Source: Escherichia phage IME11. From it: a DNA stretch of 64,000 bases. The position numbers and the translations under genes are program-made. Positions 1 to 64,000 of this stretch are shown here, piece by piece. Positions within the stretch are counted from its first letter, which is position 1, and every line of letters begins with the position of its first letter. The notes under the pieces are model-generated. The model saw only the letters and a program-made list of their open reading frames with translations. It made no database searches and was not told the origin of the DNA. The stretch lies in the sequence record NC_019423.1; one strand, 5' to 3'.

Positions 1-1494
1 ATTCATCTATTTGAGCATCTACGCTTATCTCGCTTTAGTGAGTGCGGTATTAGCAATAATTCCATAGATATGCCATATTTTCGTGTAAGGGATTCAATCT
101 TTTATGGCGGTTTAAATTCCCAAGCTATTGGTGTTTGCGTATCAGGGTTATCTGCCGGGGGTTATATCAGAGATAATTTATTTTCTGATTTACGTTATGG
201 GATTAAATTAGCTATTGGTCGCCAAGGTACTAGCGTAGTTAATGGACCAGCTACTCCGTACAATATTGAAGATAATGATTTTTACCGTACCGGTAATCGT
301 GGTGGCATAGACCCTGATACGCAAAAATTTGTTCAGTATGCATCTTATGATGTATGGATTGAACCTGGGGCTACTGCAACCAACTCTGGGCGTGCTATTA
401 GATTTGCAGGTAATAAGTTTGGTCAGGAGTACCTAGTATCCCCTGATTCTCATGTACTGATTGCCGATGCTGCTGCCCTGGGTGCTACAGACTCCCTCAA
501 TGGGGATAAGGCCCATGTTGAGACATTAAGTGCTGGATTTGTATCTGGTTTACTTTTTGAAGGTAATAACGTCAATTCAGCCAATGGTTCTTATATTGCC
601 CCCTTTATAAGGTCATTTACTCCTAACGTCGGTAACTGCTATGTTGGTGATTTGTATGACAATGATATGCCATCCCGCATTATTGAATACTCACCATTAG
701 TAACCCAAGCATCAATTACTAATCTGGCTCGTACTAACATTTTTGCTCCTAAATCTTGTTTGGGTTTGCAGAAAGGTGTAGAGCCTAAGCTAATTTCTAA
801 CCTAAATGATGTATTCAAAGTTCTGGATACTAATAACTGGTACGCCGGGCATCCACAGGTCCCTACCCCATTGGTAGGTTCTCAACAGTCTAACTTTGTG
901 TCTCTGTATGCAGGGCCAACTAGTGGGTTAACTGTGGCAGATGCTACTAAAACATCTGTTAATAACTCTTATGGAGGTGTATACGAGGCTTCTGAAATAA
1001 CTCTTGCTTCAGGTGGGCGAGCCTTTACTGTTGTATCTGGTATGGTAGCTGGGCAGCAACACTACATTGATTTTGAATTAAAACGCGGAAGCTCTAACCC
1101 AGTACAGAGTGTTAAAGTTGAGATTCTCAGCACAGATACTACAGTTCTGTACCTTCGCAGAATAATTCTTATTGATACAATCTCCAGGTGGCAAAGGGTA
1201 ATATTACCATTTATCCCTTCGGTATCTGGTCAAGTAATTGTAAGATTCACTTCTTCCACCTTTATCGAGGGTTCTGCTACTAACTTCATAGTAGGTAACC
1301 TTAATGTTTATATAAACAACAACCCTATCAATACAGGGCACAATGGTGGGTTAGGTGGAACTTGGTCTATTCAGCACACTGTGAGAGGTAATCGCCATGA
1401 GTGGTATGATGCTTCAGGTAATTTACGTGCTAAAGTAGGTGCTCCAACTTCAGCAACTGATGGGGTTATCATTAGTGCTAATCCTGTGATTTGA
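1..1494 (+). CDS. tail fiber / appendage protein, C-terminal part (gene start lies upstream of the window)
   Basis: Reading frame is open from nt 1 with no stop before the first ATG at 70; Gly/Asn/Ser-rich repeat-like composition typical of beta-helical receptor-binding proteins; coupled to the next ORF by a TGA...ATG junction. Confidence 0.5.
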   Translation: MHLFEHLRLSRFSECGISNNSIDMPYFRVRDSIFYGGLNSQAIGVCVSGLSAGGYIRDNLFSDLRYGIKLAIGRQGTSVVNGPATPYNIEDNDFYRTGNRGGIDPDTQKFVQYASYDVWIEPGATATNSGRAIRFAGNKFGQEYLVSPDSHVLIADAAALGATDSLNGDKAHVETLSAGFVSGLLFEGNNVNSANGSYIAPFIRSFTPNVGNCYVGDLYDNDMPSRIIEYSPLVTQASITNLARTNIFAPKSCLGLQKGVEPKLISNLNDVFKVLDTNNWYAGHPQVPTPLVGSQQSNFVSLYAGPTSGLTVADATKTSVNNSYGGVYEASEITLASGGRAFTVVSGMVAGQQHYIDFELKRGSSNPVQSVKVEILSTDTTVLYLRRIILIDTISRWQRVILPFIPSVSGQVIVRFTSSTFIEGSATNFIVGNLNVYINNNPINTGHNGGLGGTWSIQHTVRGNRHEWYDASGNLRAKVGAPTSATDGVIISANPVI

Positions 1495-1495
1495 G

Positions 1496-1756
1496 GTGAT
1501 TATGGCTTTAAAATTTACTTTTGATTTTAATGGTATTACGGTAAATGATGGTGTACTTACTGTAAGCAAACCCATGATTGATGGGGAATCTGGAACAATT
1601 ACCTTTGGGCTACTGTTCCAAGCAACTAGTGCAGACCCGCTACTGAAATCGGTAACGCTTAGTTGTCCCTATGACCCTTTCGGGGCTGACCCATTCACTC
1701 AGGCATATGCTTATATAAAATCCTTACCAGATTATGAATCTGCTGAGGAAATTTAG
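1496..1756 (+). CDS. hypothetical protein (86 aa), possibly a fiber-associated protein
   Basis: ORF starts 2 nt after the upstream stop; followed by a strong terminator hairpin. Confidence 0.5.
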   Translation: MIMALKFTFDFNGITVNDGVLTVSKPMIDGESGTITFGLLFQATSADPLLKSVTLSCPYDPFGADPFTQAYAYIKSLPDYESAEEI

Positions 1757-1758
1757 TA

Positions 1759-1783
1759 AAAGCCCCGTAAGGGGCTTTTCTTC
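1759..1783 (+). terminator. rho-independent terminator
   Basis: AGCCCC-GTAA-GGGGCT hairpin followed by TTTTCTTC. Confidence 0.6.
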
Positions 1784-1789
1784 TACCCC

Positions 1790-1810
1790 ACTCTACTATA
1801 AATAAGTATT
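1790..1810 (+). promoter_or_regulatory. candidate promoter (-10-like TATAAAT) ahead of the lysis cassette
   Basis: TATAAAT element just downstream of the terminator and upstream of the lysis genes; no convincing -35. Confidence 0.2.
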
Positions 1811-1876
1811 ATCTTCTGGTCAGACTCTTCTGATACGTCCCATATGGGTGTTATTACAAACAATAAGGACTTTCTC

Positions 1877-2209
1877 ATGAGCGATGAATCGACTTCGGTT
1901 CTTCTTGCCCGATTGGAGGAAAGACTGGAAACTTTATTTAAGAACCAAGAAAAGGAAGAGCGTTCTAAGGAGAAGCTGGAACAAACTCTGTCTGGTCTGA
2001 GAGATTCTGTCCAACAGATGGAAGGTCGTCTTAAGAGTGTAGAAGATAGCCTTGCTAAGTCTGAGCCTACTATTGAAGAGTTCATTACCATTAAGCACAA
2101 AGTAGTTGGTGCTGGTATCTTCGGTAAGTGGGTATGGGCAGGAGCAGGTGCAATTATTGGTGTATTGGCTGCTGCAAGACGGGAGATATTCGCATGGTTC
2201 GCAGGCTAA
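1877..2209 (+). CDS. lysis-associated membrane protein candidate (coiled-coil N-terminus, C-terminal transmembrane helix)
   Basis: ORF track 1844..2209; internal ATG at 1877 is preceded by AAGGA; C-terminal hydrophobic stretch VVGAGIFGKWVWAGAGAIIGVLAAA; sits directly upstream of holin/endolysin. Confidence 0.4.
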   Translation: MSDESTSVLLARLEERLETLFKNQEKEERSKEKLEQTLSGLRDSVQQMEGRLKSVEDSLAKSEPTIEEFITIKHKVVGAGIFGKWVWAGAGAIIGVLAAARREIFAWFAG

Positions 2210-2454
2210 AAAGAAAGATTGAGTTAGTACCTAACTGGAAGAAGTCCTGGAAATGGGCATCTGTTCAGATTAGTACGTTTGGGTTAATTCTATTTTCTGC
2301 TGTAGATATTATCCAACCAATGCTAACGGGGCTACCTCGTCACATCCTGGAAGATATTCCACATGGCTCCAGTATTACAATCGCACTGTTTGCTTTAAAT
2401 ATTGTAGGCAGATTAGTACGATTCCAACCGAAGGAAAAATCCCATGAAAGCTAA
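2194..2454 (+). CDS. holin candidate (two predicted transmembrane helices)
   Basis: ORF track 2128..2454; Met at 2194 gives an 86-aa protein with a basic N-terminus and two hydrophobic helices; ends 11 nt inside the endolysin gene. Confidence 0.45.
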   Translation: MVRRLKRKIELVPNWKKSWKWASVQISTFGLILFSAVDIIQPMLTGLPRHILEDIPHGSSITIALFALNIVGRLVRFQPKEKSHES

Positions 2455-3079
2455 ACAGAAACTCGCTGCAAAAGGGGGTGCAGTGGGAGGAGTTGTCGCT
2501 GCTATTCTGGGGGCAGTGTTCTATATGGAGGGGGGGTATGTAAACAATCCTCGTGACCCAGGTGGGGAAACTAATCATGGTATTACCCAATCAGTAGCTA
2601 AGACCCATAAAGAAGTTCTGGCTACTGAGTACGGTTGGGATGGTTCTATGAAGGGTTTATCTAAAGAGATGGCTGCTGAGATATACATTGATGACTACGT
2701 ACTTAAACCTAACTTCGTAGCCTTCGCTGATATATCTCCTGCTGTGACACATAAGCTGGTAGATGCTGGTGTTAATACTGGTGTAACTCGTCCGGCTAAG
2801 TGGTTACAGATATCTCTTAATGAGATGTCCCGTAATGGCAAAGACTACCCTAAAATACAGGTTGATGGTAAAGTCGGTGCAAGTACTGTTAATGCATATA
2901 AAGCATTACAGAAAAAACGAGGCAAAGCTGAAGCATGTAAGGTAATGATTAAGTTACTTGATGCTAAACAACTGAACCACTATACCTCATTAAACATGCC
3001 AGACTTTACGTATGGTTGGGTAGCTAACCGAATAGGCAATGTGCCACTGGAGGCATGTAATGAAGATGCTAATCTCTAG
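2444..3079 (+). CDS. endolysin, N-acetylmuramidase (GH108-like catalytic domain) with N-terminal signal-anchor-release type hydrophobic segment
   Basis: N-terminal GGAVGGVVAAILGAVFYMEGG hydrophobic Gly/Ala-rich segment; GGYVNNPRDPGGETNHGIT motif characteristic of GH108 muramidases (family assignment from memory); position in lysis cassette. Confidence 0.75.
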   Translation: MKAKQKLAAKGGAVGGVVAAILGAVFYMEGGYVNNPRDPGGETNHGITQSVAKTHKEVLATEYGWDGSMKGLSKEMAAEIYIDDYVLKPNFVAFADISPAVTHKLVDAGVNTGVTRPAKWLQISLNEMSRNGKDYPKIQVDGKVGASTVNAYKALQKKRGKAEACKVMIKLLDAKQLNHYTSLNMPDFTYGWVANRIGNVPLEACNEDANL

Positions 3080-3560
3080 AGGTTGGCCTTATCTTCTGGT
3101 GGTGGTCCTCGGGGCCACCATTTACTTTTGGGGTAACTCCAATGGACAGTCTACTGTTCAAAAGAAGTGGGATGCCCAAAAGGTTGAAGACCTTAAGGCA
3201 ACACAAAAATTACAGGACAAATACAATGCTCTCCAAAGAAACCATAGTTATGAAGTCGGGTTACTCACTTCCCGGTTGCAGACGGCTGAGAGTAATTACG
3301 CAAGCGAGCTTGCTCGCGTTAGCAGTGATTATGACAGCCGGATGCAACAGTCTGAAAGACGAGCATCGGTATATCAACGTCAAGCCGAAGCCGGAGCCTT
3401 TGAGTGCAGAAGTCTTGCAAGCCATGCAGCCAGACTCGACAATAGTCTTGAAGAAGGCAGACGTTTGGTTGAAGAACTCCGGGCAACTGTTAGACTCCGT
3501 GACAACCAACTAGTTGAGTTGGGTAAACAAATTCAGGCTGACCGTAAACTTTTTGAATAG
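3060..3560 (+). CDS. i-spanin (Rz-like inner-membrane spanin)
   Basis: ORF track 3039..3560; N-terminal TM helix [17 protein letters not shown] followed by a charged coiled-coil-like periplasmic domain; immediately downstream of endolysin. Confidence 0.6.
3250..3513 (+). CDS. o-spanin (Rz1-like outer-membrane lipoprotein) embedded in the +1 frame of the i-spanin gene
   Basis: Inside ORF 3142..3513; Met at 3250 begins [32 protein letters not shown], i.e. basic n-region, hydrophobic core and a lipobox-like TAGC; Pro-rich short mature part. Confidence 0.5.
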   Translation: MKSGYSLPGCRRLRVITQASLLALAVIMTAGCNSLKDEHRYINVKPKPEPLSAEVLQAMQPDSTIVLKKADVWLKNSGQLLDSVTTN

Positions 3561-3568
3561 GAATAACT

Positions 3569-5839
3569 ATGGAACACCAAGACACTTTTAAGCCTTTGCC
3601 AGACCCGGCTCAATCAGAGAAGTTAACGGACTGGAAGAAGGAACCAAGTATCCAATTACTGAAGGGTGATTTGGAATCTGCTAAACCTGCTCACGATGCA
3701 ATCATGTCTCAGATTCGTGAGTGGAATGACTTAATGGAAGTCAAGGGTAAAGCTAAACCCCCAAAGATTAAGGGACGCTCACAAGTCCAGCCTAGACTGG
3801 TTCGCCGTCAGGCAGAGTGGCGTTATGCACCATTATCTGAACCATTCCTCTCATCCAGTAAACTCTTTAAGCTAACACCTGTTACTTTTGAAGATGAGTT
3901 AGCTGCACGTCAGAATGAGTTAGTTCTTAACTACCAATTCCGTACTCAGCTTAATAAAGTAAAACTGGTGGATGATTACGTGCACAGTATTGTAGATGAC
4001 GGTACTGGTATTGCTCGTATTGGCTGGGAACGTAAGACCGTTAAGATTAAAACAGAAACTCCTGTCTTCCAGCTTTATCCCATTGAGAACCAGGAACAGG
4101 CAGATGTTCTTCAGCAGGCTTTACAACTTCAGGCAGAGAATCCTCGTGAATATGACGAAACTATGCCTGAAGATATTAAGGAAGCTGTTAACTATTTTAA
4201 TGAAACTGGTGAAGCTACCTATGCAATCCAGACTGGAGTTACTGAGGTAGAGGTAGAGAAAGCACTGGTTAACAGACCTACCGTTGAAATGCTTAACCCT
4301 AATAACGTAGTTATTGACCCAAGCTGTAATGGTGATTTGGATAAGGCTCTTTATGCAGTTATCTCATTCGAGACATGCAAAGCAGACCTCATGAAGAACA
4401 AAGACCGTTATCACAACCTGGATAAGATTGATTGGGAAAGCTCCAGTCCTATTACTGACCCAGACCATGAAAGTAAAACTCCTAGTGACTTCCAGTTTAA
4501 GGATGCACTTCGTAAGAAAGTTGTTGCTTATGAGTACTGGGGATTCTACGACATTAATGATGATGGTTCCCTGGAACCAATTGTTGCTACCTGGATTGGT
4601 TCTACTCTTATTCGTATGGAGAATAACCCATTCCCTGATGGTAAGTTACCTCTGGTGGTCGTTCCATACATGCCTCGTAAACGAGAACTCTTTGGTGAAG
4701 CTGATGCTGAACTATTAGGGGATAACCAAGCAATTCTTGGTGCAACTATGCGTGGGATGATTGACCTGTTGGGTCGAAGTGCAAACGGGCAGCGAGGTTA
4801 TCCTAAGGGGATGCTGGATACTCTTAACCGTCGTCGATACGATGATGGACAAGACTATGAATATAACCCAATGCAGGGTAATCCTAGTCAGTCCATTATG
4901 GAACATAAGTTCCCTGAGTTACCCCAGTCGGCAATAGTAATGACCCAGATGCAAAACCAGGAAGCAGAATCATTAACAGGTGTTAAAGCATTCTCTGGTG
5001 GTGTAACTGGTTCAGCTTATGGAGATGTGGCTGCTGGTATTCGTGGTGCACTTGATGCAGCATCCAAACGTGAGATGGCAATCCTTCGTCGATTAGCTAA
5101 GGGTATGGCAGATATTGGTACTAAGATTTGTGCAATGAATGCCGTGTTCTTATCTGAGAAGGAAGTAGTACGTATTACCAATGAACAATATGTAGAGATT
5201 AAACGAGAAGACCTTAAAGGTAATTTCGATATTGAAGTTGATATTAATACTGCCGAGATTGATAACCAGAAATCCCAGGATTTGGGCTTCATGGTTCAAA
5301 CATTAGGTAACACAGTTGACCAGTCTATTACGTTATCTCTTGTAGCTAAGATTGCAGAACTTAAACGTATGCCAGACCTTGCACATGAGTTACGTACTTG
5401 GCAACCACAACCAGACCCAATGGAAGAACAGCTTAAGCAATTGGCAATTCAGAAAGCACAGCTTGAGAATGAAGAGTTACAAAGTAAGATTGCACTCAAT
5501 AATGCTAAAGCTAAAGAAGCTGCTTCTAGTGGTGACCTTAAAGACCTGGATTATCTGGAACAGGAATCTGGTACTAAACATGCTCGTGATATGGAAAAAC
5601 AAAAAGCACAATCCCAAGGAAACCAGAACCTTCAGATAACTAAGGCATTGACAACACCTACTAAAGAAGGTGAAACTACCCCCAACATATCTGCTGCTGT
5701 TGGATATAACACTTTGACTAACGGGAACTCTCCACAAGAACGTGACTTAGCTGCTCAACAAGACCCAGCTTATTCACTTGGTTCCCAATACTATGACCCT
5801 AGCCAAGACCCAGCATCGGCTCTTGGCATGAACCTGTAA
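3569..5839 (+). CDS. portal protein
   Basis: 756-aa ORF between lysis cassette and capsid genes; size and position match the portal gene of N4-like phages (about 760 aa); no motif confirmed by eye. Confidence 0.65.
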
Positions 5840-5852
5840 GGCAGACCTTCAC

Positions 5853-6197
5853 ATGAGTAAAGAATTAACAATCGCTGGACTGGAACATCGACTGGAAGCT
5901 GCTAAAGGTGCAGTTGCACATGCAGAAGATGTACGTAAACTTCTGGAGAATCCACTGTTCCGTAAAGTAATCCTTCGCCAGTTCTGTGTAGAAGATTGTG
6001 CACGTTACGTGCAAGAGTCTGGTGACCCACTGCTTGAAGCTAACAATCGTGCAGATGCACTCAACATGGCACAAGCTGCTGGTCACTTACGTCGTTGGCT
6101 CGACCTCGCCATTCGTATGGGCGAACGTGAAGCTGACGTTATTCTACAGGTAGAAGAAGAACTCGATGTAGTTCGTGCTGAACCTGAAGACGAATAA
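5853..6197 (+). CDS. hypothetical head-module protein (114 aa)
   Basis: ORF in the operon between portal and scaffold candidate. Confidence 0.55.
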   Translation: MSKELTIAGLEHRLEAAKGAVAHAEDVRKLLENPLFRKVILRQFCVEDCARYVQESGDPLLEANNRADALNMAQAAGHLRRWLDLAIRMGEREADVILQVEEELDVVRAEPEDE

Positions 6198-6216
6198 TTA
6201 ACCGGAGATATTTCCT

Positions 6217-7437
6217 ATGACTACGGAAGCTGCAACCACAGCTTCCGACATTCTCGCAATGTCGGATGATGAGATTCTGAATATGGAAGCCCCAGCAGTT
6301 ATCGCTGAGGAAGACACTACCACTCAGAACAACCCTGAAACCAACGGCGTACAGACTCCTGATGAAGAAGTTGACACCTCTGCTGTTGAAGAACTACCAA
6401 CCGAAGAAACCTCCCCTGAACCTGAGCCAGATGAAGAAGATGCAGCAAATACTTTAACTTCTGATAAAGTTGGTGATACAGTTGACAACACAGAAGTTGA
6501 TAGTAACGGTAAGCCGATTACTAAAGCTGAACCTTCTACTACTGAACCAGGCCAGGAACAGAAAGAAGAAGGCAAACAGTCTGAAGGTCTGCCTGCTGAC
6601 TTCAACTATAAGGAGGGTTACGAGAAGTTGATGGCTCCTTTTAAAGCTAACGGCAAAATGATTACTCCCCGTTCACCGGAGGAGGCCATTAGCCTGATGC
6701 AGATGGGTGCTAACTATACTCGCAAGATGCAAGAACTACAGCCGTACCGTAAGGTAATGCTGATGTTACAGAACAACGGTTTAATGGATGAGGATAAACT
6801 TTCTTACCTGATTGACCTGGATAAGAAGAATCCTGAAGCCATTAAAAAGTTGCTGAAAGACTCTGGTACAGACCCTCTGGACTTTAACCCAGAAGAGGAA
6901 ATTAACTACCAGGGAGGCAATCACCGTGTTACCGACACCGAAGCAGATTTTGCAACCGAAATTGACGACTTAAAGTCTACTCAAGAAGGACAAGCTACAT
7001 TAGGTGTTATCGGCTCGACATGGGATGCTGCCAGTAAAGATGCTCTTTATCAGAATCGTGGTTTACTCCAGACTATTCACGAGCAACGTGAGAATGGTAT
7101 TTATGACACTATTGCTAACGAAGTGAATCGTCTACAGATGTTAGGTCAGATTCCGGTAGGTACTCCGTTCATTCAGGCTTATAACCACGTTGGTAATCTC
7201 CTTGCACAGCAAGGTGCATTTAACCAAGTGGCTAAGCCAGAACCGGTACAAGCAGTGAAACCAGTGGTTCAGCCGGTAGTGCGTGTAGCACAACCTAAGC
7301 AGACTCTGGCTAACAGTGAGCAAGCTAAAGCAGCTTCCCCTAGTCGGGCTGCTACACGTAAAGCAACACCTATTGTAAACCCACTCGCTATGAGTGATGA
7401 AGATTTCGCTAAACTCCCAGTACCGGGTAGTCTTTAA
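6217..7437 (+). CDS. scaffolding protein candidate
   Basis: 406 aa, strongly acidic Glu/Asp/Thr-rich N-terminal third and Gln/Pro/Val-rich C-terminus; immediately upstream of the major capsid gene. Confidence 0.5.
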   Translation: MTTEAATTASDILAMSDDEILNMEAPAVIAEEDTTTQNNPETNGVQTPDEEVDTSAVEELPTEETSPEPEPDEEDAANTLTSDKVGDTVDNTEVDSNGKPITKAEPSTTEPGQEQKEEGKQSEGLPADFNYKEGYEKLMAPFKANGKMITPRSPEEAISLMQMGANYTRKMQELQPYRKVMLMLQNNGLMDEDKLSYLIDLDKKNPEAIKKLLKDSGTDPLDFNPEEEINYQGGNHRVTDTEADFATEIDDLKSTQEGQATLGVIGSTWDAASKDALYQNRGLLQTIHEQRENGIYDTIANEVNRLQMLGQIPVGTPFIQAYNHVGNLLAQQGAFNQVAKPEPVQAVKPVVQPVVRVAQPKQTLANSEQAKAASPSRAATRKATPIVNPLAMSDEDFAKLPVPGSL

Positions 7438-7453
7438 ACAGGAATAAGATGAT

Positions 7454-8656
7454 ATGTTAAACTATAACGCTCCAATTGACGGTCAGAAATCTAGTATTGA
7501 TGGTGCTGGTTCCGACCAGATGAATACTTTTTACTGGCTGAAGAAAGCAATTATTCAGTCTCGTAAAGACCAGTACTTCATGCCACTGGCTAACACCATT
7601 AACATGCCGAAGAACTACGGTAAGACTGTTAAGGTGTATGAGTACGTTCCTCTGCTCGACGATAAGAACATTAACGACCAGGGTATTGATGCCAGTGGTG
7701 CTACCATCGTTAATGGTAACCTGTATGGTTCGTCTAAAGACGTCGGTAACATCACCTCTAAACTGCCTCTGCTGACAGAGAATGGTGGTCGTGTTAACCG
7801 TGTAGGCTTTACCCGTCTGTCTCGTGAAGGTTCCATTCATAAGTTTGGTTTCTTCTACGAATTTACTCAAGAGTCCTTGGACTTTGATTCTGATGACCAA
7901 CTGAAAGAACATCTGTCACGTGAACTGATGAACGGTGCTGTACAGTTGACTGAAGCTGTTCTTCAGAAAGACCTGTTGGCTGCTGCTGGTACTGTACTGT
8001 ATGCAGGTGCTGCTACCTCTGATGCTACCATCACTGGTGAAGGTGCTACTCCGTCTGTAGTTTCTTATAAGAACCTGATGCGTCTTGACCAGATTCTTAC
8101 TGAGAACCGTACCCCGACTCAGACTACTATCATCACTGGTTCTAAACTGACGGATACCAAAGTACTAGGTGGTACTCGTGTAATGTATGTTGGTTCTGAA
8201 CTGGTTCCAGAACTGAAAGCGATGAAAGACCTGTTCGGTAACAAAGCATTCATCGAAATTCAGCACTATGCTGATGCTGGTACTCTGATGAATGGCGAAG
8301 TTGGTTGTATCGACAAGTTCCGTATTATTCAGGTTCCGGAGATGCTGCATTGGGCAGGTGCTGGTGCTCAAGCTACTACTAACCCTGGCTACCGTTCTAC
8401 TATGGTTGGTGGGCAAGAACACTACGACGTATTTCCGATGCTGGTAGTTGGTGATGACTCCTTCTCTACCATTGGCTTCCAGACTGATGGTAAGTCTGTT
8501 AAGTTCACCATCATGACTAAGATGCCTGGTAAAGAAACTGCTGACCGTAATGACCCGTATGGTGAGACTGGTTTCAGTTCTATCAAGTGGTACTACGGTA
8601 TTCTGGTTAAACGTCCAGAACGTCTGGCTATGATTAAGACTGTTGCTCCTCTGTAA
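7454..8656 (+). CDS. major capsid protein
   Basis: 400-aa ORF (N4 major capsid protein is about 400 aa), downstream of the scaffold candidate, followed by a strong terminator as expected for a highly expressed gene. Confidence 0.7.
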
Positions 8657-8674
8657 TAGTCCGAAATAAAACAA

Positions 8675-8696
8675 GGGGGACTAATGTCCCCCTCTT
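8675..8696 (+). terminator. rho-independent terminator after the capsid gene
   Basis: GGGGGAC-TAAT-GTCCCCC hairpin followed by TCTTAAT. Confidence 0.55.
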
Positions 8697-8723
8697 AATA
8701 AAACTAAATGAACCACAGGAAAT

Positions 8724-9365
8724 ATGAACATGAGCATTAACGATAAACCGACCACTGACGTAGAACTGAACGTACAGGGCAACGAAGATACCGTTAACGA
8801 TATTGCAATGCCTAGTGAACTTGAAGTTCTTAAGCAACGTGCAACGTTGATGAATATTAAGTTCTCTAACAACATCTCCGTTGAGAAACTTCGTGAGAAG
8901 ATTGAAGCTGCACAAGCAAGTGATGAACCAGAAGTAGAAGAAGCTGCTGTTAACCCACTGGGTGCTAAACAAGAAGCAGGCGTTAAGAAGATGACCCTGG
9001 GTCAGAAGATTCGTGCAGAACAGACTCGACTGATTCGTGTACGTATCCAGAACCTTGACCCTAAGAAGAAAGACCTGCCAGGTGAGATTATCACCGTAGC
9101 TAATGAATATATGGGTACTGTACGTAAGTTTGTTCCGTTCGGTGAAGTAACCGACAATGGTTATCACATTCCGTACTGTATCTATGAGTTCCTTAAAGAA
9201 CGTAAGTTTATCAACATTACGACTCGTAAAGGTAAGAATGGCTTACCGGATATCCGTGCAACAGAAGCACGTGAGTTCTCCATTGAGGTACTGCCACCAC
9301 TGACTGAAGCAGAGCTGGCTCAACTGGCTCAAGCACAGATTGCTGCTGGTAGCCTGAACGATTAA
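8724..9365 (+). CDS. virion structural protein candidate (213 aa)
   Basis: ORF in the structural operon; followed by a terminator. Confidence 0.5.
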   Translation: MNMSINDKPTTDVELNVQGNEDTVNDIAMPSELEVLKQRATLMNIKFSNNISVEKLREKIEAAQASDEPEVEEAAVNPLGAKQEAGVKKMTLGQKIRAEQTRLIRVRIQNLDPKKKDLPGEIITVANEYMGTVRKFVPFGEVTDNGYHIPYCIYEFLKERKFINITTRKGKNGLPDIRATEAREFSIEVLPPLTEAELAQLAQAQIAAGSLND

Positions 9366-9386
9366 CGTATAAGCTACAGTTCAACA

Positions 9387-9423
9387 CGGCTCACTGGGGT
9401 AACTCCGTGGGCCGTTTCTTTTT
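9387..9423 (+). terminator. rho-independent terminator
   Basis: CGGCTCAC...GTGGGCCG imperfect hairpin followed by TTTCTTTTT. Confidence 0.5.
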
Positions 9424-9435
9424 GAACCAAGAGGA

Positions 9436-10278
9436 ATGATTATGTCTTGTTCTGCTGAGGTAGAAGCTAACCGACTCCTAGAAGAGTTAACCAAGGGTGA
9501 TGATTTTACCCTTCCCATTATTGATATGACCGGACCTGAATGGGATATCCCTGGTGGGGATAATTCACCAATCTTTTCAGAAGTACCCCGAATCACTAAC
9601 GAATCCCTTACTACTCGTGAAGTTGGTGGCTCTGGTGTATTTGATGCATTAATGGAATCTGCCGGTAAGCATCTTAAAGCTGAGTTTAAAGAGAACCGAA
9701 TTACAGGTGGTGAGTACACTAAAGCCTATATCGCTACCTTGGAAGCATGTATGGGTAACGCTGTTCAATTCCTTCTGGGTCGTGACTCTGCTTACTTCCA
9801 GGCAGCACTGGCACAGATTCAAGCAGTTACTGCACGTGTTGGTTTGGCAACGGCTAAGGCTCAGTTTGTACTTGCTAAGGTACAGGCACTGTCTACTAAG
9901 TCTGAGTATGCCTTAACTAAGATGAAACTCTCTATTGAGGGCCAGAATTACTGTGCTGCAAAGTTCAATATGGATGAGATTCTTCCAGCTCAGGGGCGTT
10001 TACTGCAAGAGCAATATGAAGTACAACGTGCACAGACTATGGAAACACGTTCTGACTCTTTACCAATCAAAGGTAGTATTGGTAAGCAGAAGGAGTTGTA
10101 TGACCAGCAGATTACTTCATATCAACGTGATGCAGAAGTTAAAGCATCTAAATTGTTTACTGATGCATGGATTACACAGAAGACTATTGATGAAGGCTTG
10201 AATCCACCAAATGGTTTCACTAACGCAAGTATTGATACCATTTTGACCAAGCTGAAGACTAACAACGGGCTGAACTAA
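9436..10278 (+). CDS. virion structural protein candidate (280 aa)
   Basis: ORF with AAGAGGAA RBS; in the structural operon. Confidence 0.5.
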
Positions 10279-10279
10279 T

Positions 10280-12922
10280 ATGGGTTTATTCAGTGGGAAG
10301 ACCAAAGTATACGTAGCATCCTCTGTCTATAACATGGCAGGGGATATACATAAACGTCCAAACTATATGAAGACTGTAGTCATTGGTAATATTATTTCCA
10401 ATACAGGATTCACTATGGCAGATACTATTTCTGATAGTTATCTGAATGGACCGGGTATTCGTATGCGACTGTTCTCTAGCTGGAGTAAGAACCACTATGA
10501 TTCAGAAGTTGGTATGGCAGGTTCTTCATTAGGTGTACTGGCTAAGATTGACCCTACTGTTATAGAGGGTCAAATTACACCTCCTGCTGGAGAGTCTGTC
10601 TATGTTCAGGCAGCAGAGATAGGCTTTGCTGACTTTGAGCAATGGTGTGACCAGTATCTTTATGAGAATGCCCCAAGTCGAATCATGGAACGATTCGACA
10701 TAGACATTGCTGAAGATACCAATGAAATTACTATGACCTCCTTAGATGGAGGCTCTACTATTACATTCACACCTACTAACTTTGAACCAGGTGCTTTGTA
10801 TCTCTATGCTGACTACACATTCTATAAGTCACCTACTACTAATCCACCGGTAGAAGGTCCGACTACTGTCTATGATGATGAGGATGACTTACCCTCCACT
10901 TTATTATGGACTACCGTCTCCAGTGATACGACTGCTAATACAACTAACCTTACCAAGACTATACAGACTCATTCTGTATACTCTGATGGCAGACCGGATG
11001 AAGACAGCACTGTCACAGAACCAAGTGTGGATAACTGGAACTCTTACGTTAAGGTTTATCGCAGAGGATTCACTGAGAAACCTGATGATGTGACTGTAGT
11101 TGTATCTGACAGAGTAATGACTCATACAAAGTTTGGTGAGATTCAATCCAGTACTGCTGTAACTACCAATGTAGTTGATATAGGTGGTGGTGTTACTCGC
11201 ACTGACACAATTACTACAACTACAGAGTCACTGGTTCGCAAGTATTCATCACAGACTACTCGTACTGATACAGAAATGGCTGCTGCTGGTACACCTAAGA
11301 TGCTTATCTATAAACAGAACTCTGGTAACGTTGCACTAGACTCACTGTTTGAAACTGAGGCTACTGATAACCGGTTCTACCCATTCATCCCAATAAGGAA
11401 CGATAAACAATGGGTAGAGAATGACCCAATCTACCCTCACTGCAAGAAGGCTCTTTATAAAGCTACCGGAGGAAAACTCAATAAAGTAACAGCAGAGCTT
11501 AAGAAGAATGATGACATTGGAGATATTCAATACATCTATGGCTCATTCGGTGTATCTCTTAATACACCAGAGGATACTGCTAAGGAATACATCTACCGTT
11601 TCTTTCAGATGGCTACTGAAGCATTCCCACCCGACCCAACTTATCCTACTTTGGAGGCAGTCATTGCAGGTTATCAGGCAGCTAATGATGCAGTTGATGA
11701 CTATGTAGCATGGTGGAACAGGCAGGAAGGCCAGATTGTTGGAGCACCCCCACCGCTACCAGAATACCCGGTCATACCTAAGCGGGAGTTTAGGGTGCAC
11801 AGTAATAAGCAGTACAAGTATGACATGACTATTGGCTGGAACTACGTATCTGAAACTACCCACTCAGGACAAGCATGGGCTGGTGCTAAACAGGGACAAC
11901 TACGAGCCAGGTATGCAGGAGATATAACTCTTACTCGCAAGAACATACGTACAGGTGATAGCAAAAAACTAGAGATTACCCCCACGTTTTACTCTATGCA
12001 GGAGTATGAATTACTTTGGCAGGATAGTAATAACTCTTACCGTAAACTTAGAGTACTGGGCCTACACCATAATAACAGGGTGTATAAAAATAAATCAGTA
12101 AACATTGATGTTGCTGAGGCAATGAGTGACGCAGAAGAGAGTGGATTCATTATTCCACTACATACCAACATCTACCGTTCCATGTCACTGGTTCGTAGCA
12201 CTCAGTTATCTACTGCCTGTTCTTACTTAGTAATGAACTCATATAAAAAGGTTAAGAAAAAGTGGTATCAGTCTTCTGCCTTTAAGATTGTAGTTGTAGT
12301 GGTTGCTGTGGTTGTGTCTGTATTTACAGCTGGTGCTGGTGGTGTAGGTATACTTGGGGCATATGGTGCAGTTGGTGCATCACTAGGTTTTGTTGGATTA
12401 GCTGCTGTAATAGTTGGTGCTGTAGCAAATGCCATTGCTGGAATGATTCTGGTATCCCTTATCACAAAAGTATCCACTTCACTGTTTGGGGATAAACTAG
12501 GCTTTATCGTTGCTGCTATTGCTTCAATGGTAGCTACGAACGTTGGTACTGCTTTGTCTACTGGTACATCATTATCTACCTTAGCAGGTGAAATGATGAA
12601 TGCCCAAAACATCATGCAGCTTACCAGCTCAGTAGGTAATGGTATTAGTCAGTATATTAATGCATCCACGGCTGCTACTATTCAGAAAGCAGAGAGTGTA
12701 ATGCAGCAGTACAATACTGATATGATGGCAATTAATAAGCAGTACGAAGAAATGTTTGGTACTGCTGGACAGGGTGTAATTGACCCTATGCAATTCGTGT
12801 CAATGGAGTCGATGGAATCTTTCTTATCACGTACTCTTATGACTGGTTCGGATATAGCTGACTTGTCTTTAAACATGATTGGCAGCTACTCTGACATGAC
12901 CCTTAATACTGACCTTGCTTAA
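10280..12922 (+). CDS. large internal virion / ejection protein candidate with multi-helix hydrophobic Gly/Ala-rich segment
   Basis: 880 aa; residues about 640-760 are a long Gly/Ala/Val-rich hydrophobic region (VVVVAVVVSVFTAGAGGVGILGAYGAVGASLGFVGLAAVIVGAVANAIAGMILVSL); start overlaps the upstream stop. Confidence 0.5.
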   Translation: MGLFSGKTKVYVASSVYNMAGDIHKRPNYMKTVVIGNIISNTGFTMADTISDSYLNGPGIRMRLFSSWSKNHYDSEVGMAGSSLGVLAKIDPTVIEGQITPPAGESVYVQAAEIGFADFEQWCDQYLYENAPSRIMERFDIDIAEDTNEITMTSLDGGSTITFTPTNFEPGALYLYADYTFYKSPTTNPPVEGPTTVYDDEDDLPSTLLWTTVSSDTTANTTNLTKTIQTHSVYSDGRPDEDSTVTEPSVDNWNSYVKVYRRGFTEKPDDVTVVVSDRVMTHTKFGEIQSSTAVTTNVVDIGGGVTRTDTITTTTESLVRKYSSQTTRTDTEMAAAGTPKMLIYKQNSGNVALDSLFETEATDNRFYPFIPIRNDKQWVENDPIYPHCKKALYKATGGKLNKVTAELKKNDDIGDIQYIYGSFGVSLNTPEDTAKEYIYRFFQMATEAFPPDPTYPTLEAVIAGYQAANDAVDDYVAWWNRQEGQIVGAPPPLPEYPVIPKREFRVHSNKQYKYDMTIGWNYVSETTHSGQAWAGAKQGQLRARYAGDITLTRKNIRTGDSKKLEITPTFYSMQEYELLWQDSNNSYRKLRVLGLHHNNRVYKNKSVNIDVAEAMSDAEESGFIIPLHTNIYRSMSLVRSTQLSTACSYLVMNSYKKVKKKWYQSSAFKIVVVVVAVVVSVFTAGAGGVGILGAYGAVGASLGFVGLAAVIVGAVANAIAGMILVSLITKVSTSLFGDKLGFIVAAIASMVATNVGTALSTGTSLSTLAGEMMNAQNIMQLTSSVGNGISQYINASTAATIQKAESVMQQYNTDMMAINKQYEEMFGTAGQGVIDPMQFVSMESMESFLSRTLMTGSDIADLSLNMIGSYSDMTLNTDLA

Positions 12923-13379
12923 CAGGAGAATCCTCATGGATTTGTCATTCTTAACAGGCAACCAAGCTCCACAGCCAGCGGCTATGTCTTGGATGTCTAA
13001 TAACAATCAGAATTTTAATACCCCGGCTATGAACTACAACCCAGGTGCTGCTATTGGTATGGGGGCAGGTTCGGGAGTAGCTTCCCCTACTTCTTTCATG
13101 TCTGGTTCAGCTAATCAGTTGGGCATGAACGTACCAACCTTCCAACTAGGATTAGGTGCACTTGGTTCATTAGCTAATATTTACAGTGGTTTCCAGGCTA
13201 ATAAGTTAGCCAAAGACCAGTTGAACTTTACTAAGAGTGTTACTAACACTAACCTGAATAATCAGATTAAGTCTTATAACACTGCACTGGAAGACCGTGC
13301 TCGTAGTCGTGCTACGGCAGAGAACCGTGACCAGTCTTCGGCTGATGCTTACATTGCAGCCAATAAACTAACTCGTTAA
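12915..13379 (+). CDS. virion protein candidate (154 aa)
   Basis: ORF overlapping the previous gene end by 8 nt. Confidence 0.5.
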   Translation: MLNRRILMDLSFLTGNQAPQPAAMSWMSNNNQNFNTPAMNYNPGAAIGMGAGSGVASPTSFMSGSANQLGMNVPTFQLGLGALGSLANIYSGFQANKLAKDQLNFTKSVTNTNLNNQIKSYNTALEDRARSRATAENRDQSSADAYIAANKLTR

Positions 13380-13393
13380 TAGGAAACACTATC

Positions 13394-15346
13394 ATGCCGA
13401 TTACATGGAGAAATGTTGATGCACCTAACTTCTCTGGGGTAGGTGACAGCATTCGCACATTTGGTAGCATGATTGGTAACGCCACCTCCGGCTTAAGTGA
13501 TGCACTGGGTAATTTCCAGAACGCTGCCAAGCAGGAGGCTGGCAATGCCGTCATGATGAATGCTATGCAGTACCAAGACCCAACTGAGTATCGTAATGCT
13601 TTGGCATCTGGTGCACTGTTTCAGGGGGTCGATCCTTCTCTGGTAAACCAGCGTACTCTCCAGAATCTGGATGAGCGAGCAGGTACATTACTGACTCAAC
13701 AAGGTCAACAGGGAACCAATGACTACAATGCTTATCGTTTTGGTCGTTTACAGAATACTGACTCTGCATTAGATAATGCTTCTCCTGCTATTCGTTTATT
13801 GTCTGAGGCTTATCAGTCTGGTGACCAGAACCGTATTAATGCTGCATTAGGTCAGACTCGTGAGGCACTATCTGCACTCCCTGCTGACCAACAACTGGAT
13901 ATGTTGGGTAGTCTTCAGGGTCAAGGTGGTCAGGCTATTAACCAAGCACAGAACCGTTTTGATTTGGGTGTGGCTCAACGTAATGATGCTGATAGTCAGG
14001 CAGCTATGGGTGTAATGTCACAGATTACCCGTGGTGCTGAGAACCCTAATGATGCACGTCTGTTGGCAGAGGCATATAGCAAGAACTTGTCTCCAGTTGC
14101 TCAGGCACGTTTGCAGGGATTACTGGCTAGTGCTTATCCTGGTGTATATGGTAATGGTGTAGGTGCTGCATCTGCTCCGGGTACTGCCGGTACTCGTCAG
14201 GGTTCCCCATATGATGTTACTTACCAGTTTGCTGGTACTTCCACTCCTATTACTCAAATGAGTATTGGTGATGTAATCAAGCACCAGGATGGTATGAAGA
14301 CGAACCAAGGTGCTTCACCTGTTGGTGCATTCCAGATTAACCAAGCTACCTTGAAAGACTTTGCTCCCAAAGTTCTCGGTTCAGATTGGCAAAGCCAGCC
14401 TCTTTCTGCTGAGAACCAGGATAAGATTGGTAAGGCTATCTTCGAACAGCGTAAGAATGGCAACCTTAAGGATACTTGGGCTGCACTTCCTAATGCTGGT
14501 GTTGGTGCATATAAGGATATGACCTGGGAAGAGATTAAACCAATTATTGCACAGGCAGAAGTTGGTGCTAATCCGTTAGCTATGCGTCAAACTGCACAGG
14601 GTAACCAAGCTGTATCTACCTTGGCTCAGGGTATGATTGGTACTCGTTCTATGCAGGATAACACCGGTAGTCTTAATACCGACTTCCTTGGTACTGTCAC
14701 TGATAATACCCCGGTAGGTGAGATTGCTAATCGACTGTTGGAAGGTGACTTTAAAGGTGCTGACCGTAACTGGGTACTGAACCGACTAACTGATATTTCT
14801 CAACGTGGGAATATGTCACCAGCTATGGCTGCTGCTGTTATGCAACGTGCACAGACTGGCGTACCGGAAGGTTACATTAGCCGTGCTATTGATGCGGTTA
14901 ACCCATTCATTACCAATGAAGCTGGTAATGGTATGCGTCTTAATGACCGTCAGGTAGAGCAGTTAATTGAGGGTGTACGTCGAGGCGAACCACTGGAAGG
15001 TAGTGTACGTAACCTGAGTCGTGCTCAGGCAGCACAGAACATTCAGGCAGCACAGACTGCTTATGATGCTGCTGTAGCTGCACTGATGAATACCCAGAAC
15101 AAGATTAACACTGGACAAAGTGGTCTTACTGCATTGTTACCTGCACGACAGGAAGCTGTTACTAAAGCTGCTGCAATGCTACAAGCTGCTCAAGGACAAG
15201 TACAAGCAGACCCGGCTAACCTGGCTCCAAGAGGTTTCCAGTCACAGGCTAGTGTGGACAGAGCGCGAGCCAAGGAAGATGAAGAGCGTGCTGCTCGATA
15301 CTTACGTCAGGCACAAGGTTTGCCTGAGTATATGCAACCTCGTTAA
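13394..15346 (+). CDS. internal virion protein candidate (650 aa), Gln/Ala/Gly-rich
   Basis: Low-complexity Q/A/G-rich protein directly upstream of the virion RNA polymerase gene; possible SLT-like segment (VGAFQIN) not confirmed. Confidence 0.5.
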   Translation: MPITWRNVDAPNFSGVGDSIRTFGSMIGNATSGLSDALGNFQNAAKQEAGNAVMMNAMQYQDPTEYRNALASGALFQGVDPSLVNQRTLQNLDERAGTLLTQQGQQGTNDYNAYRFGRLQNTDSALDNASPAIRLLSEAYQSGDQNRINAALGQTREALSALPADQQLDMLGSLQGQGGQAINQAQNRFDLGVAQRNDADSQAAMGVMSQITRGAENPNDARLLAEAYSKNLSPVAQARLQGLLASAYPGVYGNGVGAASAPGTAGTRQGSPYDVTYQFAGTSTPITQMSIGDVIKHQDGMKTNQGASPVGAFQINQATLKDFAPKVLGSDWQSQPLSAENQDKIGKAIFEQRKNGNLKDTWAALPNAGVGAYKDMTWEEIKPIIAQAEVGANPLAMRQTAQGNQAVSTLAQGMIGTRSMQDNTGSLNTDFLGTVTDNTPVGEIANRLLEGDFKGADRNWVLNRLTDISQRGNMSPAMAAAVMQRAQTGVPEGYISRAIDAVNPFITNEAGNGMRLNDRQVEQLIEGVRRGEPLEGSVRNLSRAQAAQNIQAAQTAYDAAVAALMNTQNKINTGQSGLTALLPARQEAVTKAAAMLQAAQGQVQADPANLAPRGFQSQASVDRARAKEDEERAARYLRQAQGLPEYMQPR

Positions 15347-15363
15347 AATACTTCATACTAATA

Positions 15364-15386
15364 AAAGCCCTCCGGGGCTTTTTTCT
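15364..15386 (+). terminator. rho-independent terminator
   Basis: A-run, GCCC-TCCG-GGGC hairpin, then TTTTTT. Confidence 0.55.
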
Positions 15387-15431
15387 TTAACTGGCTTACT
15401 GTAGAGTAAGCTTCCTATATACGATATAAGT

Positions 15432-18400
15432 TTGAACAGGAAACATGCTATGTCAACATTTGACCGTCTGGCAGGTTTCGCAGACAGCATCACTAATGCT
15501 AAGCAAGTCGATGTCTCTACTGCAACCTCTCAGAAGCAAGCTGCACAAGGGCAAAGCCCTTTCCAATTAACCCCAGAGAACGCTTACAATCTCCAAACAG
15601 GACGAGTAGGTAATCTTGGAACTGGTGCATTCGATCCAGGTTCACTTCAGGCTGATTTCACCCAAGCCTCCCCATTAGAAATCATTAATAAGTACGGTAA
15701 TGAGCAAGGTCTACAGATTCTTAATAGCCGAGCTAATGCTGCTGATGTCGTACGTCAGGACTTATCTAAACAGCGTACTAACTCAGAAGCATTTGGCGAT
15801 ACTCTTTCTGGTGTTGGTCTTGGTGTTGCTAATACCCTTGGGGGCATTGCTGCTCTTGGCACAGGTCTGGTCAATGATAATGCCGGGGCATCCATTGCTT
15901 CCGGGATGGATTGGCTGAATGAAGGTGTACATAATCTACAGTCTGATGCACTGAATGCTACTCGTAAGGTTGTTCAGAATCAGAACCAGATTTCTGCACA
16001 AGAGAACCAGAAACTCTATGAAGAAGATATCAAAAATGGGGAGAGCAGTTTGGTTGCCTCCTTGTCTCGCATTGGTCGTGACGCTTTTGATTCTGTTGCT
16101 AATACACTTGATAATGGTATGGCTGCTTCCGATGGACTGAGTGAAGGTGTTGGTTCTCTCTTTACTGGTGGTCCACTTATCCGTGGTGTGTCTGCACTAG
16201 GTAAAGTAATGGTAGGTGGGGATAAAGCTGTTAAGGGTATTACCCTAGCTGCTGAGTTAGGTTCACGTCCTGCACAGGTTGCTCTGTCTGCTGGTCGTGT
16301 TGCTGCACCTGCTGTAGCAATCGGTGGTATGGAAGCTGGTGGAGCATACCAACAGACTGCTTCTGAAATCATGAAGATGTCTCATCAAGAGTTGGCAAGT
16401 AAGTCTCCTGTATATCGACAACATATTGCTGATGGTTTATCTCCTGATGAAGCACGCCGTCAGACTGCATCTGAAACAGGTATTACTGCTGCTGGCTTAA
16501 CTGCTCCAGTTGCTGCTGCTACTGGTCCACTGGTATCTCGTTTTGAACTTAACCCACTTAAGGTAGGTTCACTGGCTGGTGCTGGTTCTAACATGCTCCG
16601 TGAAACTGTAGAAGAGGGTATTCAATCCGGCTTCGGTCAGTTCGCACAGAACACTGCAATTAAGGAAAATGTTGATGCATCCCGTGACACCCTCAAAGGG
16701 GTTGGTGAGCAAGCAGGTCTGGGTGCACTCTATGGCTTTGGTAGTGCTGGAGTTGCTCAAGCTCCTGGTGCAACTGTTAAAGCTGCTGGTGCTGCCGTTG
16801 GTCCTACTGTACGTACTACCTTGGCTGGTGCTTCTCTGGTTGGTAATGCACTAGCAAAAGTAGCTTCTCCTATCACTAACATTCTGGTTCAACGTGGAGA
16901 AGAAGTTGCTAAGCGAAATGAACAAGCATCTCCTGTATCAGATGCTACCGTTAATGCTGCTGCACAAGAAGCTACTGCTCAAGCAGAACAAGCACAAGCA
17001 ACCGTACAGGAAGCAGTAGATGCAATGGATATTTCTCCTGAAGAGAAAGCTGCTGCTACTCAGTATGCTGCTGACTTAACTCAGGCAATGAAGTTTGACC
17101 CAGTAGAACTGGAGCAAGCTAACCCGGCAATCCGTGAAGCTGTTTCTGGTTCCACTAACCGTGTTGAGGCTATCCAGAAGATGGCTGACTTGGTTAATAC
17201 TGCCGAAGACCCTAACATTCAAATGGAAGCTGCTATTCAGATGTATGACAACATCATGTCTATGGATAGCTTCATTAACCGTGACCCAGGTGCACTAGCT
17301 AATCTGGAACAAGGCTCTCCTGCTGCTAATATTGTTGACCAGTTCTCTGGTCTGATGGCTAACGTTCAGAATACACCGAAGGTACTTCGTGCATTCCGTG
17401 CTATTCATTCCATGATTCAGGAACAGGCTGAAGCAGGTAAACTGAAAGCTACTGAAGAAGCTAACCAAGCTCAGGCAAACAACATTGCTATGGCTGCTGA
17501 TATGTCTCCAGAAGTTCTGGATGCAGATTCAGTGAACATGGTTCTGAAACATGCTAGTGAAGGTAAGATTACACTGGGGAATCGTCAACGTGCTGCCCTG
17601 CAATCGGCTGCTGCTGTCTTACAGGGTGCACGTGAGTTCGACGCTAAGGCAGAAGAACTTGGCTTACGTCCTCAAGACATTGTTAGTAAACAGATTAAAA
17701 CTGACGAATCTCGTTCTAATGAAGGCCAGTACTCTGCGTTGCAACATGCGAAACGCATTCGCTCTGCGTACAACTCTGGTAACTTTGATTTGGCCTCCGC
17801 TTACCTTGACGACTTTATGAAGTTCGCCCAGCACATGCAGAATAAGGTCGGAGCGTTGAATGAGCATCTGATTTCGGGGAATGCGGATAAGAATAAGTCT
17901 GTTCACTATCAGGCTCTCTCGCCTTCCCGTGAATGGGTACGTAGTCGTACTGGCCTCGGTGTTAATCCGTATGATACCAAGTCGGTTAAGTTTGCCCAGC
18001 AAGTAGGACTGGAAGCCAAGACCGTAGCTGATATTGCTAATGCACTTGCTACGGCTTACCCGGAGCTTAATGTTTCTCATGTTAAAGTTACTCCATTAGA
18101 TTCACGTCTGGACAAGCCTGCTGCCCAGGTGGTTAAAGAGTTCCGTCAGGGCAATCTTGACGCTGCTCAATCCCAACAGACTAATGAACCAGTGAATCAG
18201 GTTGATGAATCTCCTGCACCAGTGCAAGAGGCCACTACTACTGTACAGCCTAAAACTAAACCAGTGGTAGAAAATAAATCTGCTCCTGTTAAGGATACTA
18301 GTTCAAAACCAGAAGAAGTAACTACTACTGAGTCTGAAACAGTAGATACTGCCCTCACCAATGAGGATACCACTCAGGAAGTAGCTGAAACTAAAACGGA

Positions 18401-21400
18401 AATGGAAACAGTGTTCCCTGTCTATAACAATGACAAGACACCGAGCCAGTTCCTTAAAGCATTTGCTCTGCCGGAAGAACCTAAGACTCGTACCATTGGT
18501 TCTGAATCTCCTTTGACTGATGTTAAGCAAGCACTGTCTTCTGCTGCTCGCTTTGAAGCATTCACACAAAAAGAAAATAACGCTCTCACGGGTGATGTGA
18601 TGAAACGTTATCAAGACTTACTAGGCTTTGGTGAAACTCTGAAGAGTACTCTGTCTGACCGTCTGGCTAAGTTCCTTGCTAACAAGAATGTTGGTAAACG
18701 TTTTGCAGAGGGTACTGAGGCTAACCGTTGGGTAGGTGGCAAACTGCTGAATATCGTTGAGAAAGATGGCGACACCTTTAAGTTCAACGACCAGTTGTTG
18801 GAGACTGCTGTACTTGCTGGATTGCAATGGCGATTAACTGCTACGCAGAATGCTGCCATTAAAGACATGAAAGACGTAGCTGCTATTACTGGTGTAGAAG
18901 TATCCTTGTTACCTGATGGTATTCTGGCTGACTTTGAGAATGCTCAGACCCTGGTTGAAGCTACTAACTCACTGGCCCAAAAGATTGAATCTTACTGGGG
19001 TTTGAATCGTAATCCAAATGCACCACTGGGTTATACCAAAGGTATCCCAATGGCAATGGCTACGGAGATTCTGTCTTCTCTCATTGAGATGGGTGAAGTT
19101 AAAGAGTCTATGCTGGATGTGTCTGAAATTGACCCAGCCTCCAATAAGACTGTTGGTCTGTATACTATTGAGAAGCTGGATGATAATGATGCCATTAATA
19201 ATTTTCCTACTGCTATTGAGGAAGCTGTCCTCGTAGAACCAGAAGAGAAAATGTACTTCGGTGATGATATTCCTTCCGTGGCTCAAACTCAGTTACGTAA
19301 CCCGGCTGTTAAGAATACCCCGGAACAGCAAGCTGCTCTTAAAGCAGAACAGGCTACTGAGTTCCGTGTACACATGCCTATGGTTAACTTCTATGAAGCA
19401 TTGGGTCGTGACAACATTCTGGAACTGATGGGTGCTGGTACTCTTAATCCTGAATTACTGAACGTAAACACTGCTAAATCATTGGAAGGTAAAAACCTGT
19501 CCGTGTCTATGGCATACGATTCCTTGTTTGGGGTAATCAATCAGGTTCAGGAACAGGAGAACGGACTGGATACACCTATTCACTATGGTTACAACATGAC
19601 CCGTGTAGGTCGTATGCAGATGCTTGGTAAGAATAACCCACAATCCAGTAAGCTGGTTCGTGAAGCAATTCTGCCAACCTTCTCTACTATCGACTTGAGT
19701 AATGAAAACAGCCAAACGTTCTCAGACTTCCAGTTAGGTCTGGCTCAGGCATTAGGCATCAAGGTACATAACATGTCCCGTGAAGCTATGTCTGAAAAGC
19801 TGACTAAAGCTCTGGAAGGTAATCTGAAACCTGCTGTTGATATGATGGTTGAGTTTGATAAGTCTGGTCACTTACCTACTGATGCAGTGGATATTCTGAA
19901 GACCTCTTTAGGTGGCGATAAATCATTCGTAGCTCTCATGGCTCTGATGGAATATGCCCGTTACCTGAATAGTAACGACCGTGCTAATTTTAATACCCCA
20001 CTGTACGTTGAAGCCGATGGTGTAACCAACGGACCAATTAACGCAATGGTATTAATGACCGGTGGTAAGTTCACTCCAGACTGGATTAAGAATACTGCTA
20101 AAGGTGGTTTGTTCTTCGGTAAAGCTGGTAAGACTATGAACGAGCATCGTTCACAGGATGACAGTGTTGACCTGTATGAAGCATCTACTAATGGTCTGCA
20201 ACAGGCACTTGGTGAATTACGTAGTACTTACCGTAACAACGTTCCTGTTATGAGCCAGATGAGTCATCTCCAGAAGTTAATGGACCTGTTCATCAAAGAC
20301 TTTAACCTGAATGAAGACGGTACACTGGACCTGAAACGTGGTATCGCTAAAAATCCACTAACCATTACCATCTATGGTTCTGGTGCTCGTGGTATTGCTG
20401 GCAAGATGGTTAGTGCAATTACTGATACCATCTACGAACGCTTCAGCGACGTTCTGCAAGCTCGTGCTGCTGACCCTAGCATTTCCCCGGCTATGGCAAT
20501 GTTTGGTAAGGAGGCTGCATCTGAGGCCGATGCTCAGGCTATGCTGGATACTTTCCTTACTTCTATGGAAGCACTGACTGGTAATGTTCCAGTTATGCGT
20601 AAGGGTGAGTTGTCTATTCAGCAAGCAGAAGGTGCTCTGACTGGTAAGTTAGACCCACAGAAGTTTACTGTATCTGGTAATGCCCTGAAGAACTTACAAG
20701 AGAACATGCTTCACCTGTTCGTTGAACCAATGCGTACTGGTATCCGAAATACTGTTGGTGAAGGTCTGATGCATTCTACTGAGAACTTACAGAAGGCTAC
20801 CCAGATTCAATCTCTGGTATTGCAGGATATGTTCCAACAAGCAGTACAGGCTAAACTGGCAGAAAAAGAAAAAGACCCAACATGGAAGAAAGGTGATTTC
20901 TTAACACAGAAAGAACTGAATGAAATTCAGGAATCATTATCTCCACTGGCTCCAATGATTGAGACTGGCTCACAGACTTTCTACATTGCTGGTAGTGAGA
21001 ACACTGATGTTGCTAACCAAGTACTGGCTACTAACTTAGATGACCGTATGCGTGTGCCAATGAGCATCTATGCTCCTTCACAAGCAGGTGTTGCAGGTAT
21101 TCCATTTATGACCATCGGTACTGGTGACGGCATGATGATGCAGACCCTTTCTACTATGAAAGGTGCTCCGAAGAATACCCTGAAAATCTTTGATGGTATG
21201 AACATTGGTATCAATGACATCACTGATGCAAGTCGTAAAGCTAATGAGGCTGTATATACTTCCTGGCAGGGTAACCCTATCAAGAATGTTTATGACTCCT
21301 TTGCTAAGTTCATGAAGAACGTAGACTTCAGCAAACTGTCTGATGAAACCAAACAGGCTATCGCTAAATCTGCTCTGGAATACGACCAGCGTGAGGGTGC

Positions 21401-24400
21401 TACTGATGACCTGTTACGTATTGGTGCTGAACAGATTGAACGTAATCTGCGTAACATTGCTCTGGGTGTAGATATTCGCCACAAGGTAATGAACCAGGTA
21501 CAGACTACTGTTGACCAGATGGCTGCTGTAGGTGCTCCTTATGTGAACAACGGTAAAATTTCTCTGGAAGGTCTGACTGTAGACCAACAAGTAGCTAAGC
21601 TGAACGAACTGTTTGATGTTGAATTAAACAAGCGTCGTGATGCAGTACGTGCTGCTAAAGCAGAACCAGTGAAAGAAGTACCAGCAATGGAACAGGTTGG
21701 TCGTGTACTGAAGTCTGGTGTACGTCTACTGTCTAATACTGCTATTACTAAGTTGGCTAAAGAGATGACTCCAGAACAGGCTGCTGTACTGAAAGAAGTA
21801 CAGAACTCCCTTGCTGCTAAAGACTACAAGGTTGTTTATGGCACTCCTTCTCAACTGGATGCCTACGCTATTGAGAAGAACATTACTCGCCCAGCACCGG
21901 AAGATATTGAAGCTGCTGAAGCTGGTAATGCATACGGCTGGACTAACTTTGATGATAAGACCATCTACTTAGTTACTCCTTCCTTAGAGACTCTGGTTCA
22001 TGAATTGGTACATGCTTCTACTTTTGAATCTGTACTGGCTCACTATGAAGGTACTCCTAATGAAGCAGTTCAGAATATTGAAGACCTGATGAACCAGTTC
22101 CGAACTCTGGATGTTAAGGATGAATCCCCGGCAGTACGTGAAGCATATGCTGATGCACTCAATACCATTAATGGTCACTTGTCTAATGGCTTTATTGAAC
22201 CAGCAATGGCTAAAGCTGCTGCACTGAATGAGTACATGGCATGGGGCTTAACCAACCGTGAACTGATTGGTAAGCAGAAGAAAACCACTGCACTTAAGGC
22301 CATGGTTCAGTCTGTGTATGAAGCAATCAAACGTCTGGTATTCGGACGTAAGAAAGCCCCTGCTAACGCAGATGATATGTTCTCTGGCTTACTGTTTAAC
22401 TCTTCTGTAGTTATGCGTGGGCAGGCTCCTACTGCTGCTGTAGCCAAGGACACTACTCTGTTCCATAACAAAGCATATGGTGACAATACTCGTCTGGAAG
22501 AGCTAGGGAAGACCTTCGATAAACTGATTACTAACTACATTGGTTCAGAACCAGTACAACAAGTAATTCGTAAAGGTAAGTTCTCTGATGCAGTAGTGAA
22601 TGCAACTAAAGTAACCCGTGATGTTCAGGCTCATGGCTTCACTATGAATATGCAGGAACAGCGTCTCTTTACTAACATTGTTGCTGCACTGGCTACCGAA
22701 GCTGCTATTAGTCCAGCTGCTCTGGCTCGTGCACAAGAATACTATGCACACGTAACCAAGAACCTGACTGTTGAAGCGTTCATGACTGACCCGGATAGTA
22801 CTAACCCTGCTGACCGTTACTACGCACAGCAGAAGTTCGATACCATCATGGGTGCTAACAACATTGAGTTTGATGCACAAGGTCGTTCTTCCTTACTGCC
22901 TACCTTTGTGGCACTGGCAATGGTAAGTGAAGATGTACGTAATGTGCTGGCTGACATTCCTGTTATGAAAGCAGATAAGCAATCCGGTAATACCGTTGAT
23001 GCAATGCTGACTAATATCGGTACTGCTGCAATGGCTAGTCTGAATGCTCGTGTAGCAGGTGATACTAAAGCTACCAATGTACAAGAAGGTATGGATGCAC
23101 TGGCTCAGACCATCATGCAGACCAGTCTTAATGCACAGTCATTCTATGATTCCGTCGCCACTCCTAGTGGTAATGCTATAGACCGTGCTAACCAGTATCT
23201 GGTGGACTCTATTGATGTACTGTCTACCCGTGCTTTAGAAGGTGCTCGTGAAGTTGCAGCTAATACCAAGAACCCGTTGGTTAAAGGTGCTGCTCATGCT
23301 GCACAACTGGTAGCTGCTATTGCTACAGAGAAGAATGGTGCAATCGTAGCTGAAGGTGTTATGGCTGCAATGAACCAGGGTAAAGCATGGCAACCTTTCC
23401 ACGACCTGGTTAATGACTTAACCGGACGTACTAAGAGCAATGCTTCTGTATATGATTTGATTAAAGCAGTTCGTGCACAGGTACAGGCTGACCGTCAACA
23501 GTTCCGTGAACACTTACCTACCACTATCGCATCCAAGTTCAGCCGTAAGCTGACTAATGATGAGTGGAAAGCAATGCATACCGGTATGGGTAAAACTGAC
23601 TTGGCTGTCCTGCGTGACACTATGTCTTTGGCTGAAATTCGTGACCTGCTGACTGACCAGAAGATTGTTGACCGTGAGGTGAATAAGCTGGAAGCAGATT
23701 TACAGAAACAAGCAGGACGTAACTGGCCTTTGATTAGCCGTAAATCTAAGCAACTGGCTCAGTACATGATTAACGGTACAGTCGGTAGTAACCTGCTGCG
23801 TAATGCTACTGCAATTTCTCGTATGCTGGGTGAACGACAGGCTGCACGTTCTACCGTAGATGTGGCTCAACTGGATAAGCTGATTACCTTGTATGCACTG
23901 GAAGCAATGAATAAGACTGACCGTGAGATGTTATCTTCACTGGCTCAGACAGAAATTGAAGGTATGGACTTTGCTACTTCTTATCTGGTTGGGCAGCGTA
24001 AAGATGAAATGGCTAAAGCCAAGTCTGATATGCGTGCAACCTTGAACCAGTACAAAGGACATATCCCCAGTGAAACTAAACAGGGTGTTAACCTGATTGT
24101 TGCTGAAGATAGTCAGTTTGCTGATTTGATTGAGAAGTCCTATGTACGTCTGGGTACTTATCAAGGTAGTTCTGCTAACCGTGGTCCAGCACGTAGCTAC
24201 TACTTTGCACCAGTACAGGCACAGGCTCCATTCTCACAGGGTATATTACAGAACGTTCGCAATACTGCTGGTGGTGTGGACCTTGGTACAGGCTTTACGA
24301 TGGGTTCCATGGTAGCAGGTCGTATCACTGACAAGCCTTCCGTAGACCGTATCACTAAAGCTCTGGCTCGTGGTGAACGTGGTAATGAACCACTGCTGCC

Positions 24401-25802
24401 TGTATATGATGACAAAGGGAATGTGGTTGCTTATGAGCAATCCATTGACCCTAACATGCTGAAGCACATTGAGGGTGAGAACCATCTTGCTCGTGCAATC
24501 GGTGTATGGCGTGGTCGTCAGGTAGAAGAGGCTAAGGCTCAGCGTTTCAACGATATGCTTATTGAGAACCTACATAGCATGTATGAGAACGACATTAAGA
24601 TGTCTGCCTCTAATAAGTCCCAGTACGTTAACCTTCTTGGTTCTAAACTGGACCCAGTAACTGCCGATGCTCTTAAGCTGATGAATAGTGAAACTCGTCA
24701 GAAAGCAGAAAGCCTGTTTGGCCCGGGTGAGTTGTGGGTACGTCGTGATATGCTCAACGATGCTCTTGGTTATCGTGCAGCTTCTGTAGGGGATGCCTGG
24801 TCTGGTAATTCTCGTTGGTCCCCAGAAACACTGGATACCTTCAAGAAAGCTATGCTAGGTGTATTTGGCAATCGTGCATATAAGTACACAATGGGTGGTG
24901 AGAACCTGGTTCAGAACTTAGTTAAAGAAGCTAAGACCCTGATTGTAGTTAAGTCAGTAGTCGTACCTGCAGTTAACTTCCTAGCTAACCTTTACCAGAT
25001 GGTTGCTCGTGGTGTACCGGTTAAGAACATTGCTAAGAGCATTCCACAGAAGACTGCTGAGATTAACCAGTACCTGAAATCTCGTCTACGTCAGGTAGAT
25101 GCAGAAGCAGAATTACGTGCAGCTACTAACCCGAACCAGATTCGTAAACTTAAGGCTGAGATTCAGTCCATCTCTGATAGCCATAAGCGTTTAAGTATCT
25201 GGCCTCTGTTAGAAGCTGGTGAGTTCTCTTCAATTGCAGATGCTGGTATCGGACGTGATGACATCCTTATTACTGAGGGTAAACTTCACGAATACATGGA
25301 TAAGCTGGCTGATAAGCTACCTAAGTCTGTACGTAACGCAGGTCGTTATGCACTTATCACTAAGGATACTGCTCTCTTCCAGGGTATCCAGAAGACGGTT
25401 GAGTACTCTGACTTTATCGCTAAAGCAATCATCTATGATGAACTGACTCAGCGTAAAGGTAAGACTCGTGAGGAAGCACTGGGACGTGTAACGGAAGAGT
25501 TCATTAACTATGATCGTTTACCTGGTCGCTTCCGTGGGTATATGGAAAGCATTGGCTTAATGTGGTTCTACAACTTTAAGATTCGTTCTGCAAAAGTTGC
25601 AGTGTCCATGATTCGTAATAACCCAGTACATGCTGCTATGGCTATGTTGGCTCCAACCCCTACCATGTTTGGTAATGTTGGTTTACCTATTCAGGACAAC
25701 ATCTTCAGCATTGCTGCACAGGGCAATCTCGGTTACTCCTTCGGTTTCGGTCAGGGCTTACGTGCCCATAACCTGAACCCTTGGCTCAATCTTACTAACT
25801 AA
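15432..25802 (+). CDS. virion-encapsidated RNA polymerase (N4 gp50-like vRNAP)
   Basis: Single 3456-aa ORF (10.4 kb); central region has T7-like single-subunit RNAP motifs (motif A-like LYVEADGVTNG, motif B-like KNPLTITIYGSGARG); size matches the roughly 3500-aa N4 vRNAP. Confidence 0.85.
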   Translation: MNRKHAMSTFDRLAGFADSITNAKQVDVSTATSQKQAAQGQSPFQLTPENAYNLQTGRVGNLGTGAFDPGSLQADFTQASPLEIINKYGNEQGLQILNSRANAADVVRQDLSKQRTNSEAFGDTLSGVGLGVANTLGGIAALGTGLVNDNAGASIASGMDWLNEGVHNLQSDALNATRKVVQNQNQISAQENQKLYEEDIKNGESSLVASLSRIGRDAFDSVANTLDNGMAASDGLSEGVGSLFTGGPLIRGVSALGKVMVGGDKAVKGITLAAELGSRPAQVALSAGRVAAPAVAIGGMEAGGAYQQTASEIMKMSHQELASKSPVYRQHIADGLSPDEARRQTASETGITAAGLTAPVAAATGPLVSRFELNPLKVGSLAGAGSNMLRETVEEGIQSGFGQFAQNTAIKENVDASRDTLKGVGEQAGLGALYGFGSAGVAQAPGATVKAAGAAVGPTVRTTLAGASLVGNALAKVASPITNILVQRGEEVAKRNEQASPVSDATVNAAAQEATAQAEQAQATVQEAVDAMDISPEEKAAATQYAADLTQAMKFDPVELEQANPAIREAVSGSTNRVEAIQKMADLVNTAEDPNIQMEAAIQMYDNIMSMDSFINRDPGALANLEQGSPAANIVDQFSGLMANVQNTPKVLRAFRAIHSMIQEQAEAGKLKATEEANQAQANNIAMAADMSPEVLDADSVNMVLKHASEGKITLGNRQRAALQSAAAVLQGAREFDAKAEELGLRPQDIVSKQIKTDESRSNEGQYSALQHAKRIRSAYNSGNFDLASAYLDDFMKFAQHMQNKVGALNEHLISGNADKNKSVHYQALSPSREWVRSRTGLGVNPYDTKSVKFAQQVGLEAKTVADIANALATAYPELNVSHVKVTPLDSRLDKPAAQVVKEFRQGNLDAAQSQQTNEPVNQVDESPAPVQEATTTVQPKTKPVVENKSAPVKDTSSKPEEVTTTESETVDTALTNEDTTQEVAETKTEMETVFPVYNNDKTPSQFLKAFALPEEPKTRTIGSESPLTDVKQALSSAARFEAFTQKENNALTGDVMKRYQDLLGFGETLKSTLSDRLAKFLANKNVGKRFAEGTEANRWVGGKLLNIVEKDGDTFKFNDQLLETAVLAGLQWRLTATQNAAIKDMKDVAAITGVEVSLLPDGILADFENAQTLVEATNSLAQKIESYWGLNRNPNAPLGYTKGIPMAMATEILSSLIEMGEVKESMLDVSEIDPASNKTVGLYTIEKLDDNDAINNFPTAIEEAVLVEPEEKMYFGDDIPSVAQTQLRNPAVKNTPEQQAALKAEQATEFRVHMPMVNFYEALGRDNILELMGAGTLNPELLNVNTAKSLEGKNLSVSMAYDSLFGVINQVQEQENGLDTPIHYGYNMTRVGRMQMLGKNNPQSSKLVREAILPTFSTIDLSNENSQTFSDFQLGLAQALGIKVHNMSREAMSEKLTKALEGNLKPAVDMMVEFDKSGHLPTDAVDILKTSLGGDKSFVALMALMEYARYLNSNDRANFNTPLYVEADGVTNGPINAMVLMTGGKFTPDWIKNTAKGGLFFGKAGKTMNEHRSQDDSVDLYEASTNGLQQALGELRSTYRNNVPVMSQMSHLQKLMDLFIKDFNLNEDGTLDLKRGIAKNPLTITIYGSGARGIAGKMVSAITDTIYERFSDVLQARAADPSISPAMAMFGKEAASEADAQAMLDTFLTSMEALTGNVPVMRKGELSIQQAEGALTGKLDPQKFTVSGNALKNLQENMLHLFVEPMRTGIRNTVGEGLMHSTENLQKATQIQSLVLQDMFQQAVQAKLAEKEKDPTWKKGDFLTQKELNEIQESLSPLAPMIETGSQTFYIAGSENTDVANQVLATNLDDRMRVPMSIYAPSQAGVAGIPFMTIGTGDGMMMQTLSTMKGAPKNTLKIFDGMNIGINDITDASRKANEAVYTSWQGNPIKNVYDSFAKFMKNVDFSKLSDETKQAIAKSALEYDQREGATDDLLRIGAEQIERNLRNIALGVDIRHKVMNQVQTTVDQMAAVGAPYVNNGKISLEGLTVDQQVAKLNELFDVELNKRRDAVRAAKAEPVKEVPAMEQVGRVLKSGVRLLSNTAITKLAKEMTPEQAAVLKEVQNSLAAKDYKVVYGTPSQLDAYAIEKNITRPAPEDIEAAEAGNAYGWTNFDDKTIYLVTPSLETLVHELVHASTFESVLAHYEGTPNEAVQNIEDLMNQFRTLDVKDESPAVREAYADALNTINGHLSNGFIEPAMAKAAALNEYMAWGLTNRELIGKQKKTTALKAMVQSVYEAIKRLVFGRKKAPANADDMFSGLLFNSSVVMRGQAPTAAVAKDTTLFHNKAYGDNTRLEELGKTFDKLITNYIGSEPVQQVIRKGKFSDAVVNATKVTRDVQAHGFTMNMQEQRLFTNIVAALATEAAISPAALARAQEYYAHVTKNLTVEAFMTDPDSTNPADRYYAQQKFDTIMGANNIEFDAQGRSSLLPTFVALAMVSEDVRNVLADIPVMKADKQSGNTVDAMLTNIGTAAMASLNARVAGDTKATNVQEGMDALAQTIMQTSLNAQSFYDSVATPSGNAIDRANQYLVDSIDVLSTRALEGAREVAANTKNPLVKGAAHAAQLVAAIATEKNGAIVAEGVMAAMNQGKAWQPFHDLVNDLTGRTKSNASVYDLIKAVRAQVQADRQQFREHLPTTIASKFSRKLTNDEWKAMHTGMGKTDLAVLRDTMSLAEIRDLLTDQKIVDREVNKLEADLQKQAGRNWPLISRKSKQLAQYMINGTVGSNLLRNATAISRMLGERQAARSTVDVAQLDKLITLYALEAMNKTDREMLSSLAQTEIEGMDFATSYLVGQRKDEMAKAKSDMRATLNQYKGHIPSETKQGVNLIVAEDSQFADLIEKSYVRLGTYQGSSANRGPARSYYFAPVQAQAPFSQGILQNVRNTAGGVDLGTGFTMGSMVAGRITDKPSVDRITKALARGERGNEPLLPVYDDKGNVVAYEQSIDPNMLKHIEGENHLARAIGVWRGRQVEEAKAQRFNDMLIENLHSMYENDIKMSASNKSQYVNLLGSKLDPVTADALKLMNSETRQKAESLFGPGELWVRRDMLNDALGYRAASVGDAWSGNSRWSPETLDTFKKAMLGVFGNRAYKYTMGGENLVQNLVKEAKTLIVVKSVVVPAVNFLANLYQMVARGVPVKNIAKSIPQKTAEINQYLKSRLRQVDAEAELRAATNPNQIRKLKAEIQSISDSHKRLSIWPLLEAGEFSSIADAGIGRDDILITEGKLHEYMDKLADKLPKSVRNAGRYALITKDTALFQGIQKTVEYSDFIAKAIIYDELTQRKGKTREEALGRVTEEFINYDRLPGRFRGYMESIGLMWFYNFKIRSAKVAVSMIRNNPVHAAMAMLAPTPTMFGNVGLPIQDNIFSIAAQGNLGYSFGFGQGLRAHNLNPWLNLTN

Positions 25803-25807
25803 ATAAA

Positions 25808-25832
25808 AAAGCCCCTCTAGTGAGGGGCTTTA
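25808..25832. terminator. bidirectional rho-independent terminator between convergent late and middle transcription units
   Basis: GCCCCTC-TAGT-GAGGGGC hairpin flanked by an A-run upstream and T-rich run downstream. Confidence 0.65.
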
Positions 25833-25834
25833 CT

Positions 25835-26071
25835 TTAGAATCTTTCAATTCGTTTATTTAGTACATATAGATAGGAACCCATAGCTTGATGTTGTAACCC
25901 AAGCAGGTATTTCTCTTCCGGTTCAATATCACGTGCTTTGGGACTGAGTAATAAATCACCTAAAGCTTCATACTTCTCTTTGAGATTATCTCTTTCCACT
26001 AATACTCTTACTTGATATGCTGCAAATGATTTAGTCATGTGTTCTCCACATCTTAGGCTTACGCCCTTCAC
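25835..26071 (-). CDS. hypothetical protein (78 aa)
   Basis: ORF at the distal end of the minus-strand gene block. Confidence 0.45.
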   Translation of the reverse strand: MKGVSLRCGEHMTKSFAAYQVRVLVERDNLKEKYEALGDLLLSPKARDIEPEEKYLLGLQHQAMGSYLYVLNKRIERF

Positions 26072-26264
26072 TTAGGAATTTACCAGTCTCCTTAATCTTC
26101 TGTAGTGTTTCCTCAGAAGGGAACCACAGGAATGAGAAGTAAAGTTTCTTAGCTACGTAACGAGTTACTCCTAGTTTCTCTGCGATTTCATCAAATGAAT
26201 ATGTACGGACGGTATTGTTGAGAATGGCCTCACGAACAACAGAGGTAATAGATACTTGTGTCAT
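26031..26264 (-). CDS. hypothetical protein (77 aa)
   Basis: ORF; overlaps the downstream ORF by 41 nt. Confidence 0.45.
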   Translation of the reverse strand: MTQVSITSVVREAILNNTVRTYSFDEIAEKLGVTRYVAKKLYFSFLWFPSEETLQKIKETGKFLSEGRKPKMWRTHD

Positions 26265-26274
26265 GCTATCTTCC

Positions 26275-26775
26275 TTACAGAATTACCCAGTCTTCTGCTA
26301 ATACATCTGATTGGGATGGAACCCAAGGCATAAACTGGTCATCGACAGTTTTGATTCCCAACCACGGGCGTGGCTTCAGTTCATCAGCAAATCCTGGACG
26401 CTCTAAGCTACTACTGTTCCAATCTTGAGCGTCAACGTACTCAACATACATTCCTTTTCCGTTCCAACCTTTGCGGGCTAGCTTGAATCCTGATTTGAGA
26501 AGCTCTACTGCATGACCAAAGGTACAACCTTTTTCTACGTCATGGTATGCAGCTTCGAATGCAGTTTTAGGTGACCAGCTAATATAGCCACGGAACTGAG
26601 GATGGTTGGACTTCGAGTCTGGATACTCAACTAAGTAACCTACTTCTAGCGGGTCTTCATCTGCTGGTACATCCCAGCCACGAAGTTTGCAGTATGTTTC
26701 TTTGTTCATCCGGAAACCATTTACACACTTGGTTCCGATATAGTTGGTGAAATGGACTTTAATTTCTTCTGACAT
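26275..26775 (-). CDS. two-domain protein; C-terminal region resembles DUF2829 (Tad2-like) family
   Basis: ORF track 26275..26913; Met at 26775 is preceded by GAGGT; C-terminal ARKGWNGKGMYV ... PWVPSQSDVLAEDWVIL resembles my memory of the DUF2829 signature, which I cannot verify here. Confidence 0.35.
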   Translation of the reverse strand: MSEEIKVHFTNYIGTKCVNGFRMNKETYCKLRGWDVPADEDPLEVGYLVEYPDSKSNHPQFRGYISWSPKTAFEAAYHDVEKGCTFGHAVELLKSGFKLARKGWNGKGMYVEYVDAQDWNSSSLERPGFADELKPRPWLGIKTVDDQFMPWVPSQSDVLAEDWVIL

Positions 26776-26784
26776 AACTACCTC

Positions 26785-26811
26785 AAATGATAAAGCCCTC
26801 ACTAGGAGGGC
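26785..26811 (-). terminator. rho-independent terminator
   Basis: GCCCTC-CTAGT-GAGGGC hairpin followed on the minus strand by TTTATCATTT. Confidence 0.45.
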
Positions 26812-26919
26812 TTGTTTTGTTTTGGCTTCTAAAGCCTTACCACATGTCGGGTAGTTCTGTACCTTTCGGTGAAAACTACCATATACCTGTTTGCTAAATG
26901 GTGCAACCACCACTAACTT

Positions 26920-27168
26920 TTATTTAGAATATTGCCCTTTCGTATACTCAATGAAGTATCCGAACTTAGCTTCATACTCTGTAGGGGGATGTTTGCTTAC
27001 ATGGTGTTTAGCCATACTAAGTAATTCCTTTTCCAACTTATTTACATTGATTGTATCTGCTGTTTCCCCAATAGGGAACTTATGGTGGTAAGCTGGTTCA
27101 GAAGTAATTTTTCCGCTTTTAGCTAAAACTTTAACGGAAGCAAACCCAACTTTAGGGTTTATATCCAT
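26920..27168 (-). CDS. hypothetical protein (82 aa)
   Basis: ORF, stop adjacent to the upstream gene. Confidence 0.5.
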   Translation of the reverse strand: MDINPKVGFASVKVLAKSGKITSEPAYHHKFPIGETADTINVNKLEKELLSMAKHHVSKHPPTEYEAKFGYFIEYTKGQYSK

Positions 27169-27617
27169 TAGATTTTACAACCCCCACCTTCACACTCATT
27201 ATTTTCCAGGAAGCCCTTCAGCATTTCTTGGCTCTGAGCTTGCTCATGCAGATTCTGCTTAAGCAGGTAACCTTCCAGTAACCAGACCTTATCGATTGCA
27301 TTTTCATAGGCAATCTTACGCCCAATTTCTTCGTTGAAGTTTCCCGGGGATGCACAGGCAGACTCACCAGTAACAGTGAAGCCATTCTCCAGAACCAGTA
27401 CACAGAAAGTCAGCAGAGATAGTGACTGTACTTCCTGGTTCTTAATGGTTGCTAAGTCTGGTAGTACAGATGCTGCACCATCCAGGCCAGTAAAGAAGTA
27501 AGTACCAAGTACTTTACTCTTGATGTGGTCAGGGGTAATGCGTGGAGCTTTATCAGCACCAGCTTCTTTAATCTGTTGTTCGAGTTCCATAGATTCCTCA
27601 GTGTTTATGTTATTCAA
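27168..27617 (-). CDS. hypothetical protein (149 aa)
   Basis: ORF directly downstream of the tRNA-like cluster and its terminator. Confidence 0.5.
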   Translation of the reverse strand: MNNINTEESMELEQQIKEAGADKAPRITPDHIKSKVLGTYFFTGLDGAASVLPDLATIKNQEVQSLSLLTFCVLVLENGFTVTGESACASPGNFNEEIGRKIAYENAIDKVWLLEGYLLKQNLHEQAQSQEMLKGFLENNECEGGGCKI

Positions 27618-27618
27618 A

Positions 27619-27655
27619 TAAAAAAGTCCCCCAGAGGGGCGACTCTAGGGGACTT
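27619..27655 (-). terminator. rho-independent terminator downstream of the tRNA-like cluster
   Basis: Minus strand reads GTCCCC...CCCCTCTGGGGGAC followed by TTTTTTATTT. Confidence 0.55.
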
Positions 27656-27898
27656 AGTACTATTTACCCATAGCTGGGAGGCTTTTGGTTCTTACCACGA
27701 AGACAGTCCACGCTGACTAGGCTTGGGATTGATAGTCCCGTTCCTGTGGTAATTACTCAGGCTAGGATTTAAGGAGTTCCTATTCTCCAGCGAAATTCCC
27801 GTCGAGGGGAATAACAATACAATAGCAGTCACTGGACTGTCTTACCAGTGTTGTCTTTAGAGTGCTATGCAATCAGGACTATGTTACTGCTGAATGGG

Positions 27899-27972
27899 TG
27901 TCCACTACTGGATTTGAACCAGTGACTTTCCGATTATTAGTCGGTTGCTTTCCCCGTCTAAGCTAAGTGGAC
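27899..27972 (-). tRNA. tRNA gene, apparent anticodon AAT (Ile-reading) by hand folding
   Basis: Minus strand GTCCACT-TA-GCTT-AGACGGGGA-AAGC-A-ACCGA-CTAATAA-TCGGA-AAGTC-ACTGG-TTCAAAT-CCAGT-AGTGGAC-A: 7-bp acceptor stem, D arm, canonical 7-nt anticodon loop with U33, T arm with TTCAAAT loop. Confidence 0.6.
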
Positions 27973-27978
27973 TTATTA

Positions 27979-28054
27979 TGGTTACCCAGGCAGGATTCGA
28001 ACCTGCGTCCTAGTTGGTTTACTAGTGGGGCTTTACCACTAAGCCTACTGGGTA
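27979..28054 (-). tRNA. tRNA-like gene with encoded CCA and non-canonical anticodon arm
   Basis: Minus strand TACCCAG...GCAGG-TTCGAAT-CCTGC-CTGGGTA-A-CCA: perfect acceptor, D and T arms, but the anticodon region (CCACTAGTAAACCAACTAGGAC) pairs only as CTAG/CTAG with a 6- or 8-nt loop. Confidence 0.5.
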
Positions 28055-28292
28055 TTAATAGGGGAGTCATGCCAGGCTTTAACTGGCTCCTTCTTCGCAA
28101 TCCTTACATACCCCTACATAATTATTGCGTTAAGCTTTTTTGTTTAAGTTTAAGTGAAGGCGTTCTTGCTGACTCATTGTTGGATGCTCCCGGGTATCTG
28201 AACTATTGAACGGGTGTTTCCAGCCATGCAGGCGTTCAAGATGTTTGGGAGCATAATTCTTTCAATTCAGAGTAGCACTGTTGCAGTCGTCA

Positions 28293-28370
28293 CTGCCCAT
28301 AGGTAAGGATTCGAACCTTACAATACCGTTAGTTTGCAACGTCGCTGTACCATTTCGCGTTCTATGCAAT
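28293..28370 (-). tRNA. tRNA-like element (possibly degenerate)
   Basis: T arm TAAGG-TTCGAAT-CCTTA on the minus strand; acceptor pairs only 5 of 7 and anticodon loop lacks U33 in my fold. Confidence 0.3.
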
Positions 28371-28383
28371 GCTACTTTGAATT

Positions 28384-28450
28384 GGTTCCGGCGTCTGGAC
28401 TCGAACCAGAACACTCACGTTTGTGCACAACGCTAGTACCTACACCGGAA
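28384..28450 (-). tRNA. compact tRNA-like element (about 64 nt) with encoded CCA
   Basis: Minus strand TCCGGTG ... TCTGG-TTCGAGT-CCAGA-CGCCGGA-A-CCA: 7-bp acceptor (one G-U) and T arm, but only 31 nt between them, too short for normal D and anticodon arms. Confidence 0.3.
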
Positions 28451-29460
28451 TTAATTGCCAGGGATTCCACCTGGCTCTATCTGTTTTTATAGTCACTCAG
28501 ATATCGTCTGGACTTGTTGTGGTGACCGGTACTGATCTCCGGCATAAGGCGCTTATTCGGCGGCGTCGAGCTTGCTTATTCGCTTGAGCCATCCTCGTGA
28601 GTCAGCCACGTCCCACTGCGCATCAGCCTGCACATTCACCACAACGGAAAGAGCACTGATGCGCTCACTTGGGACTCCTTAGCCATAACCCACGGGCTTC
28701 TGGTACACCAATGCTCTTACCTGTTGTGTGCCCATTATTAATCACACCGGGCCAGTGCGCCGAATTTGTTTACAAGGAATCGGAAGACCTTGCTGACTTA
28801 TAGGCTATTACGCCGCCATCAGAACAACATCATCGTTTGCATTTATGTTATTGGTTCGTTTCTAAAAAACCACATAATCGCTTACGAAAACTATCAAAGA
28901 GTACACTTACTCGACTGGTTAAACTACATCTGTCCAGCTCCGCAACAAATATACTCATTGATAGGATGTCATAATAGGGGAGGGAGGACGAATCCCTCTT
29001 TACCCTATGGTTTAGTTTACATGTAAGACCTAACATCTCTATGCTGGATGAATAGCGTAATGAACTATCCGACATCATTGGTTAATGTTGTGCTCAACAT
29101 GAGCGTTAGTTGATAAGGGATCTGAAGCCTTATCCTAAAGATACTAACCTTTGGGATATAGCCTAAGATTCAGAAATGGCCCCTATAGGGAGAGGCCATT
29201 GATTAACCCGAATGTTGCTTTACATTTTCTGTGATAACCCATTCTTAAAATAGTCTACCTGACGGATGGGAGTTAACCCTAGCGTCAGTGCCATACGGCA
29301 AAGATTAAGTTAAGAAAGGTTACGATAGGAGTTCCTATCTCAAAGGATTCTAACAGAACCCTTCACGATATTAACTATTCATTGTGAAATTCTTTGTTTC
29401 CTTCAGCAGGTTCTACACCCAAGAAAAAGCTAACTTTTCCACTTAGTTTAGATTGAACCA
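28451..29460 (-). ncRNA. candidate structured non-coding RNA region adjacent to the tRNA-like cluster (strand not established)
   Basis: About 1 kb with no credible ORF; 28500-28760 is locally GC-rich (about 52-62 percent versus about 38 percent at 29101-29160, hand counts) with a long inverted repeat GTCCCACTGCGCATCAG / CTGATGCGCTCACTTGGGAC; further hairpins at 29120-29350. Confidence 0.25.
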
Positions 29461-29675
29461 ATGGACTTCGGAGAGTATTAAAGCCCACTGGTTCGGTTGT
29501 TGTTGTTACTCTGGCGGCTTGTCACCACCGTGTTTACCACTGCATTTCCACAGGATAATGACAGTGATGATAAAAGCTATGTATGGAGCCGACACGTCTA
29601 TAATCCTGACCAGTAGTAGCATCAGGACTATAAACACTACCACACCTAGCAGCAGCTTCTGAGCCACCTACCAGA

Positions 29676-30116
29676 TTAACTACGTTTCAGGCCAGCGAAC
29701 AGTGAAGGTTTCGCAGCAGGTTTCTCTACTGGTTCTTCAGCCTTAACTTCTTCCTGCACAACTTCTTCTTGTGCTTCTGGTTCAGCTACTGCTTCTTCTT
29801 CAGGTTCCGGCGTAGAACTCTCGTTCTGACCACCAGTAGAGGTCTGGGTTTCTTCTACCTTTACCTCTTCAACTACTTCTTCCGGCTCTGGTTCTACCGG
29901 GCGATGTTTAGCTTCTTGAGGGTTCTTACGAGAACGGCGAGTTTTCTTCTCTACTCCCACGGGTGGAGTATCTTCATGAACCTCTTCGTTGATGCCAACG
30001 GAGGCAGTACCATCTGCATTGATGACAATACTAATGTCACCAGCAAGATTGATTTGATCATCGACATAAGCCTGTACAGCAGCTTCTACTTCGGACTGGT
30101 TCAAAATGATTTGCAT
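29676..30116 (-). CDS. hypothetical protein with small N-terminal domain and long acidic Glu/Pro/Val-rich tail
   Basis: 146-aa ORF; residues about 50-130 are low-complexity acidic repeats; abuts the resolvase gene. Confidence 0.5.
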   Translation of the reverse strand: MQIILNQSEVEAAVQAYVDDQINLAGDISIVINADGTASVGINEEVHEDTPPVGVEKKTRRSRKNPQEAKHRPVEPEPEEVVEEVKVEETQTSTGGQNESSTPEPEEEAVAEPEAQEEVVQEEVKAEEPVEKPAAKPSLFAGLKRS

Positions 30117-30117
30117 A

Positions 30118-30672
30118 TTACGCCTTTAATAACTTAATGAGGTTCTGGAAAGCTGAGAGATTTACACCAGCATGTATTGCACCGATTGCATCTGCTAAGT
30201 GCTCATTCTTATTCAGAAGTTTACCCTTCTTATCAGTGAGCCAGTTGGCTTCAGGATAGATGGCATGAGCAGCACGAATCATCGTGTCTTTGGATGCAGT
30301 TTTATCACCGACCAGTGCAAGTTTGTTTTCAATTGGGGATACTTCAAAGATTGGACAACCCAATGCACGAAATGCACCTATTAATCCTACGCATACGCCA
30401 TATGATTTCATACCGTTAGCAGACTGAGAGCCTACTGGTACTTCTACGAATACTGCTTTAGCAGATCGTAACCATTCTTCACAACCAAGAAACAAATCGT
30501 GAGCGGCTTGTATATCTTTGGAGTTGGTTCGAACTTGTTTGTTGTGGTCAACTTCAGTTTGAACCAGTTTAAGTTCGACCTGCTCGAAGACGCCGGACTC
30601 AATGTCCAGCATCCCACGAGCTAAACCCCAATTGCGGAGACTAATGTCTGCACCGACAATTGGGATTTTCAT
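30118..30672 (-). CDS. RuvC-like Holliday junction resolvase
   Basis: 184 aa; N-terminal IVGADISLRNWGLA (RuvC-like first catalytic Asp region) and C-terminal HLADAIGAIHAG resembling the RuvC DAADA motif. Confidence 0.55.
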   Translation of the reverse strand: MKIPIVGADISLRNWGLARGMLDIESGVFEQVELKLVQTEVDHNKQVRTNSKDIQAAHDLFLGCEEWLRSAKAVFVEVPVGSQSANGMKSYGVCVGLIGAFRALGCPIFEVSPIENKLALVGDKTASKDTMIRAAHAIYPEANWLTDKKGKLLNKNEHLADAIGAIHAGVNLSAFQNLIKLLKA

Positions 30673-31469
30673 TATTTCTTACCGAACAGTGATTTACCAC
30701 CAGCAGGAGTAGTACCTGTGCCAGCACCTGGTTTAGGAGGCAATCCACCTTTACCATTACCACCGGCAGAACTCTTAGTTTTATCACGAGTCTTGCCTTT
30801 GTTCTTCTCCAACCATGCTGCATGGAATACAGCCAGTTCTGGGGTCAGTTCTTTTTCAGCCTTCTCTGCTTCCTGAGCCTCAACGACTGTGACCAGCAGT
30901 TCCGGGTGAAACACTTTCTGAATCTCGTTTACTTCACGGGTTTCACCGGAGTCAACGTAACCGTTGTCACCCTTGACCTGCTTAGCTTCCAGAACCTTTT
31001 CCAGAGCAAAGGTAACAGTCTGTCCAACCAGTTCAACCGGAACCATGACAGACTTATTAACTTCTGCTTTAGCGTCGAAATCGTAGACTTTAACAATCTT
31101 CTCTTCGAAATCTGCTTCAGGCAGTTCAGTACCAGTTGCCATCAGCATCATGTCATTAATGACAGTGTAGCCAGGCAGGAAGTACTCTTTACCGTTCTTC
31201 TCGTAAGTTGGCTTGTTGCCTTTAGCATTACCGGAAGTGAAGTACACCTGGGCACGGAACTCACCGGCAGGTACGCCATCAGAGTTCTTCAAGTTTTCAA
31301 TAATTAACTGCATCCAGTCTGCACCAGAGTCAGCTTTACCTACGTAAGCTACTTTTACAGTACCGGTGTAGATATCGGATTCTTTTGCACCGAAGCCACC
31401 ACCACCCAGGGAGTCTTTAACAGCTTCAACGTTTTTGGTTTTTTCTTTCAGATTACTGAACAATGACAT
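30672..31469 (-). CDS. single-stranded DNA-binding protein candidate (N4 SSB-like)
   Basis: 265 aa (N4 SSB is about 265 aa, from memory); Gly/Pro-rich flexible C-terminal tail GGNGKGGLPPKPGAGTGTTPAGG; position in replication module; no OB-fold motif confirmed by eye. Confidence 0.45.
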   Translation of the reverse strand: MSLFSNLKEKTKNVEAVKDSLGGGGFGAKESDIYTGTVKVAYVGKADSGADWMQLIIENLKNSDGVPAGEFRAQVYFTSGNAKGNKPTYEKNGKEYFLPGYTVINDMMLMATGTELPEADFEEKIVKVYDFDAKAEVNKSVMVPVELVGQTVTFALEKVLEAKQVKGDNGYVDSGETREVNEIQKVFHPELLVTVVEAQEAEKAEKELTPELAVFHAAWLEKNKGKTRDKTKSSAGGNGKGGLPPKPGAGTGTTPAGGKSLFGKK

Positions 31470-31508
31470 ATGATTTTCCTAATAAGTGATTAACAACCAG
31501 GCAAACGC

Positions 31509-32261
31509 TTAAGCGTAGTATTCAGCCAGATGGTCTAAGAGTTTCTGGGCATCGTTGTCGATATAAGTCTCGGACTTATCGAACATACCCATTGGGGAAC
31601 GAAGTCGTTTGCCAACTGACTTCTTGGTTGGACGGGTCTGGAATACGTGCTTATACCCTAAGTCACGTTCTTCTTCCGTAATTTCAAGCATCTTGTTCCC
31701 ATACTTCTCCAGTTCTTTAATGTCTACGCGTTCTGCGTAAACTACTGTAGAGAAGTAGGCTTCAAGTCCGTTATTCTTCAGGGAGCCTTTCACTGGGATG
31801 AATGTTTTAATCACACCAGCAGCTTCATCCAGTTCGTCTTTAGCATGTGCAGTAATGATTACTGGCTTACCAAATTTAACAACTTTCTGTTGTAGCAGTA
31901 CTTTAAAGAATTGTGCAAAGTCCCCCCAAGCCTTTTGCGTATTTGCAGAAGGCAGAACATACTGTGATTCCAGCATGTCCATCATGAAGGTTGCTGAGTC
32001 AATAATGATACCATCAACATCGTCTGCCATTTCTCCACCCGGAGATGCAACATCAAATGCTTCCCAGATTTGATATGGGTCTTCAATGTTATAAGTGTTG
32101 AACTTGTTACGGAAAGGCAGACGCTTACCTGCTTCAGTATTCAGATATAACCAGCGTTCCTGGTTCCGGATGTTGCGCAGTGATGCTGATTTACCACTCG
32201 CTGAGAATCCTGCAATCAGGATTAGCTGAGTGTTCATATCATTGGAGATTTCTTCGGACAT
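31509..32261 (-). CDS. P-loop NTPase (recombination/replication-associated ATPase candidate)
   Basis: 250 aa; Walker A-like GFSASGKS near the N-terminus; Walker B-like hydrophobic stretch ending in D (GIIIDSA). Confidence 0.5.
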   Translation of the reverse strand: MSEEISNDMNTQLILIAGFSASGKSASLRNIRNQERWLYLNTEAGKRLPFRNKFNTYNIEDPYQIWEAFDVASPGGEMADDVDGIIIDSATFMMDMLESQYVLPSANTQKAWGDFAQFFKVLLQQKVVKFGKPVIITAHAKDELDEAAGVIKTFIPVKGSLKNNGLEAYFSTVVYAERVDIKELEKYGNKMLEITEEERDLGYKHVFQTRPTKKSVGKRLRSPMGMFDKSETYIDNDAQKLLDHLAEYYA

Positions 32262-32317
32262 TATTTTTCCTCGTTTAGTTTAGGAGTCCTTCAAACCAAA
32301 GAAAGACTCCTGTTTGC

Positions 32318-34471
32318 TTATTTGCCAGCGAAGCGTTTAGCCACGGTGACCATTACGGTTGCATTCAATTCATCATCCGGCAACGGATTAGCCAGTTTCT
32401 TATTGAATGAGTAGACGGCTTGCTGTACTTGAGCAAAGTCCCAACCACTGTCTACTAATGCCAGTGCGTATTTAATCATTTGATTATTACGATTACCGGA
32501 GGCAATACGACCAGCGAACCAACGCTCCAGATTATCCAACGACTGTACTTCCTTCATCTGGTTCTGGAACTGCTCGTTCTTACTGGTACGAGGAATAAAG
32601 TCACGCACGTCCAACAGATTCGCATCAAGGTTGTAATGATAGGAACCAGTTTCACAGGACATCCACTTCTTGGCTCGTTGGTTAGCAGACTCATCCGTTT
32701 CGAATGGTAGCCAAGCCATAACGTTATTCATGAACTCTTTGTATTCCTCAGTGTCGAGGTGTAACTCATAGTTCATTGGAATAATTAGACGGAAGCGGTT
32801 CTCTTCATTAGAATGACGCTTAGTGGTATAGGTCATGAACTTATATTCCTTCATTAGTTCATGGCACGTATGCAGTGGTACTCCACCATCACAATCAATA
32901 ACAATCATGTTAAATCCTGGAATAACGTTCTCTTCAGAACGATGCCCATTCTTCATGTGATGGTTTACCCAGTGCATACCGGGAGCTTGGGTTAATACAT
33001 GTAGCTGGTCAAACGGTACACGTTCACCAACATAGTCATAAGCAAAGCTATCACTATATGCCACCAGCATCTCATTGGTGTCAGTCTCTTTCAGAGTCTC
33101 ACCACGGAAGAACTCAATACCTTCATTGAAGGTCTTCTTAATAATGATGTGCTGTTTGTAACCCCATGCTGTAGCAAGAGTCATCATCTCATTACGAGCT
33201 GCATTACCACTCTTATAGAAAGGTAAAGACTCCAGTAAGTCAGCATGAGTTACTTCTTTACCTACGGAAGCAATGTACTTAGCCAGCTTCACATAAGCCT
33301 TCTCACGATTGAGGATTGTCTGGAATGCTGCCCCGGATTCCTCTACGAGCAGGATTGCTTGTTTAAGGTGAGTCATTTCAATGAATGAACTCTGGTCAAC
33401 AAACGCCAGTGCACCTGCCAGCTTAAGAGCCTTGAAGTAACGGTGGGATATTTCAGCCTTACGAATTTCTTCGTGGTCAGCCATAGCCTCTGCTTGTTTC
33501 TCACAATCAATTTTGTAAGTAATCAGAGCAATACCCACTGCATCTTCCACAATCATCTTAAAGCCAAACAGGTTTGGGTCAGCCAAACTATGGAAGTGGT
33601 TAGCCCACTTACCAAGAGACTGTACGTTATCCTGCTTAATCAGGTTGCGGTAGATTTCTTCCGGGGTCAGCGTTGCATGTGCTCGTTTGTCTAAGTGCCC
33701 AATGGCAAACAGGCAGCGACGTGCATACCCTGTATCCAGGAAATCATAGAACTGGTCTTCAGTCTGACCACCGTCCAGCAACTTACTTGGAGTACCAAAT
33801 AACAGTAGGTTAGCGGGGGTCTTACCATCCAGTTCTTCGCCACGAACACTTTCAGCAGTGTTCTTGGTTAGTTTCTGCTTAACTTTCCCCTGGTCATACA
33901 ACTCAAGGAACAGGTTAAGAACTTCAACGTTAGCAATGAGGTTGGAACCAATCTCATCAATCTGTAGGTTAATAGCGCCACAACCAGCCATAAGCAGTTT
34001 GTGACGAAGCTGTTTTACAGCAGGTGCTGTACCGGAGTCGAATGTGAATGGGAATGCCCCAGCACGTTTATATTCTGCTTCAACTTTATCAAACTCTTCC
34101 TGCTGGTCAGTGCCCTGACGTGCAGAACGTTCGTTAGCAATCTTCCATAGACGGTCATTTGCAATGACGGGCATGGTGTCTTCCATAAAACGTTTACGGA
34201 AGCCAGTCATGAACCCGTCTTCAATGATATTTACTGAGTGACCTTTACCGAAACCAGATGTAGCCAACGCCATAGCGTAGATGTTTACCGGCAGGTCACC
34301 ACGGTCTTTAGTTACGATGGTTGCACCCATGCAGGATGCCATTTTAGCCAAGAAGTAGGCCACTTCGACACGGAAGAATCCCCGGTCATTATTCTGGGTT
34401 TTATTGCAGAGCACATCTACGATTTCTTCAATCGCTGGATGGTGCACTACTCCGGTAAGGTCAATACTCAT
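32318..34471 (-). CDS. DNA primase-like replication protein
   Basis: ORF track 32318..34528 (736 aa); Met at 34471 forms an ATGA overlap with the upstream nuclease stop; size and position match the primase of N4-like phages; acidic VIDCDGG motif. Confidence 0.45.
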   Translation of the reverse strand: MSIDLTGVVHHPAIEEIVDVLCNKTQNNDRGFFRVEVAYFLAKMASCMGATIVTKDRGDLPVNIYAMALATSGFGKGHSVNIIEDGFMTGFRKRFMEDTMPVIANDRLWKIANERSARQGTDQQEEFDKVEAEYKRAGAFPFTFDSGTAPAVKQLRHKLLMAGCGAINLQIDEIGSNLIANVEVLNLFLELYDQGKVKQKLTKNTAESVRGEELDGKTPANLLLFGTPSKLLDGGQTEDQFYDFLDTGYARRCLFAIGHLDKRAHATLTPEEIYRNLIKQDNVQSLGKWANHFHSLADPNLFGFKMIVEDAVGIALITYKIDCEKQAEAMADHEEIRKAEISHRYFKALKLAGALAFVDQSSFIEMTHLKQAILLVEESGAAFQTILNREKAYVKLAKYIASVGKEVTHADLLESLPFYKSGNAARNEMMTLATAWGYKQHIIIKKTFNEGIEFFRGETLKETDTNEMLVAYSDSFAYDYVGERVPFDQLHVLTQAPGMHWVNHHMKNGHRSEENVIPGFNMIVIDCDGGVPLHTCHELMKEYKFMTYTTKRHSNEENRFRLIIPMNYELHLDTEEYKEFMNNVMAWLPFETDESANQRAKKWMSCETGSYHYNLDANLLDVRDFIPRTSKNEQFQNQMKEVQSLDNLERWFAGRIASGNRNNQMIKYALALVDSGWDFAQVQQAVYSFNKKLANPLPDDELNATVMVTVAKRFAGK

Positions 34472-35448
34472 GATGGAAAATATCTCTCTCTTTGTTTGCA
34501 AATGGACGCGACAGGGCAGTACAGACAACGCTTAACCTGCCCCTCCACGACCTTGATAGCACCCTTGCCACCTTTTTCAGCCATGAAGATACGGGCAGAT
34601 GACATATCGTCAAAGTTTTTAGTACTTCTGGCTCCAGGTACATCTACCTTAGAAGCATCAGAGAAGTATTTGAACTGTGGCTCTGTTCGCCACAACTCCT
34701 CGTCAGTACATTCAGGGATTTGCTCTTCAGGAGCATCCCAGTACTTCTCAATGAGGTGAATCTTCTCTTCTACCCAACGTTCAGTCTTCTCGACAGATAG
34801 CAACGGAATATCCTTATGCATAATACGATTAGCAGGATAATTCGGATTGCTATTAGCCATGTGTTTCATGAAGTCAGTGAAGATGTAGTTAATACGAATT
34901 ACATCCTCGGTAATGATGTCGTTGTGAATCCAACGATACAAGCTACCTTGCATCTTGTGTTCATCATCACGGGAACCAGCAACCCAGGAATAGGTTGAGG
35001 TAGACTTAAAGTCTTGCAACAGACCTTCTGTTACGATGTCGAACTTACCACCGATAGTCCAACCCTTAACTATCTTGGTTCCACGTTGTTCAATGTAGAT
35101 TGGAATAATGTCAGGGTTAGCATCAAAGTCTGCTTTGGTTGGGTTAATGACTACTGCATCAATTACTCGTTGAGGATAACCCAACTTCTTCAATGCAGTC
35201 TTATGACCTAGCTTCCAGGCTTTCTCGATAGAGTCATGTAAGCCAGTACCCATTGATGTGGAGACGAAATCCATAACATCAATAGACTGGTCACTGAAAT
35301 CTACACGATGTTTCATGACAATTTGCTTAAGAGGTTTAAGCAATGTAGTAGCAGACAGATACTTAGGATTGTCTACGTAATCATACTCATCATGCAATAG
35401 CCATACAGCCAGAGCCAGTGAGACATCATGGTTGTTGGTTATCTTCAT
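34468..35448 (-). CDS. PD-(D/E)XK-type nuclease candidate with C-terminal Cys cluster (Cas4/RecB-like exonuclease)
   Basis: 326 aa; C-terminal C-x2-C-x5-C (CLYCPVASIC) as in Fe-S nucleases; central GKFDIVTEG...LQDFK resembles a D...(E/Q)xK core. Confidence 0.4.
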   Translation of the reverse strand: MKITNNHDVSLALAVWLLHDEYDYVDNPKYLSATTLLKPLKQIVMKHRVDFSDQSIDVMDFVSTSMGTGLHDSIEKAWKLGHKTALKKLGYPQRVIDAVVINPTKADFDANPDIIPIYIEQRGTKIVKGWTIGGKFDIVTEGLLQDFKSTSTYSWVAGSRDDEHKMQGSLYRWIHNDIITEDVIRINYIFTDFMKHMANSNPNYPANRIMHKDIPLLSVEKTERWVEEKIHLIEKYWDAPEEQIPECTDEELWRTEPQFKYFSDASKVDVPGARSTKNFDDMSSARIFMAEKGGKGAIKVVEGQVKRCLYCPVASICKQRERYFPS

Positions 35449-35921
35449 CAGAAGGTAATCCTATAACGATAAATATTTTCCCAATTAATGGACTCGAAAA
35501 GGAATCCTCCAGGAAAGCATGTGTATGTTTTACAATGGTCCTTGTACTCATACTCAATCTTCTTCCACTTACGCATGAAGGAAGGTCTTTCATTACTGTA
35601 AACCCAATCGGTACAGGATTCTTCTTCCTTAACTGCTTCAGCACTAGCCTTAGAATCAATGAAAGCTTTAGCAAGTAGACGATTAGTGTAATGAACCAGC
35701 TTCTCACAGTCATACACTGTAGTGTTTCCTGGCTTACCATTACCCATACGGGCAGCAGCATTTCGCCATAGAGCTTTAAAGGCACAACCCTCATCGAAGG
35801 TCATGCCCAGTGCTTGGATAATATCCTCGCACTCTGCTTGATATGGCTCTTGCTCTTTCCGTTGAGGGTGCTTAACTGGTACTACATACCAGTTATTCAA
35901 TCCACCGGAGAGCTTAGTCAT
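35448..35921 (-). CDS. hypothetical protein (157 aa)
   Basis: ORF, stop-start adjacent to neighbours. Confidence 0.5.
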   Translation of the reverse strand: MTKLSGGLNNWYVVPVKHPQRKEQEPYQAECEDIIQALGMTFDEGCAFKALWRNAAARMGNGKPGNTTVYDCEKLVHYTNRLLAKAFIDSKASAEAVKEEESCTDWVYSNERPSFMRKWKKIEYEYKDHCKTYTCFPGGFLFESINWENIYRYRITF

Positions 35922-36226
35922 TATTCCCCCTTGGGAACCATGTTTGCTTGGAACTCTGGTTCAGACATTAGGCCCAGGTTGTTAATAGACAGATAAACAA
36001 TGTCTTTCAAATCAACCGAGGTGTCGAAACGCTGGTCCAGACTAATCTTCAGAGAGTGATTGGCACGAGCCAAATCTTTATAGGTCACATGAGGTTCGTC
36101 AGTGAGCAACATTGTGTTCATAGTAAGCAGGGAACCGTCATCCACCTTAGGAAGCTGGAAGATTACCTGTGCTGCTATCATCCAATGATATTTTCTGACG
36201 ACGGTTTCTTTAGTACTTTTAGTCAT
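35921..36226 (-). CDS. hypothetical protein (101 aa)
   Basis: ORF overlapping the DNA polymerase stop by 4 nt. Confidence 0.5.
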   Translation of the reverse strand: MTKSTKETVVRKYHWMIAAQVIFQLPKVDDGSLLTMNTMLLTDEPHVTYKDLARANHSLKISLDQRFDTSVDLKDIVYLSINNLGLMSEPEFQANMVPKGE

Positions 36227-38802
36227 GCGAATGCCTTTTGAATTGTTTGATGAACTTCTTCTGGGGTAGCGTGATTTGGAATTTCAATCTCGTTAGCCCA
36301 CGTTGGGTAGAACAAGGATAGTTCCCCACCCAAACCAACTTCTGGATGAGCAATATCAGGATGGTCTTGCCAGTTAACAGCCTCAACCAAGTGCTTGTTC
36401 GTGTACTGCAAGGTATCCATGTTGTCACGAATCATGAAGTACTGGGCATCATGAATGTGAATACTAGGACGTATATCTAATCTGAACTCACTGGCTCTGA
36501 CTTTACGCATAAACTCGGAACCCGCACGGTTATTCAGTAGACACCAGCTTTGCCCTAAAGCATTACCAGCGGTTCTGCCTTCAGCTTCTGCTTCATACGG
36601 AGTCTTACATGTCCCACGTAAAACCTGAGCCAGTAAAGGAGTACGCACTCTCAAACCGAATGCGGCAGTAACATAACCAGTTTTGGCAGCTTCGTCTAGC
36701 TTAGCCTGAACCCACCTGTCACTAACTACATAGAGGTCGTGATAACGTTTCTCTGTAGTCTTAGCCTTCTCTTCAGAGAAGCCACAGTTTTTCATTAAGC
36801 CCATATACGTACCACCATAGGTAAGCAAGAAGGTTGGAGCCTTCGAGTCACTACGCAATGATTTGTACTTATGCTGAATGGAGTTAATGGATTCTACCGT
36901 GTCTTCAATGTCTGGCATCTGCTCACCAAAGTAAGCATATGCACGGAGACTGTGCCCATCATAGCCATCGGTATACACCTTAAGCTTCTGTGGGTCTTTA
37001 GTAGTCAGTGCAGAGATTCTGTCTTCCAGCGAGGCGAAATCCAAGCCGCAAAATACCCAGCCAGGGGCTGCTTCGAAACATTTCTTAATCTTCTTGGCAT
37101 ATTTAGAGCCGGATGGAATTGTTTGTAGATTTGGCTCTGAAGCCGATAGCCTACCGGAGACTGTGCCTCCCAGATTGAGGTTGCCGAATAGGTAGTGCCA
37201 ACCATCCGGTCCCGGTTGGGCATTCCTGAAAGCTGGTATAAAGCTAGTGATAATCTTATCCACGAGCTTATAGTCGATAAGTGCATTGAGCAGTTCCTTA
37301 ACATCTTCACTCTGCGTATGTGTACGCAGTGCTTTAATAGTGTCACCGTCAGTAGCAGGTTGCTTGCTCTTAGTAAGACCAAGAACTGGTAAGCCAATAT
37401 AATCAAATAACAGTTTTTGTAATTGTGGACCAGAGTTTGGATTAAACTCGATGTCACAATCAGCAAGTGTTACCTGCTTCTTCTTCAACTTAGCATTCTT
37501 ATCATCTACCCATTCCTGACGAAGCATCAGGGTGAAATTCTTCATGAGCTTAGATTCACGAATAGTTTTCAGAGCCTGGTTCCTGTCAGTTTCCATCTCT
37601 TTAGCTACTTGGTTAACGGTTTCCATATTCATGGGCATACCGGTTAACTGCATCTGAATAATGTCTTCACAGGCTGGTTTAAAGATGTTGTTGTAAACAT
37701 CCAGTTGGTCATCAGCAATGAGAGTATCCCAGTGCTTCTCATAGGTGTACCAAGTACACAAACCATCAATGAGGTTGTAGCGTAACAGCTGTTCATTAGG
37801 AATAAGACGGATGTCTTTAATATCATCCTGAGCATAGTTACCAGCATACTCCTGAGCCTGGTCTTTCAGACTAAGGTGATTACCAGCACAGCTGTTAGTA
37901 GCCAGGTAGGTGATTAACTTAGTACAGTCCCAATTACGTAGCATGATATCCATGCCATGCAGTAAGCCTTCTGTATCAATCAGGTTATCCATGAATAACT
38001 GATAGATGAGTACGTACACGTCATAGCTAATGTTGTGATACATCTGCCGTTGAGTGTACTTAATAAAGAACTCACGTAGAAGATTTCGAACAACATCATT
38101 TCTATTGATACGCCCGTATGGTGCTTCTGTAGCTCCAGGAATCGGCTCGTAGTCCACATTAAAGGCTATGCCTTGTGTCTTACTCCAACAGAATGTAATT
38201 GTTCCTATACCGGCGTTATAGTGCTTTAAACCGAATGCTTCGATGTCTATAGCCAGTGGCTTATTCATCTCAAGCAGCTGGTCTAGCCAGGCTTTAATCT
38301 TCTCTGGGGTATCCGGGTAAGCTTCAAACTCAATGATTCCTTGTCCTGGTTCAGCATACTGTCCACGAATGTGGTTAAGTAATGCATCCATACCTTGAGC
38401 AATCTTGGATTTCACTACAGGTGGGTCATAAAAGACCTGCCTGTAGCTAGGTGCATAGATAACCTTTTGATTACCCCATACTGAATCACAAACATAGCCA
38501 AGGTTAGCCTCTGCTTTAGCTTCTTTAGTCAGTATTTTGAAGTAATCAGAATCGGTACAGATAATGTACTGAGTTTCTGCATCATCCAGTACTTGCTGCA
38601 ATTCCTGCTGTATGAACTCCTTAATCTCCCTTGCAGGAGTCTTCTTCTTGCCTGGGGCAGAATGAAGTTCGATGAAGATGAAATCTTCCATGCTTAGGTC
38701 ATTAGGCAGCAGGTAGGTTTTAATCATCTCCTCCCTTCGGATTTGATGACCGAGGATAGCAATAGGATACTTACCCGTATCTTGAGAGGTGATGTAACGC
38801 AT
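36223..38802 (-). CDS. DNA polymerase, family A (with 3'-5' exonuclease domain)
   Basis: 859 aa; exo motif AIDIEAFGL; Pol A motif A GLDFASLEDRISA, motif B KAPTFLLTYGGTYMG, motif C IHIHDAQYF. Confidence 0.8.
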   Translation of the reverse strand: MRYITSQDTGKYPIAILGHQIRREEMIKTYLLPNDLSMEDFIFIELHSAPGKKKTPAREIKEFIQQELQQVLDDAETQYIICTDSDYFKILTKEAKAEANLGYVCDSVWGNQKVIYAPSYRQVFYDPPVVKSKIAQGMDALLNHIRGQYAEPGQGIIEFEAYPDTPEKIKAWLDQLLEMNKPLAIDIEAFGLKHYNAGIGTITFCWSKTQGIAFNVDYEPIPGATEAPYGRINRNDVVRNLLREFFIKYTQRQMYHNISYDVYVLIYQLFMDNLIDTEGLLHGMDIMLRNWDCTKLITYLATNSCAGNHLSLKDQAQEYAGNYAQDDIKDIRLIPNEQLLRYNLIDGLCTWYTYEKHWDTLIADDQLDVYNNIFKPACEDIIQMQLTGMPMNMETVNQVAKEMETDRNQALKTIRESKLMKNFTLMLRQEWVDDKNAKLKKKQVTLADCDIEFNPNSGPQLQKLLFDYIGLPVLGLTKSKQPATDGDTIKALRTHTQSEDVKELLNALIDYKLVDKIITSFIPAFRNAQPGPDGWHYLFGNLNLGGTVSGRLSASEPNLQTIPSGSKYAKKIKKCFEAAPGWVFCGLDFASLEDRISALTTKDPQKLKVYTDGYDGHSLRAYAYFGEQMPDIEDTVESINSIQHKYKSLRSDSKAPTFLLTYGGTYMGLMKNCGFSEEKAKTTEKRYHDLYVVSDRWVQAKLDEAAKTGYVTAAFGLRVRTPLLAQVLRGTCKTPYEAEAEGRTAGNALGQSWCLLNNRAGSEFMRKVRASEFRLDIRPSIHIHDAQYFMIRDNMDTLQYTNKHLVEAVNWQDHPDIAHPEVGLGGELSLFYPTWANEIEIPNHATPEEVHQTIQKAFA

Positions 38803-38811
38803 AGCTTTACC

Positions 38812-39342
38812 TTAGAAAATCAGATGGGAAGCTGCATAGTACTCAATAGAAGGCAGAATCTTCTCATACTGTTTTATTGCCATAGTATCACCAGCAAGAG
38901 TCCAGGCTGCTTCACGAGTACGTGGCAGTTCCTTGTACTTACCAGTCTGGTCTTGTGCTACCAGGCATTCAGGTAAAGCATCACGTACATCCTGATAGGA
39001 CATACAACCACGAACCAGGCGATATACAGTCTGGTTCACAAGGTGTACTTCCATAATCAGACGACTGGAGGCTTTCAGATACTTGTCCATTGCAGGCCAT
39101 AGTTCTGGATTAAGTGTTAATCGTTCACCGTAGGTTGGAGGTCTGGAAGCATTAGAACGCTGATAGAACTCCCCTTGATAAAGAAATCCAGCTGATACAT
39201 CAATACCATTGATACGGTCATTCTTATCAATGATACCGTTTAACACACTATCAAGACGAACCAGTTCTGCTAAGAACAGGTGTTTGACTATCTCGCTGCT
39301 ATTGGCAACTTGACCAATAGTCGCTGAACCAATCTGAGGCAT
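38812..39342 (-). CDS. hypothetical protein (176 aa)
   Basis: ORF between helicase and polymerase. Confidence 0.5.
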   Translation of the reverse strand: MPQIGSATIGQVANSSEIVKHLFLAELVRLDSVLNGIIDKNDRINGIDVSAGFLYQGEFYQRSNASRPPTYGERLTLNPELWPAMDKYLKASSRLIMEVHLVNQTVYRLVRGCMSYQDVRDALPECLVAQDQTGKYKELPRTREAAWTLAGDTMAIKQYEKILPSIEYYAASHLIF

Positions 39343-39352
39343 ATATCCTCCC

Positions 39353-40663
39353 TTAGAAAGTTAGACCACCATACTTACTGGCAAGATTGCCGTAGAACAC
39401 TACTCGCTTACGGGCACGAGACACAGCGACGTAAAGCAGACGGGCAACCATATCAGGTTGGCGACAGCTTGAGAGGTCATCTGCATCAATGAAGATTGTG
39501 TCGTAAGTAGAGCCTTGTGATTTATGGACAGTACATGCATGAGTAGCACGTAGGTCTGGAATGGTTTCTTTAAGACGGAAGTATGGTTCCCAGTTCTTCT
39601 CTTTACCTAGCCACTTAACCAAACGGTTGAAGTATTCCGGGTCAGTAGGTACTGGAACTTCACTTACGATACCACCGTAACCAAGGTCCAGAGTACTATC
39701 ACGAACTTCCAGTTCCAGGTCACCTGTAACCTTAATCATGCGAGTACTACTGTCCTGGTCAATGAGTTTTACGTCTTGCTCGATAGACAGACGGTCATCC
39801 ACCCCCAAACGAACAGCAGAGTTAGAAACTAACTGTTCACCAATGGAGTATTCACCTACGTAGCCATTGGCTTCACGAATGTAGTTATTGTAATTAATAA
39901 CCTGGTCATTTGTGTAAGCAACAATACGGCTGTTGGTAGGTTGAGTGAAGTGACTGAGAACCAGTTTCTCCATCTCTTCCCCCTGTACCCAGTCAATAAT
40001 GCCTGGAATACATTTAATAGGCAGGAAGCCTGTCTTACCTTCCACCGTATCACGCAATTGCTGGTGCAATGCTTTGAGTTCCGGTGCATCGGTACGCATC
40101 TGTTCAGTCAGATAGTGTGTTGGGATATTACCTGCATACACTGGAGACTTATTCTCTTTAACAGGTAGAAGCTGAGAAGCATCTCCTACGAATACCAGTT
40201 TACACTGGTGAGTACCTTCACGAGCATACTTAAGTAACTGACGGTCAATCATGGATGCTTCATCTACGAAGATAATTTTGTTCTTCTTAATAGTGAATGA
40301 TTTAGATGGCACTACGTTAGCCTCACCAGTCTTAAAGTCATTCTTAACAATCAGACCCTGGAAGGAATGATAGGTAGACGTTGGACGACCTGTAGCTTGA
40401 GCCAGAACTTCAGCAGCTTTGTTCGTGGTCGCAGTCATAACAACTTCGTTATACAGAGGCTTGGTTCCCATTAGAGAACAAGTTTCCATATATGCAGGCA
40501 TAGTGTCATCAATGAGGTGCGACATCAGGAATGTCTTACCAGTACCTCCTGGGCCTGAAATTCCAAATTCGGTAGCATTAGGGTCGAGCAGGAAGTCGAA
40601 GAACTCCTTCGCAACCGCTTCTTGCCCCTTGTTCAGTGGGGCTTTGGTAGGTTTGGAAAACAT
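39353..40663 (-). CDS. SF1 DNA helicase (Dda/RecD/Pif1-like)
   Basis: 436 aa; Walker A GPGGTGKTF; motif II-like VFVGDASQLLPV; C-terminal VHKSQGSTYD typical of RecD-like helicases. Confidence 0.75.
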   Translation of the reverse strand: MFSKPTKAPLNKGQEAVAKEFFDFLLDPNATEFGISGPGGTGKTFLMSHLIDDTMPAYMETCSLMGTKPLYNEVVMTATTNKAAEVLAQATGRPTSTYHSFQGLIVKNDFKTGEANVVPSKSFTIKKNKIIFVDEASMIDRQLLKYAREGTHQCKLVFVGDASQLLPVKENKSPVYAGNIPTHYLTEQMRTDAPELKALHQQLRDTVEGKTGFLPIKCIPGIIDWVQGEEMEKLVLSHFTQPTNSRIVAYTNDQVINYNNYIREANGYVGEYSIGEQLVSNSAVRLGVDDRLSIEQDVKLIDQDSSTRMIKVTGDLELEVRDSTLDLGYGGIVSEVPVPTDPEYFNRLVKWLGKEKNWEPYFRLKETIPDLRATHACTVHKSQGSTYDTIFIDADDLSSCRQPDMVARLLYVAVSRARKRVVFYGNLASKYGGLTF

Positions 40664-40696
40664 TAAAATCTCCAGTAAAAAACCCTCCGTAGAGGG

Positions 40697-41164
40697 TTAG
40701 ATGTAAGGGGTTAAATCCGGGGGAGTATAGTCTTTCCCTTTCATAACTTTCATATTCTCATTGAAGACAGGTTCCCCATCTTCAAACTTAGAATAGTTTG
40801 AGCGATTGACTTCAGCCAATGCTCCGGGGACATTCATCCCAAGGAAAGTACCGACGCCAGTTGCTGTAACAATCTGGTCTGCCAGCGAGTCCAGCAAAGC
40901 TAAGCGATTGCTATTCGCTGGGAAGATAGCCATGTGGTTTGCTTTCATCAGCAGAGATAATTTACCCAAAGCAGCCTGTGCATCGGCTAACACTTGCATA
41001 CTATCCTCACAGGATGGGGTCAACTCATCTAACATTTCACATACTTCTTCCAGATGGCAACCAATCTGGGTACTAATGTTTTTACTCGTTGGATTTGGTA
41101 CTGCTTTCCGGAACCAGGCTTCCGTATTTGCCAGCGTACAAACGGATGAACTTTTCATGTTCAC
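40697..41164 (-). CDS. hypothetical protein (start uncertain; possible nucleotide pyrophosphohydrolase-like)
   Basis: 155-aa ORF overlapping the upstream HTH gene by 83 nt; an internal Met at 41035 preceded by GGAAGAAG would give 113 aa without overlap; weak EExxE pattern (HLEEVCEMLDEL). Confidence 0.4.
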   Translation of the reverse strand: MNMKSSSVCTLANTEAWFRKAVPNPTSKNISTQIGCHLEEVCEMLDELTPSCEDSMQVLADAQAALGKLSLLMKANHMAIFPANSNRLALLDSLADQIVTATGVGTFLGMNVPGALAEVNRSNYSKFEDGEPVFNENMKVMKGKDYTPPDLTPYI

Positions 41165-41477
41165 TCTCTTGGTTAAGGTGGCGATTATTATATGCCTCCA
41201 GAATCAAGTCTCTTACATATGAGCGAATCTCATAAGCAGGACCAACTTGTTCTGACAGCCAATCAGCCACATGGGTTGGTAAAGGTCGTAATACGTTTTC
41301 CATGAACGTCCGACGTGTGTCGGCTGGTTCAATGTTTAGAGAACGCAATCGCAAAGTAACCGTAGTGGGGTGAACCCCCAGCGTCTTAGCGATAGTTGCG
41401 AGGGACAGACCAACAGCATTCATGCGAATGATGTCTTCATCAGTTGCTTTGCGATTACTTCTGAATACTTTAGACAT
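41082..41477 (-). CDS. helix-turn-helix DNA-binding protein
   Basis: 131 aa; GLSLATIAKTLGVHPTTVTLRL is a typical HTH; GAGGAGG RBS 8 nt upstream of the ATG. Confidence 0.55.
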   Translation of the reverse strand: MSKVFRSNRKATDEDIIRMNAVGLSLATIAKTLGVHPTTVTLRLRSLNIEPADTRRTFMENVLRPLPTHVADWLSEQVGPAYEIRSYVRDLILEAYNNRHLNQESEHEKFIRLYAGKYGSLVPESSTKSNE

Positions 41478-41536
41478 AGCTTATTTCCTCCTCAAAATTA
41501 CCCTCACTTTATTACAAGTGAGGGCTTTTGAACAGG

Positions 41537-41704
41537 CTAGGACTGGTTCTTATACCATTCTCCGAACTCTTTCATCGCATCTTCTAGAGACAAGCCTTCA
41601 AAGAATTGACCAAAGTGTCCGTTGTACTTCACACAAATCCTTATAACGGTTTGCTTTAGGGGTGTGATTACTTCCCGTATATCCACCTTATCAATGCTAA
41701 CCAT
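41537..41704 (-). CDS. small ORF (55 aa) translationally coupled to the rIIB-like gene
   Basis: ATG overlaps the upstream TAA (TAATG); below the ORF-track cut-off; followed by an inverted repeat CCCTCAC...GTGAGGG. Confidence 0.35.
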   Translation of the reverse strand: MVSIDKVDIREVITPLKQTVIRICVKYNGHFGQFFEGLSLEDAMKEFGEWYKNQS

Positions 41705-43755
41705 TACTTAGCAGCCTTAACCAGCTTGGTAGCTAACTTAGCTTCTTCCTCAGTCAAACCCATTGCAGTGAATGACTTCTTAGCATGACGCTTATAGTCT
41801 TGCAGAGCATGGCCTTTCTGATAGTCGGAGTACGACGTATCGTTCAGGATGCTACGCAGATTATCAGCGTGTTTACCAGATGGAGCTACTTTAGTGGCAG
41901 CAGCAGAACGCGTAGGTTTAACTGTCTTATCCTGCTTAACAGCTTTAGGTTCTGGTTTACGTGTAGAACGTACATCAGCAATCTTAGCTACTACATCACT
42001 GCCGACACCGAATGCACCCCAAGGCTTTCTGGCTTTGGAACGCAGTTCTACCAGAAGGTCAGCAGCAGCTAACTCATCTTCTTGGGTTGGTGCATTTAGG
42101 AACTCTTTAACCAGTTCCTGGATTTGTTCTTTCACAGTAGGAGCCTTCTTATTAACAGGTTTAAGGTCAGTAGCCTTCACTGGTTCAGTAGCTACAGCTT
42201 CATTCAGTGTCTCTTCCATATTCAGTGCCTCTTTATTAGCAACTGTACGGAATTGTTCTACAGAACCAGATGTAAGATTAGTGTATTTGAGGTTAGTACC
42301 ACGGTGACCACCAACCATAATAAGTGTGGTAGGTGAACTATGGTTCCCAACGATGGCATCATTAAGTAATTTCTTACCTACTTCTGTTTTAGACAGATAG
42401 ATGCCATTGTTAACGTTATTACGTTCTTCTTCCGGCAGTTCAGCAATAATATGATATGCAGATACACGCATCTTATTGGTGCTGTACTGAGGAACAGCAA
42501 ATACATCTTCCGGTGCTACTTTACCAAGGATAGTTACGTTACCACCGAAGCTACGGATATAACTCATGGATGCTACATGCAGACCATTTGAGCAGTCCTG
42601 ACGACGGTCAGGGTCTACCAGGTCTTCACGCACTTGCACTTTACAGCCTACCCATTGACGGATATTGCCTGAATGACAGTCAACGAATACACGACGTTTG
42701 TGTTCATCTTCTCCTTTATACTGAAGACGTTTCAGGAACAGGATTGAACCATCATCAGCAATAGGCAGTTCAGCAGTCTCCATGAATTTCATCAGGTCTT
42801 CCACTGAGTGCAGACGGTCTTTAATAACCGGAGCCAGACGCTCAAGGAACTTAGTAAAGCCTTTGTAGTCTTTCAGCTTGGCAGACTGACGTAGGTGACG
42901 TTGTAGGTTTTCAACTCCAGGGATAACCCCATTGTTGGTGACAGCAACAACTACTTCATCTTCCCTCACATCAGTGTGGAAGTTAGCATCATCGGTACTA
43001 ATAGCCCCCAATGCAGCTAACTTCTCAGAAGCAGCAGCCAGTTTATCCTGGTTCGTAGTTTTAGTTACTTCTACGTAAGGAAATGGCGTTTCATCACGAT
43101 TGGTAAATACAACGTGTACTCCTTTGATGTGCTTGGCTTGTTTAGAAAACTCACCCATCTCATCATCGGATACTGCACGAATTGCAATAGGCCATTCTTG
43201 TGCAAGAGTACGGTTGGTATGGTCATAACCACAACGCAGTACGTCATTGATAAAACGAACCAGTGCAGGATGGTTGTGGTCCTTATCCCAGCCAGTAACC
43301 CACATCAGATTGTCACGTCTGTCATAATAGCCATCTGTTACTGTTACTTCTGGTTCATTAGCCTGTACAGCCAGGAAGGTATCCATAGCTTTAGATACTA
43401 ATGTTTTAGTAGGATTGCCTAGCTTAATATCAGAAACGATACGGGCAGGTGGAGCACCTGTACCATCTTCGAAGAACTCTTTCAGTTTAGCTTTTGCTAC
43501 CTTGAAGAAACGGACGAATCCGTTAGTGTTCTTCTCTGCTTCCAGATATTCAGTACGTAGTTCTACTTCTGGTGCAATGTTTACTTCTACTTGGTCTTTG
43601 GTAGTTCCCAGACCTTTGGTTTGTGCTTCAGATACAATACGAGCAACCCGTGGGTCGCTCTGTGGATATACAACCGTGGAGCCATCTGGCTTCCACAGTG
43701 TAAGGTTACGACTGTCAACTGCCAGTGCGATGATAGAAATCAGTTCGATTTTCAT
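41704..43755 (-). CDS. rIIB: rIIB-like protein
   Basis: 683-aa ORF immediately downstream of the rIIA-like gene (4-nt gap); assignment by gene order only. Confidence 0.45.
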   Translation of the reverse strand: MKIELISIIALAVDSRNLTLWKPDGSTVVYPQSDPRVARIVSEAQTKGLGTTKDQVEVNIAPEVELRTEYLEAEKNTNGFVRFFKVAKAKLKEFFEDGTGAPPARIVSDIKLGNPTKTLVSKAMDTFLAVQANEPEVTVTDGYYDRRDNLMWVTGWDKDHNHPALVRFINDVLRCGYDHTNRTLAQEWPIAIRAVSDDEMGEFSKQAKHIKGVHVVFTNRDETPFPYVEVTKTTNQDKLAAASEKLAALGAISTDDANFHTDVREDEVVVAVTNNGVIPGVENLQRHLRQSAKLKDYKGFTKFLERLAPVIKDRLHSVEDLMKFMETAELPIADDGSILFLKRLQYKGEDEHKRRVFVDCHSGNIRQWVGCKVQVREDLVDPDRRQDCSNGLHVASMSYIRSFGGNVTILGKVAPEDVFAVPQYSTNKMRVSAYHIIAELPEEERNNVNNGIYLSKTEVGKKLLNDAIVGNHSSPTTLIMVGGHRGTNLKYTNLTSGSVEQFRTVANKEALNMEETLNEAVATEPVKATDLKPVNKKAPTVKEQIQELVKEFLNAPTQEDELAAADLLVELRSKARKPWGAFGVGSDVVAKIADVRSTRKPEPKAVKQDKTVKPTRSAAATKVAPSGKHADNLRSILNDTSYSDYQKGHALQDYKRHAKKSFTAMGLTEEEAKLATKLVKAAK

Positions 43756-43759
43756 CAGA

Positions 43760-46324
43760 TTAGTTACCTTTCAGTTTATTTAGACGATTACGGTAGAGGG
43801 ACTTAAACCCAGGAATATCCTCTGGATTCTTCTTAAGGTGTTTTACCAAACTACCTAAGTCCAGCGTCTGTAGGATGTCATTTTTATTCCAGCTATAGCT
43901 GAATAACTCTTTGTAACCATTAAGTATCTCATAGTACTTATGGTTACGTGGATTAACCATCTTTACATATGGCTCTAAGTCATTCACTGACTTAATACAA
44001 CCCATTTCAACAAGTTTTTCTTTGTTGTTGAGTGGTCGATTACGTAAAAAGTCATATGCCCATTCATACTCTGGTTTAAAAATCAGATTCTGTAATGGTT
44101 TGAATGTTAGACCTAGTATGTTGAGGATTTCCCAATACTCTCTGTCATCCAGTCCTATGTATTCCAGAATATCGATGCGGTGTTCAGTAACATATTTCTT
44201 GAAGCCTTTACTGGTAATAACTGACATCAATTCACTAAAGCGAACATCATCAATGTGGATAGCACCTCGTCGTTTGGCCTTGTTAGCTTCGATTTGATTA
44301 CGGCAGACAACTGTCTCTGCTTTCATCTCATCGGTCAGCTCATACCATTTCCACATGGTTCCAATCTGAGCAGTTACAGAACTACCCGAACCAACCTGAT
44401 TGGCTAGTACGTAGTACTTAGGTTGCTCCACTTCAACGAAACCGTGCTTCTCATGACGACTTGGGTCAGCAAATCCCTTGTCAATGAATGGCTTATATAT
44501 CAAATCACCGCTCTTATCCCATCCAAGAGTAGTACCAAGAACTGCATTCAATGAAATCAGTGCATTAGTTTTACCTTCTGCTTTGGTTTTATTGGCAGCT
44601 ATTGTCTTAGCCCGTTTCTCAGCAGCCATCTTAGCCTGTTCCCTGCGGAAGTTAGTTGGTTTGTCCCACTCATTATATTGAGTAAGGTCAATTACCCGAT
44701 AACCCATAGCAGTGAACTTAGCTACAGCCTCTTCTGCTGCACCCTTCTTAGGACCAACGACGTGAACAAAAGCTGTACGCTCCAGGTCACCTCGGTTGTA
44801 CTCAGGGAAGTATGAGAAAGAGTCTGCACAATCAGATAAACGTCGGGTAACTACAACATTCTTGGTAGTGAATATGCCAATACTCTGGTGGGAGTTATGG
44901 TAAATCTTAAAGTAGTCAGTAAGTTTACCTTTCACCAGGTCTACAGTGTTACCTTGATTCATTATGTAACCAGACCACTTAACACCAGAAGCTTTTAAAG
45001 CAGCAAGCTGGGGTAAATGTAGATGACGGTATACTAAATCCTGAAATAAGGTTGCACAGTCTGCACGTGTATGTTTAAGAGCACCCATAGCCTTACTATA
45101 TAGTTTTTTAAGTCCTGCATATTCAGGACGGGCTAATAATGCCTTATTGGATAAGTTACGCCAGTGCTTGATGTGGTGCTTACGTTGCTTAGCCCATAAA
45201 CTGGAGGACATATAGCGTTGAACAATTGGGTCTGTAACAGCACCCAGGAAAGAAGGATATTCCCAGAAGCGAGTAGAGGATTTAGAGGCATATTCTTCAA
45301 CCTGCTTAATAGCTTCAGGAATCTTAGCCTTAATCTCTTTCTCCATACGGTCTACTAAATCTACACATAGAGTAGTAATACCATCGTCGGTTAACTTCTG
45401 GTTAGATAGTGTTTCTCGACTAGGAGCAATAGCCAGCGTATCTGGTGCAGCCTGAACTACTAAATTGTCAGCACCAATAATATTCATGAAGTTGAGGATA
45501 AGACCTACAGCCTCTTCACTAGCTGGGCTGGATACAATTGGGTACATTACGTTACCGTAGCGAACGTATATGTTACTGCTTCCCATATAGCCTTGATACC
45601 AGCTATCAGACATATCATATGAACCAGGCTCAAATGACATGCCTAGTGTACTCAGTAGAGTGTAGTCGCCCTGCTGAATACTATTACTCTCGTCTGTTCT
45701 AATGAGTTTGGGGGTACTTAGCTCAGCTTTAATCTCACCGTTAAACACGATTGACTTGATGTAATGTACAAAGGTATTTACATCATGCTTACCTAGCTGG
45801 AATTTAACTTCCAGACCAGATTCCTTAGTAGGAATATTAGTAACAATAGGAACAATACCAGGCTTACCATCATTCTCAATCGCAGCCTTAGCTACGTTAT
45901 ATACAGACATCTTTCCTTGGTTCCATGAAGTAACCTGGAAGCTATCTGTATAAGCGAATGGGGATTTACATCCCAGACCAAAGCCACCAGTAACACTACT
46001 GTTGGACTTCTTAGTAGATGCACCATAGACACCATAGATGGAACCAATGAGTTCATCTGGGATTCCGTTACCGAAGTCACGGAAGGTAATAAAGTTGTCT
46101 GTATCAATGGTAATACGGATAGGGGTATCAGTTTTACCTGCTTCAATATGAGCATCCCAACTGTTACAGATAGTCTCACGAACTACTGCCAGAGTAGGAT
46201 TGTTATACAGGGAAGTACTTAATACATGAAAGAATGCCGGGTCATCAGAGATGCCAAAGGCAATAGTTTCTTTGCCACCCAGTGTCGCTGAGGTAGCTAC
46301 TTCATTGGTATCTGCAACTAACAT
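43760..46324 (-). CDS. rIIA: rIIA-like protein with N-terminal GHKL-type ATPase fold
   Basis: 854 aa; N-terminal ETICNSWDA (N box), DFGNGIPDE (G1 box), GGFGLGCKSPF (G2 box) as in histidine-kinase-like ATPases, the domain found in phage rIIA. Confidence 0.6.
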   Translation of the reverse strand: MLVADTNEVATSATLGGKETIAFGISDDPAFFHVLSTSLYNNPTLAVVRETICNSWDAHIEAGKTDTPIRITIDTDNFITFRDFGNGIPDELIGSIYGVYGASTKKSNSSVTGGFGLGCKSPFAYTDSFQVTSWNQGKMSVYNVAKAAIENDGKPGIVPIVTNIPTKESGLEVKFQLGKHDVNTFVHYIKSIVFNGEIKAELSTPKLIRTDESNSIQQGDYTLLSTLGMSFEPGSYDMSDSWYQGYMGSSNIYVRYGNVMYPIVSSPASEEAVGLILNFMNIIGADNLVVQAAPDTLAIAPSRETLSNQKLTDDGITTLCVDLVDRMEKEIKAKIPEAIKQVEEYASKSSTRFWEYPSFLGAVTDPIVQRYMSSSLWAKQRKHHIKHWRNLSNKALLARPEYAGLKKLYSKAMGALKHTRADCATLFQDLVYRHLHLPQLAALKASGVKWSGYIMNQGNTVDLVKGKLTDYFKIYHNSHQSIGIFTTKNVVVTRRLSDCADSFSYFPEYNRGDLERTAFVHVVGPKKGAAEEAVAKFTAMGYRVIDLTQYNEWDKPTNFRREQAKMAAEKRAKTIAANKTKAEGKTNALISLNAVLGTTLGWDKSGDLIYKPFIDKGFADPSRHEKHGFVEVEQPKYYVLANQVGSGSSVTAQIGTMWKWYELTDEMKAETVVCRNQIEANKAKRRGAIHIDDVRFSELMSVITSKGFKKYVTEHRIDILEYIGLDDREYWEILNILGLTFKPLQNLIFKPEYEWAYDFLRNRPLNNKEKLVEMGCIKSVNDLEPYVKMVNPRNHKYYEILNGYKELFSYSWNKNDILQTLDLGSLVKHLKKNPEDIPGFKSLYRNRLNKLKGN

Positions 46325-46351
46325 TTATTTACTCTCTAGATTAAATGTTGC

Positions 46352-46543
46352 TTACATTAGAACTTGTTTACATTTATCAAAAATAGCCTTACGAAGTTCA
46401 GCTTCTTCCCGTGGTTCATCATTGGGATGGTGACCCACTGGACTATTTTGAAAAGCATTCATTAGGAATAAGACCTGATACTCGGTTAATCCATTAATCT
46501 GAATGCTATACGTTTTCTCTGAGGCGATATTTACATTAGCCAT
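46352..46543 (-). CDS. hypothetical small protein
   Basis: ORF track 46352..46600; trimmed to Met at 46543 to avoid overlapping the upstream gene. Confidence 0.4.
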   Translation of the reverse strand: MANVNIASEKTYSIQINGLTEYQVLFLMNAFQNSPVGHHPNDEPREEAELRKAIFDKCKQVLM

Positions 46544-46910
46544 TACGTTTACCTGCCATTGCTTGCAATACAAACACAGCCATATCTGATGCCATGTCAT
46601 CTGTTATATCGTTGACAGTCCCATAAGGGAGTGGGCCATTCTCTTCCCAGTTATCTAACGTGTTTTGCACTTCAGCTAAACCAGCCAGTACCATTTCCTT
46701 GCTTGGTTCCAGCCATAATTTACGTTCTTCTGCCAGTGCAGCAATACACATACGGAGAGAAGCAATATTTGCAGGGCAAGCAGCAATATCTCCAGTTACT
46801 GCAATCTCACTAAGTGGTACAGCCTTACCGGTTTTACTATGAATTACTTCAGGATTTATCATGAATTTGCTCCAGGTTATGGGCAGGAATAGGGAAGCAT
46901 GGATAGTCAC
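46536..46910 (-). CDS. hypothetical protein (124 aa)
   Basis: ORF. Confidence 0.45.
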   Translation of the reverse strand: MTIHASLFLPITWSKFMINPEVIHSKTGKAVPLSEIAVTGDIAACPANIASLRMCIAALAEERKLWLEPSKEMVLAGLAEVQNTLDNWEENGPLPYGTVNDITDDMASDMAVFVLQAMAGKRNG

Positions 46911-47067
46911 CGGTAGGGTCCAGTGTTACTGATACATGCAGTGTATTGGTCATTTGGGTTAGCATCTGGGCAGCATTGAAGTCATCCTGAATACAGGCAT
47001 ACACAATGTCACCCTTCTCACCTTCACACATTACGGGTGTGTCTTTGATACGGTATTTAGCAGGCAT
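46849..47067 (-). CDS. hypothetical protein (72 aa)
   Basis: ORF directly after a terminator. Confidence 0.4.
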   Translation of the reverse strand: MPAKYRIKDTPVMCEGEKGDIVYACIQDDFNAAQMLTQMTNTLHVSVTLDPTGDYPCFPIPAHNLEQIHDKS

Positions 47068-47095
47068 ATGCCCTCCTGAAAGAGTTAATTGAAAC

Positions 47096-47121
47096 CAAAA
47101 AAAGACCTCCCGGAGGAGGTC
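47096..47121 (-). terminator. rho-independent terminator
   Basis: GACCTCC-TCCG-GGAGGTC hairpin followed on the minus strand by TTTTTTTGG. Confidence 0.6.
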
Positions 47122-47127
47122 TTAGGT

Positions 47128-47367
47128 TTACTTACTATTTTCTTCAATGAAGCGTCTCATACGTTCCTTTGCTTCATCATGTTCACGAATTGCTTCATAA
47201 TCACGAGCAAAGTAGTAAATGCACCACAAACCAATTTCACTTACAAAGAGCAGAATGCTGGCTCGAATGAACTGCATATCTGTTTCTAATACAAAGGCTA
47301 CTTTGTATGCGAAGATTAGTGTGAGTAAGGCACTAGTTAGCATTGTGTACAGAGCTAGTTTTTTCAT
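47128..47367 (-). CDS. small membrane protein (79 aa)
   Basis: Two hydrophobic helices (LALYTMLTSALLTLIFAY; LLFVSEIGLWCIYYF). Confidence 0.5.
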   Translation of the reverse strand: MKKLALYTMLTSALLTLIFAYKVAFVLETDMQFIRASILLFVSEIGLWCIYYFARDYEAIREHDEAKERMRRFIEENSK

Positions 47368-48308
47368 TCAGTAATAGTCTCACCGGGGATTAACTTACGG
47401 AATTGGATAAAGTGAAGCAGGTTACCTGAATACAGATTCCCTTCTTTATCCATGGATGTAACACCTTGTTCCCAGGTAACTGGGTTCATGTTATTCACGT
47501 ACTTCTCACCAAGGTTCATAGGCGTAGCTTGATGTTCCGTTGGAGAAGCATGAATAGGTTGGTTTTCCACTAACTTAGCGAACAAGCCGAGGTCTTCTTC
47601 GATAGTAGAAGGGCGTCCTTCAAAGTTGTTATAGGAAGCTCGTGCACAACGTGCAGCACTCACTTTGAGAAGTAATCCATACATTTCTGCAATACTTGGT
47701 TCATCGCGTGTAACTCGATTACGTTTGCAGAAATTATAAGCCCCAACACGGTCACTATGAGTAATATATGGCAGATGCCAATGTCCATGCGATAGTGTTT
47801 TTGGTGAACTCTCTTCTTGTGCCTTACGCATTGCTTGAGCCAGTTCACGAATTTCTGGTTGTGCATCTTTGTGGTCACGCAGTCCATAGAAGTTAGCCCA
47901 GCTTGTTGAAGTTACCACTACACGGATATGTGTGAATGGTTCCAGAATACGGTTAACAATCTGCTTATGTACTTGCCCACGACGCAACATTTCAGCATAG
48001 GTGGCAACACTGGATGCAGCCTGTTCCCAGATAAAAATTGCATCACTGCGTTGGTCTTCTGATAGCTCTTCAAATGCTTGCATACCTTTCTGGTTCTTAC
48101 CCCAGTGACTTGGCATCACTGGTTCATTACGAACTTGTTCGATGAACTTAGCAGTGGGGATAGCACGACTACTTGAAGCATTACGGTTGAATACACGGTG
48201 GGTCATAAACTCACTGTGAATGAATCGGGGATAAACCAATTCAAAGGTTGTGATACGAGTTCCTGTTTCTGGATGAACGGAATCTGCAATTACTGATGCC
48301 TTAATCAT
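47364..48308 (-). CDS. thyX: flavin-dependent thymidylate synthase candidate (ThyX-like)
   Basis: 314 aa; SEFMTHRVFNRNASSSRAIP resembles the ThyX R-H-R-x7-S-x-R signature (first Arg replaced by Thr); lies in a nucleotide-metabolism cluster. Confidence 0.45.
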   Translation of the reverse strand: MIKASVIADSVHPETGTRITTFELVYPRFIHSEFMTHRVFNRNASSSRAIPTAKFIEQVRNEPVMPSHWGKNQKGMQAFEELSEDQRSDAIFIWEQAASSVATYAEMLRRGQVHKQIVNRILEPFTHIRVVVTSTSWANFYGLRDHKDAQPEIRELAQAMRKAQEESSPKTLSHGHWHLPYITHSDRVGAYNFCKRNRVTRDEPSIAEMYGLLLKVSAARCARASYNNFEGRPSTIEEDLGLFAKLVENQPIHASPTEHQATPMNLGEKYVNNMNPVTWEQGVTSMDKEGNLYSGNLLHFIQFRKLIPGETITE

Positions 48309-48751
48309 TAGAATGACCTTAGATAGTTGGTGATACCACTTCTCGTCTCTGTGATTCTCTTAACCTGAACGTATACCAGCTTAAACTCACTACGAGGTAG
48401 TTCTTGTAATACTGCTACACCTTCAGTAAGGGCCACAGAACACGCTACAGCGGTTTCTTCTTTAAAGGAGTACAAGTCTTCATACATGAGGGCTTCATAC
48501 TCTTTACGGAGCATACAGAGAGCAACTCTTGCCTTATCACTTACTTCTTGTGAACCAGCAGACATAGCTAAGCTGTATATGATAAAGACTTGTTCAAAAA
48601 CAAAGTCCAGTAATCTATCAGGGGTATTAGTACCCATGAATAATTTTGTTGTATAGGAACGAGCTTTACGGTTGAGTTCATACTCATCCTCTATGCCTTT
48701 ATTATAAAGAACAGGATTTCGTTCCCTTTTTCTTAGGAATGGGATACGCAT
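48308..48751 (-). CDS. hypothetical protein (147 aa)
   Basis: ORF, stop-start overlap with neighbours. Confidence 0.5.
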   Translation of the reverse strand: MRIPFLRKRERNPVLYNKGIEDEYELNRKARSYTTKLFMGTNTPDRLLDFVFEQVFIIYSLAMSAGSQEVSDKARVALCMLRKEYEALMYEDLYSFKEETAVACSVALTEGVAVLQELPRSEFKLVYVQVKRITETRSGITNYLRSF

Positions 48752-49137
48752 TAGTATTTACTACCTCTTCTATACCAGGGGTAGTGGTGAGTAGTACTCT
48801 TACCCTTGAACAAGTCACGAGTAATGGGATTCTTTCGTAACTGCTCCAGGTATAGGTACATGTGACCTTCTCCTGGATATGCCCAGAACTTATCTATGAT
48901 ATGGTCTACCTTAGATTTCAGATGCGGTTCTGGGGGAATGTATGAGGTGGTATTAAAAGGTCTTCCAGTAGTCCATCCTTTCTGAACAAGAACCTGCATT
49001 GTTGTATAAAGATCTAATTCACTTTCATTCTCTACTTGGTCATGAATAGTTTTACCCAAAGTAAGCATTGCAGTTTGTTCCAGCTTACTTAAGTCCAGCC
49101 CATACAAGATAGACTTACCATTTCGTCTGTTTGACAT
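48751..49137 (-). CDS. hypothetical protein (128 aa)
   Basis: ORF downstream of a terminator. Confidence 0.5.
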   Translation of the reverse strand: MSNRRNGKSILYGLDLSKLEQTAMLTLGKTIHDQVENESELDLYTTMQVLVQKGWTTGRPFNTTSYIPPEPHLKSKVDHIIDKFWAYPGEGHMYLYLEQLRKNPITRDLFKGKSTTHHYPWYRRGSKY

Positions 49138-49143
49138 ACGAGT

Positions 49144-49168
49144 ACCTGTAATTAAAAAAGCCCACGGG
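49144..49168 (-). terminator. rho-independent terminator
   Basis: GCCCAC-ATAACCC-GTGGGC hairpin followed on the minus strand by TTTTTTAATT. Confidence 0.6.
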
Positions 49169-49252
49169 TTATGTGGGCTTGGATTAGGAGAAGGATAAGC
49201 AATGAGCTGGAAGCAACTTCCAGAAGTACCCTCTTAGGGATACTTCGGTTAG

Positions 49253-49531
49253 TTACTCTGCTTTACTGCCACCATTGGTTTGAACAACAGTTACATTTGT
49301 AACCTGGTTCTGACCTTTGTTGGACAGTGCCCAAATAAGTGCTACTACCCAGAAGACTAAAGACCAGCCTAATACGATATTAAGCACACCAATGCCCCAC
49401 TTAGAGGCATGGCCTCGTGTAAAAGCGATGATAGTAGGGATAAGGTATACAGCTAATACAAATAACAGAACAAGGATTGCTGCTAAAGATTCCATGATGG
49501 TTCCTATGTAGGGTTGAGTTAGTTTCTTCAC
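49253..49531 (-). CDS. small inner-membrane protein (superinfection-immunity-like topology)
   Basis: 92 aa with two long hydrophobic helices (LAAILVLLFVLAVYLIPTIIAF; GIGVLNIVLGWSLVFWVVALIWAL). Confidence 0.45.
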   Translation of the reverse strand: MKKLTQPYIGTIMESLAAILVLLFVLAVYLIPTIIAFTRGHASKWGIGVLNIVLGWSLVFWVVALIWALSNKGQNQVTNVTVVQTNGGSKAE

Positions 49532-49568
49532 AAATAGCCCAACTATGCTGGGCTATTTAGGCAGCTAC

Positions 49569-49778
49569 TTACTCAGAGTCTTTGCTTGCAGGTGTAAGAG
49601 CTTTCTTCAGGTAATTGCGTACTGAACGATAGGTTTCTTTGGTTTCTATATAGTTATTATCTACAAATATGACGCGTGCATGGTCAGACTGTGGAATCTG
49701 TTCTACTGCAATTACATTTGCAGCATTAATGGTTAAGCGTACATCTGAGGTTGCATGAGTTACTTGAAATACTGACAT
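49569..49778 (-). CDS. hypothetical protein (69 aa)
   Basis: ORF. Confidence 0.4.
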   Translation of the reverse strand: MSVFQVTHATSDVRLTINAANVIAVEQIPQSDHARVIFVDNNYIETKETYRSVRNYLKKALTPASKDSE

Positions 49779-49787
49779 GAGTTTTCC

Positions 49788-50294
49788 TTATTTACTGCTT
49801 CTTGCAGCTACTGGTTTGTTTTCCTGGTTCTGATACTTGCCATTGTAATTAGCAGGTTCCTGAACCAGATGAAATAATACTTGAGCTATCCCAGAACCAG
49901 CCGGGATATGCAGTTTTTTACGACCATGATAGACCAATTCGAGGGTAAGATACCCTTTCCATCCTGGTTCGATTACTGTATTAAATACGGATAATGCACG
50001 TCTTGCCCATGTAGACTTGTCGTGAACGATAGCCACACAGGATGGTGACATGTTGAACTTCTCAATTGCTGAAGCCAATGCGAATTTACCGAGATGGCGT
50101 GATACTTGATCTCCATCAACGACCTTCACCATTGGAATCAACCCAAATAAGCAATAGAAGGTAATATCTTGTTTGATGCGAATATCATAACCAGCTTCAC
50201 CTAATCCATAGCTTACACCATGTTCGGATACCTTACGGTCTGGTACATCCAGCAACTGAGATGAACGATATAGAGAATTACCATTAACAACCAT
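49788..50294 (-). CDS. dcd: dCTP deaminase-like (dUTPase-fold) enzyme
   Basis: 168 aa; GYDIRI and VIEPGWKGYLTLELV resemble the conserved dCTP deaminase/dUTPase motifs (from memory). Confidence 0.55.
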   Translation of the reverse strand: MVVNGNSLYRSSQLLDVPDRKVSEHGVSYGLGEAGYDIRIKQDITFYCLFGLIPMVKVVDGDQVSRHLGKFALASAIEKFNMSPSCVAIVHDKSTWARRALSVFNTVIEPGWKGYLTLELVYHGRKKLHIPAGSGIAQVLFHLVQEPANYNGKYQNQENKPVAARSSK

Positions 50295-51469
50295 TATTTC
50301 ATTCCTTTAGGGATATGAACTACCTCCCCAAAAGGTACGGTAGCATTGGGATTATTCAGAACACACCAGATGATAGGGATATCAAATGGTAATTCTTCCA
50401 TTGGACGAACATACATATCAGAGAATATGATTGCAGCGGTTGGCTTATTCTTAATAATCCAATCTCGTACTGGTTCAAGGTTTGTACCACCACGGCCTGT
50501 AATCTTAATCTCTTCGAAAGTATCTTCTTCAGTGATGTCTATTTCTTCCTGAATAATATCGTCGAAGGTAATTAAGGACATCTTCTTAGGATTAAACTGG
50601 CTCTTAACATAGGCAACCTCTGAGTTAAAACGCAGAGAGTCAGCACTACTAATAGAACCAGATACATCCTCAAAGTAGGCTAAGTGTCGTAAGCGTCCTT
50701 CATCATCTTCCAGGGAAGGTAGATAAATGTCAAAGAAACGACGGTTAGGTCTGGCCCACGTATAATGTGTGTCATCAATGTCGGTAAAGAAGTTCATCAG
50801 AACTTCCTGCCAGGGAACCACTGGTTTAAGGAATTGGGTAATAACCTCTTCCATGCGACCAGCACCTTTACCGGGCATTGTTCCACCAGCCATCTTCTGG
50901 CTCTGCATTGCACGTACTACGTTGTTGACAACAGCACCCTGGGACTGCCCCGAAGAGGGAGCTTTCATGTCGCCAGCAAGACCTGCTCCAGCACCCCCAG
51001 ACGGCTTCTGCCTTTTCTGAGGGTTCTTCATCAGGTCATCGTAGATGTCTTCTTCGACCCATCCTTTATATTGAGGGTCTTTGCAAATACCTTTATCAAT
51101 GCCAGTGAACTTATAACCATCTTCCTCTAACTGAAGGTTAATGAAGTGATCACATGCCTGGTTCCAGACTTCCGGGTCACGGCTTCCACAACGGATGCCA
51201 TGTAGATATGCTACATGCCAGAGTTCGTGCATTAACACTGTTTCCCTTGCATCTGGGCACATCCAGATAAAGAAATCTGGGTTGAAATGGAGTTCTATCC
51301 CATCAGTACATGCAGTGGGACAATCCTCACGTTTCCATGAGAACTTAAGACTACACAGCAATGAACCAAAAAACGCTGCACTGCGTCCTAGGAAAGCGTT
51401 GGCCTGAATACGGTCATACTCACGCAAGAGTTGTTCATCACTAAGTGTGTGCTGAGGTATCTGGTTCAT
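50294..51469 (-). CDS. VWA-domain protein with N-terminal HExxH metallopeptidase-like motif
   Basis: ORF track 50294..51553; Met at 51469 avoids overlap with the ATPase gene; HELWHVAYLH motif; C-terminal half has a VWA-like pattern; paired with the upstream AAA ATPase. Confidence 0.5.
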   Translation of the reverse strand: MNQIPQHTLSDEQLLREYDRIQANAFLGRSAAFFGSLLCSLKFSWKREDCPTACTDGIELHFNPDFFIWMCPDARETVLMHELWHVAYLHGIRCGSRDPEVWNQACDHFINLQLEEDGYKFTGIDKGICKDPQYKGWVEEDIYDDLMKNPQKRQKPSGGAGAGLAGDMKAPSSGQSQGAVVNNVVRAMQSQKMAGGTMPGKGAGRMEEVITQFLKPVVPWQEVLMNFFTDIDDTHYTWARPNRRFFDIYLPSLEDDEGRLRHLAYFEDVSGSISSADSLRFNSEVAYVKSQFNPKKMSLITFDDIIQEEIDITEEDTFEEIKITGRGGTNLEPVRDWIIKNKPTAAIIFSDMYVRPMEELPFDIPIIWCVLNNPNATVPFGEVVHIPKGMK

Positions 51470-51476
51470 AGTGTGA

Positions 51477-52529
51477 TTACCCGTGAATGTAACGAGAGAT
51501 ATTAGCAGCAGCCTTACGCCATTCAGGAGTAGCCTGAAGATCTGGTAATGCATTGCCTACTGTACGGAAGTACAGAATCTTATGGGTGAATGTTTTAAAG
51601 CGTTCAATATACTGAAGAACATCAGCAAAGTTTTCTTCAGTAGTTTTGTTAGCCAGATGGTTAACGGTAGCCCAGCACAGGTTGTTATCTTCCGGTAGTG
51701 CACAGCCCATAGGGTCTTTAACTACCTTCTCAATCGTAATCATACGATTGTACACCTGAGTAAACTGAACAAATTCTGTAGCTTTACCAGCAGTAACGTG
51801 ACCTGCATAGTAGATAGAATCTTCATCAGGCAGAGCACCTTCTGGCAGGTTCTTGAGGTCTTTGTTAACAAAGTCCCAAGTACGAGGACAACAGAACGTT
51901 TTGTTTTTATGAGCAGGGTCGAAGTCATGTAGATAACCAGGGTTAGCATGTAAGAATGCAACCAGACGTTCATCCCATTGCTGAGGAACCATTACGTCTT
52001 CAACAAAGATGTCGAAGTTAAGTTCCATTTCAAAGTGAACCACACGAGACTGCATTGCAGTACCTAGTGGGTTAACAATGGCACGGTCGGTAGCTTTGTT
52101 ACCAGCACATACAATCATCACATTAGGATGAAGTTTTTTCTGACCTGTCATACGGTCCAGAATCAGTTTGTATGCAGCAGCTACTACTTCTTTCTTAGCT
52201 GAGTTGAACTCATCAAGGAATAAGAGCCAGCCATTATACCCTTCTGGTAATTCATCCCCCTCAATAGGAAATAAGTCAGCGAATGGGATAAATTCTGCAC
52301 GGTCACCATTACGAAATGGTAAGCCAGAAAGGTCTTCCGGGGCAGAAGTAGACAGACGGTGGTCTATCAGCTTCATACCAAATTCTTCTGCAACAGAACG
52401 AATAATTGCAGATTTACCCATGCCCGGTGATGAAGTCAGGAACGGTACGTTACCTGCTCTAAGGGCACGGATAATAAAGTTACGAGCTTGACGTGTATTA
52501 CATACGGTCAAGGAGTCAATGCTTGCCAT
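51477..52529 (-). CDS. AAA+ ATPase (MoxR/CbbQ-like)
   Basis: 350 aa; Walker A SPGMGKSAI, Walker B LLFLDEFN, sensor-like VCAGN. Confidence 0.7.
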   Translation of the reverse strand: MASIDSLTVCNTRQARNFIIRALRAGNVPFLTSSPGMGKSAIIRSVAEEFGMKLIDHRLSTSAPEDLSGLPFRNGDRAEFIPFADLFPIEGDELPEGYNGWLLFLDEFNSAKKEVVAAAYKLILDRMTGQKKLHPNVMIVCAGNKATDRAIVNPLGTAMQSRVVHFEMELNFDIFVEDVMVPQQWDERLVAFLHANPGYLHDFDPAHKNKTFCCPRTWDFVNKDLKNLPEGALPDEDSIYYAGHVTAGKATEFVQFTQVYNRMITIEKVVKDPMGCALPEDNNLCWATVNHLANKTTEENFADVLQYIERFKTFTHKILYFRTVGNALPDLQATPEWRKAAANISRYIHG

Positions 52530-52563
52530 TTACTTACTCTCCTAAAGTTAATGGAATTACTAA

Positions 52564-52893
52564 TTAAGATTTGGTGCAGGGATATGCCTTGTGTACTGAG
52601 TACACAACAATTTGAGATGTATTCTTCAATTTGAGGATTGCAGAGTCATAAATAACTACTTTGGCAATCTTAGGCAGAATGTCTGAATACTTAATACCAT
52701 CTGGAACACAGTTATCAGTGTTCTCGATGTAAGCAATCATACTGCCCATGAAGAATCCTTGTCCGAATGCATCACGAGTGTCATCCAGGTAAGCCTGAGC
52801 ACCTTCCAGAATTGGTTCTGGTTCAATTGCTTGTGCATTTGGGGCCAAAGCTATCAGTGCAGCTACGGTAAAACCTTTAAGTAAAGTTTTCAT
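52564..52893 (-). CDS. secreted/periplasmic small protein
   Basis: N-terminal signal peptide MKTLLKGFTVAALIALAPNAQA with AxA cleavage-site-like end. Confidence 0.5.
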   Translation of the reverse strand: MKTLLKGFTVAALIALAPNAQAIEPEPILEGAQAYLDDTRDAFGQGFFMGSMIAYIENTDNCVPDGIKYSDILPKIAKVVIYDSAILKLKNTSQIVVYSVHKAYPCTKS

Positions 52894-53079
52894 TTAGTTA
52901 CCTTTCATTTCATTGAGATGAAGTACACCGATAGGGGTTAATGACCACCCAAGACCAGCATTGAACTGTACTAAGCCCAGCTTCTTAAGAGACTGTGCGG
53001 TTTTGTTATTACGGTTGCTGGTGGCAGAGCCACCTTGAACCATACGAAGGAAGATTGCTTGGGACTGAGTTAATTTCAA
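52894..53079 (-). CDS. hypothetical protein (61 aa)
   Basis: ORF, stop-start adjacent. Confidence 0.4.
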   Translation of the reverse strand: MKLTQSQAIFLRMVQGGSATSNRNNKTAQSLKKLGLVQFNAGLGWSLTPIGVLHLNEMKGN

Positions 53080-53285
53080 AGGTAATATCCTTCCAGGTTT
53101 ATTGGTGTTACGAATGTACTTGCTGATAGACAGAAAGACTTACCAGTCTCTACTGCAACAGCAGCAGGTTTACCATCAGGTAGGTGAATCTTTAGACATA
53201 CCGTCTGGTTATAAATAAAACCATTAGCAGGCTGCACATCACCAAAAGTTACCTCATTGTTCTCAGAACGATTTGTTACTTTCAT
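53076..53285 (-). CDS. hypothetical protein (69 aa)
   Basis: ORF, 4-nt overlaps with neighbours. Confidence 0.4.
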   Translation of the reverse strand: MKVTNRSENNEVTFGDVQPANGFIYNQTVCLKIHLPDGKPAAVAVETGKSFCLSASTFVTPINLEGYYL

Positions 53286-53503
53286 TTCTTCTCCGGTACG
53301 AACTGCATTACACAGTTTTGGTTACGAGGGATATTCAATTCACATTCATGCTTGAGGGTTTGTGTTACAGAGTTTGGAGTAGAACCAAAGTAGGTATTAG
53401 AAATAGCTACAAATCCTGCACCTATTAAACCACCCAGTAAGAATGAGAAAAATGCAATCTCTTTATACATTTCCTGGCTCCAGATGTAGAAAACCCCAGT
53501 CAA
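53282..53503 (-). CDS. small membrane protein (73 aa)
   Basis: Hydrophobic helix IAFFSFLLGGLIGAGFVAI. Confidence 0.45.
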   Translation of the reverse strand: MTGVFYIWSQEMYKEIAFFSFLLGGLIGAGFVAISNTYFGSTPNSVTQTLKHECELNIPRNQNCVMQFVPEKK

Positions 53504-53531
53504 TGCTGGGGTTTATCTATCAGTTTATGCT

Positions 53532-53792
53532 TTATAGACCGTGTGGTCGGCATAGGCTGCCCGAACCAAAGGAACGGTGTCCAAGTCGGCCCAGTATTAG
53601 ATTGCTTACTTCAGCAGCAGCACGACTGAATGCTTTAAAATCAAAGGTTACAATACCGAAGAGTGGGGCTGCGATAGCAGCTGCCATGACTGGCGTCAGG
53701 TCAATCAATGACATACCCAAGATTAAGTGGGCAGCGTAGGCAATAAGGCCCATTACAGCACCACAACCGTATCCAATAGCAATTTTACGCAT
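53532..53792 (-). CDS. small membrane protein (86 aa)
   Basis: Two to three hydrophobic helices (VMGLIAYAAHLILGM; VMAAAIAAPLFGIVTF). Confidence 0.45.
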   Translation of the reverse strand: MRKIAIGYGCGAVMGLIAYAAHLILGMSLIDLTPVMAAAIAAPLFGIVTFDFKAFSRAAAEVSNLILGRLGHRSFGSGSLCRPHGL

Positions 53793-53851
53793 AGTTACCT
53801 TCTTAGTTAGTAGGTTGATTTACATATTTATATAACAGACAAACAATAGTC

Positions 53852-53881
53852 AAAAAAAGACCTCCCTTCAATAGGGAGGTC
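53852..53881 (-). terminator. rho-independent terminator
   Basis: GACCTCCC-TATTGAA-GGGAGGTC hairpin followed on the minus strand by TTTTTTTG. Confidence 0.6.
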
Positions 53882-53926
53882 AAACTTGAGGGTTTCATTT
53901 CAGGGTTTATAACCCCAAGAAAGCAA

Positions 53927-54241
53927 TCATACTTGCTTGGTTAGATAATTCAGATACTCTTCCGGGTCATCAAAGAAATCATCTTCAGTTTCAATATACC
54001 AATCCACCCAACGGTCTTCTAAACCCATCTCCACTAGTTCTTGATCAGAGATAGTCTCATCCCACATCTCAATACCGTTAGCATTAGCATAATTGCCTTT
54101 GACATTGTTCTCATACTGAAATAGGTCATAGTCTGCTAATGCATTCTTAATCTTAACAGCTTCCTGAAGACTATCTGTCTCTACATGAAATGCCTTCATT
54201 GGCACTTGAGGAATGTGCCATACACGCAATTTTTGTGTCAT
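53927..54241 (-). CDS. hypothetical acidic protein (104 aa)
   Basis: ORF; Asp/Glu-rich C-terminal half. Confidence 0.5.
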   Translation of the reverse strand: MTQKLRVWHIPQVPMKAFHVETDSLQEAVKIKNALADYDLFQYENNVKGNYANANGIEMWDETISDQELVEMGLEDRWVDWYIETEDDFFDDPEEYLNYLTKQV

Positions 54242-54255
54242 TTTTACTCTCCTAT

Positions 54256-54285
54256 AAATACAAGAAAGCCCTCACAAGGAGGGCT
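54256..54285 (-). terminator. rho-independent terminator
   Basis: AGCCCTC-CTTGT-GAGGGCT hairpin followed on the minus strand by TTCTTGTATTT. Confidence 0.5.
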
Positions 54286-54307
54286 ATAACCACGAAAAGA
54301 AATACAC

Positions 54308-55141
54308 TTACTCTGCAACAGTAATAGCGATGGTTACATCGACAGTACCATTGGTAACTACTACAGAAGTAGCTTCACCAGCAGCCACTGGTTTAACTGT
54401 CAGCACATTACCAGCAAGGGTAGCTGTAGCACGAGCAGAATCCGGAGCAGTTTTGATAGTCAGCGTACCAGCAGAAGAACCAACAGGCATAGCAGCAATT
54501 GTTACGGTCTTACCGGCAGCGGTATCAGCAGCAACAGACAGAGCCAGTGAATCAGGAGTAGCTACCAGTGAGCTTGCTTCGTAGTAGCCTACAGCCAGCA
54601 ATGAGGTATCTTCTACAGTGGTTCCATTAGCATCAGTAACAATTACTTTATAAGTACCAGCAGAAGCAGCTGTTACGTCATTAAGAGTCAATGTTGCAGT
54701 AATAGCAGATGCGTTCTCACCTGAATCAATATCAGCGAATACTGCACCAGCGGTATCAGCTTTAAATTGCCATTTATAAGTAAATGGTGCTTTACCACCT
54801 GCTACATCAACATGCCAGTTAATATCTTCACCTTCGATAGCGGAGATTACACGAGGCAGTTTGGTAGCAATAGTCAGTCGTGGAGTTGCTTTCATATCAA
54901 TAGAGATAGACTGCATATCCACGATGTTGTTAGGCCAGAAACCTGCTTCAGCAGGGTTTTTAGCAGAGCGTTTATACAGCAGATCACGTACACCGTGATA
55001 GATAACTAAGCTATCAGGGTAAGTGGCATCTGGGTGTACAAAGGTTCCTACTTCTACTGAACCACCGGGGATAGAACCACCGGCATCCAGTACAGTTGCG
55101 ACATTAGTGGTTTTGTTAAAACCTACTTTCAAAGTTGGCAT
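54308..55141 (-). CDS. Ig-like domain protein (candidate capsid decoration protein)
   Basis: ORF track 54308..55204; Met at 55141 preceded by GAGGA; Thr/Ala/Val-rich beta-strand repeats (TYKVIVTDANGTTV; TVTIAAMPVGSSAGTLTIKT) typical of Ig-like/Big domains; N4-like phages carry a decoration-protein gene outside the late operon (from memory). Confidence 0.45.
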   Translation of the reverse strand: MPTLKVGFNKTTNVATVLDAGGSIPGGSVEVGTFVHPDATYPDSLVIYHGVRDLLYKRSAKNPAEAGFWPNNIVDMQSISIDMKATPRLTIATKLPRVISAIEGEDINWHVDVAGGKAPFTYKWQFKADTAGAVFADIDSGENASAITATLTLNDVTAASAGTYKVIVTDANGTTVEDTSLLAVGYYEASSLVATPDSLALSVAADTAAGKTVTIAAMPVGSSAGTLTIKTAPDSARATATLAGNVLTVKPVAAGEATSVVVTNGTVDVTIAITVAE

Positions 55142-55215
55142 ATCAATTTCCTCATAAGTAAATAGCAGGGTTAGTATACACGATGGGTAAAAATAAAAAC
55201 CCACCTAGTGGTGGG

Positions 55216-55398
55216 TTAGTTGATTACACAGTAGAGAGCAAAAGCCATCCATCCTGCCATTACAAAGCAGCCAAATGAATATGCCCCATAGTAGCAATAG
55301 GCAAACTTAGACTTGTGGGCACGAACTATCGTAGCCAGAACCAGTACAGATAAAACTATCAGTATTAGCTGAAAGATTACTTCAAAATTGATTAGCAT
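55216..55398 (-). CDS. small membrane protein
   Basis: ORF track 55216..55431; Met at 55398 preceded by GGAGGT avoids the terminator hairpin; hydrophobic helices. Confidence 0.45.
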   Translation of the reverse strand: MLINFEVIFQLILIVLSVLVLATIVRAHKSKFAYCYYGAYSFGCFVMAGWMAFALYCVIN

Positions 55399-55415
55399 AG
55401 TTGTTACCTCCAAGC

Positions 55416-55449
55416 AAAAAATAAGCCTCACTCCCGAAGGAATGAGGCT
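55416..55449 (-). terminator. rho-independent terminator with CUUCGG-type loop
   Basis: AGCCTCA...TCC-TTCG-GGA...TGAGGCT hairpin followed on the minus strand by TTTTTTGCTT. Confidence 0.5.
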
Positions 55450-55582
55450 AGTTTACTAACACACTTGCACAGTCCAACCATTGTAGGAATCTACGAAGGC
55501 AATCCAGTCATCTTCTGACCAGAAGATAGAACAAACTCCTGGGGCTTTGAATCTATATAAACCTTGTCTATAGGCTTCTTTT

Positions 55583-56800
55583 TTAACTAAGGGCATAATC
55601 AGTCTCCAGAATGTCCTGCCAGAGGCTGTCATCCAGCTTACCAGCAGAGAACTCTTGCCCCAATACCTGAGACAGGATGAAGCCCAGCAGGTCACTCTTA
55701 GCGATGTCAGACAGAATCTGATTGTACTGACGACGCAGGTCATTACCGTAGTTAGGATGGCAACGGAAGCAGTCATGCACAGTCATTACAGGGAATGGTT
55801 TCTTAGGCAGAGTGTCAATCATATCTGCTACTACCTGACGGTCTACATAAGCAATAGTACATGGGTCAAGATAATCAATGATTGATAATGATAAGAAGCC
55901 AGATTTCTCATAGTGGCTCCATAGCTCTTGTACCTTCTCCAGATTACCTACAATCTCCCCATATTCTGATGGACCTTCATCACAGAGTTCTCTCACAGCT
56001 TCCACTAAGTCACGGTCGAAGTTACAACGACGCAGCATCTCACGTACCACCATCCCATCAATTGAGTGAGTGATGTTAGCAGAGAGCATACGAGTCTTCT
56101 CTTCAGTACCCTGAACCATACGAGTGATGTCGAATGGCTTACCTAAGAAGTTAACAGTCTGTACTTCAGGAACCATTACCTTAATGACAGCGTGGAAGTT
56201 GTCAGGCAGTACCCATATATAACGGTTGGCATCCGGGTTACCACATTGCAGTAAGAACTTGTTCAGTGCCCAAGGACCACTTGCAACAGTTTCCATTACA
56301 TTCTCAAAAGTCTTGAGACGAATACCTTCACCGAATACCTCTTTGGGCTTGGCTTCTGAGCCGTAGAATGCAGTCATAACTGCTTGCTTGGTGTCACTAC
56401 GTTTAATACGGGATGCTTCACCAAGGATGTCCAGCATCTTGTGATAGATGACTGTATAAGCATCACGACGTAATGGCTTACCATTCTCTCCCATGTAGTT
56501 AACTACGTTACACAGTTCAGCAGCAGAACGGTCACCAGTCAGGCAGGCCAGTAACTGCAAGCCTGATGATGTAGCATCCAGAGCTACGGCATAACCGATA
56601 GGCTTACCTGCTTTCATATCTTTCCATGCGTTTACACCAGCAAAGAACAGTGCAGATTCTTCAGCCTCATCTACCAGATTAAGCAGGTTAGTTTCGTTCT
56701 CATCGAACCAAGCAATACGCTCATCCCATGTCTTCTTATCTAAGCCATAGTTATTGGCGATATCTACTTTCAGGTATTCACGAGCGGTTAACAGTTGCAT
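55583..56800 (-). CDS. phage RNA polymerase II, catalytic subunit (T7-like single-subunit RNAP palm/fingers)
   Basis: 405 aa; motif A ALDATSSGLQ (compare T7 DGSCSGIQ), motif B RSDTKQAVMTAFYGS (compare T7 RSVTKRSVMTLAYGS), motif C VMTVHDCF (compare T7 HDSF); T7 sequences quoted from memory. Confidence 0.7.
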   Translation of the reverse strand: MQLLTAREYLKVDIANNYGLDKKTWDERIAWFDENETNLLNLVDEAEESALFFAGVNAWKDMKAGKPIGYAVALDATSSGLQLLACLTGDRSAAELCNVVNYMGENGKPLRRDAYTVIYHKMLDILGEASRIKRSDTKQAVMTAFYGSEAKPKEVFGEGIRLKTFENVMETVASGPWALNKFLLQCGNPDANRYIWVLPDNFHAVIKVMVPEVQTVNFLGKPFDITRMVQGTEEKTRMLSANITHSIDGMVVREMLRRCNFDRDLVEAVRELCDEGPSEYGEIVGNLEKVQELWSHYEKSGFLSLSIIDYLDPCTIAYVDRQVVADMIDTLPKKPFPVMTVHDCFRCHPNYGNDLRRQYNQILSDIAKSDLLGFILSQVLGQEFSAGKLDDSLWQDILETDYALS

Positions 56801-56857
56801 TTTATGTTCCTTTTGCTTCTTGGCTCCCCACTATGGAGAGCCTGCTTATTGGATGGA

Positions 56858-57097
56858 TTAGCCAGCATTAAATGATGCCAATACTATTCCTGGTTCCACA
56901 CCTTCGGTGGCAATGCCCAGATATTCAACGTTTACTTTGTCAGGGGAAGAGCACCAAGCGGAGTATAGTTTCCATTCCCCGTCTGGGTTAATAAGGCGAG
57001 CTTCCTCTTCAGTTTTAGCCGCTACTACAGCAGAATCGTATGAATCCCATCCCGTATTTTCTTCCTGGCTAATAAGCCATAGTTTTAATCTACTCAT
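56858..57097 (-). CDS. hypothetical protein (79 aa) between the two RNAP II subunit genes
   Basis: ORF with AAGGAG RBS 8 nt upstream of the ATG. Confidence 0.55.
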   Translation of the reverse strand: MSRLKLWLISQEENTGWDSYDSAVVAAKTEEEARLINPDGEWKLYSAWCSSPDKVNVEYLGIATEGVEPGIVLASFNAG

Positions 57098-57116
57098 CGT
57101 TTACTAGCTCCTTATC

Positions 57117-57278
57117 TTAGATGGTTACTACGTCTGCAGTTAGTTTGTAAATTATGGTTTTACTCTTAGGGTTCTGTAGCTTGTAAAGCTTCTCAAAGTA
57201 TAAGCACTTCACATATGTACCTGAGTAAATACACTCTTCATTAACCCATAGCTCATAGGAGCCAATGTTAGTCTTCAT
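57117..57278 (-). CDS. small ORF (53 aa) between the two RNAP II subunit genes
   Basis: Below the ORF-track cut-off; AAGGAG RBS 8 nt upstream of the ATG; start overlaps the upstream stop by 11 nt. Confidence 0.4.
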   Translation of the reverse strand: MKTNIGSYELWVNEECIYSGTYVKCLYFEKLYKLQNPKSKTIIYKLTADVVTI

Positions 57279-58086
57279 TTACTAACTCCTTATCAGCGAA
57301 CTCCAGCACAGCTTTGTTGTAACTGGTTCCCTGATAGTTGATGTGGTAGCCACAGGCATATGTACGCCCACGTTTGTCATATTTGTGAGCCAAGGAGAAG
57401 TTATTGCCTTCTTTGGTTACTAGCTCCATTACTTCCTTAGCTGTACGACTGTACTTCTCAAAGGCTTTAACACGTTTCTCATAGTCCTGACGGGTTTCAC
57501 CTTCTTTGGGTTTATCCATGTTAGGACGAGAGTCTTTTACGTAGTTAGCAACGTCCCAGTTAATGCAGAGACGTTGATTATTCATACGGTTGATGTGGTC
57601 AAGACAGACGTCCATCTCATGATGGTTCTTCTTGAGGATGATGCTTCCTTTGCTTTCGTAGTAACCGGTGTCACGGTTACTCATAACAGGCTTAGGAGCA
57701 CTTACGATAGGCAATGGGTACTGGAATGCTTCCAGTTCCATCTGTACATCTTCACCAATCTCATAAATAACACCGAACTTGTCGATGGTAGGGTCATAGT
57801 TGAAGCAGTCATTCTCTGCCATCTTATACAGACAGTCAGCGATGTACTGAGCATCATCTGAGTGACTCATGAGGGAGCCAATCATAGTTTGAATGTCAGC
57901 TCGTTTATGTAGGGCAATCTGCACCATTGCATCAATGAGCAGCTTATAATCAATTTCTAAATAGGCAGCGAATGCCTTAAAGTCAATTTCTTTGGAGTCC
58001 TCGAATTCCTTCCTCATGCGAGGCAGGAGCTGATTTTTATTGAATAGTACTTCGAGTTGCTTCTGATGTTCGATTGACGAGTACAT
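57268..58086 (-). CDS. phage RNA polymerase II, N-terminal-type subunit
   Basis: 272 aa; C-terminal YDKRGRTYACGYHINYQG resembles the T7 RNAP D-x-x-G-R region (DWRGRVYAVSMFNPQG, from memory). Confidence 0.55.
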   Translation of the reverse strand: MYSSIEHQKQLEVLFNKNQLLPRMRKEFEDSKEIDFKAFAAYLEIDYKLLIDAMVQIALHKRADIQTMIGSLMSHSDDAQYIADCLYKMAENDCFNYDPTIDKFGVIYEIGEDVQMELEAFQYPLPIVSAPKPVMSNRDTGYYESKGSIILKKNHHEMDVCLDHINRMNNQRLCINWDVANYVKDSRPNMDKPKEGETRQDYEKRVKAFEKYSRTAKEVMELVTKEGNNFSLAHKYDKRGRTYACGYHINYQGTSYNKAVLEFADKELVNED

Positions 58087-58139
58087 CGCTTATTCTCCTA
58101 AATGTGATTAATAACCAAAAGCTGCGGAGCAGCTATTAC

Positions 58140-58400
58140 CTAACGCTTAGTCCAAAAGGTAATACGAATACTATTTTCATTACCAATGTAGTCGATACGT
58201 ACATGCAAGCCATTACCATTAAACTCATTGCTTTTATTCTGATAAGGCCAGACTAGGCTAGTCATAGGTATTTTAATGAAACCTGATATGTGTCCTAGTT
58301 TAGTACGGCTCTTTAATTCGTTCTGTAATGCACAATAGATATCGTGTCGTGTAAGTGCTCTGGCTCTGACTTGAGCAGACCATAATTCTTCATAAGTCAT
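58140..58400 (-). CDS. hypothetical protein (86 aa)
   Basis: ORF. Confidence 0.45.
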   Translation of the reverse strand: MTYEELWSAQVRARALTRHDIYCALQNELKSRTKLGHISGFIKIPMTSLVWPYQNKSNEFNGNGLHVRIDYIGNENSIRITFWTKR

Positions 58401-58402
58401 TA

Positions 58403-58753
58403 TTAACTCCAGTAGTTGTAAGCATCGCCTAAGTGTTTACGCCATGCTTCTGGTAACAGTACATTTCCAGTTACGTTAATGAATTGGTATGGGTCCAGAT
58501 AGTCATTACTCATAACTTTGAAATCCCATTGTGGATTAGAAGATGCATAGGCAATGAAACCTTCAATGAAGCCATAGATAGCACCCTCTTTAATCCGGTT
58601 ACCATAACCATCCTTTACTGGAATGGCAAAGCTATTACCATAATGACCATAGGCCATACCCCAGCGAGCACCATGCTTCTTATATGCTAATTTGGCAGCA
58701 GCATTATTATGCTGCCCAAGTAAATTGGTAGTGAATACTAAGATTTCTTTCAT
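58403..58753 (-). CDS. hypothetical protein (116 aa)
   Basis: ORF with N-terminal beta-alpha pattern (ILVFTTNLLGQHNNAAAKLA); family not recognised. Confidence 0.5.
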   Translation of the reverse strand: MKEILVFTTNLLGQHNNAAAKLAYKKHGARWGMAYGHYGNSFAIPVKDGYGNRIKEGAIYGFIEGFIAYASSNPQWDFKVMSNDYLDPYQFINVTGNVLLPEAWRKHLGDAYNYWS

Positions 58754-58756
58754 GAA

Positions 58757-59137
58757 TTATCCTTTTGGATTTTCTACAAAGTAGTTATACATAGCCTTTA
58801 CTAGCTTCTCTTTAATAACTTCACCATGACATGGTTTTGGATAGCAGAAGCACTGTAAGGCTAATCCTTTCTCGTCAATGGCTTTATTACCAAGACGATT
58901 AAGTTCATCCAGCACAACTGGATTACCTTTATCAATCTGTTCTTGTAACCAGACTCTATACTTAGCAATTACTTGCTCTCTGGTTCCATGTTTACCAATG
59001 ACGAATGGATTGCCTAATGGTGAGCCACGTCCAATATACTCACCGGATTTACCGTGATGTTTATTAACAATAATGATTGGACGTGCAGATACACCTAGTA
59101 AAGCATTGGTGTCGTCACCTAATGACATAATCTTCAT
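58757..59137 (-). CDS. DUF4326-like protein
   Basis: 126 aa; IGRGSPLGNPF ... YRVWL ... LQCFCYPKPCHGEVI matches my recollection of the DUF4326 signature (GNPF, C-x-C, CHG). Confidence 0.45.
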   Translation of the reverse strand: MKIMSLGDDTNALLGVSARPIIIVNKHHGKSGEYIGRGSPLGNPFVIGKHGTREQVIAKYRVWLQEQIDKGNPVVLDELNRLGNKAIDEKGLALQCFCYPKPCHGEVIKEKLVKAMYNYFVENPKG

Positions 59138-59448
59138 GGTTTAAGTACCTGAAATGCAAACACAGGACGTTTACTACGCCACTGGTTCATAGCTAATTCA
59201 CTAGTTTCAGAACCATCATGTAAGTCATAGATAAATGAGATTACATAGTCTGGTTCCTCTGGGAAGTTCTCTGTAGAGAATGGTAGACCTGATTCCTTAA
59301 GGATTGGAACTAGTGGTGATTCAGCATTGCAGTACAGAGTAAACTCTTCATTGAATGCTTGGCTTGTCTGAGATACATAATCAATATTACGCATCATCTT
59401 ATCTACATCAGTAAATGTAGAATCATGAATTACTAGAATAGTTTTCAT
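59134..59448 (-). CDS. hypothetical protein (104 aa)
   Basis: ORF with 4-nt overlaps to neighbours. Confidence 0.45.
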   Translation of the reverse strand: MKTILVIHDSTFTDVDKMMRNIDYVSQTSQAFNEEFTLYCNAESPLVPILKESGLPFSTENFPEEPDYVISFIYDLHDGSETSELAMNQWRSKRPVFAFQVLKP

Positions 59449-59699
59449 ACCTTTCTCAATGTCCCATAGATGTTATTATTGACAATACTCAAATCACAGA
59501 AACCAATCTCTTCTTGTCTCCCAGCGGATACCCAGATATTGTTTTCTGTTAGCTTAGGTTTCTTAGAGAATCCTATTAATGAGGTATTAGCACTCTTATA
59601 CTGTCGGGTATATAACGCTATATACTTAACCCAGTGAGGCACTTGAATAGTATGTTTCATATACTCCACAGTCTTGCCTGTAGGATATGTAATAATCAT
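59445..59699 (-). CDS. hypothetical protein (84 aa)
   Basis: ORF with 4-nt overlaps to neighbours. Confidence 0.45.
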   Translation of the reverse strand: MIITYPTGKTVEYMKHTIQVPHWVKYIALYTRQYKSANTSLIGFSKKPKLTENNIWVSAGRQEEIGFCDLSIVNNNIYGTLRKV

Positions 59700-59917
59700 T
59701 TCTGATACCCTTCTATGAAGTTAGTACGACGAATGAGCTGAGTAGATGCCTTAACAGCCGTCTTCTTGAACTCATCTTTGTGTTGGTTTTCCAATATCTT
59801 ATCCCATTCTTTCTGGTTCCGGCGTTTCTGTAGAATACGACTACACTTCTTATGATTAGCAACTCCTTTACGTTTATTACATATAGGGCAAACACCATAA
59901 TCAGTTGAGTACATCAT
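59696..59917 (-). CDS. small basic Cys-containing protein (73 aa)
   Basis: CPICNKRKG...HKKCSR pattern, Lys/Arg-rich; possible zinc ribbon (only three Cys seen). Confidence 0.4.
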   Translation of the reverse strand: MMYSTDYGVCPICNKRKGVANHKKCSRILQKRRNQKEWDKILENQHKDEFKKTAVKASTQLIRRTNFIEGYQK

Positions 59918-60222
59918 TGGCTTAAAGCCTCCATTAATATTTTACGAATAACGTTAACATCAGATTCAGTACCAATTAAGCCAACAGGTTTACCTGTACT
60001 ATCTGTTACAAAGGATGCAATCCTTTCCATCTCTGCTATAATTAACTTGTCACCACTAATAAGACGATTACGAAGGTAAGCTTCATAAGCTACCTCTACA
60101 TCTTCTACCGTGGTTCTTTCATTACGAGAGAATGGATTACTTAATGGAAAGGGTAAATGTACCCTTATATTCCTGTCAGCTACCTTAGCTAAATGAGGAA
60201 GTATACATACTATTTCATTCAA
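59914..60222 (-). CDS. hypothetical protein (102 aa), TTG start
   Basis: ORF begins with TTG preceded by AGGAGAAATAACC; downstream of a terminator. Confidence 0.45.
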   Translation of the reverse strand: MNEIVCILPHLAKVADRNIRVHLPFPLSNPFSRNERTTVEDVEVAYEAYLRNRLISGDKLIIAEMERIASFVTDSTGKPVGLIGTESDVNVIRKILMEALSQ

Positions 60223-60261
60223 GGTTATTTCTCCTATTTAAATACATATCTAACTATTCAA

Positions 60262-60292
60262 GAATAAAAAATAGAAGCCCTCCTAATGGAGG
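60262..60292 (-). terminator. rho-independent terminator
   Basis: CCTCC-ATTA-GGAGG hairpin followed on the minus strand by GCTTCTATTTTTTATTC. Confidence 0.45.
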
Positions 60293-60304
60293 ACTCCTTA
60301 CAGT

Positions 60305-60517
60305 TTAGGAATATAGCTTGAATAGTTTTACTAATAACTCCATTACAAACCAAATCGTATAACCAATAGTTACACCACTGAGTAATGAACTGAAGTAACC
60401 CAATACAACAGCAGCAATATAATTATCACTGTTTTTAAGTGCACATAGTGCTTCTTTACCATTACGCTTCTGCCAACCATTCATGATTAGCAGTGTTACT
60501 AAGATAATAATTTCCAT
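60305..60517 (-). CDS. small membrane protein (70 aa)
   Basis: Two hydrophobic helices. Confidence 0.45.
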   Translation of the reverse strand: MEIIILVTLLIMNGWQKRNGKEALCALKNSDNYIAAVVLGYFSSLLSGVTIGYTIWFVMELLVKLFKLYS

Positions 60518-60702
60518 TAGTTGTTTCCTAAGATTGATGGATGGTTGAAGGTTACGATACGAGCTTTACTTTGTTTAAGTCCTGCATCAATGAACTCTTG
60601 TAATTGTTCATTGGTCATGCTGAGTGCCCGTTTACTTGCTACATTACGATTACGCATACGTGATACGTCTTCTTTGGTTCCCATGATTAATGACTTACGC
60701 AT
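60517..60702 (-). CDS. hypothetical protein (61 aa)
   Basis: ORF. Confidence 0.4.
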   Translation of the reverse strand: MRKSLIMGTKEDVSRMRNRNVASKRALSMTNEQLQEFIDAGLKQSKARIVTFNHPSILGNN

Positions 60703-60858
60703 GATTTAGTTGTCCACATAAAACGTTGAGGGTTACTGTTACGTACAATACGCACAGCAATGAGATGACCTTTCTGTACCAGACCATAATGTCTTATCTG
60801 AGGACCACTGGTCATACGATACATAGCTTCTTCAATAGCAGCCTCTATATCGGTGAAC
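60685..60858 (-). CDS. small ORF (57 aa) filling the 60703-60859 gap
   Basis: Below the ORF-track cut-off; ATG overlaps the upstream TGA (TGATG). Confidence 0.4.
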
Positions 60859-60859
60859 A

Positions 60860-61078
60860 TCACTGGTTCCTCTTAGCATAGTCTTCTGCTTCCTTAGCCC
60901 AGAGTTGCTTACGAACTTCTTTAGCTACGATGGAAGCAAACAGACACTTAACGAATACAACTGGTAGCTTACAGATAAGTACCAGCTTAGTGATTACCCA
61001 CTTGGCTCCATTGAGGATGTAACCACGTAGGCGATACAGCACATAACAGAGTATTACAAACGCAATGAAGTCCAACAT
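60860..61078 (-). CDS. small membrane protein (72 aa)
   Basis: N-terminal hydrophobic helix FIAFVILCYVLY. Confidence 0.45.
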   Translation of the reverse strand: MLDFIAFVILCYVLYRLRGYILNGAKWVITKLVLICKLPVVFVKCLFASIVAKEVRKQLWAKEAEDYAKRNQ

Positions 61079-61082
61079 AGTC

Positions 61083-61268
61083 TTACTCCTTATGGAGTTT
61101 ACGGATTTGTTTACGGGTAGGTTTAGTTACAAAGAAGTGGTCATAGCAACGACCATTTTCATCTTTTACAGATACCTGCCAACGAGCATTCAATGTCATC
61201 TTACTGCCCCAAGGCTGTAATGTAACAATCAACTTCTGTGAGTTATAACGGTTACATACTGTACGCAT
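61083..61268 (-). CDS. small basic protein, paralog of 61922..62128
   Basis: C-terminal FFVTKPTRKQIRKLHKE shares KPT(R/K)KQIRKL with the 68-aa ORF at 61922..62128. Confidence 0.5.
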   Translation of the reverse strand: MRTVCNRYNSQKLIVTLQPWGSKMTLNARWQVSVKDENGRCYDHFFVTKPTRKQIRKLHKE

Positions 61269-61373
61269 AATGGTTACTCCTTCATCTAATATAAATCTAT
61301 ATCTATTGAGTTACTGTTTCAGTACCCTTCGTCTAAAGATACTCAAAAAGTAGAAATAGCTTATCGTCTAGTT

Positions 61374-61402
61374 AAAAATAAAAGACTCCCCGAAGGGAGT
61401 CC
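61374..61402 (-). terminator. rho-independent terminator with CUUCGG-type loop
   Basis: GACTCCC-TTCG-GGGAGTC hairpin followed on the minus strand by TTTTATTTTTAAC. Confidence 0.6.
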
Positions 61403-61411
61403 AGTGGTTGA

Positions 61412-61795
61412 TTAGAAAGTCAGTTTACGAGCATATTTATTCTCGTCTGCTGGGATGTCAGCAGCCTCTGCTTTCACTCGACGAAGTTGAACTTGCAGGT
61501 TAATGATACCTTCTTCACCTGGTTCCAGGTTCTGAGCATATTCAATTAACTGTTCCAGCAAGTCGTTCTGTGCACAACGCATAGCACGGAAGTCAGCATT
61601 GCTGCTATTAGTAGGCAGTGGTTCCTGAGTATCCAGTGGAATACCAGTGGGCAAAGAGATGAACTTCTCTTCTTCAGAGCCTTCATTAGCTACATAACCA
61701 ATGTTTAACCAGAACTGTGCCTTAGGCTTAGCAGCTTTAGATTCAGTAGAAGCAGCAGCGTTAGATTGACCGAAAGTGAATTTTTGAATAGACAT
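61412..61795 (-). CDS. hypothetical early protein (127 aa)
   Basis: ORF track 61412..61888; Met at 61795 preceded by GGAGAG RBS. Confidence 0.5.
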
Positions 61796-61902
61796 TTTGT
61801 ACTCTCCAGATTTATGTGATTTACGGGTGAACTCGTCGGTGAGAACACCCAAACAAAAGGATAAAAGTTCAATGATTAGTGGATGCATTTACATCATCCA
61901 TA

Positions 61903-61917
61903 AGACGCGGAGCGTCT
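61903..61917 (-). promoter_or_regulatory. candidate virion-RNAP (N4-type) early promoter hairpin
   Basis: Template (+) strand AGACGC-GGA-GCGTCT: 6-bp stem, 3-nt GGA loop, upstream of 61412..61795; one of three near-identical hairpins. Confidence 0.45.
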
Positions 61918-61921
61918 AGTT

Positions 61922-62128
61922 TTAGATTGCTTCTTTACGAAACTCTCTACGCAATTTACGGATTTGTTTCTTGGTAGGCTTAGCAGGGAATGAATGACAA
62001 GCAACATAGTGCTGTCTCTCTGTTACGTTAGTAATCTCTGAGAACCAAAGATTCCACTGAGCATCCATCTTACCTAACAATCCACCATTGTTACTCTTGT
62101 TTGCAAACAGGGAAGTTTGAATACGCAT
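61922..62128 (-). CDS. small basic protein, paralog of 61083..61268
   Basis: C-terminal FPAKPTKKQIRKLRREFRKEAI; GGAG RBS. Confidence 0.5.
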   Translation of the reverse strand: MRIQTSLFANKSNNGGLLGKMDAQWNLWFSEITNVTERQHYVACHSFPAKPTKKQIRKLRREFRKEAI

Positions 62129-62161
62129 AGCTTAATCTCCAATAGTTAAATGATAGCCAAT

Positions 62162-62176
62162 AGATGTGGAGCATCT
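62162..62176 (-). promoter_or_regulatory. candidate virion-RNAP (N4-type) early promoter hairpin
   Basis: Template (+) strand AGATGT-GGA-GCATCT: 5-bp stem plus T.G, GGA loop; 34 nt upstream of the ATG of 61922..62128. Confidence 0.45.
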
Positions 62177-62182
62177 TGGTTT

Positions 62183-62383
62183 TTAAGGAATGTAAGAAAA
62201 CCAGGTTAGCAGTTCAGCTTTAGCTTTCTGATACTTACTGTCTACATTTTCATCTGAGATATCTATGTCTGATTCTCCATAATGATGGAGGTCAGACTGA
62301 TATTGTTCTTGCTGACGAACGGCTTCTTCAAAGCGTTCTAAAGCTTCTTGTGGAGATTCAGATTTGCAATCTGTTAGAGACAT
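62183..62383 (-). CDS. small acidic protein (66 aa)
   Basis: ORF; Glu/Asp-rich. Confidence 0.45.
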   Translation of the reverse strand: MSLTDCKSESPQEALERFEEAVRQQEQYQSDLHHYGESDIDISDENVDSKYQKAKAELLTWFSYIP

Positions 62384-62385
62384 AC

Positions 62386-62568
62386 TTATTCCTTAGTTAG
62401 TTCAACTATAAAGTTATCTAGTTTCTGCCTAGCTATTTCACACGATTCTACTATTGATTCATAGTCATCAGGGTCTGCTGAACCAGCCCAACTATCTGCA
62501 ATTGCTGATTCTGCGTAGTTACTAATTAGCTTTTTAAGCTTCTCTGCTTGCTTAGGATTAAGGGACAT
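62386..62568 (-). CDS. hypothetical protein (60 aa)
   Basis: ORF with AGGAGAAG RBS. Confidence 0.45.
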   Translation of the reverse strand: MSLNPKQAEKLKKLISNYAESAIADSWAGSADPDDYESIVESCEIARQKLDNFIVELTKE

Positions 62569-62621
62569 TTTACTTCTCCTAAAGTAGATAGTTATCTACT
62601 TTTGACTATCTATCTAATGTT

Positions 62622-62649
62622 CAAAACAGGAGACTCCGAAGAGTCTCCT
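62622..62649 (-). terminator. rho-independent terminator with CUUCGG-type loop
   Basis: AGGAGACTC-TTCG-GAGTCTCCT hairpin followed on the minus strand by GTTTTGAAC. Confidence 0.5.
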
Positions 62650-62656
62650 AGGTGAC

Positions 62657-62980
62657 TTAGTCTTTAGTCAGGATGTCAATTACTTTAGAATATTCTGCGT
62701 TATAGATACGAGCGTTCTCTGAATCTTTGCAGAAATCTTCGATACTTTTCTTACGCAGAGTCTCGTTCCTAGCTGTTTCCTCTGCCAGTTTATTAACAAA
62801 GGTATGCATTTCTAATTTAGTACGAATGGCTTGTTTCTCTGCCATAGTACTTACATATGAATTAAGCATACCTACTGCTTTAGTTGCTGTACCAAATGTA
62901 TCTGCAACAGTAGTAGCAGCTGAGTTAACAGTACCAAGTAAAGTTCCTGCGGTCATACGTACAGTAGCGGTAGTAGTCAT
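62657..62980 (-). CDS. hypothetical early protein (107 aa)
   Basis: ORF with GGAG RBS; first gene downstream of the 63023-63037 hairpin. Confidence 0.5.
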   Translation of the reverse strand: MTTTATVRMTAGTLLGTVNSAATTVADTFGTATKAVGMLNSYVSTMAEKQAIRTKLEMHTFVNKLAEETARNETLRKKSIEDFCKDSENARIYNAEYSKVIDILTKD

Positions 62981-63022
62981 GATGATAGCTCCAATAGTTG
63001 ATGATAGGACGACATGTCCATA

Positions 63023-63037
63023 ACATGCGGAGCATGT
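63023..63037 (-). promoter_or_regulatory. candidate virion-RNAP (N4-type) early promoter hairpin
   Basis: Template (+) strand ACATGC-GGA-GCATGT: 6-bp stem, GGA loop; about 50 nt upstream of the ATG of 62657..62980. Confidence 0.45.
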
Positions 63038-63062
63038 GTAACGTGTAAGGTGGGGTAGGGTA

Positions 63063-63181
63063 GTGGCTACACCGTCAACATACCGGGGGGGCTAGTTGAG
63101 TGTAAGGGTGTAGCCCCAGCCACACCACTGTAGCCATACATAGCTATCATCATTTTGGTATGCAAAAATACCATAGCTATC
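63063..63181. repeat. cluster of inverted and direct repeats in the 230-bp early intergenic region
   Basis: Inverted repeat GGCTACACC (63065-63073) / GGTGTAGCC (63107-63115); direct repeat CATAGCTATC at 63139-63148 and 63172-63181 flanking a TGGTAT/ATACCA hairpin; partial direct repeat GTGTAAGG(G)TG at 63036 and 63099. Confidence 0.5.
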
Positions 63182-63213
63182 CTACTTATAAGCAGTTAAA
63201 TAGGAGGAAGCTT

Positions 63214-63534
63214 TCAGGTGATTATGCGTGCTATACCAGGGTAATAGTCCGGATGGTTAGGATTACCACTACTATTCCTTACGGTAGCATCTTTGATAAA
63301 TACATGGGCATAATCACCGTATGGTATGAATACTGACTCACCATTTTGCAGGATAACTATCTCTGCATTACTGTTAGTAAGTAGCTTATGTCCCTGTGCA
63401 AAGTCTGCTAACTCTCCTGGCTCCATTATTAGTGTAGAAGTTCCATGGGTCATAATGTGGATGATTGCTTTTTCTGGTACAGAGGAATAATGCAGTAAGT
63501 CCGTACCTTTCATTCCTAATAGTTTAACGTTCAT
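63214..63534 (-). CDS. hypothetical early protein (106 aa), possibly cupin-like beta-barrel
   Basis: ORF; beta-rich sequence with His residues (HIMTHG, YAHVF); fold guess only. Confidence 0.4.
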   Translation of the reverse strand: MNVKLLGMKGTDLLHYSSVPEKAIIHIMTHGTSTLIMEPGELADFAQGHKLLTNSNAEIVILQNGESVFIPYGDYAHVFIKDATVRNSSGNPNHPDYYPGIARIIT

Positions 63535-63838
63535 GCTTCAGTACCTGTTTAAGAAGACTATCCATGTAATAGCAGTATGCCTCGGAGTTATCATCGTTGA
63601 TTGGTAATCCAATGAACCCGAAGGTGTATATACAGAAGTGATTAAGTTCATGAACCAAGGTGATAGGGTCACTATCTTGTGCATAGATAAGTACCGAACC
63701 ATCAGATAGCAGTGTAGTTACACCTTTGCTTTGTTCCTCTGGTTCACAGCCCTTAGCTTTCTTGTACTTCTTAATGAAGGTATCCCAGTCGAATACTACC
63801 TCTAACTGTACCGGATAGGGGGATGTGTTTAGTTTCAT
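63524..63838 (-). CDS. small HExxH-motif protein (104 aa)
   Basis: ORF containing LVHELNHF; ATG overlaps the upstream gene stop (ATGA). Confidence 0.45.
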   Translation of the reverse strand: MKLNTSPYPVQLEVVFDWDTFIKKYKKAKGCEPEEQSKGVTTLLSDGSVLIYAQDSDPITLVHELNHFCIYTFGFIGLPINDDNSEAYCYYMDSLLKQVLKHER

Positions 63839-64000
63839 AGAGATACCTTTGGATAAATGGTGCGTACTCTTTTAAAATCTTTATTAGGTCTACCATCTAT
63901 AGTAAGCCCAACAAACCCTTCTTCTATCCTTGGTTCAAAGAACAAGAATGCAGATTCACCAGCAGGTATCTTTATGGATTCCCCTGGATTAAGGATGGTT
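63835..64000 (-). CDS. hypothetical protein, C-terminal part (gene start lies beyond the window end)
   Basis: Minus-strand frame open from the window edge to a TGA at 63835 that overlaps the next ATG; not in the ORF track. Confidence 0.4.
   Translation of the reverse strand, partial: TILNPGESIKIPAGESAFLFFEPRIEEGFVGLTIDGRPNKDFKRVRTIYPKVSL

Follow-up and report, generated by a model that had tools for sequence, protein, structure and literature searches.

Two divergent predicted TifA-family proteins in the early region of the N4-like Escherichia phage IME11

On the minus strand of Escherichia phage IME11 (NC_019423.1), two short open reading frames less than 1 kb apart end in the same basic motif, KPT(R/K)KQIRKL, which raises the question of what kind of protein carries such a tail, whether one copy arose from the other, and what two of them would do in one phage. 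The initial annotation of the window (the whole stretch of 64,000 nucleotides that was analysed) regarded them as duplicated, paralogous small early proteins with differing N-terminal regions, whose basic tail may bind a common host target or nucleic acid. Both frames are present in the ORF list of the window, and the tail is indeed common to them:

61083..61268, minus strand: ORF A, 61 aa, C-terminus ...DHFFVTKPTRKQIRKLHKE
61086..61124, minus strand: helix cap and basic helix of ORF A, residues K49-E61 (cap P50, T51; basic R52, K53, R56)
61922..62128, minus strand: ORF B, 68 aa, C-terminus ...HSFPAKPTKKQIRKLRREFRKEAI
61925..61981, minus strand: helix cap and basic helix of ORF B, residues K50-I68 (cap P51, T52; basic K53, K54, R57, K58, R60, R61, R64, K65)

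The pairwise and profile alignments that the initial annotation had proposed as a check were run, and the likeness of the tails is significant. BLASTP aligns the tail alone (12/18 residues identical, 14/18 positive, E=7e-7), and the Smith-Waterman score of 64 is reached by none of 20,000 shuffled versions of ORF B (22.5 ± 4.4, maximum 55). Translated in all six frames, the window contains K-P-T-[RK]-K-Q just twice, in ORF A and ORF B, and a family HMM run against the 1,242 stop-to-stop ORFs of the window found no third copy. Over the N-terminal ~46 residues the pairwise score is 20, which is equalled by 52% of shuffles and is not significant, so that the regions do differ pairwise as had been claimed; the profiles, however, carry the homology further towards the N-terminus, into a strand with an invariant Trp and an aromatic strand. 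Indeed, hhalign compares the A clade with the B clade at 98.0% probability (E=2e-13), the profile comparisons stretch the homology to 40-54 residues, beyond the tail, and both proteins cross-match the same six PHROGs; their identity to each other is only ~35%.

A known family was reached from a tblastn match to gene 61.4 of phage JS98, through the annotation of T4 61.4, to a text search for "gp61.4"; T4 gp61.4 is TifA, which has been described as binding RNA and inhibiting ToxN, the endoribonuclease of the defence system toxIN. Judged by their sequences, ORF A and ORF B are unannotated members of this TifA family (Pfam DUF7279, PF23945), a counter-defence family that is already known, with T4 61.4 as its founding member, and do not represent a new kind of protein. 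With the curated Pfam gathering threshold of 24.5 bits as the criterion of membership, PF23945 matches ORF A with 39.0 bits (residues 24-61) and ORF B with 74.0 bits (residues 20-67), and the same model gives 72.7 bits for T4 gp61.4 (TifA) and 70.8 bits for JS98 gp61.4. Against a reference set of seven published TifA homologues (T4, RB69, JS98, VR7, EcS1, 005 and PM2), hhalign gives a probability of 98.5% for the B clade (E=3e-15, 50 columns) and of 94.6% for the A clade (E=7e-8, 40 columns). ORF A is of an "A type" (NRYN...RWQVS...YDHFF-KPTRKQIRKL) and matches phrog_7840 (E=1e-32), ORF B is of a "B type" (T-x-LF...W-LWF-E...FP-KPTKKQIRKLRREFRK) and matches phrog_2375 (E=3e-23). In a family alignment of 39 sequences W25, P51, T52 and Q55 do not vary at all and K50 and R57 hardly do, and alignment with the TifA proteins of T4 and RB69 places P53, T54, K55, R56 and R59 of TifA opposite P51, T52, K53, K54 and R57 of ORF B and P50, T51, R52, K53 and R56 of ORF A. 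The KPT(R/K)KQIRKL tail accordingly corresponds to the Pro-Thr helix cap and the basic residues of TifA. The specificity loop is unlike that of the active ToxN inhibitors, with F41 of T4 aligned to Q39 of ORF B and a loop six residues shorter in ORF A; this mismatch bears on target specificity and not on family membership, and in the wider TifA family the loop is not conserved according to the authors who described it (PMC10853763).

The predicted structures agree with this assignment. AlphaFold models ORF A with a pLDDT of 93.6 as beta-alpha-beta-beta-alpha (strands 2-8, 30-35 and 41-46, helix 52-60), with an extra alpha helix at 11-20 that replaces the second beta hairpin, and ORF B with a pLDDT of 90.1 (strands 2-10, 13-16, 19-21, 24-32 and 42-47, helix 53-67). 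In both models the C-terminal helix begins directly after the Pro-Thr pair, at residue 52 in ORF A and 53 in ORF B. The structural neighbours in BFVD are TifA-family proteins, the best matches including the EcS1 TifA homologue and proteins of Possum, ST32 and VR25 (TM 0.74-0.79 for the top four). Other searches were less informative: a word-seeded search with single sequences returned close orthologues only, PADLOC and NCBIfam scans of the two ORFs gave no matches, and a full-text search found no paper naming "DUF7279". An exhaustive profile search collected 38 clusters at E<=1e-3, which is an undercount of the family since it missed the T4-like TifAs. Among all PDB sequences a profile search found nothing significant; the best match, ribosomal protein bL35 (E=0.48, over a K-TKKQ-R-LR stretch), was treated as compositional and no function was drawn from it. 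A nuclease of the DDE or RNase H kind was also considered and set aside, the proteins being too small for such an active site and without a conserved acidic triad.

The two genes differ in their distribution. The A type is a conserved core gene of this phage lineage: its orthologues form 77 clusters, every one on contigs of ~70 kb, and it is present in 56 phage records, among them G7C, whose gp2.2 is an orthologue with 67% identity at the same place after gp2. ORF A is a short form without the C-terminal extension, a CxxC...HxxC module, that many of its orthologues carry. ORF B is a rare accessory gene, nearer to the homologues of unrelated phages than to ORF A. It is found at >90% identity in only five phage records and is missing from most relatives, and its homologues at 40-54% identity lie in phages with genomes of ~88-90 kb, ~52 kb and ~170 kb, the last T4-like, e.g. 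JS98.

Two simpler readings of the locus also have to be weighed. That the likeness reflects chance or the composition of Lys/Arg-rich tails, or that one or both ORFs are untranslated, is hardly credible. The proteins are very short and basic, their pairwise likeness outside the tail is not significant, and weak compositional matches to ribosomal proteins L41 and L35 occur, but the shuffled controls fall short of the observed score, both ORFs lie above the curated Pfam threshold, the profile-profile E values run from about 1e-8 to 1e-15 and the AlphaFold models of both are confident. Translation is supported by the relatives, which keep the frame and length of both ORFs with substitutions enriched at third codon positions, and by Shine-Dalgarno sequences before both (AAGGAG at 61282-61277 for ORF A, GGAG at 62140-62137 for ORF B). 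As far as sequence can tell, the statistics refute a chance match.

Very unlikely, too, is a recent duplication within the genome after which the N-terminal halves diverged fast, which is what the word "duplicated" in the initial annotation literally says. In its favour are the closeness of the two genes, the Salmonella phage As2, in which an A type and a B type adjoin, and the likeness of the codons of the tails, with the same codon at 7/9 positions of identical residues compared with 3.9 expected from codon usage; this last figure is suggestive at most of gene conversion between the tails. Yet ORF B is 50-54% identical to the homologues of Shigella phage Sf17, Citrobacter phage Moogle and phiSUSP1, which are unrelated myoviruses, and 40% identical to JS98 gp61.4, compared with ~35% to ORF A; the A clade and the B clade each hold together across many phages, and the predicted N-terminal topologies of the two proteins are unlike. 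Furthermore, the best match of ORF A is phage 24-32N (100%), which is without ORF B, whereas the best match of ORF B is its orthologue SP5M_0003 in SP5M (95.6%), a phage whose copy of ORF A is 85% identical, which argues for separate histories of the two genes. With their very different distributions, "duplicated" is therefore misleading, and ORF A and ORF B are better described as probable old, divergent paralogues or separate acquisitions. JS98 likewise has two family members in its genome, and so do about ten further schitovirus records.

The window represents the early region of a Gamaleyavirus, a coliphage that is G7C-like and N4-like, and the following features lie around the two genes:

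61383..61402, minus strand: intrinsic terminator that follows the gp2 homologue and precedes ORF A by 115 nt (terminator scan)
61412..61888, minus strand: homologue of N4 gp2 (ssDNA-binding cofactor of RNAPII), between the two TifA-family genes
61903..61917, minus strand: P2-type promoter hairpin of the virion RNA polymerase (vRNAP) before the gp2 homologue, aligning with N4 P2, predicted +1 at 61899
62162..62176, minus strand: extra N4-type vRNAP promoter hairpin (predicted), template strand 5'-AGATGT GGA GCATCT-3'

The promoters of the N4 vRNAP are template-strand hairpins with a stem of 5-7 bp, a 3-nt loop, a purine at -11, G at -10 and -8, and C at +1 (PMC4496689). A scan of both strands of the 64 kb for a GGA or GAA loop with -8 G and +1 C found only four such hairpins in the window, all in the orientation of the one before ORF B, and the same scan of N4 found exactly three. 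The hairpin before ORF B has a loop of GGA on a 6-bp stem that includes one G.T pair, with G at -8 and C at +1, and its predicted +1 at 62158 lies 30 nt upstream of the start codon of ORF B, in a leader that aligns as a shortened copy of the P1/gp1 leader. The same promoter-equipped slot is seen in SP5M, U1G and Jgk1. With a vRNAP hairpin promoter of its own, ORF B should be made in the first minutes of infection. No such hairpin was found for ORF A, which lies between P2 and P3 and downstream of the terminator, and P2 transcripts would have to read through this terminator, conserved in N4, SP5M, Mimir124 and G7C, to reach it; the early status of ORF A is thus presumed from its position. A sigma-70 promoter scan gave fewer sites than in shuffled sequence and no evidence of a host RNA polymerase promoter before either ORF. 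The description of both genes as early fits their place in the N4-type early region and the promoter of ORF B. The intervening gene is recognised as gp2 by phrog_4099 (E=2e-51, the match beginning at residue 32) and by synteny with N4 gp2, its true start likely being the ATG at 61795, and the order B-gp2-A recurs in several relatives.

The published work on TifA suggests what such proteins might do. In T4, tifA (61.4) inhibits ToxN and its product co-precipitates with the toxin (PMC9391042). TifA binds RNA, and in vitro also ssDNA and dsDNA; mutations in the Pro-Thr cap (P53A/T54A) and in the basic residues (K55A/R56A/R59A), studied in the T4 and RB69 proteins, abolish the binding of RNA and of ToxN as well as toxin rescue (PMC10853763). 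The loop residue F41 matters for the potency of T4 TifA. In the published neutralisation panel only the proteins of T2, T4, T6 and RB69 worked, and six more distant homologues, including those of JS98 and of the schitovirus CB4, neutralised 0/6 ToxN homologues and did not neutralise TenpN either. Since these inactive homologues include CB4 and JS98, of which the latter is the nearest T4-like relative of ORF B, anti-ToxN activity cannot be assumed for either ORF A or ORF B.

The best explanation of the locus, which by analogy with TifA is on the whole the probable one, is that ORF A and ORF B are two divergent early counter-defence proteins of the TifA family, likely with different toxin or RNase specificities. 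By analogy with T4 and RB69 TifA, the KPT(R/K)KQIRKL helix would bind RNA with no strong sequence preference, and a host protein, which in T4 is ToxN, an endoribonuclease of a type III toxin-antitoxin system, would be recognised by the variable N-terminal sheet and loop. The toxin would then be caught in an inactive ribonucleoprotein on bulk RNA, e.g. 16S rRNA, and phage transcripts would be protected. ORF A might serve as the core copy of the lineage, and ORF B as a swappable immediate-early accessory cassette. Since the paralogues differ in the part of TifA that is thought to give specificity, the pair most likely covers different toxin variants or RNases, rather than doubling the dose. Of the earlier proposal, paralogy and a basic tail suited to binding are supported by the homology to TifA, but one target common to both proteins is less likely than different specificities. 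Several observations count against a counter-defence role, namely the alignment of F41 with Q39 in ORF B and, for ORF A, the shorter loop, the helix at 11-20 and the want of a recognised promoter of its own. Host transcription shutoff is the known trigger of toxIN, and its reported absence in N4-type phages likewise counts against a toxIN reading.

It is possible, though doubtful, that the two proteins are instead RNA or nucleic-acid binders of the TifA fold which serve phage gene expression, either guarding or organising early transcripts or acting with gp2 and RNAPII at the early-to-middle switch. Their position flanking the gp2 homologue, kept in the relatives that have the order B-gp2-A, would suit such a role, as would the conservation of ORF A as a core gene in 56 records, which is atypical of an accessory anti-defence gene. 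The CxxC...HxxC module of many A orthologues suggests nucleic-acid binding, TifA itself binds DNA in vitro, and its distant homologues failed against the tested toxins. However, N4 has neither gene and yet follows the same transcription programme, U1G is without ORF A and most relatives are without ORF B. Furthermore, the family is scattered over unrelated phage groups with different transcription strategies, which fits a host-directed accessory function.

A further proposal, speculative and rather unlikely as a whole, is that the slot just upstream of P2 and gp2 in G7C-like phages is a plug-in site for accessory genes, each with its own vRNAP hairpin promoter and a truncated gp1 leader. It would here hold a second TifA-family gene which, together with the remodelled A clade (a new N-terminal helix and an optional zinc-ribbon tail), would neutralise RNase defences beyond the ToxN variants tested, e.g. 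other type III toxins or a different nuclease. If this were true, the TifA paralogues of the Schitoviridae would form a natural specificity series for trapping a nuclease on bulk RNA.

Under the preferred counter-defence explanation, the two early genes and, with them, the "hypothetical" groups of G7C gp2.2/phrog_7840 and phrog_2375 gain a testable annotation as predicted TifA-family RNA-binding counter-defence proteins. G7C-like phages are frequent therapy candidates against E. coli and Klebsiella, and one or two TifA-type genes would bear on the prediction of host range against strains with toxIN-like abortive infection. The A/B pair offers a natural contrast of one RNA-binding helix on different N-terminal modules, which could help to map what determines target specificity among TifA proteins, and the promoter-equipped slot illustrates a way for an acquired gene to be expressed in an N4-like phage from the first seconds of infection.

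Among known systems, TifA (T4 gp61.4, and the proteins of T2, T6 and RB69) is the closest in kind: it belongs to the same Pfam family and size class (61-85 aa) and has the invariant Trp strand, the aromatic strand, the [KR]-P-T-[KR]-[KR]-Q-I-R helix start and the basic helix, as well as a predicted sheet with a C-terminal helix, early expression and a place among small accessory genes. It differs in overall identity, which is only 23-25% to ORF B, in the specificity loop, which is not conserved, and in the second beta hairpin, which a predicted helix replaces in ORF A; moreover, the IME11 genes belong to a phage of the Schitoviridae, with a vRNAP hairpin promoter and no adjacent dmd. A TifA-family protein of an N4-like phage has been described in Pectobacterium phage vB_PatP_CB4 (Cbunavirus, Schitoviridae; Guegler et al., 2023). 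The CB4 protein matches ORF B over 58 residues (BLASTP, 28% identity, E=7e-8) and shares the K-P-T helix cap, but has 93 aa, with a longer N-terminus, a C-terminal extension and the motif KPTSKQVRQ; since it neutralised no tested toxin, family membership is no guarantee of anti-ToxN activity. G7C gp2.2 and the other proteins of phrog_7840 and phrog_2375 are of the same kind as ORF A and ORF B and are called "hypothetical protein" in the records examined, and among the full-text papers searched none names TifA together with "N4-like". A functional analogue with no detected sequence relationship is Dmd (T4 gp61.5), likewise small and made early by the phage, which neutralises the toxin-antitoxin RNases RnlA and LsoA and is co-operonic with tifA in T4. 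Dmd is said to inhibit RnlA directly; for TifA the proposed mechanism is the trapping of ToxN on cellular RNA.

ORF A (61083-61268, 61 aa) and ORF B (61922-62128, 68 aa), both on the minus strand, were described in the initial annotation as duplicated small basic early proteins with differing N-termini and a common KPT(R/K)KQIRKL tail. Both reading frames and the quoted C-termini are present as claimed, and the similarity of the tails is borne out by BLASTP, which aligns the tails only (12/18 identical, E=7e-7), and by a local alignment score of 64 that lies ~9.5 standard deviations over the shuffle mean and was equalled in none of 20,000 shuffles. Shine-Dalgarno sequences precede both ORFs, and in relatives frame and length are kept with an excess of third-position changes. 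Six-frame translation of the window reveals no K-P-T-[RK]-K-Q beyond these two ORFs, nor does the family HMM find a third copy there. The codons of the common KPT-KQIRK stretch (61095-61124 and 61952-61981) are the same at 7/9 identical residues, with 3.9 expected from window codon usage, a mild excess that could stem from selection or past recombination.

Both proteins almost certainly belong to the family of TifA (T4 gp61.4), the RNA-binding inhibitor of ToxN. On Pfam DUF7279 (PF23945; curated threshold 24.5) ORF A scores 39 bits and ORF B 74 bits, next to 72.7 bits for T4 gp61.4 and 70.8 bits for JS98 gp61.4. The same six PHROG families are cross-matched by both ORFs, and a tblastn search of phage genomes with ORF B returned gene 61.4 of the T4-like JS98 among matches in unrelated phages. 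In profile-profile comparison (hhalign) the published TifA set matches the clade of ORF B-like members at 98.5% (E=3e-15, 50 columns) and that of ORF A-like members at 94.6% (E=7e-8, 40 columns), and the two clades match each other at 98.0% (E=2e-13). Thus the N-termini differ in pairwise comparison, where the first ~46 residues have no significant similarity, and in predicted structure, but profile homology reaches well past the tail.

In TifA, a helix-capping Pro-Thr pair followed by basic residues is the conserved family feature, and neither the P53A/T54A nor the K55A/R56A/R59A variant binds RNA, associates with ToxN or rescues from the toxin (Guegler et al., NAR 2023, PMC10853763). These residues are retained: P53, T54, K55, R56 and R59 of TifA align with P51, T52, K53, K54 and R57 of ORF B and with P50, T51, R52, K53 and R56 of ORF A, and among 39 diverse family members W25, P51, T52 and Q55 (numbered as in ORF B) do not vary, and K50 and R57 hardly do. 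AlphaFold predicts five strands and a helix (53-67) for ORF B (pLDDT 90.1) and a beta-alpha-beta-beta-alpha arrangement with a terminal helix (52-60) for ORF A (pLDDT 93.6), the Pro-Thr pair directly preceding the terminal helix in both models. Together, the residue alignment, the profile homology and the predicted helix after Pro-Thr identify the noted tail, at the level of sequence and model, as the start of the TifA RNA-binding helix. A helix at residues 11-20 of the ORF A model takes the place of a beta hairpin in ORF B, so that the divergence of the N-terminal halves in sequence is matched by one in predicted structure. The predicted fold is TifA-like: in a comparison with predicted viral proteins the highest-ranking structural matches (the first four at TM 0.74-0.79) belong to this family, among them the EcS1 TifA homologue of Guegler et al. 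(PMC10853763), and solved structures gave generic matches only. The family profile also resembles ribosomal protein bL35 (6o8w_5, 7p7r_7, 7nhk_7) over F-x-x-K-TKKQ-R-LRK at a non-significant E=0.48, which is curious given the reported co-purification of ToxN/16S rRNA with TifA and is most likely compositional.

Where it aligns, the region shares 87-96% identity with genomes of Gamaleyavirus, the G7C-like, N4-like coliphages of the Schitoviridae. In relatives whose records are linear the match stops at record position 1, about window 63123, and the early region therefore runs leftwards from there on the minus strand. By this comparison the window appears to span the physical left end of the genome, probably because the assembly was circularised or permuted with the terminal repeat collapsed, in which case 63124-64000 would be right-end sequence. 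Promoters of the virion RNA polymerase (vRNAP) were sought as template-strand hairpins having a GGA or GAA loop on a stem of 5 bp or more, together with -8 G and +1 C (PMC4496689). Both strands of the 64 kb hold exactly four such sites, all with GGA loops and all for minus-strand transcription (plus-strand template), and the first 7 kb of N4 hold exactly three, upstream of gp1, gp2 and gp15.

Early genes in minus-strand order, with vRNAP hairpins
63023-63037, minus-strand transcription, vRNAP hairpin before gp1
62980-62657, minus, N4 gp1 homologue (1st)
within 62183-62568, minus, DUF7438 ORF of 60 aa, between gp1 and ORF B (2nd)
within 62183-62568, minus, acidic Asp/Glu-rich ORF of 66 aa, between gp1 and ORF B (3rd)
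62162-62176, minus-strand transcription, vRNAP hairpin before ORF B
61922-62128, minus, ORF B (4th)
61903-61917, minus-strand transcription, vRNAP hairpin before gp2
61412-61888, minus, N4 gp2 homologue, between ORF B and ORF A (5th)
minus, terminator between the gp2 homologue and ORF A (6th)
61083-61268, minus, ORF A (7th), then further small early ORFs (8th) and the RNAPII subunit genes (9th)
58120-58134, minus-strand transcription, vRNAP hairpin before an RNAPII subunit gene

The hairpin at 62162-62176, the additional one relative to N4, in which a G.T pair adjoins the loop, provides ORF B with an immediate-early promoter signal of its own (predicted +1 at 62158), followed by a 30-nt leader that repeats the gp1 leader in truncated form (AACTATTGGAG). 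For ORF A no promoter of its own could be recognised, and it lies 115 nt past the gp2 terminator, so that the term "early" is supported by a dedicated signal for ORF B and by position for ORF A. A hairpin also precedes the B-type gene in SP5M, U1G and Jgk1; at the same slot hairpins precede unrelated small genes (gp1.1, gp1.2) in G7C and St11Ph5, and there is none in Mimir124, 24-32N and N4. In relatives the gp1-gp2 interval holds zero, one or two extra hairpins, fronting varying small genes, and from its sequence it resembles an accessory-gene slot that comes equipped with promoters. N4 has counterparts of neither ORF.

The DUF7438 and acidic ORFs are separated by TAAGTATG, and no vRNAP hairpin lies directly upstream of them; SP5M, U1G and St11Ph5 have a single CDS of ~110-120 aa annotated here. 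In its long reading the gp2 homologue begins with ATG 61888, 11 nt past the predicted transcription start (61899), without a Shine-Dalgarno sequence; an internal ATG at 61795 is preceded by GGAGAG and the PHROG match starts at residue 32, the true protein probably being the 127-aa form. In some relatives the protein, an ssDNA-binding cofactor, is labelled "RNA polymerase RNAP1 subunit A" or even "integrase". The stretch from the gp2 terminator to the following gene contains a conserved box (61325-61337, minus; locus L001, 1146-1158; locus L005, ~1810 and ~2345), TTT(A/C)GACGAAG(G/A)G and then ACT-AA...TAA, which is invariant in N4, SP5M, Mimir124 and G7C; G7C has two, before an inserted HNH gene and before gp2.2. 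The box fails the vRNAP hairpin criteria of the promoter scan and could be a promoter or processing signal.

The distributions of the two genes and their identities to other phages speak against a simple duplication and for separate histories. ORF A is the orthologue of G7C gp2.2, and its clade comprises 56 phage records, all Schitoviridae-sized, and at least 77 metagenomic clusters. ORF B is found at >90% identity in five records only, representing three phages (SP5M, PE007, U1G); after these come proteins of ~88-90 kb phages infecting Shigella, Citrobacter and E. coli, at 50-54% identity, followed by 43-46% in ~52 kb phages and 40% for gp61.4 of JS98-like T-even phages. ORF B and ORF A are about 35% identical. 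The best partners do not coincide, as 24-32N (100% for ORF A) has no ORF B and SP5M, closest for ORF B, has an ORF A of just 85% identity, indicating a mosaic early region. Both types occur together in ~10 schitovirus records, mostly in the order B-gp2-A, and T4-like JS98 carries two members, 61.4 and orf29 (locus L003, 2986-3225 and 4016-4237); paired TifA-type genes are therefore a recurrent state. In Salmonella phage As2 the B and A types are adjacent and slightly overlap (locus L012, 1118-1333 and 1323-1529). Many orthologues of ORF A reach 98-100 aa through a C-terminal extension, ...VRKHY..KCYECGKRI...DDLNYAH.DC.. (homologues P0013, P0021, P0062; also loci L009 1866-2099 and L011 2120-2455), of zinc-ribbon-like pattern (CxxC-17-HxxC); ORF A of the window, with 61 aa, represents the short form. 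Orthologues of ORF B likewise come in 68-aa and 85-aa forms (P0001).

T4 tifA (61.4) is an early gene in one operon with dmd. ToxN, the endoribonuclease of a type III toxin-antitoxin system, is neutralised by the TifA protein and not by tifA RNA, and TifA co-precipitates with it (PMC9391042). Abundant cellular RNA, e.g. 16S rRNA, was proposed as the material on which ToxN is trapped (PMC10853763). By analogy, the basic helix of ORF A and ORF B would bind RNA, the variable N-terminal part would recognise a host RNase toxin, which would be sequestered on bulk RNA, and the two proteins might cover different targets. RNA binding via the tail is likely on this analogy, and an anti-type-III-toxin role is a tentative suggestion. 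The chief reservation comes from the published neutralisation panel, in which only the T2, T4, T6 and RB69 proteins were active, and six more distant homologues, including those of JS98 and CB4, neutralised none of six ToxN homologues, nor TenpN (PMC10853763). In the alignment, the loop implicated in TifA specificity is not conserved in ORF A and ORF B. Host transcription shut-off is the known toxIN trigger, and N4-type phages are reported to lack it. The inactive distant homologues, the dissimilar loop and the reported lack of shut-off therefore place the anti-toxin role well below family membership in confidence. The main rival, in which the proteins would act in RNA metabolism or transcription of the phage itself, appears unlikely; taken as a whole, the reading as TifA-family proteins with an RNA-binding tail and an anti-type-III-toxin role is narrowly favoured.

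Published work already covers the TifA family with its motif and mechanism, and includes tests of a homologue from a schitovirus, the Cbunavirus CB4. Among the records examined, the Gamaleyavirus counterparts are annotated merely as "hypothetical protein", and a full-text literature search found no paper combining TifA with "N4-like". Modestly new in comparison are the conserved G7C gp2.2 clade as a TifA relative that is, judging by the models, structurally remodelled, the second TifA paralogue in a promoter-equipped accessory slot, and the C-terminal CxxC...HxxC extension on many A-type orthologues.

Follow-up and report, generated by a model that had tools for sequence, protein, structure and literature searches.

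Putative N4-type hairpin promoters for the virion RNA polymerase in the early region of Escherichia phage IME11

The stretch of DNA analyzed here (the window) comprises 64,000 nt of Escherichia phage IME11 (NC_019423.1), a member of the genus Gamaleyavirus (G7C-like) in the subfamily Enquatrovirinae, family Schitoviridae; phage N4 belongs to a sister genus in the same subfamily. Its early region is 88–95% identical, in mosaic blocks, to those of G7C-like coliphages, and a search of the phage collection with this region returned no record covering at least 80% of it. The records of several relatives begin at a point equal to window positions 63115-63123, and N4 position 1 aligns at about 63120; the window therefore crosses the junction of the genome ends. 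The hairpins described below lie in what is the leftmost early region of the genome, read in reverse complement: the ORFs are on the minus strand, and the + strand is their template.

Reading away from this junction, the first gene is an ortholog of N4 gp1 (62657-62980, minus strand; 66% identical to the N4 protein; phrog_5020). It is followed by a terminator-like hairpin on the same strand (62630-62650), read by eye as AGGAGACTC-TTCG-GAGTCTCCT and then GTTTTG. Counterparts are found at the same place in N4 and in SP5M, where the hairpin is annotated as a terminator; the consensus terminator scan did not flag the window copy, whose tail has only 4 T. Two ORFs (62386-62568 and 62183-62383) come after this terminator and have no hairpin promoter of their own. 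Next is a 68-aa ORF (61922-62128, minus strand; phrog_2375, E 2.8e-23), whose counterparts in SP5M and U1G, 93–96% identical, likewise come after a hairpin. The gp2 ortholog (RNAPII cofactor, ssDNA-binding protein; 61412-61888, minus strand) is 69% identical to N4 gp2, but phrog_4099 aligns with it from residue 32 only, and its true start is therefore likely to be at 61795; an intrinsic-terminator-like hairpin found by the terminator scan comes after it (61383-61402, minus strand). Farther along is an ortholog of gp15, an N4 RNAPII subunit (57268-58086, minus strand; 65% identical). Sigma-70-like sites are depleted between 56500 and 64000, with 9 observed against 21.7 ± 5.2 expected, which fits early expression independent of the host RNA polymerase.

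Four inverted repeats are distributed among these genes, all on the + strand and at most 5.1 kb from the genome-end junction at ~63120, each forming on the template strand a stem of 5–7 bp with a 3-nt loop. The first-pass annotation had listed three hairpins, AGACGC-GGA-GCGTCT (61903-61917), AGATGT-GGA-GCATCT (62162-62176), and ACATGC-GGA-GCATGT (63023-63037), and had placed them on the template (+) strand of minus-strand early genes; the sequence bears out both the letters and the strand. Its count of three is too low: it missed a hairpin at 58121-58133, outside the coordinates it had covered, which was found by a generic hairpin scan of the window.

The site nearest the junction, which we call P1-type (63016-63040, minus strand), has the template hairpin CATGC-GGA-GCATG at 63024-63036 and a predicted +1 at template C 63019, from which transcription would proceed toward lower coordinates into gp1. 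The second, Px (62155-62179, minus strand), is a putative extra promoter without N4 counterpart ahead of the 68-aa ORF, with the template hairpin GATGT-GGA-GCATC at 62163-62175 and a predicted +1 at template C 62158. The P2-type site (61896-61920, minus strand; template hairpin GACGC-GGA-GCGTC, 61904-61916; predicted +1 at template C 61899) is upstream of gp2, and the P3-type site (58113-58137, minus strand; template hairpin GCTGC-GGA-GCAGC, 58121-58133; predicted +1 at template C 58116) is upstream of gp15. A distance of 30–50 nt to the next ORF had been proposed for the three hairpins first listed. It holds for the one at 63023 (43 nt, ATG 62980) and the one at 62162 (34 nt, ATG 62128), but not for that at 61903, which is 15 nt from the first possible ATG (61888) and ~108 nt from the likelier start at 61795.

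An alignment of the sites from +3 to -21 shows the loop GGA and the bases -11G, -10G, -8G, and +1C in each of the four; all four also have CC at +2/+1, separated from the hairpin by a 4-nt A/T spacer (ATAA, AATA, ATAA, and AAAA). The +1 C, 11 nt from the loop centre, was tested at the sequence level, and the start positions are accordingly given as predictions. A C(-9):G(-13) pair closes the stem in three of the sites (63024, 61904, and 58121). At Px, T62167 (-9) faces G62171 (-13) as a wobble in the innermost stem position, so that the "same design" ascribed to the three hairpins first listed is shared by those at 61903 and 63023 and not by that at 62162, which has T.G in place of C:G closure. 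DNA folding gives a 6-bp stem and a 3-nt loop for three sites, and a 5-bp stem with a 5-nt loop for Px. The nearest-neighbour energies of the DNA hairpins are modest (-4.5 to -5.7 kcal/mol, z-scores -2 to -3.4), with parameters that omit the sheared G:A pair and the special stability of GCGNAGC mini-hairpins.

The N4 early promoters P1, P2, and P3 are well studied (Haynes & Rothman-Denes, 1985; Glucksmann et al., 1992; Gleghorn et al., 2008; reviewed in PMC4496689). In the template-strand sequence of the N4 reference, P1 reads CCATAA-GTTGC-GAA-GCAAC, ~95 nt from the left end; P2, before gp2, reads CCAAAA-GAAGC-GGA-GCTTC, in agreement with the P2 oligonucleotide of a 2026 cryo-EM study; and P3, between gp14 and gp15, reads CCAAAA-GCTGC-GGA-GCAGC. 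When these were aligned with the window, three sites fell in register. By flank alignment and downstream gene, the hairpin at 63024-63036 is identified as the ortholog of P1 (gp1), that at 61904-61916 as the ortholog of P2 (gp2), and that at 58121-58133 as the ortholog of P3 (gp15, RNAPII subunit). The flanks of the first are in register with N4 P1 and with the N4 left end, and its stem shows two compensatory pair changes relative to GTTGC/GCAAC; the flanks of the second are in register with N4 P2, with CATCC at the start site common to both; and the third, which reads CCAAAA-GCTGC-GGA-GCAGC, is identical over 21 bases, from CCAAAA through the hairpin, to the hairpin in the N4 gp14-gp15 intergenic gap, again with flanks in register. 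The trio listed by the first-pass annotation thus corresponds to P1 and P2 plus an extra promoter absent from N4, and not to P1-P3. A GTGGAGC at N4 4107-4113 was considered as P3 and rejected: it has no inverted-repeat flanks, and P3 is in the gp14-gp15 gap.

The window and N4 therefore have in common a template-strand hairpin with a 5–7 bp stem, a G-R-A loop, a GC...GC core and -8G, a 4-nt A/T spacer, CC at +1/+2, and the positions of three sites: one ahead of gp1 at ~95 nt from the left genome end, one ahead of gp2, and one ahead of gp15. They differ in the P1 loop (GGA in IME11, GAA in N4), in the P1 stem (CATGC vs. GTTGC), in the P2 stem (GACGC vs. GAAGC) and spacer (ATAA vs. AAAA), and in the presence in IME11 of a fourth promoter between gp1 and gp2, within a segment of ~700 bp that is absent from N4.

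A non-circular search used a covariance model built from N4 P1-P3 alone and run against the whole window on both strands (128 kb) with filters off. Its four best matches are these four sites, all on the + strand: 58113-58137 (31.0 bits, E 9e-6), 61896-61920 (29.9 bits, E 1.9e-5), 63016-63039 (22.1 bits, E 0.0027), and 62155-62179 (19.0 bits, E 0.019), the last being marginal and the lowest of the four. The fifth-ranked match has 12 bits and E 1.7. An 11-seed model separates them more widely, with 29–35 bits for the four sites and at most 15 bits for everything else in the window. The IUPAC pattern suggested by the first-pass annotation was also searched, and matches only its three sites in 64 kb on both strands, although this test is circular, the pattern having been derived from the sites themselves; it is also too narrow, missing the P3 ortholog by requiring A at -6. 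The bare heptamer GYGGAGC shows no enrichment in the window (11 observed, 8.4 expected), and is therefore not diagnostic alone: the stem and the CC start are needed as well. A generic scan for 5-bp hairpins with GNA loops found 47 matches in the window, only four of which combine the GC...GC core with CC at +1/+2. An AT-rich palindrome at 62581-62602 was tried as a recurring promoter motif and rejected, as it occurs in a single copy in the window.

Early regions were compared among G7C, SP5M, Mimir124, PE007, U1G, ST4, PD205, Jgk1, KKP 3715, Bp4, nithesis, K57alpha1.2, KP8, and N4. With model R1, each locus that covers the early region in full has 3–6 sites, practically all of them on the template strand; the opposite strand gives weak matches only, namely the complement of N4 P3 (14.0 bits) and one in another locus (L015 5674-5698, 16.9 bits). 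Lack of conservation in related phages had been named as grounds for discarding the promoter reading; instead, template-strand hairpins are carried by every one of the 13–15 related genomes compared, and the CATGC-GGA-GCATG copy of the P1-type site is identical in nine. In a set of 49 matches (33 distinct) from 14 loci of 13 related genomes, 98.2% of cells pair, and there are compensatory changes in four of the five stem pairs among the 33 distinct sequences. The covariation score of 0.536 compares with 0.118 in shuffles and a maximum of 0.114 with slid partners. Among the 33 distinct sequences the G(-8):C(-14) pair is invariant, and -8G is also present at each of the four sites in the window. 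Across relatives' sites, stems covary and the GC-GGA-GC core is fixed; on this sequence evidence, the pattern of conservation is that of the N4 rule, with contact bases kept and the outer stem free to change but paired.

In N4, the virion RNA polymerase (vRNAP) specifically recognises -11A/G, -10G, -8G, and +1C; extrusion and stability depend on the C:G closing pair, along with the G at the 5' end and the A at the 3' end of the loop (PMC4496689). Hydrogen bonds join residues K114 and R119 to -10G and -11G, W129 forms a stack with -11G, D901 reads -9C/-10G, and R904 reads -8G via the major groove (PMC4496689). The predicted reader of the window hairpins is the 3456-aa product of a vRNAP gene at 15432-25802 (+ strand), whose polymerase domain, at about residues 990-2100, matches N4 vRNAP structures at E = 0. 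With mini-vRNAP numbering transferred via the K-x4-R-x9-W spacing and the NLDDRMRVP motif, all five promoter-reading residues (K114, R119, W129, D901, and R904) are conserved, as are K849 and K850; the sole change among the residues checked is K267 to N in the beta-intercalating hairpin. With these contact residues conserved, the window vRNAP should share the promoter specificity of N4's.

Taken with the positional orthology to N4 P1 and P2, the recognition set, and the covariation of the stems, this indicates that the hairpins are very probably N4-type early promoters for the vRNAP, as the first-pass annotation had proposed, and that there are four of them in the IME11 early region. Homology to N4 is the basis on which function is assigned to all four putative promoters. 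The element is ordinary for the N4-like phage family, its copies being orthologs, in a further relative, of promoters of a class that is thoroughly characterised.

By analogy with N4 biochemistry, from which extrusion, SSB dependence, and start sites are all carried over, host gyrase would supercoil the injected DNA, and each inverted repeat with its GC-GGA-GC core would then extrude on the template (+) strand as a small hairpin with a 5–7 bp stem and a 3-nt loop. EcoSSB would melt the complementary hairpin and leave the template-strand hairpin intact; the vRNAP would read -11G, -10G, and -8G within it and start RNA at the template C that lies 11 nt away from the centre of the loop, so that transcripts would begin with GG, at predicted starts 63019, 62158, 61899, and 58116. 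The promoters would thus drive gp1, the 68-aa accessory ORF, gp2, and gp15 with the downstream RNAPII genes. Extrusion at physiological supercoiling would be favored since the heptamer GCGGAGC is the same extraordinarily stable motif, with a sheared G:A pair, as the d(GCGNAGC) mini-hairpin (PMC13037366), which is a physical motif and not a promoter class; the 62163 site, with GTGGAGC, departs from it. The two ORFs that follow the gp1 terminator have no such hairpin, and the four sites therefore leave part of early expression unexplained.

Inverted repeats in intergenic gaps could have other functions. If they worked chiefly as RNA elements, whether intrinsic terminators or attenuators, on minus-strand transcripts arriving from upstream, a U tract should follow the stem. 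The P3-type site comes closest, its AAAA spacer giving UUUU behind the RNA stem, and the terminator scan does flag 58134-58120 on the minus strand (AGCTGCTCCGCAGCT then TTTGGTTATT); at 63023, 62162, and 61903, however, the tail of the RNA would read UUAUGG or UAUUGG, the stems of only 5–6 bp are short for RNA terminators, and separate, much stronger terminators are already present behind gp1 and gp2. The conserved features moreover lack symmetry, with GGA on the template strand and, at 11 nt, a CC on one side only, and they coincide with the vRNAP contact set, a constraint not expected of an RNA terminator, so this explanation seems very improbable. Still less probable is that these near-palindromic intergenic sites are double-stranded DNA operators for a dimeric phage or host regulator, or chance palindromes: the stem sequence is free as long as it is paired, whereas an operator recognised by its sequence would be expected to show the reverse; the GGA at the centre is invariant, non-palindromic, and specific to one strand; copies in relatives are essentially all on one strand; and the E-values of the N4-only model exclude chance.

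A more serious question concerns Px alone. It could be a decaying or inactive relic, with only three of the four sites active and the 68-aa ORF expressed by read-through only. Orthologs of Px precede the same 68-aa ORF in SP5M, U1G, ST4, PE007, and K57alpha1.2. At -9, every one of those in relatives (5–6) has C, and their stems are GAAGC, GACGC, or GATGC; the K57alpha1.2 stem is that of the window Px except for base -9. T62167 is therefore a C-to-T transition private to IME11. It breaks the closing pair, which in N4 is required for extrusion and stability, D901 contacting -9C/-10G (PMC4496689). Folding opens the T.G pair into the larger loop noted above, and the N4-only score of Px is the lowest of the four. 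On the other hand, the four bases read directly by the vRNAP (-11G, -10G, -8G, and +1C) are intact, as are the stem, the spacer, and the CC start; one G7C hairpin also has T at -9, compensated to a T:A pair, which shows that -9C is not absolute in nature; and no other promoter is evident for the 68-aa ORF. We consider complete inactivity unlikely on balance. Since the N4 extrusion rule requires a C:G closing pair, Px is predicted to extrude less well than the others and is probably the weakest of the four, but with its recognition bases intact it is likely to retain residual activity.

With four N4-type promoters in the IME11 early region as the preferred reading, a close published parallel is Klebsiella phage KP8, for which putative early promoters P1-P4 have been listed (Morozova et al., 2019, PMC6950046, Table 1; annotated in MG922974). 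Their layout is the same: one promoter ahead of gp1, one ahead of a small ORF that immediately precedes gp2, one ahead of gp2 itself, and one upstream of the region of RNAPII subunit B. KP8 P2 (template CCATAAGACGCGGAGCGTC) is identical to the window hairpin at 61904 and its spacer, and occupies the slot of the window Px. KP8 belongs to a different genus, however (Kaypoctavirus); the 68-aa ORF of the window is unrelated to the small ORF that follows the extra promoter of KP8, and the stems of all four KP8 promoters close with the canonical C:G pair, unlike that of Px. Early hairpin promoters are also known from Pseudomonas phage LUZ7 (Ceyssens et al., 2010, PMC3715699; Putzeys et al., 2022, PMC9163698), where ONT-cappable-seq confirmed them and mapped nine early TSSs, mostly at hairpins (PMC9163698). 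They resemble those described here in having 3-nt loops, in serving an injected vRNAP, in preferring G as initiating nucleotide, and in numbering more than three per genome; LUZ7 is of a distant genus, though, with stems down to 4 bp and TSSs 13–14 nt from the hairpin centre, vs. 11 here. More than three hairpin promoters per genome is therefore not new for the family, given the four putative ones listed for KP8 and the nine mapped early TSSs of LUZ7. For G7C, a search of GenBank features and of literature that did not extend to the original G7C paper found no description of such promoters.

These sites leave the understanding of the mechanism unchanged; their value is in annotation and comparison. 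They provide four predicted early transcription units with start sites for a G7C-like coliphage, in a group where the GenBank records of relatives are mostly without promoter features, and they correct the view that three is the fixed number of early promoters in N4-like coliphages. Natural variants, namely T.G in IME11, T:A in G7C, and a -10A loop in K57alpha1.2, are ready tests of the closing-pair rule derived from N4 mutagenesis. Depending on the phage, the slot just upstream of P2 holds the 68-aa ORF, a distantly related 92-aa ORF, or unrelated 71-aa ORFs, and each variant carries its own hairpin. We tentatively suggest, as something short of the probable reading, that the gp1-gp2 interval is a hot-spot for small accessory genes acquired together with their own vRNAP hairpin, as "promoter-plus-ORF" cassettes. 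If so, the number of early promoters would range from three to at least five among close relatives through cassette gain, loss, and point decay, and the T.G copy of the window and the T:A copy of G7C would be intermediates.

The slot directly upstream of P2, the hairpin promoter before gp2, is filled by differing small ORFs from phage to phage, each preceded by its own predicted hairpin promoter. It lies at 61922-62128 in the window, and in the early-region loci of related phages at L005:5237-5452 (G7C), L009:5072-5350, L011:5060-5338, and L012:4973-5188. The occupant is a 68-aa ORF in the window, SP5M, U1G, ST4, and PE007; a distantly related 92-aa ORF in PD205 and KKP 3715; and unrelated 71-aa ORFs in G7C (gp1.2) and KP8. 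An extra promoter is absent from Bp4, nithesis, and N4.

The 68-aa ORF (minus strand) has a C-terminal motif, KPTxKQIRKL, in common with a 61-aa ORF downstream of gp2 (61083-61268, also minus strand), with 12 of 18 residues identical. Because PHROG families 2375 and 7840 cross-match the two reciprocally, they look like diverged paralogs.

Two natural hairpin variants fall at positions regarded as essential in N4. The extra hairpin upstream of G7C gp1.2 (L005:5479-5503), GCTGT-GGA-ACAGC, has a T:A closing pair, and the hairpin at the P2 position of K57alpha1.2 (L015:5011-5035) has an AGA loop, with A at -10. Either variant might reflect a weak promoter, variation that is tolerated, or a sequencing error. 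In the K57alpha1.2 record (OY979416.1), DNA primase and SSB are annotated across the stretch aligning to the early gp1-gp2 region, and for this reason its feature table appears to be out of register with its own sequence.

Downstream of the gp1 terminator, at 62183-62568 on the minus strand, are two small ORFs of 60 aa (phrog_653) and 66 aa (phrog_24403), neither having its own hairpin promoter; candidate routes for their transcription are read-through of the terminator or a different polymerase. Between the terminator and the RBS and ATG of the minus-strand ORF at 62386-62568 is a perfect AT-rich palindrome, AAAGTAGATAGTTATCTACTTT (62581-62602). No second copy is found in the 64 kb window, and a 16-mer from it, TAAAGTAGATAGTTAT, recurs in N4, likewise between the gp1 terminator and P2. 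The palindrome might be a regulator site, or an element of a middle (RNAPII) promoter.

For gp2 itself (minus strand), one start option, at 61888, is 11 nt past the predicted +1 and lacks a clear RBS, and another, at 61795, has a GGAGAG RBS. The PHROG profile alignment begins only at residue 32, and the short form is annotated in several relatives; the protein sequence encoded by the N-terminal 31 codons (61795-61888) is nevertheless conserved in N4.

The physical genome-end junction falls inside the window, at about 63040-63130: relatives' records start at the equivalent of window positions 63115-63123, and the first base of N4 aligns near 63120. The terminal ~90 nt include a G7 run along with short inverted repeats, conserved with N4. 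P1, the hairpin promoter before gp1, falls within the direct terminal repeat, for which Mimir124 has an annotated length of 403 bp, and about 95 nt separate it from the left end. In the Jgk1 record (PV292302.1) there are two P1 hairpins 500 bp apart, a doubling that probably represents the terminal repeat assembled in tandem. With its location within the direct terminal repeat, P1 should be present at both ends of the packaged DNA.

Follow-up and report, generated by a model that had tools for sequence, protein, structure and literature searches.

Repeats at the left genome end of the N4-like phage IME11 as candidate cis-acting end signals

At concatemer junctions of the T7/T3 type, short exact terminal repeats are bounded by a cut made in a sequence-specific manner; both direct and inverted short repeats occur within the terminal repeat and next to it, and the first promoters are placed just inside the end that is injected first. 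In lambda, with the R sites of cosB, and in SPP1, with its pac boxes, several short boxes in direct and inverted orientation are likewise found within about 100 bp of the cut. The ends of the N4 genome were reportedly described by Ohmori, Haynes and Rothman-Denes in 1988. Unlike those of T7 and T3, N4-type ends are reported to have 3' extensions and a heterogeneous right end, and early transcription is carried out by an injected, hairpin-dependent polymerase rather than by the host enzyme. The rules that govern the N4 promoters have been reviewed, and it is the left end that enters the host first (PMC4496689). Among the Gamaleyavirus relatives of N4, PhageTerm classes the ends as direct terminal repeats (DTR) that are short and T7-like, with a 401-bp repeat in Mimir124 and the UE phages, and the Mimir124 paper likens the left end of that phage to the G7C left end, for which Sanger run-off gave verification.

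The region considered here, positions 62981-63213 of a 64,000-nucleotide stretch of coliphage IME11 (the window), had been described in a sequence-only reading as a repeat-rich early intergenic region. The window is identical at every base to the published IME11 coordinates, in which the virion DNA ends were mapped to 63122-63124 and 62722, defining a direct terminal repeat (62722-63123, 401 bp as published), with read pile-ups of 240 reads at 63123, 180 at 63124 and 102 at 63122 (PMC3896407). All six published forward terminal reads fall at identical window coordinates, and the reverse reads match over 17-19 nt from 63122-63124. The terminal reads may truly read ...ACACCCGGA rather than ...ACACCCTTA. 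In the virion, the genome physically ends on the left at 63122-63124, the 5' termini of the conventional top strand and the outer boundary of the terminal repeat. Its leftmost 143 bp are 62981-63123, which are homologous to N4 nt 1-153, and 63124-63213 (minus strand) are the last ~90 bp of right-arm unique DNA, which lie just outside the terminal repeat and abut the left end in concatemers. In virion DNA the region's two halves do not adjoin, since the physical end lies at 63122-63124. The description as an early intergenic region does not hold, as the mapped terminus splits the stretch, every flagged repeat is upstream of the start predicted for the first early transcript at 63019, and an infecting linear DNA has nothing upstream of 63124.

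The ends of related phages converge on the same position. Those of G7C, Mimir124, N4, St11Ph5 and Bp4 align to 63120-63125, and the records of many relatives begin or finish at window positions 63115-63124. The annotated 1160-bp repeat of G7C starts at window position 63122, the DTR of Mimir124 at 63125, position 1 of the N4 record aligns to 63121, and the Bp4 record has the same ~411 bp at both its ends. Mapped ends, a repeat of a few hundred bp and homology to the N4 left end are what would be expected of an N4-like (Schitoviridae) terminus. The flagged stretch is thus mostly a previously described feature, namely a mapped DNA end with conserved end sequences and the first early hairpin promoter. 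We read 62981-63213 as the concatemer junction, or physical left terminus, of the N4-like (Gamaleyavirus) phage IME11, with repeats that would act in cis as end signals, and give this reading as a whole a probability of about 0.6. A 35-codon ORF at 63067-63174 was rejected as a gene, as it spans the physical end and contains a C-run that differs in length by numbers of nucleotides not divisible by three; several small ORFs that have been annotated over the genome end in relatives are probably spurious.

The N4 left terminus with its first promoter (NC_008720 nt 1-153) is homologous to that of IME11 at 75% identity, and the elements follow in the same order: the end, a GGGGCTACAC box, a C-run, an inverted GTGTAGCC, a CTACCCCACC box, TACAC repeats, a hairpin with a 3-nt loop, TTATGGACATG and gp1. 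The terminal repeat is about 400 bp in both (390-440 bp in N4, 401 bp in IME11). N4 differs in having C9 without GGT, a hairpin with stem GTTGC and loop TTC, no distal ATAGCTAT box, and a sequence outside the repeat that is only 55% identical to that of IME11. The IME11 junction is not known to share sequence similarity with those of T7 and T3.

All of the repeats listed in the sequence-only reading were recovered where it had placed them. A GC-rich inverted repeat (GGCTACACC at 63065-63073 and GGTGTAGCC at 63107-63115, with a 33-nt spacer that includes a G7 run at 63085-63091) falls in the first 60 bp of the genome. Just outside the cut are two copies of CATAGCTATC (63139-63148 and 63172-63181), which form a direct and at the same time an inverted repeat because the core, ATAGCTAT, is a palindrome. 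Between them TGGTAT (63157-63162) and ATACCA (63169-63174) enclose a GCAAAA loop, and a partial direct repeat is formed by GTGTAAGGTG at 63043 and GTGTAAGGGTG at 63100. The density of these repeats is greater than chance, and the repeats are real, conserved and, as had been judged, not accounted for by a simple promoter. In 2000 dinucleotide shuffles of 62981-63213 the observed numbers of inverted 7-mer pairs (16, against a shuffle mean of 2.3) and inverted 8-mer pairs (9, against 0.6) were never reached, and direct 7-mer pairs were also in excess (10 against 2.6, P about 0.009). Among 233-bp windows of the IME11 genome the region is in the top 0.3% for repeat density. Both copies of ATAGCTAT in the 64-kb window lie within it (Poisson P = 4e-6), as do three of the six copies of GGCTACA (P = 2e-7), and five copies of TACAC are packed inside 111 bp (P = 4e-6, 64-kb window). 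Tandem Repeats Finder found no tandem repeat in the region.

On the gene-proximal side, the template (plus) strand carries a hairpin at 63023-63037 with stem ACATGC/GCATGT and loop GGA. Promoters of the N4 virion RNA polymerase have, on the template strand, a stem of 5-7 bp and a 3-nt loop in which the middle base is a purine (PMC4496689, PMC3715699), as is the case here, and the template bases required are A or G at -11, G at -10, G at -8 and C at +1 (PMC4496689). With -11 placed on the loop centre at 63030, the corresponding bases are G, G and G, followed by C at 63019, the predicted transcription start on the minus strand (G in RNA, C in template). The hairpin aligns with that at N4 nt 92-104, taken as P1 of N4, and a compensatory change of the stem in relatives (CATGC/GCATG to GTTGC/GCAAC) indicates that pairing is kept, a one-column gap blurring the automatic covariation count. 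Hairpins of this type also start at 61916 and 58133, both with the loop TCC and with TT(A/T)TGG downstream. The upkeep of the stem and the presence of several copies in the leftmost tenth of the genome are as expected of a promoter family, and we strongly infer that 63023-63037 is the first virion-RNA-polymerase promoter, P1, starting the gp1 transcript at 63019. A ribosome-binding site GGAG (62989-62992, minus strand), read from the sequence and invariant in the alignment, precedes the first early gene (62657-62980, minus strand; phrog_5020, E = 5e-44), a homologue of N4 gp1.

The non-coding leader shares 75% identity with N4 and with KP8, and the gp1 coding sequence 71-76%; the leader is as conserved as the coding sequence, and constraint acts on the DNA. 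Four elements, all described here on the minus strand, coincide with long stretches of invariant columns. The terminal box GTGGCTGGGGCTACACCCTTACAC (63098-63123) contains the outer arm GGCTACACC of the inverted repeat (63107-63115) and the first two YTACAC copies, and its GGGCTACACCC.TACAC is invariant in 21 sequences including N4. It is followed by a C7 run and GGTA (63081-63091), the G7 run of the plus strand mentioned above, of which the C7 core is invariant; the run varies from 7 to 13 nt in length among relatives and begins at nt 29-35 from the mapped ends in nine phage records (IME11, G7C, Mimir124, St11Ph5, N4, KP8, LUZ7, LIT1 and one LIT1-like record). The box CCCTACCCCACC (63049-63060) is invariant in 21 sequences, and TACCCCACC lies at nt 64-71 from mapped ends, including that of the Pseudomonas phage LIT1. 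TTACAC-G-TTACAC (63036-63048), the third and fourth direct YTACAC copies and the second half of the partial direct repeat, is invariant in alignment A1. A mini-hairpin TACC-C5-GGTA, which fits G7C and has analogues in the short stems on either side of the C-run in KP8 and JWAlpha, was dropped as a candidate because Gamaleyavirus does not maintain it (variants TAG-C7 and CAT-C7).

The spacing of these elements is conserved along with their sequence. In four genera (Gamaleyavirus, Enquatrovirus, Kaypoctavirus and Litunavirus) the four direct YTACAC copies, C7-GGT at nt 29-35 and TACCCCACC at nt 64-71 keep a fixed distance to the mapped ends; LUZ7, with a C-run that starts at nt 29, is without TACCCCACC. 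The paired motif of C-run and TACCCCACC was found at 28 distinct IMG/VR loci, and in the divergent ones a gene of the gp1 family or of the LIT1-ORF01 family lies just downstream. As would be expected of a pac- or cos-like site, the conserved site coincides with the cut, with invariant blocks on both sides of 63123.

The GC-rich inverted repeat behaves differently from these motifs. The repeat enclosing the C-run is significant in IME11 (P about 0.001), N4, G7C and LUZ7 and absent in at least ten other lineages compared; it shows no compensatory changes in the alignment, in which its inner arm (63065-63073, GGCTACACC on the plus strand) is the least conserved block. A family-wide hairpin around the C-run was rejected on these grounds (missing in at least ten lineages, no covariation); the repeat is best seen as the terminal box in an inverted copy, not as a hairpin under selection. 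The same observations bear on the idea that the terminal inverted repeats fold back to start replication at the left end, by hairpin priming or as an origin, or that the virion RNA polymerase replicates there. After unwinding or resection the strand ending 3' would fold on itself and prime synthesis; the 3'-terminal AGCCAC of the plus strand, ending at 63123, can pair with GTGGCT at 63063-63068, as GGCTACACC can with GGTGTAGCC, and N4 has the analogous pairs GGTGGGG/CCCCACC and GGCTACAC/GTGTAGCC. Hairpin priming at a 3' terminus is attributed to the 1988 work on N4 in PMC3896407, and N4 replication in vivo is listed as requiring, among other functions, the virion RNA polymerase (PMC2784036). 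However, PMC3896407 appears to place hairpin priming at the right end, not the left, the folding energies are unexceptional (z -0.1 to -2.0), and the terminal pairing, as read from the sequence, is not kept in G7C. Together with an inverted repeat that lacks compensatory changes, has the least conserved inner arm and is absent from many lineages that retain the C-run and TACCCCACC, this makes replication from a folded-back left end rather unlikely.

Outside the cut, 63124-63213 is conserved across Gamaleyavirus to about 63210, even where the upstream gene differs, and is 55-64% identical to N4 and KP8. Directly before the cut (C/T)AGT recurs in N4, LIT1-like phages and KP8, and the N4 sequence just outside the cut, ACTTGTGAGTTCAGTATT, is similar to the LIT1-like ACTTGTGATTGCAGTACT. 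A copy of the GGCTACA box, copy A (63129-63135, minus strand), precedes CAGTGGTG, which extends to the cut. The palindromic box GATAGCTATG occurs twice: the proximal box (63139-63148), 16-25 nt outside the cut, is the more widely conserved, with CATAGTTAC in N4, GATAGCTAC in Moo19 and GATAGCTATG in some KP8-like phages, and the distal box (63172-63181), which is the second copy of CATAGCTATC, is found in most Gamaleyavirus genomes and, among the relatives compared, is absent in N4, KP8-like phages, Moo19, pSb-1 and Jgk1. GGCTACA copy A and the distal ATAGCTAT box vary among relatives, an observation that speaks against the proposed set of end signals. Between the two boxes an element of a T-run and an A-run, TATTTTTG-CATAC-CAAAA (63153-63170, minus strand), emerges from the alignments, in which ATATTTTT is almost invariant, and T-run elements occupy the same place in N4, KP8-like phages and metagenomic lineages. 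As a general (middle) promoter motif this element was rejected, as it is present in a single copy in the 64-kb window. The TGGTAT-GCAAAA-ATACCA hairpin (63157-63174, plus strand) is present in IME11 and is not kept in relatives, with 64% of cells paired and some slid controls covarying as much or more. The expectation that the repeats would be conserved in relatives is borne out in the alignments for the end motifs and fails for this hairpin and for the GC-rich inverted repeat.

Two readings of this outer segment as a transcriptional element have been weighed. It might serve mainly to stop transcription of the right-arm operon, with the T-run as the U-tract of an intrinsic terminator by which transcription would be barred from the terminal repeat. 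No part of the segment is better conserved than the T-run, and KP8-like phages, pSb-1 and L044 have, at the homologous place, an AGGAGGT...ACCTCCT hairpin directly followed by a T-run, but in IME11 no G+C-rich hairpin adjoins it and a scan for intrinsic terminators (a G+C-rich hairpin followed by a T-run) found none in 62400-63700. RNAalifold gave no conserved structure in the segment, and a terminator would leave the ATAGCTAT boxes and the conserved (C/T)AGT at the cut unexplained, so that this role is possible though doubtful. Quite improbable, in our view, is that the two ATAGCTAT boxes are operators of a dimeric regulator, flanking a -10-like element and controlling a promoter directed into the terminal repeat. 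These palindromes, the sole copies in 64 kb, are spaced by 33 bp, or three helical turns, and between them is a -10-like TATGGT, replaced by a perfect TATAAT in G7C, NAN33P5, N4, L046 and L052. Against this, no sigma-70 promoter (-35 and -10 at 16-18 nt spacing) was detected within 62981-63213 of IME11, where TATGGT is the only -10-like match, N4, KP8-like phages, Moo19 and pSb-1 are without the distal box, and nothing lies downstream except the terminal repeat with a promoter of its own. Moreover, we know of no regulator that would bind these boxes.

It had also been suggested that the region might be a small-RNA gene or a transcription attenuator, for which the density of inverted repeats is the sole support. 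A permissive Rfam search over the region returned only two chance-level matches (E > 2), and no sigma-70-like or terminator-like site was found in it. RNAalifold on the outer 90 nt gave -1.0 kcal/mol and no covariation, and single-strand folding of both strands of both halves gave z-scores of -0.1 to -2.0. Furthermore, the region is broken by the genome end, the P1 start is downstream of the repeats, and the length of the C-run differs by 1-6 nt between relatives. A small RNA or an attenuator in 62981-63213 is extremely improbable.

Of the functions proposed for the repeats in the sequence-only reading, a protein-binding array is the most plausible kind. Their most likely role would be in the recognition and cleavage of the end in cis, as DNA signals that specify and process the left end. 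The candidate set comprises three GGCTACA boxes (two direct copies that straddle the cut and one inverted), the four invariant direct YTACAC copies, the C7-GGT run, the TACCCCACC box and, just outside the cut, (C/T)AGT and the ATAGCTAT box. These signals may position the terminase or other end-binding proteins, such that concatemers would be cleaved at a single exact position, about 30 nt away from the C-run. As in terminase-binding arrays, the spacing approaches whole helical turns, with 20 bp between GGCTACA copies and 33 bp between ATAGCTAT copies; unlike pac and cos sites, the IME11 motifs are conserved across subfamilies, far more widely than is typical. By the last-in, first-out rule the end that is injected first is packaged last, and as the left end is injected first, the motifs would be signals for the termination cut rather than for initiation. 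To our knowledge, the small terminase subunit of the N4-like group has not been defined, and in the literature searched on N4-like phages we found no description of cis-acting signals that define the ends, nothing specific on packaging signals or terminal inverted repeats, and no experiment tying end motifs to terminase or packaging.

Packaging sites are not usually conserved at the nucleotide level between subfamilies whose terminases have diverged, which speaks against a packaging role; the conservation could instead reflect a better-conserved partner, for instance the replication machinery or the virion RNA polymerase. The first ~80 bp might form a Schitoviridae-wide, position-locked module, made up of C7-13-GGT at nt 29-35, TACCCCACC at nt 64-71 and YACAC-type repeats on the flanks. 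More than a site of terminase cleavage, it would dock the first-injected end to the membrane, to the virion RNA polymerase once ejected or to further ejection proteins, which is an unlikely proposal. The injection stop signal of T5 is comparable in being a cis-acting element in the first-injected terminal region of a phage with stepwise DNA entry, although it reportedly halts transfer several kb into the genome and the IME11 element is in the first 100 bp (bioRxiv 10.1101/866236). The N4 literature infers a topological constraint at the linear end without explaining its cause (PMC4496689). If docking were true, the tether would provide topological closure, allowing host gyrase to supercoil the linear end and extrude the P1 hairpin ~90 bp away.

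Recognition of this stretch as a genome end corrects the map, in which it had figured as an early regulatory spacer, and the gene order and operon boundaries around 62981-63213 are therefore to be read on the linear molecule. N4-like phages are used in phage therapy and serve as a model for the injection of protein along with DNA, and the comparison yields testable candidates for their end signals, in the form of short motifs at a fixed distance from the mapped end in phages from E. coli to Pseudomonas. The family-wide end module is the sole part worth pursuing, and its motifs bear on how a free linear end comes to be supercoiled to switch on the first promoter.

The stretch at 62981-63213, which had been taken for an early intergenic region, has the mapped end of the genome (63122-63124) inside it. 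The commonest terminal reads of IME11 have been tabulated in a genome-termini study, where a direct terminal repeat of 401 bp, 62722-63123, was assigned (PMC3896407). All six published forward reads fall at identical window coordinates (62713, 62720, 62722, 62723, 62724 and 62735) and the reverse reads match over 17-19 nt from 63122, 63123 and 63124; since the terminal reads match window coordinates, the physical genome end lies within 62981-63213, with 5' ends at 63124, 63123 and 63122. Matches to the stretch were found in 82 phage records, almost all from Gamaleyavirus (G7C-like, N4-like Schitoviridae), the closest over the region being Mimir124 (94.7%) and none being identical in the phage collection searched. 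With its genes on the minus strand here, the window runs as the reverse complement of the customary N4 orientation, and the record starts or stops of many relatives fall at window 63115-63124. In G7C the annotated terminal repeat starts at the equivalent of 63122 and in Mimir124 the DTR starts at that of 63125, while the first position of the N4 record aligns with 63121. The Mimir124 paper noted that the left end called by PhageTerm resembles that of G7C, the latter verified by Sanger run-off, and 401-bp repeats have been reported in four further Gamaleyavirus phages. The region is firmly identified as a concatemer junction, or left terminus, and very probably also holds P1, the first early promoter for the virion RNA polymerase. 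The homologous N4 end and the N4 P1 promoter are classical, and for IME11 the genome end at these coordinates had already been published.

On its inner side the terminal repeat is bounded at 62722, inside the coding sequence of the first early gene, gp1 (62657-62980), and the right-end copy therefore has, besides P1, no more than the first 259 nt of gp1. Two minor ends, at 62713 and 62735, were also published; they are 9-13 nt away from the main end at 62722. At 63104-63105 the three commonest published reverse reads (PMC3896407, Table 3) have ...CTACACCCGG(A) where the genome has ...CTACACCCTTA (in an alternative excerpt, ...ACACCCGG(A) in the reads versus ...ACACCCTTA in the window), and a fourth read has an extra T; the read-type sequence ...CTACACCCGG is absent elsewhere in the window. 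This mismatch could stem from an error in the table or a systematic error in the reads, or it could reflect a real difference at the virion end.

Around this end the repeats listed by the sequence-only reading were all confirmed: a GC-rich inverted repeat on the plus strand (GGCTACACC, 63065-63073, and GGTGTAGCC, 63107-63115), whose 33-nt spacer holds a G7 run (63085-63091), a 10-bp direct repeat CATAGCTATC starting at 63139 and 63172, a TGGTAT/ATACCA pair (63157-63174) and a partial direct repeat GTGTAAGG(G)TG (63043 and 63100). Because the ATAGCTAT core of CATAGCTATC is palindromic, that pair counts as direct and inverted at once. The repeats are too dense for chance: the observed counts of inverted 7-mer and 8-mer pairs were matched in 0 of 2000 dinucleotide shuffles of 62981-63213, and the stretch ranks in the top 0.3% among 233-bp windows of the IME11 genome. 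Both copies of ATAGCTAT in the 64 kb and three of the six copies of GGCTACA in the 64-kb window fall within it, and TACAC occurs five times inside 111 bp (Poisson P for the clustering of these motifs, 2e-7 to 4e-6).

Outside the cut, 63213-63124 is some 90 bp of non-coding right-arm DNA that is kept in Gamaleyavirus to about 63210, even with a different upstream gene. In minus-strand order it carries a distal ATAGCTAT box (63172-63181), a T-run/A-run element TATTTTTG-CATAC-CAAAA (63170-63153), a proximal ATAGCTAT box (63139-63148), a GGCTACA box (63135-63129) and CAGTGGTG, which abuts the cut. The T-run could be the terminator of the right-arm operon, as is clear in KP8-like phages and pSb-1, but the terminator scan found none in IME11. 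Alternatively, the palindromic ATAGCTAT boxes could be operators flanking a promoter, and some relatives have a TATAAT there; the distal box, however, is not conserved, and such a promoter would be without a target gene. The outer box at 63129-63134 is CTACAG in IME11, Bas96 and Bp4, and its exact reverse complement, CTGTAG, in G7C, K57alpha1.2, E20 and KP8.

The right-arm gene adjoining the junction (63214-63534 and beyond) belongs to phrog_12606, a mosaic gene of unknown function of which Mimir124 has two; homology with most relatives ends at about 63210, where those relatives have different small genes. Facing this gene on the plus strand (63198-63209) is a strong ribosome-binding-like TAAATAGGAGG with no ORF behind it, and in N4, KP8-like phages, Moo19 and pSb-1 the TAAATAGGAGG words lie in the opposite orientation and form the 5' arm of a terminator-like hairpin. 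Small hypothetical ORFs annotated in the junction of Bas96 (Bas96_0088, which crosses the mapped genome end), Mimir124 and VLCpiP4b (loci L007 708-806, L002 204-314 and L015 718-828), and a "DNA primase" pseudo-CDS in OY979416 that covers the whole junction region (locus L008, 131-1484), look like annotation artefacts.

Inside the cut the minus strand runs through the terminal box GTGGCTGGGGCTACACCCTTACAC (63123-63098), C7-GGTA (63091-63081), the inverted copy GGTGTAGCC (63073-63065), CCCTACCCCACC (63060-63049), TTACAC-G-TTACAC (63048-63036), the P1 hairpin ACATGC-TCC-GCATGT (63037-63023), TTATGGACATG and GGAG (62992-62989) to the start codon of gp1 (phrog_5020) at 62980. The hairpin aligns with one at nt 92-104 of N4, which we take to be N4 P1, and its stem changes in a compensatory way in relatives, from CATGC/GCATG to GTTGC/GCAAC. 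The template (plus) loop is GGA and, with -11 placed at the loop centre (63030), the template reads -11G, -10G, -8G and +1C at the contacts listed in a review of N4 (PMC4496689). The 63023-63037 hairpin is very probably the first virion-RNA-polymerase promoter, with a predicted start at 63019, and all the repeats flagged earlier lie upstream of that predicted start. Two further minus-strand hairpins with 5-bp stems and TCC loops, GACGC-TCC-GCGTC followed by TTATGG (61904-61916) and GCTGC-TCC-GCAGC followed by TTTTGG (58121-58133), are likely the equivalents of P2 and P3, and the three hairpins together fit a set of three early promoters within the leftmost tenth of the genome. Right after the gp1 stop (62620-62648, minus strand) there is a terminator-like hairpin, GGAGACTC-TTCG-GAGTCTCC, then TGTTTTG, which the automatic scan missed; a similar hairpin follows gp1 of N4. 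The proposal that 62981-63213 holds a small RNA or an attenuator drew no support from Rfam, the promoter/terminator scan or RNAalifold, which gave -1.0 kcal/mol for the outer segment with covariation absent.

When 21 sequences from Gamaleyavirus, Moovirus, Kaypoctavirus and N4 were aligned, GGGCTACACCC.TACAC, the C7 core, A.CCTACCCCACCTTACAC..TACAC, the hairpin core and TATGGACATGT were invariant, as was each of the four direct YTACAC copies. Variation is seen in the loop 5' of the C-run, and most of all in the inner arm GGTGTAGCC, which in relatives is CCTGTAGCC, GGGTGTAC, GGTGTAC or CTATGTATG. Conservation of the repeats in relatives, to which the sequence-only reading had looked, extends to the YTACAC copies, the terminal box and C7, but not to the inner arm, the TGGTAT/ATACCA hairpin or the distal ATAGCTAT box. 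The non-coding leader before gp1 shares 75% identity with both N4 and KP8, as much as the gp1 coding sequence does (71-76%), and the outer 90 nt are 55-64% identical to N4/KP8. The C-run (63085-63091 and equivalents) has 7 residues in most sequences, 8 in NAN33P5, 9 in N4 and the related loci L032, L044 and L046, and at its longest 11 in K57alpha1.2 and 13 in L027, which suggests slippage or tolerance of extra C.

In the GC-rich repeat 66% of alignment cells are paired and no pair has changed on both sides; three pairs in a short inner helix, TCAAC/GTTGA, show two-sided changes, all apparently from one lineage (the KP8 group). TGGTAT/ATACCA is paired in 64% of cells, with some slid controls covarying equally or more, and DNA folding of either strand gave z of -0.1 to -2.0. 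By a per-lineage shuffle test the repeat enclosing the C-run is significant in IME11 (P about 0.001), N4 (0.009), G7C (0.04) and LUZ7 (0.04) and not significant in at least 10 other lineages; on this count, and with covariation absent, a family-wide selected hairpin was rejected. The inverted repeat is real in IME11 and N4, and its simplest reading is as the terminal GGCTACAC box copied in inverted form. The pairing potential in IME11 and N4, together with remarks in the literature, makes fold-back priming or a left-end origin plausible, but the poor conservation of the pairing weakens this proposal.

The left ends of the Pseudomonas phages LUZ7 and LIT1 have been defined by run-off sequencing. 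Both have CCCCCCCGGT at nt 29-30 from the end and a 3-nt-loop hairpin farther downstream, LIT1 also has CTACCCCACCTTGT, and ACACACCCCCCCGGTGT and CTACCCACCCCC are present in Achromobacter phage JWAlpha. In nine records whose ends are mapped or declared, the start of the C-run falls at nt 29-35 from the end, and in eight of them TACCCCACC starts at nt 64-71, LUZ7 being without it. When viral contigs were scanned for exact matches to the pattern C7GGT-N12-40-TACCCCACC, 28 distinct loci came back, of which, by rough arithmetic, ten or so could be chance hits. The divergent matches share YACAC/CACAC repeats flanking the C-run on both sides and (C/T)AGT 30-50 nt upstream, then a T-run farther upstream. 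Just downstream lies a gp1-family gene in loci L029, L030 and L049 (phrog_5020, E 1e-26 to 1e-30) and a phrog_6483 gene in LIT1-like loci, and the sequence adjoining the cut on the outside is similar between N4 and LIT1-like phages. No description of such a position-locked, family-wide end module was found in the literature searched.

We infer that the repeats are probably cis-acting signals for making and handling the left end, because sequence is conserved on both sides of a precise cut, because direct and inverted copies of the boxes are spaced by close to whole helical turns (20 and 33 bp), and because neither the C-run nor the TACCCCACC box changes its distance from the end between genera. 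Such a pattern would be expected where a terminase or another end-binding protein is positioned to cut. It can be likened to that of T7 and T3, where packaging signals lie within and beside the terminal repeats; the nucleotide conservation, however, spans subfamilies, a wider range than packaging sites usually show. No binding or packaging data for any N4-like phage were found in the literature searched. The left end is injected first (PMC4496689). In general the DNA that is packaged last is injected first, and the left end would then be the last to be packaged. A constraint on supercoiling at the linear end has been inferred in the N4 literature, its mechanism being left unexplained (PMC4496689). 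We regard it as improbable that the end module tethers the first-injected DNA end, a proposal which, if true, would account for the ability of gyrase to supercoil a linear end and so activate P1.
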